From Haliotis rubra (Eukaryota): DNA of 64,000 nucleotides. The first letter of the stretch is position 1; every line of letters starts with the position of its first letter. The position numbers and the translations under genes are program-made. The notes under the pieces were generated by a model. The model had not been told where the DNA came from, did not search any database, and was given only the letters and a program-made list of their open reading frames with translations. Where the stretch lies: positions 1,674,001 to 1,738,000 of the forward strand of contig NW_025765647.1 of assembly GCF_003918875.1 (NCBI RefSeq). Direction: 5' to 3'. Of the stretch, positions 1-64,000 are shown in pieces.

Positions 1-138
1 AAACTTTAAGCGTGAACATTATTGCCTTATGGTAATGTCAAACATGCACGGGGTCCAAATGAAACATTTCATTATTGCAGATGAAAAGTTCAATGTTGAT
101 TACCAGACACCCAAATGTCACAAAAACAGGTATCACAT

Positions 139-1090
139 TCAGTATCTTGTATGGCCTCCACGGGCATCAATGTAAGCCTGTACTCGTCTCCTCATGGAAA
201 ACGTAAGTCGCCTGATGAAGTCGTACATTAACGGGCTGCTGTTGCCGAAGTCGGAGTTGTCTTCCGAGATGGTCCCATAGATGTTCAATCGGGTTGAGGT
301 CAGGTGAACGAGCGGGCCATGGCAATACATCAATATTATGGTGTTGGAGAAAGTCTGTGGTGATGCTGGCTGTGTGGGGTCTAGCGTTATCATGCTGGAA
401 AAGAATTCCATGATGTTGTCGCATGAAAGGCAGTACAACAGGTCGCAACACCTCATCACAGTATCGCTGGGCGTTGAAAGTGCCATGAATTGTCACTAAA
501 CGTGTCTTCTGATAACCACAACTTGCTCCCCAGACCATAACACCACCACCACCAAAGGGGTGAACATCTTGTAAACAGTTTGGTGCCAACCGTTCTCCCC
601 GACGCCGATACACCCTAATTCTACCTTCAGCATGAAACAGATTGAATCTGCTCTCATCACTGAAGAGGACACGTACCCAGTTACGACGTTGCCACCGATG
701 CACGGTCCTTGTCCACTGTAAACGGTTCCTACGATGTAGAGGTGTCCAGGGCATGCAACGGAAAGGTCGATAGGCCCGGATACCAGCAGCATGGAGTCGG
801 CTCATCACTGTGTACCTGCTGATGTGGTGACCTAATGCTGTCGCTGCTGATGACCTGTCAACGTTCTGATTGCGTTGGATCCGCAGGTGCTGGTCATCTT
901 GTGGTGTCGTGACTCTCGGACGTCCAGTTCGGGGTCGGTCAGCTGTCTGGCCTGTCTGTTGAACACGTCTGAACAGTCTGATTATGGTTTGTCTTGTGCA
1001 GTGGAAGGTCCTTGCAATATGACTGTTGGACGCCCCCATCTGTGACATACCAATGGCTCTCCCTCTTTGCGCTGGTGTAAGTCTTGGCAT
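139..1090 (-). mobile_element. Tc1/mariner transposase, near full length, with a C-terminal deletion/frameshift near 225
   Basis: Starts MPRLTPAQRGRAIGM with a GRPR motif. Catalytic motifs VLFSDESRF, FQHDNARPH and SPDLNPIEHLW are present. The C-terminus IDARGGHTRY lies in another frame. Confidence 0.92.
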
Positions 1091-1474
1091 TTTCTTCATG
1101 TGTTTATTGTCGTCTGCCATATCAGCATTGGGATGAGTGTCTTTTATACCATTTTACAAGTTGATTACATGTGCAAGAGGGAATAATCACAATTTCCAAA
1201 AATCTCGTGTTGACGTGCAGCCACACATATGGCTTCATTTTGAACATATTACCCTTATAGTTGCGTTTGTGAGATCTATTTTCAGTGCAAATCTTGATGA
1301 ATTAAAACGAGCTTCATGTATGGTGAACACAAGTTTAGGTGTGTACTTTCTTTTGAACGTCAGTTTACATATTTGGCCATTTAAAATAAAATTCATTAAT
1401 GTAAAGACGACGTTCTGTTCCAAAGGCTGTACATTTAAATAAATAGTGTTTGGAACTGGAACTGCAGTAGCTGG

Positions 1475-1900
1475 AAAATCACACAGAGAACATATTCTGT
1501 CCTCACGGGATAGGCCACGCCATCTGCCTGTTTCTACTGGAAAATTGTGGTTACTTGTTCTTAATTTCAAAAGCTGGAGATATAATGATTTTTCGAGAAG
1601 TAAAAATTGTTCGAAAGATGGGATTTCTTTAATTAGTTTATAATTAATTCCTTTAGAACTGTTAATAACGGAACTTCACCAGGATTGATAGAAATGATCT
1701 CTTAAGGTCATTTCTACTTGTAATGAAACTCATTTGGGGGAATAATTATATGGATTTCTAAACACATCACTCAGTTCGCATCCTCTACCTTTTTAAGCCA
1801 AACATTTTCGTTTTTGATTTTATCTTACATCAAATAATAAAGGATTGTTTTCGATATCTGACTTTTATTACTAATTAAAGTGTTATGCCAAAACATGATA
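1475..1900 (-). mobile_element. LINE ORF2 C-terminal fragment
   Basis: KLRTSNHNFPVETGRWRGLSREDRICSLCD is the typical Cys-containing tail of APE-type LINE ORF2. Confidence 0.7.
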
Positions 1901-1979
1901 GTTCTCTTCGCTATTTTAATGTTCATTGGTTCTCTCCCTAGCTCGCCATATGTAGAGAAGTTTGCTGTACAGTTTCTTA

Positions 1980-2745
1980 AACCGGTTGATCAGAGCACCA
2001 TATGTCGCCTTTGGGATCGTTTCCTGTACACCTATTCCGCCCAAGATTGCCCGTGAAGCGGCCGTCCAAGAGTTGCCACCCAATCCCAGGACCGCTACAT
2101 CCGGGCTGGTAACTTGCGCCGTTGTATTGCCGCAGCCGTGGAGACTGCACAACGCATCCCTGGTTTGAGAACAATTTCCGACCCGACTGTCAGGAATCGA
2201 TTGAGTGAAGTGGGGATTCGTCCAAGAAGTCCAGTTGTCGCCCCTGTTTTGAGAGACTTCCATCGGCGCAACCGCTTGCGTTGGTGGCGTACAGTCCGGA
2301 ACTGGTCATTTATCCAATTATGGATCGACAAATGCAGTTCACTTCACATACAGCATGCTTCACGGTCCGCTACCTTGCCAATTCTAACGTCAATGTCTTG
2401 CCATGGTCTTCCCGATCACCAGGTCTAAACCCGATAGATTACTTATGGGATGAACTCGATCGATGTGTGCGTCAACGTCAAAACACGCTTCAGACACTTC
2501 CACCACTGGCCATCGCATAGTAGGAGTGGGGAAGAATTCCACATGACTTCGTCGACTTATCCAGTCTGAGCAGTAATTGCTGCCAATGGTTGCCATACAA
2601 AAGTACTGATTTTGAAGCCATCTTGTGGACTCATGGAAACAGAAACACAACAATAAATGCTGCTGTTGTGAAATAATTGCTCTTAAACTAGCGCAGCAAA
2701 TTCTTCTAAAAATGGCTTATGCGTTTCTTTTTTTGAAGAGTGTAT
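1980..2745 (+). mobile_element. Degenerate, internally deleted Tc1 element
   Basis: Fragments across frames: SGRPRVATQSQDRYIR, TVRNRLSEVGIRPR, WSSRSPGLNPIDYLWDELDR, and a terminal ANGCHT-type motif. Confidence 0.85.
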
Positions 2746-3255
2746 CTGCAGTATTGCGGAGTGCGGCGTTAAAATGCAGAACAAATCTTACAATCGAAAC
2801 TTTTCATCACAGACTTCTTTCATGTTATTTTCATTTGTGTTTGCTTCTTAACGCCTTCATATAATGTTTCACCACATCAATACTCAACACCGATGTTATC
2901 CCATTAACTCTGCATGGGGCGTGCGCGATATACAAAAGATATCCAAAGTCAGAACAATTATGAAAAATGTGTAACATTAATATTACTTGTTACATTGTTG
3001 TGTAGAGCCAAGTACTAATAGTTAAGCAAATAATAGTGTGTGCAACATCTCTATATGTACTATTAAACTGTGGCCTCTTAAGTACCAGGGTTGATTGATG
3101 TGATGAGAGACGCGGCAATGGGGACAATCAGCACGGCTATAAATGTTAAACTAATATTTGCTGTGTTAAACAACTGGCGTTTGGTACAAATCGATTACAA
3201 CATGTTACACAGTCTATATTTCCTTAACACCATGTGACTCATCGCTGCACAAAAT

Positions 3256-3410
3256 GTGAGTGAGTGAGTTTCGATTTACGCCGCTATTAGCAATATTCCC
3301 GTAATACACGAGAACACACCAGAAATGGGCTTCACATATTGTATCTATGTGGGGAATCGAACCCTGGTCTTCGGCGAAGTCTTTAACCACTAGACTAACC
3401 CACCATCCGC
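3256..3410 (-). mobile_element. tRNA-derived SINE family A copy
   Basis: Reverse complement of the family A copies at 29263, 31103 and 35784, with an (ACTC)n tail. Confidence 0.8.
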
Positions 3411-3639
3411 TGTACAAAAGTGAGTAAGTCCAGAAGCTATAATTCATAAATCATATTATGTTTGATAAACCGAGCGCTCTCAAGTCACTCTGTGTTTCCA
3501 GTGAATTACACTGCCACATAAGTCTTTATAAAGGTTTGAGTCAGATTTGGGTTAACTGAATGTTGTGAGACAGTGAGTTGAAGTTAACTCGTTTGATCGT
3601 ACAATATAAGATTCATATCACGGCATATCAGCTTCAGTT

Positions 3640-4690
3640 GAACTAAAACCTAGAAAGACCCAGATAGAGCCTCATCAGAGAGATGCTCTTTGCTGACAAT
3701 GCAGCGCTTGCCTCACACACTGAAGAGTCCCTGCAGAGACTCGTGGACAGGTTCACTCATGCCTGCAAATAATTTGGACTCAGTCTGAAGAAGATCAACA
3801 TCAGTGCACAGGATGCAAGCCACGCATCCTCTATCAGCATCAAAGACTACACCTTGGAAGTGACAGCGGACTTCACGTACCTTGGCTCGACCATCTCTAC
3901 CAGCTTGTCACTTGACACAGAGATCAACCGGCGGATGGGACAAGCCGCAGCAACCATGGCCAAGCTGTCCCAAAGGATGTGGGACAACAAAAATCTCACA
4001 GAGAATACTTGCTTAAAGCGGCGTAAAACTAAACTCACTCACTCAGTCACTCACAGAGAATACCAAGATGCGTGTCTATCAGGCCTGCGTCCTCAGCACT
4101 CTCCTGTACGGTAGCGAGACATGGACCACCTACGCGAGGCTGGAACGCCGTCTTAACAACCTCCACATGCGCAGCCTCAAACGCATTCTGGGCAGGACCG
4201 AGTATTGCACTGCGACATCCTACTCAAGGTTGGAATCCCAAGCATGTTCGCCACGCTTGTCATAGAGGCCTACGCTGGCATGGACCTACTCTACGGCCAA
4301 CTTGCCACTGGTACCAGACGCACAGGACGCCCCACTTTCAGGTTCTAGGATGTGTGCAAGCGTGTCATGAAAGTGTGCAACATTGACCCTGATGCCTAAG
4401 AAACAGCTGCTGACGACCGTGACTGCTGGCGTCAAATGGTGCAGAGTGGAATCAGACAAGCGGAGGAGAAGGGAACCCAGCAGGCAGCAGAGAAACGAGC
4501 ATGCCGCAAACAGCGAACAGTCTCTGCTTCTTCCCAGTCGTCCTGCTTCGTCTGCACCAACTGTAACAAAGACTGTCACTCCAGAATTGGATTGCACAGT
4601 CACACCAGGCGCTGTTCACAACCCCAGGACTGCACTGCCAACGACGTCAAGGGACGCAACTCTGCACAGCGAATGGCAGCCAGTTAGACG
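3640..4690 (+). mobile_element. 5'-truncated RTE-clade LINE (3' part of RT and C-terminal zinc finger)
   Basis: MLFADNAAL, FTYLGSTIS, YQACVLSTLLYGSETW and FVCTNCNKDCHSRIGLHSHTRRC, with stops and frameshifts. Confidence 0.88.
4009..4049 (+). mobile_element. 41-bp SINE tail inserted into the RTE with a 14-bp TSD
   Basis: ctcacagagaatac at 3995-4008 and 4050-4063 flanks ttgcttaaagcggcgtaaaactaaactcactcactcagtca. Confidence 0.85.
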
Positions 4691-5874
4691 ACTGTGCCAC
4701 AAATGCACCCCACCTGCCAATCCCATCATATGGTGAATGTGTCAAAGAAGTCCCCACACTGTCAACTTCATCGAATATTAAAAAAAATGATGGATTCTGT
4801 CAGGTCGTACACTGTCGGCTTAAGCTCGGCTGTAGTGATTTGAACGCGGATAAGGTAAATAGACCCATTTCTAACAACCTTGAATGCGCTTGTGGTAGGG
4901 ATGAAAAGGTATTATTAGAACCGCGGTTTTTTGCCCTCGGTTCGGTATACCCTAATGCAATCCAAGAATTCGGTATTTTCAGTTTTGGTACCGTCATTGT
5001 ATTATCCTTTTTTAACCTTTTCTAAAATGTCTAGAAATCGAATCATTTGGTCTAAATCTATGCATTTCTTTGCTAGACGGCCGCTATTTTCCTGGAAGTA
5101 AATTCGAGATCGCCTAAGTCGTCTACTTACAAAGCCAGCAACACAGAAACTGGATTCTGTTTCTTTTTCAGATATTTTAAATCAGACGAACAGCAAAACA
5201 TCGTAATAACTTATGAAAGACAACTTTATCATCAGCCATCAGCCGCCGTGATGCAACACATCGCGTATAGCGCGAGTAAACACTGCCATCCGATAACGTT
5301 TGTCAGAAAACTCATAATAGAACCATCATACTCGATTTCATTTTATGTGATTAAATTTAATATCATTTTCATTCTTTAAAACTGTTTACAGTAACATCGG
5401 AGAAAACGTGTGTGCAATGACATCACCTCAATCTATACGCCTACCACTTCCACTTACCAGGGTCCTCTTCTCGCGCCTACTGCGATATGACCAATTTCAC
5501 ATTATTCTCAGAAATCACGAACTGATTACCGCCTCGTCATCCAAGGACCCTAGACCTGCGTTATGGACTCATTGAAGTCATATTTCACAATTAATTGCCA
5601 ACATTGTTTTTACAATCAAAGTGGCAGGTACCACGGGAAGTCAACGGTGACTTGTCAAAGTGTCTCATATGTAAAATGTATCCAGCCACGTCACCCAAAG
5701 TGCTGAGCCTATACAAATTATTATGTTAAATATGTTCGTAGAAAACATGCATAACACTAATACGATAGCGGTAACGGGTTATTTCATCCCAAACACGTTC
5801 ACCCCAGCACTATAGCAATATATATTATCCCTGGTAAAATAACAGCTTGAGATATAATTTATTCTGGTAATGGA

Positions 5875-5934
5875 GTGAGTGAGTGAGTTATTATTTAACG
5901 TCACATCGGCAGTATTGCAGCCATATCGGGACGA
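5875..5934 (-). mobile_element. Truncated SINE tail with a 12-bp TSD
   Basis: tctggtaatgga at 5863-5874 and 5935-5946, with a (GAGT)n end. Confidence 0.7.
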
Positions 5935-6502
5935 TCTGGTAATGGAATAGAAATTCTTTGATGTTATGTTTTCAGATCGTTTTTAACTGAATCAGATTGG
6001 AGCAAAACATGTGTACACAGCTGATTGCTATTACCGGCTTAGTTTAATAACAGGAAGGACAACTGAATTATCATATCGACGATACGATACAGTGTTGACT
6101 GGGCACAATACATGAAATAGCTGTTCTGTTATGATTTTACTTGACCTTTATTCCGTGTTATGTATAATGCGGGGGTCATTCGTGGACCCCAATACCCGCG
6201 TTATGGCGAGGGATGACTGCAAATATGAGTATGGATCTGGTGGCTTTCCCATCATAGTTCTTAAGCCTTATGTTTGTTGTTGCTACCACTACACAAAGAT
6301 CTGAGCTCATCTCATTACAAACTGTAACATTTATCGACCAATAAAAAGAGAAAGCAGCCTTCTCAAGCTAAAACATATTTGTTTCAAATTGGAGAATTAC
6401 ATTTCTGAGTGAACTTTGAGAGATATTTTGAATCTGAAAACTGAATAAAACCAAATTCTGGAATGTGCCTTGACTGTGTAGTAGTACTTCCCAAGGACTG
6501 TC

Positions 6503-6847
6503 ACCGCCTCCGTGGTGTAGTGGTTAGAGCGTCCGCCCGGAGAGCGTTCGATCCCCGACCGCGTCATTCCAAAATAGACGTTAAAATATGGTACTTGTTG
6601 GTCCCTGCCTGGCGCTCGCCATTAATGGGTACAACAAGGACTGGTCGGCTCGGAGTCAGTATAATGTGTCTGAGTGGGGTATTCATGCTTCACTGCGGCA
6701 TGGTATCTCAGTAGGCTAGCACTATAAAACCAGCTTAAGTCTGGGCTAGTACAAGCAGCCGCACATACACACGCATGCACGTCGTCATATGAGCGAAATA
6801 TTCTCAAGCACGACGTTAAACCCAATTTCACCTCACCTCACCTCACT
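6503..6847 (+). mobile_element. tRNA-derived SINE family C, full length
   Basis: A-box (gtggtgtagtggtt), B-box (gttcgatccc), (CACCT)n tail, and TSD caaggactgtc at 6492-6502 and 6848-6858. Confidence 0.82.
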
Positions 6848-7293
6848 CAAGGACTGTCGAAAGTGTCTCAATGTTTTACCGACTGAAACGAGAGGTAGAC
6901 AATGATTTAGAACAATGATCAGTCACACAGACTGTAACTGTCTTATGACTACTGTTTTGTTTCAATTTGTATAATTTATTTATCTGTGATATGTCATCAA
7001 TAGAGTCACATTCGACAAGATCTGATTCATGTATGCTTTTTGTTGAAACATGAACATTTCTTGGACGTGGTGATTTATTTCACTGCAGTAAATGTTGATG
7101 TGATGTTAGTGACTTTTAATCATACTTGGCTACTCGCTATTTTGACACACAGCTGTGAGCTCCTAGGTCCCAGTGATACTTTAGTTCTTCTATCTAGTCA
7201 TGACATGACAGTTTTGTTCATTGAAAATAAAAAAGAGTAAGGTTATTTTTTCCATATTATTAAACAATGTAAGGTTTGGTTCCTGTTGTCAAT

Positions 7294-7438
7294 NNNNNNN
7301 NNNNNNNNNNNNNNNNNNNNNNNNNNNNNNNNNNNNNNNNNNNNNNNNNNNNNNNNNNNNNNNNNNNNNNNNNNNNNNNNNNNNNNNNNNNNNNNNNNNN
7401 NNNNNNNNNNNNNNNNNNNNNNNNNNNNNNNNNNNNNN
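7294..7438. other. Assembly gap (N run)
   Basis: Run of N. Confidence 0.99.
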
Positions 7439-7509
7439 AACCGAACTGAACGCCTTGTACCGCAATACGTACCGTACAATGGTAAGAGCGTATCGTTTCA
7501 CCCCAGGCT

Positions 7510-7895
7510 TGTGGTCCATTATCTTTTTACACGTAAGTTATACACTGCTGTTAGAAACAACACCTATTTCTATGTAAATGGTCACAGCCTCCAAACTGTG
7601 TTATATGGAATACCTCCAGCTACCAACAATGTCATTAAGAACATAATAGAGTTCCTGCATCAATACACCATTACGACTAAACGATTTGATAAATTATTTT
7701 AGACCAGTATATGTACACAATTAATGACATGTAACTGCAAGATCAAGGTTCATAAACACGTACAATGCACATTTACGATTTAATTTGTCGTTTTTGTGTA
7801 TCCAGTTCTTGTGTATTTTGTTTAGATGATATATGTACTGGTGAGGTAGTAATAAAAAGTTTGCTCGTTTACCAAACCAGATTCTTTGAGAATAA
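7510..7895 (+). mobile_element. LINE 3' end fragment
   Basis: VHYLF...VLYG...TTKRF* resembles an ORF2 C-terminus and is followed by AATAAA. Confidence 0.55.
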
Positions 7896-8406
7896 AAATA
7901 TGTTTAAACCATGTAAAGCGTAATTAAATGTTCCGACAAAGGTAATGCATCTTTGCTTTACAAATAGAATATCAACTCGTTAATAACAAAGGAGAATATA
8001 GACGGGCATATCTCTCCATCTCTCCATCATTTCCCAAGTGAGACAGCCGAACAGTTAGCCGCTCTGTCCTCAGCTGTCAAATGTTTGCAAGTAAATTTGT
8101 ATTAAAATTTGAAACACACCGAATAAAATTTCTGATAGTATTAATTGTGGTAAACATGGAAACTCGATTCAATAAACATGGAACAAAACAGGTAAGAGGT
8201 ATTAATGGACGCTTTCGTTTTGTGAAACACACGTTGGTTTCAAACAAAATGATAAGACAGTGCACTGCATGTTTGACATCAAATAGAAAATAAACGAATT
8301 CCAAATAGTTTGCTCAGTGAAACCCCAGACTTATATTATTTCCCCCAAAATAGATTAGGATTGTAACGATTATAGGTCTCTGGGGAGAGAGTGAATGCCG
8401 TTGATA

Positions 8407-8534
8407 NNNNNNNNNNNNNNNNNNNNNNNNNNNNNNNNNNNNNNNNNNNNNNNNNNNNNNNNNNNNNNNNNNNNNNNNNNNNNNNNNNNNNNNNNNNNNN
8501 NNNNNNNNNNNNNNNNNNNNNNNNNNNNNNNNNN
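8407..8534. other. Assembly gap (N run)
   Basis: Run of N. Confidence 0.99.
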
Positions 8535-8703
8535 GTCTGAAACATTAACACGTACCAATGTTAAAAACAAGTGACCAAACCTGACCACCACTTTCCTATT
8601 TTTTGTCAAGCCGTGAATCTGTTTGTGTCGGAAACAGCCAGTGGCCCTGTAGGGTTGTTTATAAGTTTGGCCATGTCCAATATACTTAAGTTATAAAGAA
8701 ATC

Positions 8704-8853
8704 AAATGGACCATCAACTGTATTTCGCTATAACGAATTCAAATGGACCATCAACTGTATTTCGCTATAACAAATTCAAAGGGACCATCAACTGTATTCC
8801 GCTATAACGAACTCAAAGGGACCATTAACTGTATTTCGTTATAACGAGCACCA
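8704..8853. repeat. 37-bp tandem repeat, 4 copies
   Basis: aaatggaccatcaactgtatttcgctataacgaattc starts at 8704, 8741, 8778 and 8815. Confidence 0.9.
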
Positions 8854-8855
8854 TA

Positions 8856-9226
8856 AGGACTGTAAGTCTCGCTAGGCGCTACTTCCGGTACTAAGCTGGT
8901 TCCCAGTTCCCTTTGCGCGCGCCAACGTGCGATATGCGAGACGGGGCCCAGCTTATTTCCGGTGACAAGCGTATATTCAAGATTGCGCGACCGCCAAATA
9001 TGACTTTAGTAGACCGGACCAAGTGTACAACCATGCTTGGCTGTCATAGCTGTCGGCAGTTGGCTAATTATAAGCCGGGGATGGTTAGATTGGAAATTTG
9101 TATTCTTGCAAGGATTATCGCTTCCTTACTGTCAGCTAACAACCATGAGACCATTCGAAAAGGTATGAACGTCGCCGGAAGTACTAATTAAGGTCTCGCG
9201 AAGTGCCGTGACCGACTTACAGGCCG
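8856..9226. mobile_element. MITE with TA TSD
   Basis: Termini ta|aggactgtaagtc and gacttacaggccg|ta (13/15 inverted match including the TA). It splits a repeat unit. Confidence 0.65.
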
Positions 9227-9309
9227 TATAAACTGTATTTAGTTATAGCAGTAGTTCGCTATGTGCATTTCGATTAAATTACTAAGCAAACGGCAGGGAC
9301 GAAAAGACC

Positions 9310-9800
9310 CCCCAGTTCTACATCGCCGTCTTTTTTCCCGATGAAGCTGTCACAGATCAAATGTGCGTTTGACAAAGGGAAGGGTTTCAGGATAACAAAG
9401 TACCCAAACATGACCCCAATGGTGGGGTTCAATCATGATCTGGGATGGGGTCAGTAGATCAGGAAAGAAACATCCTCCATGTCCGAAAGCAGGTCACGAT
9501 GACAGGAAGGCGCTTCAGTGATGGCATTCTTGTTGTACACTAAACGCCAAAGGAAACGTTCCCCTCCTTCCTTAATGACGGAGGTACCTAGCTTCAGCTC
9601 GCTTTGTGATTCGTGGACGTCCACTTCTTGGTGGGTCTACGGTGACCCCGTACAGTGACCTCTGTCTGTAGCGCTGAATAAGTCTTATAACCTTATTACC
9701 GTGGCATCTGAGGGCGCTGGCAACAGCATTGTATGTCGACCCGATCTGCACCATCCCAATGGCTCTTTCTCACTCTTCAGCTGTTAATCGTGGTATATTT
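9310..9800. mobile_element. Rearranged Tc1 relic
   Basis: N-terminus on the minus strand (AIGMVQIGSTY...RSGRPRIT). A GGSIMIWDGVS-like DDE fragment on the plus strand at ~9420-9460. Confidence 0.7.
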
Positions 9801-10610
9801 CACGTACTTGTGTATCATATCATGCATTCTAGTCTCTCTTTATACCCTATAGAATCATACTACACGAGAAATGGATGCAAGTACTACTTGAATATTGCTA
9901 CGTTTTGGCAATTGGTATTGCTATGTGTAATCAGAAAATGGAAAAATGTTACTTTGCAAGCAAAAATGTAAAGATAAATTTCGATGTTCCTAAAAACCTT
10001 TTTCACAATATCAAAGACACGTTTTACTTGTTACCACTAATGGAAATCAGAAGAAAATGTTTTAAAAGACATTTTTACACACTCTACAACAGTTGTTTCT
10101 TGTTTAAATAGTTGAAAAATGGTGACTTTAAATGGTTTATCTTTGTCTCAAAGCAGAATTTTATTTCAACCTTTCTTTTGGACGTCTAAATCACTGTTAT
10201 TGGTTTATTTCGGCATGGTCGAAAATAGGACAATTTAACTCTTCTCCAAAAGATGCATTTCACCTAAATATGAATGCATTTGAGAATAATTTGTTTGTGA
10301 TTTACGTAAAGCTGTGTTGTTAAGCTTCCTTGTAAACGAATACCTTCTAACACATCTTTGATAGTTTTTCATAAAGGCAGGAGGGCAGGAGGGCAGGAGG
10401 GCAACGTTTCTTTTGGCGTTTAGTGTATATCTGAGGCCGTGTGCTGGTGCAATCGGACTTCCATGGACGATGGCCCATGACTTTTGTTTCAGGGTTGTTT
10501 ATGCCCACTCAGAATATCAAACTTCTGTCCACATGGTATACCCAAGCCAGACACCAGACCTTAACCCTATCGAACACATATGACACGAGCCACTGTTTGT
10601 CCTCCCAAGG

Positions 10611-10728
10611 GGGCGGTGGGGCAATCTTGTGGTTAAGGGTTCGATCGTCACGCCGAAGACCTGAATTCGATTCCCCACATGAGTAAAATGTGTGAAGGCC
10701 ATTTCTGGTGTCCTCTGCTGTGATAATG
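10611..10728 (+). mobile_element. SINE family A, partial
   Basis: gggcggtggg...cgtcacgccgaagacc...ttcgattccccaca. Confidence 0.7.
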
Positions 10729-11587
10729 CAAACTAACTTGTCCTCCAATGAGTCAATGACATCTCTGTAGGAATCGCCAATGCTCCCACCGAACACCCTT
10801 CCTTTGGCAGCTATTCAGCCACTTATATGAAGCGTGACACGACGATACCAAGGTAATCGCAGACGCTACTGAGAGTTGCTTTGACAGACTTGTCGTGATT
10901 TTTGACGTTTCAATTATATCTGTCATTTCGACGGATGGCCTGACTAATCATTGGTGACATGTCGGTTACTAGCGCTGTGTGGCATATGACAACCGACTTG
11001 TTCATTAAACATGCCTTCACGCAAAATTGTTGCTTGCGATTCCAACAAATGAACTGAACCTAACACCTTTTACAGTGATCCTTCAGAAACTTTGAGTAGC
11101 TTCGTTAGATTTCAGTCGGCACTGACAAGCATAACCTGCGAAAATCTGTCATTCATGTCCTGGAACTGATAAGACTTCAGGAGAAAGGTGAATGTATGCT
11201 ATGCCAAGCAGAACGTGTCCTGTAGCATGAGCAGTATTTATCCTTCGTGTAACAGGTGTTGTGTCAGTGCAACACAAAGCCAAATTCAAAGCAGCGAGTA
11301 GGAACGATTGTCATATGTTTCGAGGCTAGATTTGTGGACAGTTATTACTGAATGGACTATAAATAGCGGAAAATCGGCATTGGGCATTCAGCATTTGGGT
11401 CGTGTGAAGTGCAATTGTATGGTACCTGTCAATAGTTTATCACAACCGAGGCGAAGTGCTTTATGCTACACGTTTATCTGGATTTGCCTTATTAATACGT
11501 TTGTCTTGCTATGAAATGAATCAATACTATACTAGTAACAACACAACGCGTTGTGTGGTATTATGGGATATACCGTGTGATGCTTAT

Positions 11588-11627
11588 GACAGACAGACAC
11601 AGACAGACAATCAGACAGACAGACAGA
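11588..11627. repeat. (CAGA)n microsatellite
   Basis: Direct inspection. Confidence 0.85.
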
Positions 11628-13378
11628 GCGCAGTTAGCACACATCAGCTGCCGTCTGACCCGCATTTGCTTGAATTCGAAAATCGCCATACATGGACATT
11701 AGGTTACGGCAAGGTTCATCATGGAGAAATGCTATCCATTACCAGATGCTGTAATACATTTTCCTTTTCCGTAGTAAACCCATGGCGTTTGCTTTCGGAT
11801 AGATAATAAAAGATAAAAAGATAATCTGATCACAGATTCACCTAGCCAGACTGGAATCCGTAATTCGTAGTGGTTTTGTTAACAAGCAACGACTTGTACC
11901 AATCTCTTTTTTTGGATATTTTTATGATGCAGTCGGGGATTATCGATCTTGAAAGGTCAGCACAATATGGACACACTCGGCTGTATGCCTGATTTCATAA
12001 CAATTCTGTGAGAAGAGAGGAACTATTCACTTAAAGTCAGAGCGTGATCACAGTAAGAGAAACATCTTCACATCATCAAATGAAAATACTGATGTCGCTT
12101 GGATCGTCGAAAGTCTTATACTATGACAGAATATGAACATCATTGAAAAAAGTTACAGCTTTGCGTGAACAAAATGAACAAATGGTCACTGGAGAATGGA
12201 GTCAAATTGTCTAAACATAAAACATGAAGTGTTAATGTTTGCAATGATGATCCAGACATTCCCTTCACAGCAGCGACAAAAACATGTCTAGGCATAATCT
12301 TTGACCACATTCCTTTCCTCTTTCCACCCGACATTAAATATTTGGCAAATAAATGTTTAATATTTTGCAGGTGACATCAAATATTCCGGGTGGAGGTAAT
12401 AGCGATACCAATGTACCCTGATAAAATTCGGATGAGATCCAATTTTGGTTCTAGCTGTTTCTTCAATTGTTCAACTCGTAAGCGACAACTTGACTCCATT
12501 CACCGCCAAGTTAAAAGTTCATGTGTGCATTCACTTTAAAGTTAATATGTAGAAGAAAAAGAAGTTAAGACGAAAATCACTGCCATGGCATTCGTTGACC
12601 TAGTCCCAATACCGAGTCATCTGAAACCTTCATTTTGTTTATAACACACCCCTCTTTCCTGCTTTGACACACTTATGCAAAATGCCAACATGTTTCGCAT
12701 ATCACTTCCAGTCCTTCCTTCTCTCTATTGTTAAAACTCCTCCTCTCTTCGAATAACTCCTTTGTTATTGGTGAGTACATTTTGAACAGCTGATGCATGT
12801 AACAACTCCTCAGATTTCAATGTGCCATGACACACGGATTAAGTAGGCCTCCTCATCGGTACACTCGATGTACCATTTGCTGATTCTGAATTCAGTCAAT
12901 TTGTGAAAGACATGTTTAAGAAGTCCCAGGCTGATCGTAAATGAAGGGTATGCTGTATTTGTATATATACATCTTTGGTCACAGAGTTTATTGCAGTTTG
13001 GTCATTTTATTGACACTTCAACAAAGGCCACATCAAGAGGTTGTGTTGCAATATCTACCTGGTGTTGATTATGTTTCGAGCTTTTCTTATGCCAGACTTG
13101 TCAGAGAAGAAGAACAGCAAGAGCTCCATAATCTCTGTTACTGTTTAGATGCTGACTATGAGACACCTCTGAAAATGGACGTATAAATAACACTCCAGTT
13201 ATATAAACATTTACATCGATGATAGGAATCAAAGTTCTGTTGTCTTCCTGTGTTTGATTCTGTTGCCTGATTTTCTTCCTGCACTTGCCACGGAGGAGGA
13301 AGAACAGGATGACCATCAGGAGCCCGTTCCATAAACATCGTCGTCAACATAAGAAATTATCCTCATTTTATAGCACTG

Positions 13379-13524
13379 TCACCAGTTGTTAATCCTGTTT
13401 CGAGCTTTTCGTCCTCTAAGCTTGTCCACGAAGTACAGAAAGATGAATACCAGGAGCTCCCAGATCTCCGCGACTGTCAGGATGCTGGCCCCGAGACACA
13501 ATCCCATCTGGCCACCAACATTAG
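13379..13524 (-). CDS. DEG/ENaC (ASIC-like) channel exon 8 (TM2, GAS filter, stop)
   Basis: ttgcag acceptor, phase 1. SNVGGQMGLCLGASILTVAEIWELLVFIFLYFVDKLRGRKARNRINNW*. Confidence 0.93.
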
Positions 13525-13763
13525 CTGCAACATCAATAGCTCAGTTCACCAACAATGTATTTCCTAAAAAAGAGCTAATACTTTATTGTAGCAGTGCTAG
13601 TAGTAACATATACTTGTACACAAACATATGTTTTTTTTAAATAAGGGACAACCTATTAATCTTTGTTATCTATGATCCAGACCAGTAAATGATTTAGGGT
13701 TTACTGACAGCTTGAAGACTGTTTCCGTTATATCACATATTTATTGCATTTGTGTCATTTTAG

Positions 13764-13862
13764 AGTGAGTGAATTTAGTTTTACGCCCCTTTAGCAATAT
13801 CAGCAATATCACGGCGGGGGGACACCAGAAATGGACTTCACACATTGTACCCGTGTGGGGAA
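13764..13862 (-). mobile_element. SINE family A, 3' part
   Basis: Reverse complement of the family A body and tail. Confidence 0.75.
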
Positions 13863-14072
13863 TTTCATGTTAGAAAGTAAAATGAACACAGCATGTAGAC
13901 GTTTATCACCCAGATGATCCCGGTTGCTAAGGGACGTAACTCTAAGAAGCTTTCAGACAAGTTTTATATTGACAACAGTCCCGTAATGTAAGTACTATTC
14001 CAGTTATATGACGGTTGTCCGTAATGACCGTGTGTGGACCAGACAAGCCATCGAGCATGGACCCTCGCAACT

Positions 14073-14337
14073 TGAGTGAGTGAATAGTGAGTGAGTTTAG
14101 TATTACGCCGCACTCAGCAATATTCCATCTATATGGCGGCGGTCTGTAAATTATCGACTCTGGACCAGACAATCCAGTGATCAACAGCATGAGCATCGAT
14201 CTGCGCAACTGGTCTTCGCAACTTGGATAAGATGACATGCATCAACTAAATAAGCGAGTCTGACCACCAGATCCCGTTAGTTGCCTCTTAGGACCAGCAT
14301 GACCTTCCAAAGATCAATTCCAACCAGAGTCTTCACG
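14073..14337 (-). mobile_element. SINE family B copy
   Basis: Matches the copies at 19396, 34597 and 42191 and shares the (ACTC)n tail. Confidence 0.8.
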
Positions 14338-14362
14338 GAGTGTAATGAAGTTGTGTACTAAC

Positions 14363-14454
14363 AGAAGAGCGTGGCCTGAGTGTACTGAGGATGCTGTTTT
14401 GTTGATGTCACCATCATCTTGTCGTAGAACACTCTCAGCTCCAAGTAGTTATTC
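14363..14454 (-). CDS. DEG/ENaC channel exon 7
   Basis: cttcag acceptor and gttagt donor, phase 2/1. RNNYLELRVFYDKMMVTSTKQHPQYTQATLF. Confidence 0.9.
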
Positions 14455-14881
14455 CTGAAGTAAAGGATAAAAGTAACTTTATTTAACTAAATATACTAAT
14501 ATAATTCCCAAAATAGTATATTGACGTGATCATTCTTGAACTATTCCCGAACACTGCTGTACGAATCAGCAATAATTAAATATGAGTCAATATTGCTGTG
14601 AGAGCACTTTTACATGAATCCCCGTATTTGTGTATGAATCCCAAATAATCCGGTAGATACTTCCGTACTACCTATACACCTCAAATGCTATTGTTGGAAA
14701 ATATATCATATATCAATCTCAAATATCGTTATTCCAAACATTCTTTCTCAGACATTACATATTAGTTGACACTGTGAATTGCGCCCCCCTCGCATATAAA
14801 CATCATAAACTCAACAAAACTTCGTCGAACCACCCCCCAAATAATGAGAAAGAAGTGAACTCTGTCTCACTATGACGTATA

Positions 14882-15027
14882 TGAGTGAGTGAATTTAGTT
14901 TTACGCCGCACTGTGCAATATTCCAGTTATATGGCGTCGGTCTGTAAATAATCGAGTCTGGACCAGACAATCCAGTGATCAACAGCATGAGCATCGATCC
15001 GCGCAATTGGGAACCGATGACATGTGG
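14882..15027 (-). mobile_element. SINE family B, 3' part
   Basis: Near-identical to 34597-34745. Confidence 0.8.
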
Positions 15028-15155
15028 TCAATAGTTTGTGGATGGGCAAATGAAATTAGAACTGCACGAATACTGACAGATGAATTCTGGTGTGATGGGT
15101 TGATCGAAAACCGGACAAGGTACGATGGAAGACTACTGACACAAACGGAGCTTAC

Positions 15156-15318
15156 CTGAAGTATTCGGAACTCTCCGACTGAGTGCTGTTGTTCAGCAGT
15201 TCGGCCCAGATGTCTGCTGGGTACCCGCTGGACGACACCTGCGCACTGAACGTCGCAAAGGTGCATTGGGTGCTACATTTACACTCCTCCTCGAATGTGG
15301 TGTTCTTGCCCATTTCAC
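15156..15318 (-). CDS. DEG/ENaC channel exon 6
   Basis: tttatag acceptor and gtaagc donor, phase 1/2. REMGKNTTFEEECKCSTQCTFATFSAQVSSSGYP...SEYF. Confidence 0.9.
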
Positions 15319-15357
15319 CTATAAATACGAGGTTTCTATAGACACCGACAAAAAGTG

Positions 15358-16750
15358 TTTCTACAGATAGTGACATGCAGTATTTCCACAGATAGTGACA
15401 TGCAGTATGTCTACAGATAGTGACATGCAGTATTTCTACAGATAGTGACATGCAGTATCTCTGCAGATAGTGGCATGCAGTAGTTCTACAGATAGAGACA
15501 TGCAATATTTCTACAGATAGTGACATGCAGTAATTCCACAGATAGTCACATGCAGTATTTCTACAGATAGTGACATGCAGTATCTCTACAGATAGTGACA
15601 TGTAGTATTTCTACAGATAGTGGCATGCAGTATGTCCACATATAGTGACATGCAGTATTTCTACAGATAGTGACATGTAGTATTTCTTCAGATTGTGACA
15701 TGCAGTAGTTCTACAGATAGTACATGTAGTATTTCTACAGATAGTGACAAGCAGTATCTCTACAGATAGTGGCATGCAGTAGTTCTACAGATAGTGACAT
15801 GCAGTATTTCTACAGATAACGACATGCAGTATTTCCACAGATAGTGCATGTCACTTTCGGTAGAAATATTGCATGTCACTATCTGAGGAAATACTGCATG
15901 TCGCTATCGGTAGAAATATTGCATGTCGCTATTTCCACAGATAGTGACATGCAGTATTTCCACAGACAGTGACATGCAGTATTTCAACAGATAGTGACAT
16001 GCAGTATCTCTACAGATAGTGGCATGCAGTATTTCCACAGACAGTGACATGCAGTATTTCCACAGACAGTGACATGCAGTATCTCTACAGGTAGTGACAT
16101 GCAGTAGTTCTACAGATAGTGATATGCAGTATTTCTACAGATAGAGACATGCAGTATTTCCACAGACAGTGACATGCAGTATGTCCACAGATAGTCACAT
16201 GCAGTATTTATACAGATAGTGACATGCAGTATTTCCACAGATAGTCACATGCAGTATTTCTACAGATAGTGACATGCAGTATTTCTACAGATAGTGACAT
16301 GTAGTATTTCTACAGATAGTGACATGCAATATTTCCACATATAGTGGCATGCAGTATTTCCACAGACAGTGACATGCACTATTTCCACAGATAGTGACAT
16401 GCAGTATTTCCACAGATAGTCACATGCAGTATTTCTACAGATAGTGACATGCAGTATTTCCACAGACAGTGACATGCAGTATTTCTACAGATAGTGACAT
16501 GCAATATTTCCACAGATAGTGACATGCAGTATTTCTACAGATAGTGACATGCAGTATTTCTACAGGTTGTGACATGCAGTATTTCTACAGATAGTGGCAT
16601 GCAGTAGTTCTACAGATAGTGACATGCAGTATTTCTACAGATAGTGACATTTCCACAGATAGTGCCATACACATACAGTATTTCCACAGATAGTGGCATA
16701 CAGTGATTACACAGATAGTGATATGCTGTGATTCCTCAGATAGTGATATA
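15358..16750. repeat. 25-bp minisatellite (~55 units) with an internal inverted block
   Basis: Unit ctacagatagtgacatgcagtattt starts at 15361, 15386, 15411 and onward. Confidence 0.95.
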
Positions 16751-17279
16751 CAGTCATTACATGCTGCACGTGCATGAACACTGTGCATGTCTTCTCATAG
16801 GCCCTCTGCGTTTATTAAATTTAAATGTGTTTTTCATCTCATACCTCAACCAGCAAGTGCATGATCGGGTTAATAAAACAAAGAAAGAAAACCTGAAAAT
16901 TTTTAATTTTTAAGAACTTCAATCACTTGGTTTATAACCGTCAAAATAATTTATGAGAAGATCGAATTATTCGGAAACATTTTTAATAAACGCAGATAAC
17001 TAAAGATCAAACTGACCTGGGTGTTTTAGTGTTCAAGGGTAAGAGTATTGTTTGTATCGCCCAAGTGTGTAATTTCTACAGTAGCTTGGATAACTGAGAT
17101 GAGAAAATGTGTACTATGTCACGTCGGAATGAACGTTCAGGGCGGGCTGGTGAAGGGAAACAGGGACAAAAGACACTGGCAGCCTTAGAACAATCATTAC
17201 TTGCTGAGAATCTGTTCCCACCTGGAATCACAACACTGGTTACTTCTAGTATTACAATAACTGGGCGTATGATACTCAC

Positions 17280-17348
17280 GAATAGATATCGAATAACAGG
17301 TGTCCTGCTTCTCCAGGGAGCATATTGGGACATCGGGTCCTCTTGATC
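17280..17348 (-). CDS. DEG/ENaC channel exon 5
   Basis: cactag acceptor and gtgagt donor, phase 1/1. RSRGPDVPICSLEKQDTCYSISI contains the thumb Cys pair. Confidence 0.82.
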
Positions 17349-18730
17349 CTAGTGGCAATTAAGTGCATTTATATTACACATAATAACGGTAAATGCCTCA
17401 TTATTTATGCATCATAGACAGCATGTGACTGGCGACACACATTGACATGAAAGTACACATTTTTGGAATCGGTGGTTCGGCGACAGCAACATGAAATTTA
17501 AAGTAACGAGAACATAATTCCACAAATTACGAGAATAATAACAGAAGTAACGTGAATAAAAATCATTATTTCGAGAATATAACTGAAGTAACGAGAATGG
17601 TTCGGTGAAAAGATACTTAATGCTACAAAAGGAGTACCATTAAGCTTGTCCCAATGGCGACACCCGCCACAATTTCATGCAAGGGAATTCCATCGGACAT
17701 TATTTTGGTAACTGGTGCGTCAAATTTGGAAATGACTTCCATATGTCTTCCATAAACCTTTTGAATCCATTACAGAGGCCTTGGATGTTGTAACTCTTTG
17801 AGAATACCTTTGAAGAGAGCGTGCTCGATTGTACTGAAGCTAATTTCTAGTGTCCCGCCCTAATAACTCTCTGAATATTGCTCAAACTATCTTTATTTCG
17901 GACACGGGAAAAAAGATATTACCCTCGGTGCAAGTATTTTCAGTATTTTTCGCCTAACATTACTTATTTATTTAAACCTGATGAGATAATTCGTCCGAAA
18001 TGTTCAAGTGTTTTCATTGTTTGCGAAATGACGTCATATGAAGGCATTGTCGCAAATAATGGAAATGTCCATGACGTCACAAAGTAATTTTTGTCAGATC
18101 TATAAGAAATGAAACACATTTTTTTTCATTTTCTCATATTTTCTATTTGAAAAGTAACACTTTGTCTATATATATGTGTGTGTGTGTAGACACGTAAAAT
18201 ATAAAAGATGAATAACTCATTCAGTAAATTGAATGGAGTGTGTAAAATGTGCCTGTGGTAGAGGTACCGTGCTGGCCGCATTGAACTCTGGGTAGGAGAG
18301 TGCTGTGAAACGTCATCAAGGTACCACCTGTAGTTACTCGCCTCTTTCCGTGGCCAACAAGAAGGCTCGTAACTGTATACACAGGCAAACTGTAGCGCAA
18401 ATAGGGTTGCGCAACAAAGAGAAAATGACCAGTCTTCCTATATGCGAGCGAAGCGAGCAAAGGTTGGCAACGTACTTCCCTTGCTTCGGTTCGAAAAATA
18501 TTTTTAATATCAAAATAAAATATCGCCACCATCAAATGTAGACACCCATTTCCTCACAGGGTTGTACTCTCAGATTGCCAACCTCATATATAATAATTAC
18601 TCACGTAAAACATATTTAATTCAACACTTTAAGCACCACTCGTGCCATATCAAACCGTTCTTCGCCTCCATTACCCCTGCCAGCTTCCGGTTCAACGGAG
18701 TGAAGGAACAAGAATTTTCGAAGCATGAAA

Positions 18731-18880
18731 ATGGCGGCACCGTCGAACTGTGAAACTTCGCTAAGCTATGCAAAGCACAATTTAATCCTAAACTTTAAGG
18801 TAAAGGATCAGCAACTTTCAACACTGAAACATCTTTACGCCGGGAATGACTGTATAGCTGCTTTGCCCACCGGATATGGG
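18731..18880 (+). pseudogene. RecQ-like helicase N-terminal fragment (possible Academ transposon relic)
   Basis: MAAPSNCETSLSYAKHNLILNFKVKDQQLSTLKHLYAGNDCIAALPTGYG, truncated within motif I. Confidence 0.65.
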
Positions 18881-19065
18881 ATATTCTTGGAGTAGCCATG
18901 TTTGGAAATTCAGGGTTATCTTTCCTTGGAAATAGTACTAGACTATTTCTATCTCCGTCCACGTTTGCGCTAAGACAAGTCCCAGTCGTGAATATGGCCA
19001 CGAGAGGGGCACGAGACGCCATCCGGCTTCCCGGAATGACACGAGTAGTTACGAATATAACTTAC

Positions 19066-19246
19066 GTGGATCAGAAGGTCCGACACATCCACACAGGTTA
19101 AAGACCTTGGTCTGGATACACTCCATGAAGCAATGGTCGTAGGTGTAAGGGGAGTAGTACTTGAGAGGATTCACAAAGTCGGGACTATTTGTGTCCACAC
19201 AGTCCATTTCATCAAAAGCCATGTAGGGATCGGGCAGGTACACGTA
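19066..19246 (-). CDS. DEG/ENaC channel exon 4
   Basis: ttttgcag acceptor and gtaagt donor, phase 0/1. YVYLPDPY...YTYDHCFMECIQTKVFNLCGCVGPSDP. Confidence 0.93.
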
Positions 19247-19395
19247 CTGCAAAACAAGGACCCCATTGAGCTGACTTGCTGAAGCTTCGCTGTAAATAGT
19301 ATGTTTATACGATGACATTTAGTGAATGTATGTTATTACCACGTTGCTGTCAGTAACATTCCTGGTACCCCATTGAGTGGACCCATGTGACAATG

Positions 19396-19630
19396 AACCC
19401 GTTGTTACACCAAGCACCCGTGAACATCCGGGTTAGAATTGGTCTTCAGCAACCCATGGTTGTCGTAAGAGGCGACTAACGGGATCGGGTGGTCAGGCTC
19501 GCTGAGTTGGTTGACACGTGTCATCGTATCCAAGTTTCGTAGATCACTGGATTTTCGGGTCCAGATATGATAAATATTTATAAACCGCTGTCTTATTGCT
19601 GGACAATTGCGGCGTTAAACAACAAACATA
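19396..19630 (+). mobile_element. SINE family B copy
   Basis: acccgtgaa...gtcgtaagaggcgactaacgggatcgggtggtcaggctcgctga. Confidence 0.78.
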
Positions 19631-19844
19631 CACACCTCATTCAGCCCTGTGCTTAGACATATACACCCTTCTTGCTCAACCTGTTTCCTACATTTTACCC
19701 ATAACTATTCCATCATGTACAAATGTATATGACAAAATTTACAATTGCCTGAACGGTTCTTACCCTAACGTCTAACGGTTGACTAATATAGGAATGATAT
19801 AATGCTCAATGACGGAATTGGTGACTGAATTTGTCAAGAAGACA

Positions 19845-22500
19845 GACCCCCAAAATGGTGAAAATGTGGTGCAGTTCTGGCGACCGAATGGGATGTGATT
19901 TTTCACTATCAGGAATGAATTAGCTTTGATTGAAAGCTGTTTGTCATCAGCTACCGTGCGTGAGATTCCGTGCAGGGGCCCATTTAAGATGCAACATATC
20001 ATTTCAATTATGTTAATATTTTAACCGATAACTGGATGGTTTAATTTAATAAATTTGGATCGACCGATTTTCATCAAAATAGTAGCTTTGGAATGCCCAG
20101 ATCATGATTTAAAATTGTGGACAACAATGCTATACATGCTCATCGCAAAAATATTTTGGTCAGGTAAAAGGTCAATTTTAATAGAAAGAGCATTTGATGA
20201 GAAAACATTTGAGTCAAGCTTTACAAATTCAATTTAGGTTTTTCTAATTCAGCTATTTCATTGAAAGGTCATATATACGTTTGGTTAGCATTGTATGCAT
20301 GAAAAACCATTGCAAGGAAACGAAAGTTTGCACATTGTGTTCAGCTCAGCAAAATATTACATAATGTCTAATCAACAGTAACAGCTCCATGCTTTACATA
20401 GTCACAGAGGAAGATTTGATGAAGATCTATTACCACAGAAACGTACTGCTTAAAATACAAAACATTGAGTGCCTAGTAATATCCAATGACATACACAAAC
20501 GAGTTACACATAGCATGGTCATGACACTGTGAGCAACTGTGGGATACGATGGCATGCACCAAACAAGTAAGTGAGAACGACCACCCGATCACCATAGTTC
20601 CCTCGTACGACAACAAGGGTTACTGAAGATCAATTTTGACCCAGATTGTGTTATGGATCCAACATATTTGTGAACCTGTGATCATTTTTAATGAATATAT
20701 GCATAGTCAGGCTCATGATATGGATTGTAGGTCAATCCAAATGTTATTATAGACAACACAATGTGTGGCGCCAATATCAACTGGTCTCTGCATAAGTCGT
20801 ACCTCAGAGAGCCAATTGTCACGTTACATTTAATCATTATCAGCTATTCAATACACCCTAAGAAGTTGGTACAGACGTTGGCAAACGAGTTAGATGCTAT
20901 AACCTTGAAATCGAATATACATATTGGCAGTAGTGGGGATACTAAAAGACCAACTGTCGTTCATTTCCCGATTTCAGTATGTCGCATGACTACGTTGTCC
21001 TTCAAGCAGAGGGTTAATGAATTTCCAATAGTTATCGCATAATGGATTTGGCTCATGAATCGCTAGCTTCATCAGCTGATGAACGTCAACAATACAAAGC
21101 CAGTCCTAAAATATTGACAGCAGTGGGTAACCTCGCCTAGATGGACGCTAAAAGACCAGCTGTCGTTCATTTACCGATTTCAGTATGTCACGTGATTATG
21201 TTGTCAGTCAAGAAGAAAGTTAATGAATTGACAATTGTTAGGGCATAATTGGATCACGCGAACCACTACCTTCGTCAGCTTATGAAAGTCAACAATACAA
21301 CGTCAGTCCTATAATATCGACAGACCTCACACAGATGAACACTACAAAGTCGGCTGTAGTCAACTGCATTGTTCCAACAGACATTATGAAGCCACATACA
21401 GTGATCAGCAGAACGTGTTTTAAATGAAGGAAATATTCTGCTTGGCAAGATCTATCTATATATTTCCAAAATACGAATTCTAATATTTTTTTAAATGCGC
21501 TCTCCTCCTCGTAAGAACCACATTCGGTCAGTATCGCTGGGACCTTAGACATGTCAGTAGTCTGTTTCATACTCCAAACGTTCCGCCCAACCCTTTCTGC
21601 AATGCAATAGTCCAAAATACAGAAAGTCCATATTCCCACTGGTTCTGAATCACCGAGCTCACTGGGGCTAATTATTATTAAACATTTTAGAGGTATATGA
21701 AGGGTGTGTATATTTGATGGATACCATTAAGCCTTTCTAATCATTGTGTAATATCATTTAAAATGTATTAATGATTGCCGGTGTAAAATGAATCAAGAAA
21801 ACCAAAGTCGTAATATTTCACACTGTAAACACTAAAGAGTGTGCACACCAGAATAACATAATGCCACCTACAATCCTTCCATTAGGATGTCATATTATTA
21901 TCAATCAGCTTTAAGGGTTTTGTAGCATGTCACTGCAGTGCAGTGCAGCTGGAGCGTGAAGTGACACAAATATAAACAATATTGACATATCAAAACTTAT
22001 CTCCTTTTGACATCAGCTGAATTGTTGTTTGTGCCAGAATGTCAATAAACGGAAATTTGTATGATAGTCCAACATTTGTGGTATTGCTGATACTTTGTAA
22101 AGCATGGAGGTGAAATTATCTATATTTTGGTGATCTAAATACAAAGTACCAACTTTAATTTCCTTGTAATGGTGTTTCATGTATACAGTGCCAACCAAAC
22201 GTATATATGATCTTCAAATGATATAGATGAATTAGAAAAACATAATATTAGTAAAACTACCTTTAATTTGTAAAGTTTAACTCATATGTTTCTCATCAAA
22301 TGCACTTTCTATTAAAACAGACCTTTGACCTTGCCAAAATTTAAATGATATGTTGCACCTTTAAAGGGCGCCTGTACGGTAGTCAAGTACGGTAGCTGAT
22401 GACAAACGGCTTTAAATCAAAGCTAAATCATCGCTGATTGTGAAAAATCACAACCCATACGGTCGCCAGAACTGCACCACATTTTCACCATTTTGTGGTC
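19845..22500. mobile_element. Non-autonomous DNA element with long imperfect TIRs
   Basis: 19850-20330 is an imperfect reverse complement of 22150-22497 (for example caaaatggtgaaaatgtggtgcagttctggcgaccg). Confidence 0.75.
20921..21322. repeat. ~200-bp diverged tandem duplication
   Basis: taaaagacca.ctgtcgttcattt.ccgatttcagtatgtc...gtcaacaatacaa..cagtccta occurs twice. Confidence 0.8.
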
Positions 22501-22766
22501 AAGCTTCTACATCAAATCAGTTACTGTGATATGTACATCTGGGAGAACACATGCATTATACACACACCCAACCGTTACGGCTTAATAAATGTGCACATTT
22601 CCTTTGACGTTTTTACTGTAAGTATTGCTAAGCGTTGTTATCTGCCTTTGGCTGTAAAACTTGTACTTGGATATGCGGTGACAGAAATCAATGACATTCG
22701 AGGACATGTTAAGTTATTCCTAATCCCTGAGTAACAATATCCCCAGAAACAACAATACTTATTGAC

Positions 22767-22865
22767 CTCGGACTTGTGCATCGCAACATAGGTGGAAAAC
22801 CCTGGAGCAGCCATGACCACGGTGGGATTAGCGTCAGGGTGGTGCCTTGAATTGTGGAGCAACAC
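22767..22865 (-). CDS. DEG/ENaC channel exon 3
   Basis: ttccag acceptor and gtcaat donor, phase 0/0. VLLHNSRHHPDANPTVVMAAPGFSTYVAMHKSE contains the conserved PG motif. Confidence 0.9.
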
Positions 22866-22889
22866 CTGGAAGTATAGATTGTCAATATG

Positions 22890-24330
22890 TTGCAGTATGT
22901 CAACACACGATAGTATGTCAGCACCTAGAAACACATGTCAGGATGTCAATACATGGCAGTATGTCAACACACGATAGTATCTCAGCACCTAGAAACACGT
23001 GTCAGGATGTCAATACATGGCAGTATGTCAACACACGATAGTATCTCAGCACCTAAAAACACATGTCAGGATGTCAATACATGGCAATGTGTCAACACAC
23101 GATAGTAGCTCAGCACCTAAAAACACATGCCAGGATGTCAATACATGGCAATATGTCAACACACGATAGTATCTCAGCACCTAGAAACACATGTCAGGAT
23201 GTCAATACATGGCAATGTGTCAACACACGATAGTATCTCAGCACTTAAAAGCACATATCAGGATGTCAATACACGGCAATATGTCAACACACGATAGTAT
23301 CTCAGCACCTAGAAACACATGTCAGGATGTCAATACATGACAATATTTCAACACACGATAGTATCTCAGCACTTAGAGACACATATCAGGATGTCAATAC
23401 ACGGCAATATGTCAACACACGACAGTATCTCAGCACCTAGAAACACATGTCAGGATGTCAATAAATGGCAGTATGTTAACACACGATAGTATCTCAGCAC
23501 CTAGAAACACATGTCAGGATGTCAATACACGGCAATATGTCAACACACGACAGTATCTCAGCACCTAGAAACACATGTCAGGATGTCAATAAATGGCAGT
23601 ATGTTAACACACGATAGTATCTCAGCACCTAGAAACACATGTCAGGATGTCAATACACGGCAATATGTCAACACACGATAGTATCTCAGCACCTAGAAAC
23701 ACATGTCAGGATGTCAATAAATGGCAGTATGTTAACACACGATAGTAGCTCAGCACCTAGAAACACATGTCAGGATGTCAATACATGACAATATGTCAAC
23801 AAACGACAGTATCTCAGCACCTAGAAACACATGTCAGGGTGACAATACATGGCAATATGTCAACACACGATAGTATGTCAGCACCTAGAAACACATGTCA
23901 GGATGTCAATACATGGCAGTATGTCTACACACGATAGTATCTCAGTACCTAGAAACACATGTCAGGATGTCAATACATGGCAGTATGTCAACATACGATA
24001 GTATCTCAGCACCTAGAAACACATGTCAGGATGTCAATACATGGCAGTATGTCAACACACGATAGTATCTCAGCACTTAGAGACACATATCAGGATGTCA
24101 ATACATGGCAGTATGTCAACACACGATAGTATGTCAGCACCTAGAAACGCATGTCAGGATGCCAATACATGGCAGTATGTCTACACACGATAATATGTCA
24201 GCACCTAGAAACACATGTCGGGATGTCAATACATGGCAGTATGTCAACACACGACAGTATCTCAGCACCTAGCAACACATGTCAGGGTGTAAATAAATTG
24301 CAGCATGTCAGTATCTCAGCACTTGAAACA
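22890..24330. repeat. 64-bp minisatellite (~22 units)
   Basis: gcaccta recurs at 22921, 22985, 23049 and onward. Confidence 0.95.
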
Positions 24331-25959
24331 CGTGAATTTGCCTGCACGTGGAAGATTGTCAACACACGACAATATATCAAAAGCAGTTTGTGACTGTTAG
24401 CATAAGACGTGGTTACAGCGATTACCTAAAACGTACTACTTGGCTTTCAAAAGTTGACTGCTGTAGTGTATTTGCTATAAATAGTTGTGACACTAATCCT
24501 ATGTACATCGTATCGGGATTACCCCATTTCTGATTACGTCATCTACACGACACATGGATGATGAAGTCATGTAGGGTGAGCTAGCCATCTTGCATTAAAC
24601 ACGAAGTTTGTCTCCAACTCTCTCGTTGTGTTATAGTGCACAGGGTGTAAGGACCACCCCACACTAGGTACATTACAACTGCAAATGATTTTAGACCATT
24701 GAGAACGCAAATCAATTCTCTGGCAGAAGTCTGTAAGGGATTTTTCCATATTTAGTATTCATAAACACCTGTAGCCATAGTCTTCGTTATATGAATGGAT
24801 CACTGAAAAGAACCAGGTGTTCGCAAAAAGGCGAAAAGCATGTCCTATGAACTCTCGCAATCCACACAATGTGCATAAAAAAGGTGTTTCTTTTATTTCC
24901 TGATGCCGCACAGGTACACTGTGACCATTGGAGAATCCAACCCGGTCCGTCGGTGTAACACGTGAACGATTTATCCACTACCCCACCGCCTTAACACGCC
25001 GCTGAACGGTTATGTAATATGTACACTTAGTGAGTAATGGTGTGTACAAATACAGGTGCAACGTGTTTATCAGTGCCTGTCTACATTCGGTAATTAACAA
25101 TTTCAAAGGAATGTTCAACATAGCCCAAATTAAATCTACTCCAAACGAGTTCATTTAGTGTGTTATTAGTGGCAGATCTTTATGTGTTTGTAACTCATTT
25201 CACTCGTTAAACATACGCCTAAAACAACCCTGCAACATTCTTTTATTCCCTGTTGAATACGATAACAAAGGCTTCCAACATGACCCTGGTGCCCTAGCAT
25301 TTACAAATAACAGCGTCACCCGCTTTCATGCCCCATTGCTGATATTGCATGTTGCTCGTGCGGTTACCTTCCATTAACGGCTTTGTTTTGTCCGCATTTT
25401 TAAACAGGCTTCCTGATAAGAATTGTCCTTGTACTGTAAATCTCAATACATTAATCAGTTGCATTAATGGTACCTTCAGTCTCCATAATGATACTATAGT
25501 GTCAGACTGGTTATTCATATGATGTCCGTGTGCGCTTCAGATTACCATGCATTAGAAAGCAGGGTATGGTTTCAATACCTTACTTGATGTACTGTCCACA
25601 GGCGACGTCTGAAACGGTCTCAGATATCAGGGATTTGTGTGGAGTTTAACACCGTGAAAAGACGAGTGATATCCGATACATTAGAACAAGGGAAAACCTT
25701 TTCAATTGTTATGGTAGTTTTAGTGAAGGTCATGCTTACTCTTTCAGCGACCACCGGGTGTCAGGGCCGATTTTCAGTATCCATTCAAATATGTACACAA
25801 GTTTTAAGAAGGGTTTTCTGCTCTGATTCGTAGGATAATCCAAGTTATTTTCTGGCGTTGACATTTTATATTTACATGGTGGACAATCGTTACTGGTTTG
25901 CTTGACATGTTACACTATATCTAGACACACGGATAATTAATATCAGCCTATATCATTAT

Positions 25960-28410
25960 CAGTGATACACTGTCATGTAGAAGCCTCGCATTAGTGATAC
26001 ACTGTCATGTAGAAGCCTCGCATCAGTGATACACCGCCATGTAGGAAGTCTACCATCAGTGACACAATGTCATGTAGGAAGCCTTTACCAACCGTGATAC
26101 AGTGTCATGTAGGGAGCCTTCGTCATCAGTGATACACTGTTATGTAGGAAGCCTTTACCATCAGTGATACAGTGTCATGAAGGAAGACTTTGTCATCAGT
26201 GATACAGTGTCATGTAAGGAGCCTTTAACAACAGTGATACAGTGTCATGTAGGGAGCCTTTACCAACAGTGATACAGTGTCATGTAGGGAGCCTTTACCA
26301 ACAGTGATACAGTGTCATGTAGGAAGCCTTTACCAACAGTGATACAGTGACATGTAGGGAGCCTTTACCAACAGTGACACAGTGTCATGTAGGGAGCCTT
26401 TACCAACAGTGATACAGTGTCATGAAGGAAGCCTTTGTCATCAGTGATACAGTGTCATGTAGGAAGCCTTTACCAACAGTGATACACTGGCTTGTACGAA
26501 GCCTAGCATCAGTTATACACCCTCATGTAGGAAGCCTTTACCAACAGTGATACAGTGTCATGTAGGGAGCCTTTACCAACAGTGATACAGTGTCATGTAG
26601 GGAGCCTTTACCAACAGTGATACACCCTCATGTAGGGAGCTTTTACAAACAGTGATACAGTGTCATGTAGGGAGCCTTTACCAACAGTGATACAGTGTCA
26701 TGTAGGAAGCCTTTACCAACAGTGATACACTGGCATGTAGGGAGCCTTTGTCATCAGTGATACACTGTCATGTAGGAAGCCTTTATCAACAGTGATACAG
26801 TGTCATGAAGGAAGCCTTTACCAACAGTGATACACCGGCTTGTACGAAGCCTAGCATCAGTTATACACCCTCATGTAGGAAGCTTTTACCAACAGTGATA
26901 CACCCTCATGTAGGGAGCCTTTACCAACAGTGATACAGTGTCATGTAGGGAGCCTTTACCAACAGTGATACACCCTCATGTAGGGAGCTTTTACCAACAG
27001 TGATACAGTGCCATGTAGGGAGCCTTTGTCATCAGTGATACACTGTCATGTAGGAAGCCTTTACCAACAGTGATACACCGTCATGTAGGAAGCCTTTACC
27101 AACAGTGATACAGTGTCATGTAGGGAGCCTTTACCAACAGTGATACACTGTCATGTAGGGAGCCTTTGTCATCAGTGATACACTGTCATGTAGGAAGCCT
27201 TTACCAACAGTGATACACCGTCATGTAGGAAGCCTTTACCAACAGTGATACAGTGTCATGTAGGGAGCCTTTACCAACAGTGATACACTGGCATGTAGGA
27301 AGCCTTTACCAACAGTGATACACTGGCATGTAGGAAGCCTTTACCAACAGTGATACAGTGTCATGTAGGGAGCCTTTACCAACAGTGATACAGTGTCATG
27401 TAGGAAGCCTTTACCAACAGTGATACACTGGCATGTAGGAAGCCTTTACCAACAGTGATACACTGGCATGTAGGAAGCCTTTACCAACAGTGATACACTG
27501 GCATGTAGGAAGCCTTTACCAACAGTGATACAGTGTCATGTAGGGAGCCTTTACCAACAGTGATACAGTGTCATGTAGGGAGCCTTTACCAACAATGATA
27601 CAGTGTCATGTAGGAAGCCTTTATCAACAGTGATACAGTGTCATGTAGGGAGCCTTTACCAACAGTGATACAGTGTCATGTAGGGAGCCTTTACCAACAG
27701 TGATACAGTGTCATGTAGGAAGCCTTTACCAACAGTGATACACCCTCATGTAGGAAGCCTTTACCAACAGTGATACAGTGTCATGTAGGGAGCCTTTACC
27801 AACAGTGATACAGTGTCATGTAGGAAGCCTTTACCAACAGTGATACAGTGTCATGTAGGGAGCCTTTACCAACAGTGATACACCCTCATGTAGGAAGCCT
27901 TAACCAACAGTGATACAGTGTCATGTAGGAAGCCTTTACCAACAGGGATACAGTGTCATGTAGGGAGCTTTTACCAACAGTGATACAGTGTCATGTAGGA
28001 AGCCTTTACCAACAGTGATACAGTGTCATGTAGGGAGCCTTTACCAACAGTGATACACTGTCATGTAGGGAGCCTTTGTCATCAGTGATACAGTGTCATG
28101 TAGGAAGCCTTTACCAACAGTGATACAGTGTCATGTAGGAAGCTATTAACAACTTTGATACACTGGCATGTAGGAAGCCTAGCAACAGTGATACAGTGTC
28201 ATGTAGGAAGCCTTTGTCATCAGTGACACACTGTCATGTAGGAAGCTATTACCATCAGTGATACGCTGTTATGTAGGAAGCCTAGCATCAGTGATACACC
28301 GTCAAGTAGGAAGCCTTCACTAACAGTGAAACAGTGTCATGTAGGAAGCTATTACCATCCGTGATACGCTTTTATGTAGGAAGCCTAGCAACAGTGAAAC
28401 ACTGTCATGT
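25960..28410. repeat. 35-bp minisatellite (~70 units)
   Basis: Unit cagtgatacagtgtcatgtagggagcctttaccaa starts at 26232, 26267 and onward. Confidence 0.95.
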
Positions 28411-28487
28411 GATAAGCGTTTGTCAGCAGTAGAACACAGTCGAATAGGAACAGCCTTTATGTGCACCAGTTATGTAGAGTTGCTGCC

Positions 28488-28535
<48 letters not shown>

Positions 28536-28543
28536 GAAGATGA
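28488..28543. repeat. (GAT)n microsatellite
   Basis: Direct inspection. Confidence 0.95.
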
Positions 28544-29262
28544 TAAGGGTAACACTGGTCATGCAATATGCGCATACCTGTCTCACATACTATTTCTATT
28601 CGAAAGTACAAATTTGCCGAGTCTAAATATCCCATATGATGTTTCAAACAAAACAAAAACAGACTAAAACGCAAACAGAATCATACTGGTTCCATCACGA
28701 TCAGGCGGGTCTCTTGTTTGATCAAGTTTGTTGACGAATGGCTTTAATGGACAATTCGGCTTCACTGTATGCTGCCCTAAGTAAGAGTGTACACGTATAT
28801 TGACAATTCCCTTATGAACCCGTCCCTGAATTACAAAGTCGGACACACTGTAAACATTGTGCTCATTATTTAAACAACCAGTGGGACGAATAACGTTACA
28901 TAATGCGCATATTGAACAGCTTGAATGTATTTAACTTCACTGCATGTTTGAAGCAAAACAATTCCATGAATGTAGTCAAATGTGTCTGATGAAATGAATA
29001 ATTACTCAACAATGAATTGTTGAAAGGTGTTAAAAGACTATTTTTTGTTTGATTTCTTTCAGAAGCGGGATACATATATTTGTTTGGGGGCGAAATTGGG
29101 TCTAAATGAAGCTTTCTCACTGACTGATATTATCGAAGCATTTTTTCAAAATCATCTGATGTAACTGATCAGTTCGATGTCAGGACAAAATGTTTGAATA
29201 ATATTTTAACGACCGTTAATCAACGGAAGTAATCAAATATTATCGGCACATCCACGTATGAT

Positions 29263-29410
29263 GGGGGCGGTGGGGGTAGCCTAGTGGTTCGTCACGCCGA
29301 AGACCCGGGTTCGATTCCCCACATGGTACAATGTGTGAAGCCCATTTTGTTATGTCCCCTCCGTGATATTGCTGGAATATTGCTAAAAGCGACGTAAAAC
29401 TAAAGTCACC
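29263..29410 (+). mobile_element. SINE family A copy
   Basis: tRNA-like A and B boxes (tagcctagtgg, ggttcgattcc) plus body and tail. Confidence 0.82.
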
Positions 29411-29559
29411 GTCAGGCGGGGTAGCAATAAGTACCATTTTTTAACGTACTTTGGGATGAGTTGGCCATCGAATCATTGGTACAGACACAACAGGACTCTA
29501 TTCACTCAGTCACGGATGCATTCTCTCAGTAACAATTTGTTTTTGTTATTTACAGATTC

Positions 29560-30495
29560 AGATAAATAAAAGCAGTAAAGAATGTTGGGCTGATCCTGGC
29601 ACAGTCAGGCTGATTGAGATCGTCAGTTCAGGGACCTTGCCCCTTCTACACGCAGCCCAAACAGCGAATGGGACTTCTCCCAGGAAGCGCTTCCCAGTCG
29701 AACCATCAAGAAGGAGGAAGTGAACACTCTCCAAAACAACAACCTTCTGCATGTCCCAGAGATGCTGAAGAGATTTGCTCCAAGTGGGAAGCCCCGGTAC
29801 GCTCCTTATTGAGTGAGTGAGTGAGTGAGTTAGTTAAGTTTTACGCCGCTTTTAGCAATATTCCAGCAATATCACAGAAATGGATTCACACATTTTACCC
29901 AGATGGGGAATCGAACATGGGTTTTCGGCGTGACGAACGAACGCTTTAACCACTAGGCTACCCCACTTTCGCAATAGATCAAGAGGTACCAATCCAGGTA
30001 CACCAGGAACATAGGGGCATGGTTTGAAGAATGCAAACGTAACATTTCAAAGGCGAGATCCGCATATTTATCATGCTTTTCCTGAATCCTGCCAATCACA
30101 TTGCTTTCAAAAGGGACAGAAAATTCAATAACATAAATAACTCATTTATTATTTTATGAAAAAGGACAAAATCATGTTTGTCCGGAGTTTTCCGTAGGTT
30201 GTAAATGGACTTATTCCAAAGACGTTTACAAGCTTCTTTTTCCATGACATTTTCAGGTTGGTAACATGGATGGACCAAAGAGCAATGGCAGCGTGTCGTT
30301 TAAGGTACATTTGTATTCTGTTTGTGCCAAGGAAGGACACCCACTGACAATGTGTTGAACAGTCTCAGCGAATTCATTACGCAGTCGACATTTAATAATA
30401 ACATTCTCTCTAAGAATCACAATTAGGTGATTATGAGTGGAAAACTGTCTAGCACTGGGCAGCAAAAAGAAAGCCCCACCAGCCGATTTCATGAG
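29560..30495 (-). mobile_element. R4/Dong-like (RLE) LINE 3' fragment in channel intron 2
   Basis: GFLFAAQ, ETVQHIVSGCPSLAQTEY and HDFVLFHKINE. The 3' region is homologous to 39640-39850. Confidence 0.85.
29810..29968 (-). mobile_element. SINE family A nested in the R4/Dong fragment
   Basis: Reverse complement of family A with (GAGT)n. Confidence 0.82.
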
Positions 30496-30517
30496 AGACG
30501 TTAGTCATCAGTCTTAC

Positions 30518-31067
30518 CTTTATCCCGGCCGCCATGTTTTCTCTGAAAGTGTAATACTGCTGGGCAATGTTGTAGTTTATGATTAGGTTGGCACCGTTGC
30601 CGGAGTTCTTCACGTTGACAATGTCACTGGCGTTGAAGTTGAAGGTATGACAGAGACCCTCGTTGGTGAACACAGGTAGGAAATTGCTTGAACAGTCGAT
30701 ACTCTCTCCTCCGAAATAACACAGATGAAACAACGAAGAGGCATCCATCGACATGTTGGTCCACCAGTCTAACGACAACGGCTGCAGCATGATACCGTCA
30801 TCAATATCGTCGAAATTATATACGCCGCTGGACTTTTGTTGCAGGCTTGAGTCACGGAAATATGACTCAAGATCGGGGTAAGACGCAAGACGTGTCTTGT
30901 TGAGGGTGCATCTGTTGCAGATGGTGACGGCGGGAAATTCAATGGTGTTCCTGATCTTGTTTGTAACCTTAGTGGCGATAGGGTAGCTGTAGTAATCCCC
31001 AATCTCGCTCATCAGGTTGAAGATGAGGAACCCCGTAGCACCACATACAGCCAATGTCCAAAGTATT
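30518..31067 (-). CDS. DEG/ENaC channel exon 2 (TM1, palm/finger)
   Basis: attcag acceptor and gtaaga donor, phase 2/0. ILWTLAVCGATGFLIFNL, EFPAVTICN, FTNEGLCHTFN and AAGIK. Confidence 0.95.
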
Positions 31068-31102
31068 CTGAATATAGAAACATGGCGAGTTCATTATACA
31101 TG

Positions 31103-31252
31103 TAGGGGTGGAGGGGTAGTCTAATGGTTAAAGCGTTCGCTCGTCACGCCGAAGACACACATGGGTACAATGTGTGAAGCCCATTTCTGGTGTCCCCTGC
31201 CGTGATATTGCTGGAAAATTGCTAAAAGCGGCGTAAAACTAAACTCATTCAC
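31103..31252 (+). mobile_element. SINE family A with a 12-bp TSD
   Basis: tcattatacatg at 31091-31102 and 31253-31264. Confidence 0.85.
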
Positions 31253-31377
31253 TCATTATACATGGCGTTTTCTCCCGTAACACCTAACATAAGAGCATCA
31301 CCAACGTCCACCAACTACAGAGGGTTTACGAAGGTTGTCTGGTTTATCAGTCAGTGATCAAAGCCTCTTGGCCGACG

Positions 31378-31480
31378 AACCCGTGAAGATGCACTTTAGA
31401 ACTGTGGTCTTCAGCAACCCATGCTGACGGTCAGAAGGGATCGGGTGGTCAGGCTCGCTGACTTGGTTGACACATGTCAA
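31378..31480 (+). mobile_element. SINE family B, 5' fragment
   Basis: ggtcttcagcaacccatg...gggatcgggtggtcaggctcgctgacttggttgacacatgtca. Confidence 0.72.
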
Positions 31481-32299
31481 CACCTCAGACTCTTAAGACA
31501 AGTATGGGTTGACGGAGAACAGTTCCAGTCCTGTTCTTCACGGGTTAGAGGTAATGAAGCCAAATCTATAAAAGCGTTTGCTCGTCATATCGAGGGCCAC
31601 CTACCCGAACAGTCAATCCGTCCATCAACCAGTAATCCATGTGATATGCAATAAGAGTTATCACAAACTTCACAGGATTAGAATTGGGAGATACCAGAAT
31701 TTTACCGAATTGAATCAAGACGTATTTCGTCAAGAAGGATGATTTTGTTCATGCACAAGGTCAAGGGCGCTCTTTACGGTAGCCACAAATATAAATTAAT
31801 GCTTGACGCTGCATCAGATATCAATATTTTATTCATTAGGAAAGACATGGCCTTTCTGGAAAGACGTATCTTTATTGGATTCAGTCTAATAAATATGTGT
31901 AAACTATTGGGGTGGATTAAGATCCACTGCACAAAGCCTTCCTAACGTTGTTATCACACGTATATTTAAAAAGAAGTATGTTAGTGCAGACACCGCTTTG
32001 CGAAACTGGGTCCGGTCCTGGAAGAGTTTGTTCAGCAGTAGGAGTTGCTGCTTAACACCAGAGGAAGAACACGTGCTACGTTTCACCAAATACTCCCGTC
32101 GACTTAAATATACTAGGTGTCGTTAATAAAGGGTCAAATGATATATAGCACATGTAAAGAAAAGTTTCTCAAAAAATAATGAGTGTCATCATAATGTTTA
32201 ATGTGTTTACAAACGTGACACATTGTGACATACACATGAAAAGTTCAAACAGCACTAGCAAACAGCAACCAACCCCTCAAATGACAAACACGAAGCACT

Positions 32300-32700
32300 C
32301 GGTCATTCGATATCTTGTGTACCCTCCTCGAGCGTCCAATCTTGACACAGGTGCACCTTGTTCTCATGCTCCTTATCAAGTTCATAAAGAAAGCTTGCGG
32401 AATCGCATTCCATTCCTCTATTAGACCTCTGTGGAGTCCTGGGAGATCCACTGGTGCTGGGTGACGTGTGTACATCCTAGGCATGCTCTATTGGGTTGAG
32501 GTCTGGCGAGCATGCCAGTCGTCTTGCAGTAAAGAGAGTTGACAGTAAAAGCCATACATAGCATGAAATCTCTGCCACAGTCTACCAATATCACTCTGAC
32601 TCACATAAAAGCGGACAGCAACCTGCCGCTGAGTTTGACCAGATTCCAAAAGTACTGTAGTATGATCCCTTTCAGCAAGTGTCAAAAAACGTCTCATTTT
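32300..32700 (-). mobile_element. Internally deleted Tc1 relic
   Basis: MRRFLTLAERD...QRQVAVRFYVSQSDIGRLWQRF is joined to DLNPIE and LIEEWNAIPQ. Confidence 0.8.
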
Positions 32701-33086
32701 AAGCTGCGATTTCAAACAGGTAACTGAACAGGGAACGACAGCGAAAAAGCATCTATGCATGTGTATTGTCCTCCACTTTCCATGGATGGAGCGACTTGCA
32801 CGTGCAAATCATTGACATTAAGTGGCAGGTGGATTTCCATATTGACAATTTGAATAAATAATGTGCCATTTGTAACAGAATGTATCGGACGTCAAAGAAC
32901 GTAACAATGACATTTCAACGGCCTGATGTGTTCTTCCATACTTTCAAGAATGTTTGTAAAACATTCAGTTGTATATATTTCAAACAAAAACGAAGATTTT
33001 ACAACTTTTAAGAAAAAGTGTTACCAATACCTTGACCCTTCATTAATGACGCCGAGTATATATGTGACTTCAGGTCTTGTACCTAC

Positions 33087-33277
33087 CCACGAAAGGTGAA
33101 TCGACAAGTAGGTGTGGAGATCTTGTTGAATCCATGAATCGCGGTTGTTTGACAAAACTCCGTCCACAGGTCGCACAGTGTGTAGTTCGGAGGAGCAGCT
33201 TCCGCACCATTTGTCTCCGTTCCAGTCATCCCGTCTCCGCCCTTCGGCCTGCAAGCAGACGACAATATGGACGTCAT
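33087..33277 (-). CDS. DEG/ENaC channel exon 1 (N-terminus, HG motif)
   Basis: MTSILSSACR...LWTEFCQTTAIHGFNKI...FRG. The gtaggt donor is phase 2 and matches exon 2. The choice of start codon is uncertain. Confidence 0.88.
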
Positions 33278-33699
33278 TGTTTGGAGGATTAAAATTGAAT
33301 GTTTGTCTCCTGGGGTCAAGGGATTTCTGTATTGGATTGTAAGCGAATGCTGTATAGCACAATATTGATGAATTGTGGTATTGTGTGAACAATCCCTAGA
33401 TAAGATCAATGAATTCAGTTGATTTCTTTATTACATGAAAGGTTATAGGCTCATATAAAACGTTGACAAAGGGAATATTTAAAGGAGACAAAGCCTATAC
33501 CAGTTCTGCTCAAATTTAATTCTTTATAACCGTACTGTATTTACTAGAGATAGAAACAAAACATATTTAAAGAAATAGATCATGCGTTTAAACTAAATAC
33601 TGGTGTCTTGTCAGTTGCATGAATGTTTTATTTCATTACTGTTTCTAGTTTCTAAAGCCGAGGCGCCGGATGACTATGACCACGTGGTATTAGATTTGG

Positions 33700-33990
33700 C
33701 TGTTTGTTTGTTGTTTAACGCCGCGCTCAGCAATATTCAGCCATATTGCAGCGCTCTGTAAATAATTTAGTCCAGTGATCAACAGCATGAGCATTGATCT
33801 AAGCAACTGAGATACAATTACAAAGAAACTAACAAACCATCACAGCAAATCCAAAAGTACAAATGATTTTCCCGTTTACTACACATAAATGAAAGTTCCA
33901 TGTCGGTGGTCAGTAAATAATCGAGTTCGTACAAGACAATCCAGTGATCGACAGCATGAGCATCGACCTACGCAGTTGGGATACGATGAC
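33700..33990 (-). mobile_element. Two degenerate SINE family B 3' fragments
   Basis: tccagtgatc.acagcatgagcat occurs at ~33771 and ~33940. Confidence 0.65.
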
Positions 33991-34214
33991 AGAGAAACAG
34001 ACAAAGCATCACAGTAAATAAAAAATGTACAAAAGATGTGCTTCGTAAACCGCACATAAGTGAGCGAAGGAGCGAAGGAAAGACTAGGTGATTTTTGCTG
34101 TTCTCGGTGTCTCCGTATTTCCAAGACCAGCTCGCTCACCAGTTTTAAACCCTATTCAACACATGTGAGATCATCTACCACAGAACTGTCAACCACTGGA
34201 ACCCGCACGGTAGA

Positions 34215-34265
34215 TTCCCAATGACGTTATGAGGCGGTTGATGACGTCAACGTGGTTGCGTCATC
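34215..34265. promoter_or_regulatory. Cluster of CRE/ATF-like sites, candidate channel promoter
   Basis: TGACGTCA at 34242-34249, with TGACG half sites at ~34222 and ~34258 and CCAAT at ~34218, about 1 kb upstream of the ATG. Confidence 0.3.
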
Positions 34266-34393
34266 GGGCAGGCTTTGCTACTCGTGGTGGTCACACTCAC
34301 TACAGAGAAAGTATGGTATCTGTGAGCCAACTCAGACTGAACGAGACAATTACTGTTTCATTCTCATAATTACTAGTGTGTTCCTTATGACGT

Positions 34394-34540
34394 GGGGCGG
34401 TGGGTAACCTATTGGTTAAAGCCTCTGCTCTTCACGCTGAAGACCCGGGTTCGATTCCTCACATGAGTACAATTTCTGGTGTCATCCGCCGTGATATTGC
34501 TGGCATATTGCTAAATGCGGCGTAAACCCCAACTCACTCC
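34394..34540 (+). mobile_element. SINE family A copy
   Basis: Head, body and tail similarity to the other copies. Confidence 0.8.
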
Positions 34541-34596
34541 TGTTGACGTTACAAGCAGATACATGTTGAAACTCATTTGATATGATGCATGCAAAG

Positions 34597-34837
34597 AGTG
34601 AGTGAGTGAGTTGAGTTTTACGCCGCACTCAGCAATATTCAAGCTATATGGCGGCGTTCTGTAAATAATCGAGTCTGGACCAGACAATCCAGTGATCAAC
34701 AGCATGGACATCGATCTGCGCAATTGGGAACCGATGACATGTGTCAACCAAGTCAGCGAGCCTGACCCCCCGACCCCGTTAGTCGCCTCTTATGACAAGC
34801 ATGGGTTGCTGAAGATCAATTCTAACCCGGATCCTCA
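34597..34837 (-). mobile_element. SINE family B copy, near full length
   Basis: Homologous to the copies at 14073, 19396 and 42191. Confidence 0.85.
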
Positions 34838-35783
34838 CTGGTTGCATGCAATGTACATCATATACATCACTATTGAATAATCCTTTCATAAAGCTACTAT
34901 CAAACACTGGGTATATGTTTGCCCGCAGTTTAGCTCCATTTAAATCAATAATTTAATATATAGAACCCATGTGGTGATCAGCAATGATACATGTATGGCG
35001 TCACGACTGACATTTCTGGTCGAGTTCAGAAGATAAATTAGTTGTTAAAAGCAAGCAAAGCTATCCATATTGTCGAGACCATTGACGTACAGTCACATAT
35101 ATCACAACGTTATTTTGACACTCATCGGGTACTGGTGCCATATGGACCTCCAGCGGGGAAAACACTGACACTGAATGTGCCAATTCATATGCGTGGTATT
35201 TTAGTGAATGAGCAAATTTTGTATACGAAAGCAGCCCCTGAAAGGTTGACATGCATGTCAACGTCAAGAGCCGTTGTCATGAATCCATCCCAGCCGCACC
35301 GTCGGCGCCAATCGACCCCTGTTACAAACATGTACCATTTTTTCACAATGCACAAACCCTGAACAAAGAACCGATCTAAATGATGACGTCCACAAAAACA
35401 ATACCCAACCCATGAAACAACAAATATGCAAATCTCAATGCTGCAATGGTCTTTCGACAGAGCTAACTCGGGTTCCCCAGCGGTATCCAAATTCAGCAGC
35501 CTTTGTTTAGATACAATCCCCATTTCAGACACTTTGAGCAAACATTTTATTGATTTGTCCGGCTGAAGAAGTACCACAGGGGGATATAAAATGGCTAACT
35601 ATTATGATGAATCTGTAAAGCTCAGTTTTGTTTCATTAACTGCACTGATTGTCTCGGCAGTGATGCATGGTAGAACCTTCATCAGGAATGTGGTTTGAAG
35701 GGATTTAACTGCAGTGGTTGTTTGGCTATTGATGTGTGTCAGCGTCATCCTTCTATGTTATGTCAGGTTAGGGCATTAGGGTT

Positions 35784-35953
35784 TGGGGCGGTGGGGTAGC
35801 CTTGTATTTAAAGCGTTCGCTCGTCACGCCGAAGACCTGGGTTCGATTCCCCACATGGGTACAATGTGTGAAGCCCATTTCTGATGTACGCCGCCGTGAT
35901 ATTGCTGGAATATTGCTAAGAGCGGCGTAAAACCATACTCATTTACTCACTCA
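35784..35953 (+). mobile_element. SINE family A, full length
   Basis: tRNA-Asp-like head (cgtcacg loop, ggttcgattcccc) and an actcactc tail. Confidence 0.85.
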
Positions 35954-36029
35954 TCAGTTTTGGTGACTGTTCTGCCATAACTGTTTCATGTAAAATCTTT
36001 TGATTTCGGTTTTAGATAATATTATGGAT

Positions 36030-36240
36030 ATAGTTTTTTCGCGGGGGTGTCGGACCATACACGGCGCACCATTACGTCCCAGATGTGTTCAGTGGGTGGC
36101 AAACCAGGGGATCTTGTTGTCCAAGTGCAACTCATAAACATTTTTCTGACAATGATACTGCCGAACACCTCGAGCAACGGGTGTTCTGGAGTGTTGACAT
36201 TGATTGTTTTGATGAAAATATCTCTACCAGACAAATAGCG
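36030..36240 (-). mobile_element. Tc1 C-terminal relic
   Basis: WTTRSPGLPPTEHIWDVMVRRV. Confidence 0.6.
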
Positions 36241-36383
36241 TATTCATGGACTTTACATCGACGAGCAACGTGAAGGTGCGCGGTATTAGACTGAAGCTCC
36301 CATCTGTCAAATTGACAAACGTGTCGAACATGTTCCGGTACGATGGAAAGAGGTGGTTTTTTTTAAACTTTTGCACTTCTTAA

Positions 36384-37098
36384 AGGCACTATATGACACC
36401 ACACGTCTCTAAAAATAGATAATGTATTTCTCTCAATAATACTACCTATCAGCCCCAAGGAAAGCTAACATATGATTTATTTTTTAAAACATACGTATTT
36501 AGAATACAATATTAAATTATAAAGTTCGAATGAATTAATTCAACGTTGCATCAAATTGACTCTCGCGCCCTCTACCGACCGAATATTATTTCAAGCGAAC
36601 CCTATAGAGTTATGTCACTTGGAGTACGCTTTTCGAATATCCTATAACTCAACTTGGGATTGAAACCAGTTCGGCAAGCTCCGACGAGACTGTGTGCAAA
36701 AGTTTTCGATGTACGGAGTAATTGTTTATATTCCATAAATTGCAAGTGTTTGGAAGCTATTCGCCTCGAAGTTTCAATAATCGATTTCAGGCAAGTCGTA
36801 AGGGATAATAAGTGTTTTATTGCATCAATCGGAAACAAANNNNNNNNNNNNNNNNNNNNNNNNNNNNNNNNNNNNNNNNNNNNNNNNNNNNNNNNNNNNN
36901 NNNNNNNNNNNNNNNNNNNNNNNNNNNNNNNNNNNNNNNNNNNNNNNNNNNNNNNNNNNNNNNNNNNNNNNNNNNNNNNNNNNNTGTATTGATATAGATA
37001 GATAAATTATATATAGAGAGATAGAAAGATAGATAGATAGAAAGTATATATGTATATATGAGGCCAAAATATTGTTACAAATGCGTGACATTGTGCCT
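36384..37098. mobile_element. Kolobok-type MITE with TTAA TSD, spanning the N gap at 36840-36984
   Basis: ttaa|aggcac ... gtgcct|ttaa. Confidence 0.6.
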
Positions 37099-37949
37099 TT
37101 AAGCTGAAAGACTGCATTGAGTGGTATGGTGAGCGCCTGGTTGTCTGGATGTTTTTCTCGTATCTGTCATGCTTCTTGCACTTTTCGTTTCCAAATTAAA
37201 CTGCTTGGTTGAGTATATTCGACCACTTTAGCACACTCTTTCTCCGTTTACCAATGAAAACATGAACTATATTTCTTTTGGCGAACACCTGGTGTTATCA
37301 ATGAATATCATAAACGCACGCTGATGATATAGTCGGAGTCTTAACGCGAGAGATTCCTTTTGAATTTCGTCTTTAATCTCCAATTACTCGACTTCCATTA
37401 CTCCGTTTTGTTGCCATCATTATCCATATCTTTCTATTTTAAAATGCAACCAAACTCCTTTTCACAATCAATTCAATATTCATTATTGTATGAATTGTTA
37501 CATTTGAAAACATTGGTATCTTCATGTTAATACTGCATCACGCTTTTCTTATAAGAACGACTACTATCGTCTCAGGAACAGCGTAAATTGAATCGGATGA
37601 CGCTGTCACCTAAAATAATAGTTTATCTAATATTTGGCATCACTTGCAGTAAAAAATCATTGTTTATTCTTCATCGCAGAAAAAAAAGACATCATACTTT
37701 TTCGAAATTATTGAAACAATATTCAGCACTGTTATTTTTGCCTCTGATGTTTTGTGTAACTGATCAAAGGTGAGCTTCTAAATAACGTTAGTATGACATT
37801 AAACTGACTAATCAATTTGTGCTTAATATATGTCAAAATTTGGTGTTACGTGGGTAGATTAGCTAAGTGGATATTATTTTACGCGTATAAACAAATTATG
37901 TTTAAGACAAGGTCGCTCAGAGGTATTTTCACCAGAAATCGGTAATAGC

Positions 37950-39880
37950 CATGATAATAATAATAAAAAGATCATCATGGAATCACATGTCTAAACGACA
38001 AAAGTCAATTTGGAGAAAATTAAAATTACAGTATAACACAACGAAAGAAAAGATACTTCTCCAAATTGTCGATTCCCTTAAGGCAAAAATAAAGGTTTGG
38101 ACAGGAAGAAAGAAAAAATGGGAAAAGAAAAATAAATTCATCAATCAAAATAAACTTTTTAGAAATACAATGTCATGAAAAATACTTCTACAGGCAACTG
38201 AAAACAAACAGTGATGGTGAGCATGATAAACGGCCTCAATTGGATACCAGGGAAAGGTTTTGGAAACAACTGTGGTCCGTACCCGGCGACTAGGTCGTTT
38301 GTTACATATCACCCGATTGCCTGAAAAGTGTTATCCAAGTCCAAATCTAACATAGCTCCAGGGCCTGATGGCATTCGAAACCTGTACTGGAAACTATGCC
38401 CCTGTGTCCAAACACCATTACTTCGCTGCTTCAATTCTCTCACGGACACGGGTGATGTTCCGCCATGGTTCTGCAAAGGTCTCACAATACTCCTTCCCAA
38501 AAGGGGACTTGACTGATCCCCAAAATATGATGTTTGAATACACAATATAAAATCTTTACAGGGTGTTTGACAAACCTCGTGTCATCTTACTGCGCTTCTT
38601 AATGTTCTTCTAATTTATAGAGAGCAAAAGGGGTCGAGAAAGGGATGTTGGGGGTGCAAGGATCAACATATTTATTTATCGGATGTTCCTCTGGTGATGC
38701 ATGTCAAGACTCAGGGGCGGATACAGCTTTTTGAGAAAGGGGGGGTGCACACTATTGAGAAAAGGGAGGGTGCACACTTCATTTTCACCCGAGTTTCAAT
38801 GGTCATTTAATAAACTTTCAGGACAAAAGGGCACCCCTGCACCCCCCTCTCTGGATCCGCCTATGAGACTTATGATGAAAGCAAGGAATTCTACAGCTAT
38901 TTTAAGCGTGCCAAGGTTGTTGGACAGAACCTGAAATTTGAGATTGATCTTGTTGATGGTGATGTACTACTGGACGGTACAGCGATGGGATGAAACTAGG
39001 TGAAGTCATTCACCAAGTCTGCCCAGAGTCGGTCATTTGTGAAGCTTTCTAAGAAGCCATTGCATCGTGTGTACATGCAGTGTGTGGAACAGAATAGCAA
39101 TCCAACCGACTCCTTCGCCTGGATGAAGTCGGCTGGTCTTAAATGTGAAACTGAGGGCTTCCTTTTTGCTGCCCAGGAGCAGTCACTTCCCACTTGCAAT
39201 CGCCAAAATGTGATTCTTAAACAAAATATCCATATGAAATATCGACCTAGCAATGAATTTACAGAGACTGTCCCACACCTTGTCAGTGGATGCCCTTCCT
39301 TGGCACAAACAGCATATCTTAAACGACATGATGACATGGCTCGTTGTTTCTACTACCGTCTCCGACATGCCTGTGGCTTTGTTTCCGAGGTCCATCCATG
39401 GTACGACCATGAACATGTCCAAGGCGTCATGGCAAATGATGCTTTCAAACTTCTGTGGAATAGGCTCATATATAGCCTGAGAAGAATTCCAGCCAACAAA
39501 CCTGATCTTGTCCTTTTTGATAAAGTCAATGAATTCATTTATATCATTGAATTTTCTGTCCCTTTTGACAGCAACGTCTCTCTTGGCGCAGATCAGGGAA
39601 GTGTTCGGGTTCTCCGCCGGCAGCACAGCCCTTCTGGCACTCTGGGTAATGCAGAAGGCTGCAGTGTTGGGGAGTCTACATATACTCCGTTCTTGGTGGG
39701 TTCGATTAGGCAGCGTTTCCTGGGAGAAGTCCCATTCGCTGTCTGGGCTGCGTGTACATGGGGCAAGGGCCCTGAGCTGATGATGAGCCTTACCAGCCTG
39801 ACTGTGCCAGGATCATCCAAACCCTCTCTGCTGCATTTTCATCTTAATATGTAAAATATAATAATAAATATAATAATCAA
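37950..39880 (+). mobile_element. R4/Dong-like RLE LINE, degenerate
   Basis: APGPDGI, PPWFCKGLTILLPKRG, LKCETEGFLFAAQEQ, HLVSGCPSLAQTAYLKRHD and NKPDLVLFDK...IEFSVPFD (PD-(D/E)xK-type RLE), with a TAA-rich 3' end. Confidence 0.88.
38712..38865. mobile_element. Short MITE inserted into the R4/Dong element
   Basis: Inverted termini caggggcggatac and ggatccgcctatg, with agact duplicated at 38707-38711 and 38866-38870. Confidence 0.7.
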
Positions 39881-41700
39881 AATATAGGGCCTAGTATCCA
39901 TCTGACTAGTTGCTCACTGGACGCTGTAATCAGAATCTGATTATTATTATTACCCCAGATAACCCAAGCAGCCTGTGCAGCGCTAGAAGGTTAACAGTTA
40001 CATGACTTATCGGTAGGTACACGAACAAACTGAGAGGAAACTTTGCACAGGAACAGGTTGCTCAGTGGTCGTCAGGACAACAGCAGGCCGACAGTATACG
40101 TGTACTATCACACTTGCACTTGCACTTGCACGGACACGGAGAATCATAGTGTACTAAGATGCTCGACGCGTGTTTTACTGGTACGAGCATTTTATGTAAG
40201 GAACACGATACAACGGTTTTGCACTAGAATATTATTGTAAGAAAATCCGACCTAAAAGTTAAAATCTAACGTCACATAGGCAATATTTCAGCCATATAAC
40301 CATCATTTCTACAATTTTGGTCTTCATGCCATATGCTTTTTTAGTTGAAGTTGGCATCTATTTATTTTATTTTATATTCTCTGAACATTTAGAAGATCAT
40401 TATCAAAACTCCAGGAAACGTCTTTAGGTGGTAAAGTTTACTATTCACTATGTTGATTTTGTACAAAAAAAGTGAAATAAAAAAGTTCAGCCTTGTAGTT
40501 GCGAAACAAATGGTAAAGTATCCAGATCATCAAATATGCGTTGAAACATTCAAACATTTAAAATGATAGATATGAAATAACAAAAAAAGACAACAAGAGG
40601 CAAAGTTAGGCCACCATACTAGGGACCGTGGGGACTTGTATCGACACTTTAGAACTGCTTCCTGCACGGTTCTCCAGCTTGATGTGTACAATCCCTTCAG
40701 GCGACTGTACGCATTTTTCAATTAAATACGGTAGTAGGTATCTACACTGTATCTCCTCTCGGGGGTTATTACGTCAGGTTGTGAGCATCCGGGATCAGGG
40801 TTAGGATTTCAAAAGGTTTTGGAGGTGATGACGTCATTTCCAGATTTGACGTACCAGTTATAAACATGTTGTCCCATGCAATCCCCTATGTGAGTTGAAC
40901 CCTCTTGGATATTTGTTCGGGTACACAATTGGTTTGCCATTGAGTGAGTTTTTTGAGTCTCCAAAAGGTGGGGCGAGGTGATCTCGATTTCCTCAAACAC
41001 ACCTGTATATAACTGTTTATGACAGTGATTCATTCTTGAGAGGTTAAACGCGTGCAATCTGGGAGGTATATATCACGATTATAGGCAAGAATGTGTCGCG
41101 TTTGTTAACTGATGAACATGAGAGATAATTTTCATAGTGTCATAAGACACCAAATTCATGTTAATGTTTCTTCCCCTTGTGGCGAAACTATGTTCAACCA
41201 ACCAATGAATACTTAGTGGACGTACAGTTGAGTCACGCTACATGATTATCTTTGGTTGTTCACGGTACTTAAACCTTTTATGATAAGAGAGGCGATAAAC
41301 ACAGACCGGCGAGCTCAGAGACATTTAGAAAATAAGATTACACTTCTATCTGACACTATTGTAGCAATCCTGGGGCGGTATTCTTAAAAAGTATTCGATT
41401 TTTCTTAAGTTTTGTCTTAAGTTTTGAAAAATTGACTTAGCTAAGTCCGAAACTTAAGTTCGTATTCATAAAATGACTTAGTCAAACACTTAGCTTAGTC
41501 GGAGGTTAAGTCGATCAGAAACTTAAGTTCATAGCCGATGTGCGTGCGCATCGTTGCTAAGGGGAAAATACCAGAAACTGAAAACTTCCGGTGGAAATCT
41601 TTAATGCAAGAAAATAAAAAGTGACGTCAAGCGGGGATTCCCTTCAGTCGTCGTACCGCAGACGACAACACAACCATCAAAACGGCAGAAACTAGGACCA

Positions 41701-43237
41701 ATGATACAAAAGAAAAGAAAACCGAATTGGAGTAAGGACGAATGTTTGCAGTTATCAGAACTTGTGAAGCAAAGGAAGACTTTGATAGAAGGAAAATTCG
41801 GGCCAGGCTTGACTTCGGCAAACAGACACGAGGCGTGACAGGTGAGTGCATTCAATGTGAATTAGAACGTCGAGTTAGGCTTGCTCCGAGAACAATTATT
41901 GGGGTTTATTAATAAGTACCTAATAAGAAGTGTTGGGGTAAGACTTCCGCCCGTATCCCCCTAAATTTTATGGATGAGGAAGAATTTCTTTGAGAGGCAT
42001 TTTCAGTAAAAGCACTATCATTGCACACATTTAATACAAGTGAAAATAACAATTATCTTACTGTGATATAGACAAACCCTATCATCCTGGCAGCACTAAT
42101 TTAATGCCTGTTTCAGTATAACTCAGCAACATCATTCCATGTAAAATGTAAAATGTTGTTGTTCCAATAAGTGCTTGCCACAAAAGGGGACTATGCTTGT
42201 CGTAAGAGGCGACTAACGGGATCGGGTGGTCAAGATCGCTGGCTTGGTTGACACATGTCATCGGTTCCCAATTGCGCAGATCGATGCTCATGCTGTTGAT
42301 CACTTGATTGTCTGTTCGAGACTCGATTATTTACAGACTATGTGAAGATTGTGATGTAGAGGATAGAGGATTTTAGTTGTTAAGTCTCTATAGTCTTCCG
42401 AACAAAATATATCCTTCTTTTTAAAATTATGTTGACAACTGAAAGACAAATATGTTCACAAATCCTTGAACATGTGGTCATGCTAGGTCATTTGTAAAAA
42501 CTATGATCATTTACACATCAACCAAATAATTTATTACCTGCTGCTATAAGATTTCTTAAAGAAAAGTAACCTATTTATTGAATGTTATATATTTCACAAT
42601 GATTAAATGAATTGCTTAAAACAATATCATTTGTTATCTTCAATTTGTGACTGTTTTTGCTCAATGATTTTCAAAACATTGGCAAGAAATATATTTATGG
42701 TGTTGATGATTCTTTGTTAAAAACTGTAATAAATATTATAACAATATATAATGGGGTTCTAAAAAGAATATGAGTTTAATAGAATGAATCTTTTTCAGAG
42801 TATCACTGACAGCCTAAATGCTAGGGGCTCAGTGAAAAGGACCAAAGAAGAAATCGAAAAGAAGTGGAAGAATATGAAAAGCAGCAGAAAGAAGAGTTAC
42901 TCAACCTTCCCCAGGGCGACAACTACTACTGGTATGTATCGAACACTTATTAATTATTTTTCATCACAATATCATCCAATTAAAATGTATATAATATAAA
43001 TGTTTGTAACATATAGATTTACAGAACCAATTTGACTTTAAAAATCACTGTCTATGTATTATGAAATTGATCAATAGAATTTGTTTTTCAGGCGGCGGTC
43101 CTCCATCAACGCCACTCAGTCCTGTTACTGACAATGTCATTGACGAAATTGGGAGAGAAAATGAAATCCTAACAGGGATTAATAAGAGCGTGGACTCCAC
43201 AATGCTGCAAATCATGAATAGCAACCAGCCCAACAAG
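41701..43237 (+). pseudogene. Harbinger Myb/SANT-like gene (exons ~41701-41841, 42799-42931, 43092-43237)
   Basis: KKRKPNWSKDECLQL...HEA*Q | SITDSLNARGSVKRTKEEIEKKWKNMKS...TG | GGPP, with a TGA at the conserved Trp. Confidence 0.82.
42191..42337 (+). mobile_element. SINE family B in the Harbinger intron
   Basis: gtcgtaagaggcgactaacgggatcgggtgg... Confidence 0.8.
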
Positions 43238-44004
43238 GGTATGTGACATAGGAAATTAAATGTGTCAATACAGAAATGTAAAAGTAATATATTCTGATTA
43301 AGAAAATTAAATGAATCAATTAGGATTAAGGATATCAAAAAGTATACACAAATGTAAAATGTATAATGTAAGGAAGTAACAGTTAACATTGTAACAAATA
43401 TCAATGTTCATTATTATAATTTCAATATTTATTCGGGATGGGATTGGCTGGTTAGCGTATACAGCTACAGATCAAGAGGTATGTGGATCAAATCCTGCTT
43501 ATAGTTGTATCATACATAATGCCACATCTCTAATGATAAAATTAAAAGAATTCATAGCTCCTCTTTCGCTTTGTTTGATAGTTTCAAAATTATTCTGATA
43601 TTCAAAAGCATGTAAAACAATAATTAGACACACAAAAATTCCAACATTTATTTTTGATAAAAGTGTCTAAAATAAATTCCAATATTTAAATTTATAACAG
43701 TGTCTTAAAGAATGTCCAATATTATAATCTATTTCAGCATTCCCTGTCCCCTTTGTCAAATAATTTACACTTCAATCAAAAAAATTATATTCAGGAGTTT
43801 GTTGGACTGAAAAGAGAAGAAAAACATATTTCACTTCATTATTTTATTAATTGTGTATTTCAATTTCACATTCTTTATCCACTGCAGATTTTGTGAGAAC
43901 AAGTTTTTGAACCAGCACAGGTATTTCACATTCCAAGTTCATCACCTCAGTCACCTCAGCTCTATCAACAGGTCCCACCACAACCTCAGCTGCCTCAGCC
44001 ACTT

Positions 44005-44234
44005 ACATAGCTGGAATTTTGCTGTTGCTACGATGTCAACAGTGTTTTCACAGTGGCATCGACTGCATGATTTCTTGCTGTGTTAGGCTGAATGGCATTC
44101 GAGACCAAATCAATAACAAACTGTATGCCGCCCCTGTCTAAACGATACCGTTTAATGAGTTCTTCATCACTTAAGTCCTAATAAGGGTTACTTCTTGGAC
44201 GGTTAATTCTTCTATTGGCATGTCTGGTTGCCAT
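44005..44234 (-). pseudogene. Harbinger nuclease (HARBI1-like) N-terminal relic
   Basis: MATRHANRRINRPRSNPY*DLSDEELIKRYRLDRGGIQFVIDLVSNAIQPNTARNHAV. Confidence 0.82.
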
Positions 44235-44849
44235 TTATGTCAACTGACTTAAGTTACATACATAGAGTTAAGCCTAGCCAACAGCAGGCTTAGGATTTAA
44301 GTCGAAAATTGCGCAAACGTAAGTCTTATTCTTTTTGTGAATATGACTAAGAAAAAACAGAAGTCGTAAGTCAAAACTTAAGTTTTTATTGAGAACTTAA
44401 GTAATTTTTTAGACTTAAGTCCTTTTAAGAATACCGTCCCTGATCATTACCGTTCATCCTTATGAACAGCAAGAAAAAGCGACAAAAACATTGCCTGTGA
44501 TTTTATGATAAACTGGTTTGTTGATGTGTCGGAGTATCACAAACTCGCATACTTCGATATGATATTTCCGAAAAGGCTTACAAATAGATCGAAATAGTCC
44601 CATAAGGATGTTAGAAGGCTGTTTATAAGATAGAAATTGTGCAGAAACGCCGGTGTTTCAAAGCACCCAGGTCTCATGGGGGATGCTGAAAAATCTGAGT
44701 GTTTACCATGGATAGTCTGCACACATACACATTATGGTTGAAAGATTAAGTGCTATCAGGGAAATGAATTGATGATATTCCATGAATAACAAGTGTGATT
44801 ACAGATAAAGTAACCGAAATTCACCTATTTTATATATACATGGCAATAA

Positions 44850-45110
44850 ACAAAGTTAATCGTTTTATGTCTAATGACCCATCTTGTTCTTGCGGTGCTT
44901 TCTGGTGTCCCCCGCCGTGATGTTGCTGGAATATTGCTAAATGCGGCGTAAAACCAAACTCAGTCAGTCAGTCAGTCTTGCGGTGCTATTTGTGAAGATA
45001 ATTTACATTATTTCTTTATATGTCCAAATTATGACAACTCAATAAATGATAAGCATTTTTATAGAAATGGAAACAACCTCAAATCAGTGCTATATGGAAA
45101 CATTGAAACA
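44850..45110 (+). mobile_element. LINE 3' zinc-knuckle fragment interrupted by a SINE A tail (44900-44975)
   Basis: DPSCSCGA|ICEDNLHYFFICPNY, with TSD tcttgcggtgct at 44888-44899 and 44976-44987. Confidence 0.72.
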
Positions 45111-45221
45111 TCAGAAATTGAAATTTGCACATTGTTAAATTTGTTCATTGTTTTATTGAAAAATTTGGTTGAATTAAGATTTAAGAAGTAATGTACTGAA
45201 ATGCAATGTAATCTACAGCTA

Positions 45222-46085
45222 AACTGACCGGCAAAAGAAAGTATACCAAAAGTTACCATTTCTTAAATATTTAAGAAATATTTTGGTAGGTAAATTATAC
45301 ACTGAAACATGTCGCCTCAGCGTAGCAATTTGATACCTGCAGTGAAATTCACGTGCACGTCGTGAATAAAACGTCGAAGTGTTCAATTGGATAAACCATG
45401 AGTTTGGGCCTCTGTCAGAGTTCCACATGCGCTACGGGTATAAAAGTTAGTTTGCGGACAAGTTACACATGCAGTTTAAAAAAGATCACCTTAGATATGC
45501 CACGACTATCATCAGTAGAACGTGAGAGGACTATAGGCATGCTCCAGATAGGGTCTACACACGCCAACGTTGCAAGAACCTTCGGCTGCACCCGTGTTGC
45601 CGTCACTAAACTGCTGCAACGTTACAGGCAGACGGGCCAGACACAGGACAGACCAAGAAGTGGGAGACCGCGAGTACCAACACCAGCTGAAGACCGGCAT
45701 TTGAGGACGTTACACCTGAGAAACCGTTTCCTGACGGTCACGTCATCAGCAGCGAATTCCCTTGATCACCTTGTCAGTCGATACACGGTGGCTAGACGTC
45801 TTCGAGCAGCAGGTATCAGAGCCTACAGACCCTTCAAAGGACAGGTGTTGACCCCTAAACACAGACGTCACAGACTGCGTTGGCCCGAGTTGTTCGTCGT
45901 TGGCAGCGACGAGAGGAACAACGTGAACGTTCTACAGTGACCAGCACCTTCTCCAGACATGTCCCCGATCGAGCACATTTTGGATGCACTAGACAGAAGC
46001 ATGCGGAAACTCCCTAACCAACCATAGAATAGAGAGCAACTTGCACAAGCCCCCCAAGGACGAATGGCGTCGCATACCACGTGAC
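45222..46085 (+). mobile_element. Tc1 element, left part (ATG 45497, DDE core deleted)
   Basis: MPRLSSVERERTIGMLQIG...RSGRPR...GIRAYRP and SPDMSPIEHI. Confidence 0.88.
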
Positions 46086-46221
46086 GTCCCTTTCTGGTGG
46101 CAATATGTTTTCCATCGAGGGAAGTTTGTTTCTATAAAATATGGATTAAGAGAGCTTCCCAAGGATTTATCGTTGGAAGGTGAAGTGATATATGGTATAG
46201 TTTACACATTTGGAGGACAAA

Positions 46222-47394
46222 ATGGTTTCGATTGATGTTTATCGAGCCAGAATCGGCAGTTTCACTCATCCGAAGGGAACACGACAAGTGACGTTGCACA
46301 AACAAGAGAGTGAGTACTCACCATTCGTGTCAGGGACAGATGTCCACTTCAGGCTGATAATTTGTACACTTCTCATCGCTGTGCATCTTACCTCATCATA
46401 TCTCTTGATAGATACACTTGAAAATGTCAATTTTGAACGATTTGTGCCGAAAGAAAACATATACCTTTGTACATCATATGACGTCACTACTGTCAACTGT
46501 GACCCAGTTTTGGCTATGTATCATGCTTCATTTGCACGTGGGGTGTGCTTTCTTGGTGGTAACGTGCCGCCCGTGGGTGTTGTGAAACATATTCTGATGT
46601 GTGCAAATGACATTGAAACCAACCCCGGCCCTCTTACTTTGAAAGAAGTGAGAGATTGCTTAATAGCTGAAATACGAGACGTCAAATCAGATTTATCATC
46701 ACAGATCACCGCCTTGAAAACTAAGATGATATCAATCGGATCCAGATATGATCAAGAGAAGTCAGTGTCAGATATCAAATCAGATATCGCCGCCTCCAAA
46801 CATGAGTATGGCATCATGTATTCTGATCTTGACGCCATAGATGAAAGGGTAAATGGATTTGATGAACGTTTGACCATGATAGACGCTGAGCTAGATAAGC
46901 TGGGATCGTTTAGCCGTCGAGACAACGTCATCATACATGATGTACCGGAAGCCGAAGGGGAGAAATCAATGGCATGCAAGGAAACTATTCTCAACCTATT
47001 CACAAAGTACCTAACGTTCAAAACGTGGCAACCAATTGACGTTATTAGAGCCCATCGCCTTGGGCGTAAGCGTGCCGATTCAACTAAGCCACGCCCGATA
47101 ATTGTCAAGGTGCAAATGTCAGATGACAAAGTTAGAGCGCTGAAAGCAAGGTCTGTGCTGAAGGAAAATGGATATGGTATCTCCAGTGATCTGACCACAC
47201 GCCAACGTCAACAACTTCACGATCTGAAAGAAACTGGTCAGTTTGGTTACTTCAAGAACGGTGAACTTGTAGTGGTACCGAGTGAACGTGCGCACACTCA
47301 GTCTCGTCCCCATATGAGGATTACGCAAAGTAGACGTCAGCCACGTACTGATCGTGACGACCGTCAACCACTTGAAAGCACTGTATCTGAATAG
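46222..47394 (+). CDS. LINE ORF1: hydrophobic leader, 2A-like motif, coiled coil and L1-type RRM/CTD
   Basis: Intact 390-aa ORF with DIETNPGP, RRDNVIIHDVPE, IRAHRLG, KPRPIIVK and GISSDLT. Confidence 0.85.
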   Translation: MVSIDVYRARIGSFTHPKGTRQVTLHKQESEYSPFVSGTDVHFRLIICTLLIAVHLTSSYLLIDTLENVNFERFVPKENIYLCTSYDVTTVNCDPVLAMYHASFARGVCFLGGNVPPVGVVKHILMCANDIETNPGPLTLKEVRDCLIAEIRDVKSDLSSQITALKTKMISIGSRYDQEKSVSDIKSDIAASKHEYGIMYSDLDAIDERVNGFDERLTMIDAELDKLGSFSRRDNVIIHDVPEAEGEKSMACKETILNLFTKYLTFKTWQPIDVIRAHRLGRKRADSTKPRPIIVKVQMSDDKVRALKARSVLKENGYGISSDLTTRQRQQLHDLKETGQFGYFKNGELVVVPSERAHTQSRPHMRITQSRRQPRTDRDDRQPLESTVSE

Positions 47395-47499
47395 GACGGT
47401 GGTCAAGGCCCGGACTTTATATCACAGGGTCCTCAAATTAGCACTGACACCGGTGATAATCGTCATTCGCTTACTCGGATTAAGAAACTGACAGTGACA

Positions 47500-50400
47500 A
47501 ACCGCCTTTTTGTGCTTGAACATAAATGGGTTGATTGAAAAGATTGATGATATCAGTTTTATCGATTATCTTCGTAAATTTCACATCATATGTTTGATTG
47601 AGACTTTTCTAACCGACATCTCTTACAATTGGTTGGATGGCTATGACGTGTTCTATAGCCCTGCTCAAATTGTCAGATCAAACTGTCAGATGCTATACCT
47701 TCAACTTATTAACATCTGATATTAATAATTTCATTTTGTATAGCGAACAGTAGAGTGTATGGAGACTCCTAAAGGTGAATATACGTTTCATGGGCAATAG
47801 GGATCAACTTTGTCAATGTCACATTTTATTGGGGTTCCCGTACAGACTTCTTCCAATTTATTATACTTGTTGAATATTGGAGACAGAGTAGACTCTGATC
47901 ATTTACCATTAGAACTGAATTGTCAATTTCCAAATATGAACAACACAAGTGATAAATACCATATTGATGATTATAAAGAATAGATTGTTTGATCATTTAC
48001 GACGCCTGTTGCGAAATATTTTTAGATAATTTAAAAAAAGTAAGACTTCATTTTATAATGATCGTCTCTTATCTAAACTTGAGTTCGATCTAAACGGAGC
48101 TTTAGATGAGTTTGTCCATGTCAGATTAGATTCAGCAGATTGTATGAAGAAAAAAGACTAAGCTGTTTAAGCAAAACTATAAAACACCCTTAAGTGACGA
48201 GTGTAAAACTGCGCGACGAGACGCGCGCAAAGCACTTAGAAGTTTTCGGTGTAGACGCTCGGAGAGCAACAGAAATTATTTTTGTAAAATGAGAAACAAA
48301 TACAAAGCTTCATGTAGAAAATTCAAATCTAACCTGCGTAATCAAAGATTGAACAGATTGAATGATTCTATCCACAATCCTGCTGTGTTCTGGAAACAAA
48401 TTCGTTTATTTAGAAAGAGATCAAATCCTAAAAGTAATATTCAAAATGTGAATGGATGACACATTTCAAGACAGTTTTTTCTAATGATGCTGTTTTTCCA
48501 GGCGATGGTTATTCCTTCGATGATGATATTATCTCTTCGAATGACTGACACTGTTGATCAAATGATTTTGGAAACACAAATTTCAGTAGATGAGATAAAG
48601 AATGCTATAAATAACTTAAAGAGCGGAAAAGCAGCTGGTCCCGACAATATATAATCGAAATGATTAAATGTTCTCAATTCGAGTTAATGCCCCCTCCCCA
48701 TAAATGTTTTAATACTGTATTTGAAAGTGGTTCGTCTCCAGAAAGCTGGTCTCGTTCAATTATCGTCCCTTTACATAAAAAGGGGCTCAAGACAATCAAG
48801 ATAATTACAGAGGCATATCTTTAATGAGTGCTTTTGGGAAAATATTTACAACTGTTTTTAAACAACAGAATCTCAATTTGGTCAAATCTAAGAAACTTAA
48901 TTCCTGAATGTCAGGCGGCTTTTAGAACAGATTATTCAACTACTGACCATATCTTTACACTATATGCAATAATACAAAAGTGTTTATCGCGTAATAAACA
49001 CAAACTTTATGTAGCATTTGTTGACTTTTAAGAAAGCTTTTGACTCTGTGGATCGTTGTAAATTATGGCACTGCTTACGAAAGTCTGGTTTACAAGGAAA
49101 AATGTATTCTATTTTAAAATCTATGTACTTGAATATTAAATCATGTGTTCGTTGTGGTGATGATGTCACCGATTTTTTTCGAATGTCCCATGGGAGTTCG
49201 GCAAGGGTGTATTTTAAGCCCTGTATTGTTTTCCTTCTTTATAAGCGAACTGTATGATGACATTTCTAATTCAGGTAAACACGGTGTGCAAATGTTTCCA
49301 GATATGATTGAAATTTTTATCCTCCTTTTGCCGATGATGTAATCTTAGTGTCAGATACTATCGTCGGTCTACAAAACCAACTGAATATTTTGGAACGTTA
49401 TAAAATGAATGGAAATTATTTGTTAATTTTGAAAAAAGAAACAGAGTTATCTTTAGAAGAGGTGGGCCTGTCGCCTCTGAGTGGCAAAAATGTATCTATT
49501 GTTAATCAGTATACCTATCTCGGACTATTGTTTTCCCATACCATGAACTTTAAAAAGAGTGTTATAGACCTGAAATCACGTGCTAAGAAGGCTCTTATTA
49601 ATGTTATGTCAGTTTCCCAGAATTTTGGAATCTTAACCCCGAAAATATATTTTAAATTGTTTGATGCACAAATCCAACCGATTATGCTTTATGGGTCTGA
49701 AATTTTGGGATTTCAACGTCATGAAAGTCTAGAGAAACTACACCTTTTAGCATGTAAAAGATTTTTTAATGTAGCGCAAGCAGCACCAACTTGTATGGTT
49801 TATGGAGAATGCGGTTGATATCCGATATATATAAATTCACAAATCAGATGTTTAAAATATTGGTTAAAGATCCTTGGAATGCACGAACAAAGAATCCCCA
49901 TACTAGCTTTATAACATGCTTGTAAATTTAGATGATAGGGGTAAGACAACATGGGGCGTCTCATATTAGAACTCTTTTATTTTCTCATGGCTTTGGATTT
50001 GTGTGGCTAAATCAAACAGTTGGTAATATTAATCAATTTCTTAAGCAATTTCGAGAACAATCTGTTAGCATGTATTATCAAGAATGGCATTCCTGTCTAG
50101 ACAATAGTTCAAGATACCAGTTGTATAGATCACATAAGAGCTTAATTCAACCAGATAGATAGACGATAGTATCAGAACTATATCTATCTGTATTGACATC
50201 TAGAAATAAATATCAGACGCACGCTTGTCAATTTTCGATTGGGCTTGTTAGACTTATCAGTAAATAAGGACAGACAGTTTTTTCAATAGAGAGACGTTTA
50301 AGGATATGTCATTATGTAACTCGGCTATAGAAGATGAAATTCACTTCGCTTTTTGTATGCCCACATTATGCTGATTTAAGAAAAAAATATATCCCAAATA

Positions 50401-50534
50401 ATTACCTGTTAAAATACCCTTCATCTGCCTTTGCTTCCATTCTATCCTCCAAAAATGAAAATGTAATGCGTAATCTTGTGCTTTATGTAAAACATGCTGT
50501 TTTCCTTAGAAGCAATATCTTAACTGAACTGTAA
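47500..50534 (+). pseudogene. LINE ORF2 (APE + RT + Cys tail), frameshifted in this assembly
   Basis: CLNINGL...ICLIETFL, DSDHLP, KSGKAAGPD, NYRGISL, FVDF.KAFDSVDR, GVRQGCILSPVLF, L(F)ADD, YTYLG, YGSEI and FVCPHY. Confidence 0.9.
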
Positions 50535-50638
50535 TTTCTTTGTGAAATGTCTGTAACATATGCTGTATATATACTTGTATTACTTGTATATGGGCCGGAG
50601 GCCTTAAAGTACAATAAATATCTTTGACTTGACTTGAC

Positions 50639-50920
50639 CTTGTCCGACGTCTGACGTCTTTGGCTAGAAGGAGAGTGCGTGCCTGTATTGATGCAAGGGG
50701 TGGACATACAGGATACTAAAGTGATGGCAGTGAACATATATTGTGTGTAACTTAGTAGTTTCATTCTTTTATTATAGGACATTTAAATAGTGCATATATC
50801 CACGCAACTAAGTACATACGCAAGGCGCTAGAGCGTTCCCCTTCATCAACGGATGTCTATTTTCTGGCATTCTTTAACCAACTCAACTCCTGGGAGTATT
50901 TAACTGTTAGGCGCAGCGAG
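50639..50920 (+). mobile_element. Tc1 element, right part
   Basis: LVRRLTSLARRRVRACIDARGGHTGY* continues the frame broken at 46085. Confidence 0.82.
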
Positions 50921-50924
50921 TTAT

Positions 50925-51275
50925 CACACAGCCTCATCCTCACAAGGTACCCATTTGCAGCTGGGTGTACTGGGACACACAGTCATAGTGTTTTGTCCAA
51001 TAATACTGCACGTTACTGTAACCGCAGCTAGGTATCTGCACGTGTCGTACCCGTGTATTCCACCATCTGGTCACCTATCATCGGATGAGTGGGTTCTTTT
51101 AAATGCACAGGGTTATGTACTGCACACTAGGGGTTGTGGCAACAGTGAAAGAGCCTGCAAGTAATGTGCTCCAGCTCCAAGGTTTTACACCCGGTCACAA
51201 GTGGAGATCGATCCATGCACCTTTCGCTACAAGCGCGACGCCTTAGACACCCGCTCTCGCTCACCTTGCCACCAT
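50925..51275 (-). mobile_element. tRNA-derived SINE family D
   Basis: tRNA-like head on the minus strand at ~51200-51265, and a cacccagctgcaaatgggtacc core motif. Confidence 0.6.
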
Positions 51276-51296
51276 CTTGTAACAATCCTTTTTCTA

Positions 51297-52293
51297 AAAT
51301 CACGTGCTAAGAAGGCTCTTATTAATGTTATGTCAGTTTCCCAGAATTTGGAATCTTAGCTTGAAAATATATTTTAAATTGTTTGATGCACAAATCCAAC
51401 CGATTATGCTTTATGGGTCTGAAATTTTTGGGATTTCAACGTCGCTTGAAAGTCTAGCGAAACTACACCTTTTAGCATGTAAAAGATTTTTAATGTGTAA
51501 GCGCAAGCACCAACTTGTATGGTTTATGGAGAATGCGGTTGATATCCGATATATATAAATTCACAAATCAGATGTTTAAAATATTGGTTAAAGATCCTTG
51601 GAATGCACGAACAAAGAATCCCCATACTAGCTTATAACATGCTTGTAAATTTAGATGATAGGGGTAGAAAGACAACATGGGGCGTCTCATATTAGAACTC
51701 TTTTATTTTCTCATGGCTTTGGATTTGTGTGGCTAAATCAAAACGGTTGGTAATATTAATCAATTTCTTAAGCAATTTCGAGAACAATCTGTTAGCATGT
51801 ATTATCAAGAATGGCATTCCTGTCTAGACAATAGTTCAAGATACCAGTTGTATAGATCACATAAGAGCTTAATTCAACCAGATAGATAGACGATAGTATC
51901 AGAACTATATCTATCTGTATTGACATCTAGAAATATTACTTGTATATGGGCCGGAGGCCTTAAGTACAATAAATATCTTTGACTTGACTTGACCTTGTCC
52001 GACGTCTGACGTCTTTGGCTAGAAGGAGAGTGCGTGCCTGTATTGATGCAAGGGGTGGACATACAGGATACTAAAAGTGATGGCAGTGAACATATATTGT
52101 ATTGTAACTTAGTAGTTTCATTCTTTTTATTATAGGACATTTAAATAGTGCATATATCCACGCAGCTAGTCCATGTACATAAGCAAGGCGCTAGAGCGTT
52201 CCCCTTCATCAACGGATGTCTATTTTCTGGCATTCTTTTAACCAACTCAACTCCCTGGGAGTATTTAACTGTTAGGCGCAGCGAGTTATCACA
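51297..52293 (+). repeat. Direct duplicate of 49573-50927 lacking ~50210-50577
   Basis: Near-identical sequence with small indels. Confidence 0.9.
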
Positions 52294-52294
52294 C

Positions 52295-55200
52295 TTTCGG
52301 GGTTGGAACCAAATTCGGAAGGCTGACATAACATTAATAGGCAACTTCTTAGCACGTAATTTTAGAAAAGTTGACCAGATATTGACGACTTGGCAATGAC
52401 GTCGCGCTTTAACGAAAGCGCATGTCGATACTCCGCGACCGAATATTGGGCGCGTGCCGAATTTCTTCTGACGCCACAACGGTACGCCAACTTGTGCGTT
52501 AAGAACCACTCATCAGGCGAACCGAATGATAGTTACTGCTGGTACCGATAACGAATCTTCAACTGCGGTGCAGCCAACGTCTGACAGCGCAACAATGATA
52601 CGGCTTTAATGTTACCCTTCGGCGAAGATGAAGACTTTATTATTGACTTCGCTTTATCAACTGAACAAATACTCCCCGAAGTGGACGGATGAAAAAAATA
52701 ACCGAAAGAACGTCATGAAGAACGCTCTGGCGAATACTCACCAGCAAGCTCATAATCAAAGGAATGAAACTACTAATTTTGCGACCTGTTCGCTGCCGTC
52801 GCTGGCGTAATCACGCCTCTCAGCGATCGAAGTCAAAGATAAAGCGCCTCCGGCTATATACAAGTAATGCGGCTATGGCATATCATACGGTGGCTAAAGA
52901 GCACGGTTAGGTGAATCGCCTTCACAGAAGGAAAACGGCATGTTTAACTGAACCCGTATTGACACAATTTTGGAGAATAGAATAGCTGCTTTGAATGGTG
53001 TATTTTGAGTTTCTTAAATCGGCATAATGAGCATACAAAGCGAAGTGTCTTCTGGCCATCGTAAACGTCTCTCTGCTGTCTGTTCCCGCGGCAAGTCTAA
53101 CCAAGCAGTGAAGCGTGCATCTGTCAACGAATGAATGTAATTTCTGATAACATCACCATCTATCTGGTTGGTGTATGTGATCTGCTTTAACTGACATCTT
53201 GAACTTGTTATTAAGACGAATGCCATTAACAACAATACGTAACTGTATGAGCAAACGATTATCAATACCAGCTTTGTTTGATTTAGCCACACCAATCAAG
53301 CCGGCGAAAAATAAAGTTCATGAACGCCCTTCCTTCTTACCTAAGCTAACCGTAATTTGAACTGTTGCATTCAAGTCTTTAACAATGTTGCAAATGTCAC
53401 GATTTAATGAGCTATATATCGGATGTCAACCCGTCCATAAACCGCTTTGGTGATTGCTTGCGCTTACATTAAAATCTTTTGCGAGTGGCAGTTTCGCTGA
53501 ACTTCATGACGTTGAAAGGTATCCCAGGCTCGAACCCATAGCGGTTGTGCATCAAGCAATTTAAATACTTTCGAGATTCAAATTCTGAGGCTTTATTTGC
53601 TGGCATTAATGAAGCCTTCTTAGCGCGACCGGAGTCTGTAACTTCTTTTTAAAGTTCATGATGAAAACAACAGTCTTTTGTTAACAATGGTATTTTTGCG
53701 CTCGAAGCGACAATTCTAAAGACACCAACTTCTGTTTGTGCAGGTAACAGATATTTCCGTTCGTTACATAACGTTCCCAAAACTATTCGGTGATTTTATG
53801 AACGTGGTATCTGACATGCGTCATCGTAGAGGATACGGAAATTTCGGTCGCCTTCTCGAGCACGTTGCACACCGTGTTACCTGAATTGAAAGCCTGTCGT
53901 CATGCGGTTTAAACGCGAGCAATACCGGGGCTTAAAATCGCCTTTGCCGAACAAGAGACATTCGAGAAATCGACTGACATCTGTACGCTCGATTTATTCG
54001 AGAGTCGCATGGGTACAAAGGTAAGGGCTGCATTTTCGCTTGTGGCTTCGACGGTAACGCCAATTACGGCGATCCACCGGAGTCAAAGCTTTCTTAAAGT
54101 CGGCAAATGTACATAAAATTTGTGTTTGACCGCGATAAACGCATTGCATATAGTCTTCGAAGACATGATCGTGGACGAATAATACTGCAAAAAGCTTGCA
54201 TGTTCATTCAAAGGAATAGCTGTGGGTGACGGTGAATTCGCGACCACGTTTTAAAACGGTTGTATTTTCCCGAAAGCGCTCGTCGCTCAGCAATGTCTTG
54301 GTGTCTTCGAGCCCCATATGAGGACCAACTCGGAAACCCGCTTTCAAATGCGGTATTAAAGGCTGTTTATGAAGGCGACCAACTTTCAATTGAAGACATT
54401 TGTCATTTCGACTGTTGATAAAGGGACCGGCACCGCTCTTCGAGACCCATTTATGCTCTCGTCTACTTAATTTGTTTCAAATGTTTGATCGGCTGTCATT
54501 CGAAGAGATCGTCGTCGAAGGAACAAATAAAGCATAACGTCGTCAAACTTTGTCGAGATATTGATATCGATGCATTTTGATTGCTGGAGATTTGATGTCT
54601 TTCTGTTGTGGTTTCAAGTCATTCAGTCGTTAAATCTTTGGGTGAACGGATAGATTTTCTGCAATGAGCTTTATTTGTTCTTTCGTTTTACACAAAGGCA
54701 ATTCTGTTGTCTACGCCGAAAACTTTCAAATTAACTTTGCGCATCTCATAGCGCGGTTTTCTCAGGTAGCAAGGGTGTTTTATAGTTTCAGCAAACAGCC
54801 AGTCTTTTCTTTCTGCAATGGACAAACTCATCTGAAGCTTTCCGTTTTGAATCGAACTCAGTTTAGATGAAGCGATCGTTATGAAGTCTTACTTTTCAGG
54901 CCAAATCTCAAAATGTTCGCGGCGGTGATCGTTGATCTATTCTTTATGATAAACGATTTGCTCGCTGTCGTTGATTTCATCGATACGAAATTGACGAGTC
55001 GATGTTAGTGATCAAGGTCTGTCTCCAGTATTCAACGAGTTGAACGGAAGAGTATCTGATGAACTCAACTCAAAAGCATGACGCTTATGGTATGTTGCTT
55101 TAACGTCTTTCAATATACTGCCGTTCATTGCTGGTTGAAGGTAACGACGGTTGTTTAACGAGACTTATGACTTACCGCTTATGATGAAATTTACGGTAAT

Positions 55201-58200
55201 CGATAAAACGGTATCGTAATCTTTTCAATCGAACCGATATTCGAAGCGCAAAACGACTGATCACTTTATTTCAATCGGTAGGCGAATGACCAACCGGTGT
55301 CGGCTCGAATAAAGTCTGCGCCTTATTATATTCGAATGCGGTCAATATCGGTTATCGCGTTTATTAACGACGTCTGCTTTGACAATCGTAATGAGGACGA
55401 GGAACTGGTCATTGCGTTCGCGTTCACCATACAAGTTCTGCGTTCTTTAACCAAACTGGCCGATTTTGAATCGACGAGTTGACGATATGTTGACGTTGTC
55501 ACTGAATATATCCATTTTCGCTTCATTTCGGCTAACTTCTTTACGATAATCTGTTTGTTGCTGCTTATTGGTATCGGGCGTGGTAATCGACGCACCGCTT
55601 GAACGTGAACTTCAATAACGTCGATTGACCCTTGCGCGTTTATTATTGAATTTCATGCGTATGATTAAAACCATTTTCCTTCTGTGACGTTGATGCTCGA
55701 CGACTGAAACATTCCGCATCTCTGCTTTCGGCGTCTATCGTGTCGAAGCATTCATCCATTTGCTGGCGTCGAATCGAAGATACGCTCGATAACCGCTTTC
55801 ATGTTTGGGCGACGATATCGCGACGCTGACTTCTTCGCGATCGTCGTTCGATTGATGTCGTCTCGGTTTCGAAAGGCGATGATCAATGATGATGTCTGAT
55901 TTTGACGTCATGTTCGGCTTTGATGCTGATCTCTCGCTATTTCGAAAGCAGAGGCGAAGATTGATTTCAATATAGGCGCGATAGTATATTTCTGTACGAA
56001 CGTCTAACACTTACGTGCAAAATGGCGCAGCCAAAACTTGATGCGCGGTCGAACGACGAGCGATAAACATGATGTTACCGAAATTTCATTCGACAAATCA
56101 GATTCGGAATAATCTATCGAAGATATGATGGTAAGATACGGCGCGAATATTGAAATCGGCCGGTGAACATCTGTCGCAATGGTGATACTTTCACTCTTTG
56201 TTTTGCTGGCGTCGCTTTGTCGTGGATTGAGATAACTGCCGATTATTCTGGCTTCATTAAACATCAATCGGCATTTAGATGCTTTCAAATGTGAGCTTTA
56301 TACCGTATCACTTCGCCGTCAACGACTCATTCGGTAATCCATCATTTTAACAAACAATTTCCTCGACGGCATGTTGTCGCGAGACGTCGTGACCATGCGA
56401 CCATTAGACGCGAAGACGTATATTGCTGTCCATGTTGAGGTTGGGGCATTTCGCTGCGATGCGGGCATTCACGTAATAACTCGATCGAGGACGTATTGGG
56501 ATGCGCTGGGCCAGGCGTGCGGATGCTTCTTGATATCGAACGTGCTGGCCGCTATTGAACATTCGTTGTTCACGCCAGCTGGTATCGAATCAGGGTTCTG
56601 ATCGCGAAAGTGTGGAAACTCTGATATAGCGTATCTGTCAGCTTCGACGCTGATGTTGACAAATCAGGAAACGGTTTCTCGATAATCTCAAATGCCGATC
56701 TTCAACGATGTTACCCGCGATTCCGCTAACGGTCGTCAACTGCTGTAACATTGCAGCGATCAGTGACGGCAACGCAGGCCAAGCCGAAGATTCTTGCAAC
56801 GATTGGCGTCTTCTCTTGGCGCTGGCAATCAATGATATCTGTGTTGATCTAACTTTCGAAACTGCATGTAACTTTGTCCGCAAACTCTTTTATGCCCACT
56901 TTAATGCGTATTGAGAACTGACGGAAAGACTAAAATCATGGTTTATCAATTGATACTTCGACGTTTTATTAACGACGTGCTGCGAGCTATCAGTAACGCT
57001 GAGTGTATGTTACTTACCAAATATTCTTTTAAGTTTGGTATACTAACGCGGTCATTTACTGGCATTACATTGCGTTTCATTCCACATTCCACTCTTTAAA
57101 TCTTAAATCGGCGAATTTTGATAAAGGCTATTAACAGGTTAACAATGTGGAAATTTCAATTTCGATGTTTCAATGTTTCAACTTTCATTTCAACACCAAA
57201 GATGTATCTTATTGGTTGACGAACTGGACATGAATGATGGTGTCGGCTTCTGAAACAACGCCGTGTCATTAGACGTAACGTTAACTTTGTTGTGCCAAAT
57301 ATTATAGAATGGGTGAATTTCGATTTGCGCTATCTGTAATGCGTACTCATGATTGTCATCACGGGTGCCTTGGGCGTTTCTGCGCAATTTCTGGGGCTTG
57401 TAATATGGCGGTTTGCCGGTGACTGCCGGTTCGAACAATGGCTGTGCGATCGAAAACCGTACGATGAAACTTCGTAACGCTTTCGATCTTTCGGTTGTTT
57501 GCGTTTTAATTGTTCTTTCCTGTTTCATGGTATGAGTATTACTTTTATTTTGTCATGATTAAAAGTTTTATTAAGGTAATCAATCTTGGTGTTGTGTTTG
57601 ATATTGCTTTCGATGGTTTTTGTTAAAAATAATTCTTTAATATATTGATATGCATATCCGTGGCAATGCTCGCATCGCGATATATCTTTGGCTCTGCAGC
57701 TCACCACGCCTAACAATGCAACTCTTATAAACGGCAACAACTGTGGACATTCGATCATTTATGGCTTTCATGCGGTTTGTGTTCTTCGACATCAACAACA
57801 GTTTATCAAATCACGAGGTAATATGTTTATTATTAAGCTTTCTTGCTGCTGGAATGAACGGTAATGATCGGGACCCGCTGAATTCTCGGACAAAGTGTGT
57901 CATGACAAATGTCGAAACTCTTCCCGTCTCTTCGTAAAGGTTCGTATTGCCAAACCGAAGATGATAAACGGCGTGACTCCTTTGTGCATCCATAAGTATT
58001 CGGTTGAACATAGTTTCGCCATGAAGGCCGGTAACATGAATATCGTTGATATTTATGACACTATGTATCTCGATTAACAAAGCGACGTTGCCTGTAATCG
58101 TGGATATACCTACAGCCTCTCGGGAAATAGTCACTTTATTAAACGGTTATGCTTTGGTATTGTTTGAAAATCGAGGATCTCGCCCTTTGGTCCTCGAAAC

Positions 58201-61200
58201 TCGCTCGGCTATTTAATATAACCCAGTTCAACTCATGAGAGGTACGTGGACTGTTTATGTTATAACTGGAGCGCGTCAAAATCTGAAATGGTCATCACCT
58301 CAGCGAAATCTAACCCTGATCCCCGGATGCTGCAGTGTAATTAATCTACTACCGTGTTGAGCAACGAAATGCTGCGGTCACCCTGAAGACTATTACGTAA
58401 CTGGAAGAACCGTGCGGAAAAGCGGACAATTTAATTACGGTTCTATCGGAGGCCTAACATAACTTATTGACTCTCTTGTTTATTACATTTCATATCTATC
58501 GATATGTTTAGTGATGATCTGAAATACTTTACTGTTGTTTCACAGCTTTATCGGCTGGTTATTTCGCACAGTACAGAAGCTCGGCGCCAATGAATCAGTA
58601 AACTTTACATAGATTTCGCCCGGTTCAGAATGTTCAAGAAAATTAAACCAAACTGAAATGAATGCCAACTTCAACTAAAAGCGTAATAGAAAGATTAAAG
58701 GTAATGAGAATGATGGTTATATGTGAAATATTACCCAATATTGACGTTAGATTTGGCTTTGGGTCGGTTTTCGTGCAGTAATGTTGTGGTGCGAGCCGTT
58801 TGTCGTGTTGCCATGGAAATGTTTCGTGCCAGTAAAGGCACGTCGACGTCTTGAATTTTATCATTGTCGTGCGGGGAAGTGCAGGTTTGATGGTACGTAT
58901 GCTGTGGGCTGCGGATTTTGTCGACCGCTGGGACGGCTTCTGTTCGCATTGCAGAAGTTTCTTTACGTTTGTTCGTAGTAGCACCCGATGAAGTCATTGC
59001 TTGACTTGTGGCTTATGCAGGCTTGGCGGGTTATCTGGGTGATAATGATCAGATACTTACGGCGACTGATAACAACTAATCGAATGGATTCTTAGGCGCT
59101 ATAATTGTTATTATTATATTTTACATATTAAATGAAAATGCAGCAAAATTCGAGTGATCTGGCACCGAAGGCTGGCAATTCATCGTGAGACCATCCTGAA
59201 ACTTGAACGGCAGATGAGACTGAAGGCGCTATATCGAACGCAAACGATATGAACTCCCCTTGAAGTGCTGAAGAACCGGTATTCCGCCGAACGTTGCTGT
59301 CAAAAGGACGAAAGTATCAATGACCAAATAATGATTCATTGACTTTATCGAAGTTTGAATCGGGGCTAACTGGAAATTAACGGGCCTATTCCACCAGAAG
59401 TTGGCATCGTCACTTCCATATGAATTCCTTCGTTAATAGATGGACAGAGTCAAGCCACGGGCGTGGCCAGGAGGAACGACCAACCGGCAAATGCCATCAT
59501 TGTTTAAGGCTATGCTGTTTATGCCGAAGGCTGGGTATTGGGACGATGTCTGTATTCATTGCTGGAATCGCATTTCGCTGGATATTTTGTTTAGAATCAT
59601 TTTGATGCGGTGAAAGTGACTGCTTTCTGAGCGGCAAGAACGTATTTCATCCAGGCGAAAAGTATCGATTGAATATGTTCGTGCGCATACGTGTACGATG
59701 CAATAACTTTTCTCGAAAGCTTCTTCTGCCGACTTCTGGTGAACTGATGACGACTTCGCGGATCGCTGTACTCCGGTAAGGACGTATCAGCTGATCAATC
59801 TCCAATTTCGTTCGCTGGCTGCTGACGCTTAAAATATTATTCTTTAACTTTCATCGAATAACGACATTGCATCGCCAGGGAGACATCCGATAAAATCATA
59901 TGATAGCAGCGCAATACAATGCAACGAGCCTCCTTACGTAATCAAACTGATAACGGCATCGCGCAATTGAAGAAGGGGTATTAGTGACCAGGCGTGATCA
60001 CCTACTGGTCGGAAATCAGATTTCTGAATCATTTCTTGTTTGGTCGATCAGCCTCCAAAGGAGGTCAGGAAAGGACCGGCTTTCTGGCGCAGATGAACCC
60101 GATTGACTTTGACGCTTGTTTCGGCATTTAACCGAGTTCAGACGGATTTGTACTCGGCTTATTTCTCTTGGTCTGGCATTCTGGAGCTCGGACTTACGTT
60201 CAAACTGAGTAATAAATGGCTCGCCATCCCCATGTTACTGTCGATCATCGTGGCGCGTTCATATTTGTTGATTAAATACCAATGTCGATGAAAGAACCAC
60301 GGAACAACAACTTTCAATTGATGCTCGCTTTACGGCGAGAACTTCGATCCGCCGAAAGAATATGGTAGTGTTGAAGTTCTGTGCTGGCGGGATGTTAACC
60401 TCTAACGATGACGGAAACTCGAACTGAACGAAGACGAAGGGACTGAGGAAGTTTACAATCCCCTTTCCCCTATTTCCAAATCGTTTTTACGGCTGCAAGG
60501 GTGTGATCGCCGCCCAATCCTTTTCGCCCTTTGCTATAAATTGAAGGGAAGAGCGATAGATGACTGCGGTCAGGTATGCTTTTATTGAAGATGACGGACG
60601 CTTTAAAGTCCCGTGGAAGAATTGAGCGGTGAAATGATGATGTTTGGTTACCAATGACGATGCCGATAGAAGTGCTGCATCAGGCGGACTTTTTGATAAC
60701 GCCACGGATAAACGTTACGAACGCAACTTCAAACTTCTGGCGGAAGGCCGTTATCTCTGCCATCTCGCCCCTGTCGGCGTTTTTCGACGTTATTTCGAAG
60801 TTTACGATTGAAATTTATTTTCTTTCCAATTTTCTTCTTCTGTTGAAACTTATTTTTGCCAAAGAATCGTTTCGGTTTGGAAGATATTTTCTTCGTCGTC
60901 TTATCTTCAATCGATTGACCGCTTTTATCGTTTAGTAATGTTGATTCCATGATATCTTTTATTGACCATTGACCGATTGCTTTACATATCGATGATATCA
61001 CGAACTTCTGGTGACTGTTAAACGCCAATTTGTTTGAATGCGTATATATCGCACCAGACAATCTGCCGAACGAACATACTGACATAGTCGGTTTAATCAA
61101 TAAACCATGGCGATTACATTTGAAGCTTTCTGCTGATCGGTTATATCGGAAGATGAAACCAGTTAGCGATATTGTTTTCGGCTTTCATCGCTGTTTGTCT

Positions 61201-64000
61201 TTTCTGCGATGAAGAAATAAACAATCGGTTTTAACTTTGCCGGTGATATAATATTGAATGCTTTTGAACCGACTTGTTCTAGTTTGATATTGGTCGATTA
61301 AAGTGTGATGCGTGACCGACAATGATGCCAATGTTTTCAAATGTAACAGACCTAAACTACTGATAATGAATATTGGTAACTGTGAAAAGGACCAGTGGCA
61401 AATGAAGACGTGGATGCGACAAACGAATGATGAAGTCGTAGATGAATGACGGTAAAGGAAATATAAATTAGCATGACTTTCCGTATATCGCCGGTGATAA
61501 CACCGATTGTTCGCCAAGCTGCATTCATGGCACTGTTATTAACGAGTTGACCTTTAAAATGATTAAATTCAACCAGCAGTTATTTTGAAGCGAAAGTGCA
61601 AGCATGACGGGCCGAAAATGTCGAATTTGTCGACTTCGCCACTGCTCAGTGCATTCTTTCGGCTTAAAGCACGCAGTAATGCGCGTGGCAATATTTTGAC
61701 CTGTAATGTAACGCCATACTTTCACATCTGTACCTGTCTATCTCTTCTCTGTAATTTGTCTATCTTCTATCTGTCTGGCCTCATCTGTCTATCTGTCTAG
61801 CTCTGCTGCTGTATATGTATATATGTATATGAAGATAAAGTGAGAACATGTCCGTATCTTATTTCGAAACTTCTTCTTATGTATGTATGTATGTATGTAT
61901 GCGCTTAAAATCATCGAAGCTGTACGAATCTTCGGTCATAGATATATTGCTTGAATAAAATGCCAAAGGCAGGGTGCGGCGCCGGCGTGTTTTATGCGAA
62001 GAACGAGCTGTTGAGAAAAGGCATTCTGTTTACCCCATCTGTGTATATGTATATATATGCATTTATATATTGGGGCATATACGCTGCTACTACGACCATT
62101 GATGCCAATGAACTTGACCCATCCGCTTACGACTTTTGCCTGAAAACTTCGAACGCTGCGCACCGGTATGGGATGTGGCTGTGCTCCGTACATCGAAAAC
62201 TTCGCCGGGCAATCCCAGAGATTGGTCGCCAGAGATATTCGAAGCTGATGTTGTAACTTCGCAGGGCTAAGCAATGCTGACTTCGTTCGCCGGAAATCCC
62301 CAATGCGGCGTTCGAGCACTGGCCAATGTTGGCAATCTTAAATACGTATGTTTAAAATAGAGGTATATGTTAGCTTTCACAGAGCAATGGTAGTATTATT
62401 GAGAAATGCATTGACTGACACGGGGCATTGATGGTGTGATAGTGCCTTTAGAAATTGCGAAAGTTAAAACACTTGCACCCTCATCATCGTGCCGGGCTGG
62501 AAATTCGACGCGTTTATAATTTGGCAGATGAAGGCCACGGTCTGGCCTGCCGCGCCTTCATTGCTCGTCATTTATCGCCAATTACGCGATGAAGTATTTT
62601 CTCCGAAAGCAATCCGTAATGTTCGGTATTGTCGGGAGATGAAAATTTGTGCGCTTTGACAACTGATTTCTAAAACTGATAAACTATTTTGTGAAACAGT
62701 TATGGCGAACACGATCGCAAAACTTATTGATGGTGGTCGAGACTTGCTCTTAACGGCATGTTCCGGCAATAACTCGGTATCGAAATGAGCTTCTTTGTGC
62801 CGTATTGAGGAATCGGAAAAACGAATTTCGGCGTGACGACGACGCTTCTGGGCTACCGCTTTAATTAATGCCCTGGCCTGACGCCATGGTTGACGCTGAC
62901 ACCTCGATAACCCGAAGCAACCGCTGGTGAAATCCTTCGAATACGCATACTGCTTTGACTTTGTTACCATCGTCACTTTGCCGAACACTATTCGATGCGG
63001 CTAAATCTGGCGAATTAACCACAATGATATTTCTTCGGCCGGACAAATGTTTGCTTTCAAAGTGTCTGAAGAATCGGAAGTTATCTCTGAAGCAGGCACC
63101 TTTAGTACCGCAACACGAACTACCGTCGACCATTGCCATTGAATTTGCATATTTACGAACAAATGAGTTGGTATTTTTGGACGTCATCGTGCCAGAAACG
63201 TTCGAGGTTGTTATTGGTTCATGTTTGTAACGAATAAGGCGGCTTTCGGCAACTGGACCGACCGGCGATAACGTTTGAACCGATGCGTAATCATTTCGGG
63301 GCTGCTAACTCGTTCTAAAATACCACGCATGTAATTCGCGCATTATTCATTGATAAGTGTTTTCCCCTTTGGAAGGTAATATTTCACCGGTACCGATGAT
63401 CAAATAACGCTTTGTGATGCTAATGTTCAACACTATTCTCCGCAATATGGATAGCTTTTGCTTTGCTTAACAACAATTTATCTTCTGAACGACCGGCGTC
63501 GTGACATATACATGTCGTGCTGATCATGATTTCGATACTATTAAATTATTGATTTAACTGGACTAAACTTACGAACTGGCTGAAGATAGTTAACCAACTT
63601 ATGAAAGAGTTATTCAATATTCAGTGTATGATGAGCGTTGCATGCAACCGGTCGGGATCGGTTGGAGAATTGATCTTCAACGGCTACGTGCTTTGTCGTG
63701 AACGTAACGAGGATCGAGTCGGCGCTGTTTGGTGCGACGCTATTAAATCGGTTCCCCAGTGCGCGGATCGTCTTTCATGCTGATCGCTGAATTGATACTG
63801 GTCAATTTCGATTATTTGAACCGGCTTGCACTGTATAACTGGAATGTTGGCAGTTGTGACGTGAGCTCGGCTCGCTTTCACTCCCTGCGTATCTGTCGTG
63901 AGTTTCGATCTGCAATCATAGGAAGATGGTTTACGCCATGACTGTTCAACGGCTCGCGACGGACGACACCAGCTTCGTAACCGAATTCTTCAACGTGGCG
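52295..64000 (-). other. Noisy inverted copy of ~34430-51365 (probable long-read fold-back artefact)
   Basis: Colinear reverse-complement anchors: 52330~51330, 52850~50600, 55900~46685, 56260~46240, 61660~37100, 62341~36500, 63670~34820. Confidence 0.9.

Follow-up and report, generated by a model that had tools for sequence, protein, structure and literature searches.

The putative 2A/StopGo motif in ORF1

The first ORF of an abalone LINE contains a canonical octapeptide, D-[VI]-E-x-N-P-G-P, in frame inside the longer reading frame. The LINE belongs to an APE-type family, in which this motif probably functions as StopGo/2A. ORF1 (46222-47394, on the plus strand like all features described below) encodes 390 amino acid residues, from the ATG at 46222 to the TAG at 47392-47394. 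The 2A/StopGo peptide covers residues 117-137 (46570-46632), with the core DIETNPG|P at residues 130-137 (46609-46632). The predicted break lies between Gly136 (46627-46629) and Pro137 (46630-46632), and a split at this bond would give a 136-residue leader ending in NPG and a 254-residue protein starting with Pro137. An earlier note on this DNA had read DIETNPGP at this place in ORF1, between a leader and an ORF1p of these lengths, and the ORF translation agreed with it on both points.

In a six-frame translation of the window (the whole 64-kb stretch of DNA analysed), D[VI]ExNPGP and NPGP each occurred once, at the ORF1 site only. With roughly equal residue frequencies, an estimated ∼1e-4 full-motif matches would arise by chance per 128,000 codons. 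Residues -19 to -9 upstream of the core read V-G-V-V-K-H-I-L-M-C-A, with a single Leu in positions -13 to -10. A short helix upstream of the core, at residues 118-127, was modelled by AlphaFold2 with low confidence (pLDDT about 47-52).

The host LINE and the state of the window copy

The LINE copy (APE+RT) extends over 46081-50638, its ends being set by independent copies, and is arranged as 5′ UTR, ORF1, ORF2 and 3′ UTR. The 5′ UTR has 141 nt (46081-46221); alignments with the copies L033, L034 and L042 start at 46081-46084 and have unrelated flanks. Three tiny uORFs of 10, 2 and 2 codons precede the ORF1 AUG, whose context is strong, with A at -3 and G at +4. The stretch 46105-46200 holds these uORFs together with a TATAAAA box. 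No ribozyme was found at the 5′ end of the LINE family when 45000-52500 was searched with Rfam.

The ORF2 remnant (47395-50534; APE endonuclease and reverse transcriptase) was traced from the ORF list and by comparison with L033, L034 and L042. Pfam detected Exo_endo_phos and RVT_1 in ORF2 of the better-preserved copies L040 and L037. The nearest solved reverse transcriptase was human L1 ORF2p (E 8e-28), among PDB reverse transcriptases that comprise L1 and R2 only. These domains bear out the placing of the motif in a LINE by the earlier note, and the sequence assigns the host element to the APE-type LINEs. NPGP was absent from all 29 ORF2 homologues recovered by a word search with ORF2.

The 3′ UTR (50535-50638) contains a GGCC-type hairpin, GGGCCGGAGGCC, at 50592-50603, AATAAA at 50613-50618 and (TTGAC)3 at 50624-50638. 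Independent family copies end at 50634-50645, and the undeleted unit is ∼4.9 kb. The same 3′ order, a GGCC-N-GGCC hairpin, AATAAA and a tandem tail of 4-5 bases, was seen in L043 and L044, two distant relatives on JGI contigs, whose tails are of the 4-base TTCG type and (TTGAA)n, respectively. The hairpin followed by a 4-5-base tandem tail presumably resembles L2-type ends, and we take this as a lead only. Directly downstream of the first copy comes another, partial 3′ fragment of this LINE family (51294-51993), which matches, at 90-92%, the 3′ part of ORF2 and the 3′ end of L032-L042.

ORF2 of the window copy is broken by many frameshifts, and ∼400 bp of the endonuclease region are gone around 47680-47741. 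This deletion and the upstream flank (from about 45050) are common to the window and two other loci (L031 and L032), so we regard the window copy, from its sequence, as a dead, duplicated element. Relative to its siblings, its ORF1 has the changes C176Y, E228G and G240D and lacks one of their Leu codons in the coiled coil. The description of ORF1 as intact in the earlier note thus held for the open frame, while this copy departs from its siblings at conserved sites and its ORF2 is broken. Since the window copy is dead, any function belongs to the family and not to this locus. The flank co-duplicated at L031 and L032 contains, shortly before the start of the LINE, a 180-aa ORF (45398-45940) with a helix-turn-helix pattern like that at the N-terminus of a Tc1/mariner transposase.

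Conservation of the motif and selection on the peptide

Further copies were located by BLAST in the rest of the 1.38-Gb genome, and copy statistics were taken from 42 loci. For the question of motif conservation, natural copies were aligned and no family consensus was made. The abalone copies form at least four subfamilies, with ORF1 identities to the window copy of 55-70%. Seventeen copies spanning all four subfamilies kept D[VI]ExNPGP, and differences among them were confined to the unconstrained x, which was T, S, L, A or P, or to V/I. In the copies with a broken motif, translation there passes stops, frameshifts or gaps.

Across copies, the motif codons vary synonymously: GAC/GAT for D, GAA/GAG for E, CCC/CCA/CCG for the first P, GGC/GGA/GGG for G, CCT/CCC for the last P and AAT/AAC for the Asn at -8, and the I/V codons vary too. 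The 20-codon 2A stretch had a dN/dS of 0.10-0.25 between subfamilies (NG86). Since the codons change synonymously, selection acts on the peptide.

A word search recovered 77 ORF1 homologues, 47 of them with NPGP ahead of the coiled coil. The nearest named homologue came from Haliotis cracherodii. Among the 47 with NPGP were proteins of Littorina saxatilis and of ticks of the genera Dermacentor, Rhipicephalus, Amblyomma, Ixodes, Haemaphysalis and Ornithodoros. In a 30-sequence alignment (A1), L125 (position -12), D130, E132, N134, P135, G136 and P137 were at least 90% conserved. The 2A directly precedes the coiled coil in all aligned homologues; here the helix runs from residue 140, after P137. 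The expectation in the earlier note that the motif would be conserved among family copies was thus confirmed by the four subfamilies, the synonymous codon variation and the low dN/dS. Judged from these sequences, the motif is no chance match, and the layout is real and under selection.

The leader

The leader (residues 1-136, 46222-46629) ends in NPG and contains the N-terminal motif MVSIDVYRARIGSF (46222-46263), a YSPFVSGTDVHFR block and, before the 2A peptide, a variable Cys-containing stretch. In its general form, M-(G)-V-x-[IL]-x-x-[YW]-R-x-[RK]-I-G-x-F, the N-terminal motif is common to abalone, database proteins and Ixodes pacificus. The block reads Y-[ST]-P..S-G-x-D-[IV]-H-F-R in the family. 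M1, R8 and I11 were invariant in the leader alignment (A3), Ixodes proteins included. Between subfamilies, dN/dS of the leader was 0.22-0.37, and that of its first 45 codons 0.06-0.22.

Residues 45-63 (46354-46410) form a hydrophobic helix and likely membrane anchor, with a 19-residue Kyte-Doolittle mean of 2.20; AlphaFold2 modelled a helix at 39-68 with pLDDT 81-88. The leader is therefore probably membrane-anchored via this helix.

A leader profile matched 674 cluster representatives among 1.84 billion at E <=1e-3. Nearly all matches begin at residue 1, in proteins of ORF1 size or shorter. Among 148 new top matches (P0107-P0254), the N-terminal motif was present in 116, a canonical 2A in 136 and both in 105, and 106 had a comparable hydrophobic segment. 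Four profile matches, P0108, P0120, P0217 and P0135, have 2 to 5 canonical 2A motifs per protein, that is, tandem StopGo sites in non-viral or unassigned sequences. The leader had no match in Pfam and no usable match in the ESM Atlas, and a full-text literature search with its N-terminal motif returned nothing relevant. The conservation points to the leader as a separate conserved product and not a spacer.

ORF1p downstream of the predicted break

ORF1p proper, 254 residues from Pro137 (46630-47391), was characterised with AlphaFold2 and Foldseek. The model, made from the 30-sequence alignment, consists of one long coiled-coil helix (residues 140-232, 46639-46917), an RRM (residues 235-315, 46924-47166), a C-terminal domain (residues 319-352, 47176-47277) and a basic disordered tail. 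Most of the model had pLDDT >90, as did the RRM and the C-terminal domain. The best Foldseek matches were the human LINE-1 ORF1p trimers 2YKQ, 2YKP and 2YKO (E 2e-8 to 1e-6; TM 0.54-0.58 by target), and the L1 ORF1p RRM 2W7A was matched at TM 0.71. The model and these matches agree with the coiled-coil/RRM ORF1p of the earlier note. Pfam gave noise only on ORF1, with no Transposase_22 at E below 1, so the assignment as ORF1p is by fold and not by sequence profile. The dN/dS of ORF1p was 0.12-0.34, and SRRDN and RAHR were invariant in A1. By dN/dS, purifying selection acts at the protein level on both the leader and ORF1p.

The ORF1-ORF2 junction

ORF1 ends in UAG (47392-47394), and a conserved block follows (47392-47415 with the stop codon; GGCCAAGGCCCGG in sibling copies). 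UAG and the GGCCAAGGCCCGG block were found in all four abalone subfamilies (alignment A2). In the better-preserved copies L042, L040, L035 and L038, ORF2 is in the frame of ORF1 and has no AUG before the endonuclease domain. The distant relatives L043 (27% ORF1 identity, with a 1134-aa ORF2 call) and L044 (43%) read UAG CAA UCC GGC CA.. at this place, again with ORF2 in frame and without an AUG before the endonuclease domain. The equivalents of the junction lie at L040:2194-2240, L043:1282-1330 and L044:1304-1370.

The block after UAG is a conserved GGCC..GGCC, and the GGCC motif recurs in the 3′ UTR hairpin. RNAalifold on the four subfamilies gave no convincing RNA structure after UAG; the helix that it proposed was weak, with 5 pairs and hardly any covariation. 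The UAG junction is a candidate, on its sequence, for programmed read-through or non-AUG reinitiation. Elsewhere in the same genome (G000:C2091:890699-891811), an ORF1 homologue lies within an uninterrupted 1209-aa open frame, which might reflect a natural fusion of ORF1 with ORF2 or the loss of the stop codon in that copy.

Discussion

In the cryo-EM structure of 2A from foot-and-mouth disease virus (FMDV) in complex with the ribosome, D12, E14 and N16 bond 28S rRNA and the upstream hydrophobic helix packs in the exit tunnel (PMC12846837). The peptidyl-transferase centre is thereby distorted, so that the FMDV chain leaves at Gly and synthesis restarts at Pro (PMC12846837). The D, E and N conserved in the abalone family are the residues that make these bonds to 28S rRNA in FMDV 2A (PMC12846837). 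On this model, a ribosome would initiate at the ORF1 AUG and make the ∼136-residue leader. Its last ∼20 residues, a short hydrophobic helix followed by N-D-I-E-T-N-P-G, would be lodged in the exit tunnel. The Gly136-Pro137 bond would then not be formed and the leader would be released, and the same ribosome would continue to make an ORF1p starting with proline. This L1-type ORF1p, with its coiled coil, RRM and C-terminal domain, would coat the RNA of the element, and the 2A site may in addition determine the yield of ORF1p per initiation. We infer that bond skipping in active family members yields an NPG-ending leader and a Pro-initiated ORF1p. Weighing against this reading are the Asn at -8, the single Leu in -13 to -10, the low model confidence of the upstream helix and the lowered protein abundance reported for ORF1p-linked 2A-like peptides (PMC13405545).

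The residue before the D of the core (-8) is Asn129 and not Gly. Of 52 known 2As, 41 carry Gly before the D, and most of the others carry His (Sharma et al., PMC3326317), as the earlier note had it in calling Gly the common residue here. Every substitution tried at -8 (position 11) inactivated FMDV 2A (PMC3326317), and on this ground one might suppose that no skipping takes place in this gastropod lineage, that ORF1 is made as a 390-residue membrane-tethered fusion, and that the motif persists because of a different structural role. We consider this very unlikely. The six defining residues are fixed, with synonymous codon turnover, in the four subfamilies, and the Asn itself is fixed in all four and conserved beyond Haliotis in Littorina (P0009) and in P0001 and P0002; it co-occurs with an upstream context of [IL]-[LM]-C-[AS]. 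A residue other than Gly is common at -8 in the leader family: among 136 representatives with a canonical motif, G was found in 83, S in 21, A in 15 and N in 9. In the cardioviruses EMCV and TMEV, 2A with His at -8 is active in its own upstream context (PMC3326317). Cardiovirus 2A thus shares with the abalone motif the DxExNPGP core and a non-Gly residue at -8, but it has His with co-adapted A/Y/L upstream, whereas the abalone motif has Asn with I-L-M-C-A upstream. Moreover, a hydrophobic anchor fused to an RNA-coating trimer would seem at odds with RNP formation. Because the Asn is fixed in the subfamilies and shared with Littorina, P0001 and P0002, its sequence distribution marks it as a selected lineage trait and not a defect. 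Because cardiovirus 2As carry His there, we treat it as a variant state that is no bar to membership of the 2A class.

The main rival to bond skipping as the purpose of the motif is a braking role, in which stalling or drop-off lowers the amounts of ORF1p and ORF2p and the two clean proteins are secondary. A preprint found lower protein abundance with 2A-like peptides in its tests, in 70% of those associated with ORF1p, instead of clean skipping, and in 59% of those associated with ORF2p (PMC13405545), 2A has been argued to down-regulate LINE ORF2 (Luke et al. 2013, PMC3894237), and Asn at -8 could weaken the restart. A brake alone, however, leaves unexplained why the ∼115 residues upstream are a conserved family under purifying selection; ORF1p is also needed in many copies per RNA, so that throttling is not obviously useful. 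On balance we hold that the motif is unlikely to be kept mainly as a brake, though this is less improbable than the fusion described above. A chance match, or a fragment of an endogenous RNA virus outside any LINE, is hardly credible, with only the viral look of the motif to recommend it. Both were rejected on the ∼1e-4 expectation, the sole NPGP in the window, the conservation of the motif across copies and phyla, and the continuation of the ORF into an L1-type ORF1p, followed by APE and RT and a LINE-type 3′ end.

A working StopGo element thus remains the preferred reading, and a wider one can be offered tentatively, as possible but somewhat doubtful. Under it, one frame would give three products by two recoding events: the StopGo leader, the Pro-initiated ORF1p and, at a low level, an ORF1p-ORF2p fusion made by UAG read-through, which may be likened to that of gammaretroviral Gag-Pol. 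The lineage would then take in molluscs, ticks and further assemblies, and the leader, with its N-terminal motif and single hydrophobic helix, would count as a third LINE protein that had gone unrecognised. If so, it might keep RNA under translation at a membrane and in this way favour action of the proteins on their own RNA.

Several known systems resemble the abalone element. L1Tc is reportedly one of the APE-type non-LTR retrotransposons with 2A-like sequences (Heras et al. 2006). Odon et al. (2013) described about 50 APE-type LINEs with 2A-like sequences, from vertebrates, amphioxus, molluscs, sea urchin and sea anemone (PMC3708506). All but one were in ORF2, 40-80 residues from the N-terminus and mostly in elements without ORF1. 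Several were active in vitro, and the sole one in ORF1, that of L2A-1_NVe, carried S in place of E and showed no activity (PMC3708506). The statement of the earlier note that 2A motifs occur in non-LTR elements of marine invertebrates is therefore correct, though nearly all of them are in ORF2 (PMC3708506). Like these elements, the abalone LINE has D(V/I)ExNPGP near the N-terminus of a LINE frame in a marine invertebrate and encodes APE and RT; unlike them, it has a canonical motif in ORF1 (residues 117-137) of a two-ORF element with a separate ORF2.

The closest parallel is a July 2026 bioRxiv preprint, which in its passages on this subject describes ORF1p-like proteins of one limpet and five ticks whose 2A-like peptides form nine clusters, with the 2A always ahead of the coiled coil (PMC13405545). 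As described there, these proteins share with the abalone ORF1 the 2A, coiled coil, RRM and C-terminal domain and a fold like that of human L1 ORF1p; they differ from it in host and in having Gly rather than Asn at -8. Tick homologues of the abalone ORF1 were also recovered directly by our word search. The conserved pre-2A leader and the ORF1-UAG-ORF2 junction are abalone features that the preprint's passages on the limpet and tick proteins do not describe (PMC13405545). On those passages, the architecture is already published for limpet and ticks, and the abalone family adds a host and no new principle (PMC13405545).

A different use of 2A is reported by Roulston et al. (2016), whose account, as far as it bears on this comparison, concerns N-terminal 2A-like signal sequences and dual protein targeting (PMC4981915). 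In both cases a hydrophobic N-terminal segment combined with 2A could free the downstream protein from a targeting sequence. In the sea-urchin immune proteins treated in that account, the 2A-like peptide is itself the signal sequence (PMC4981915), whereas the abalone hydrophobic helix lies ∼55 residues upstream of the 2A, in a larger conserved leader.

The abalone family provides a well-documented natural 2A in the first ORF of a two-ORF LINE, with four subfamilies and codon-level selection, and extends the limpet and tick observation to abalone. The selection-kept Asn at -8 is a useful natural variant for studying the tuning of StopGo by upstream context. Of all its parts, the conserved leader and the in-frame UAG most deserve experiments; they suggest that virus-like polyprotein tactics are wider in this LINE lineage than reported.
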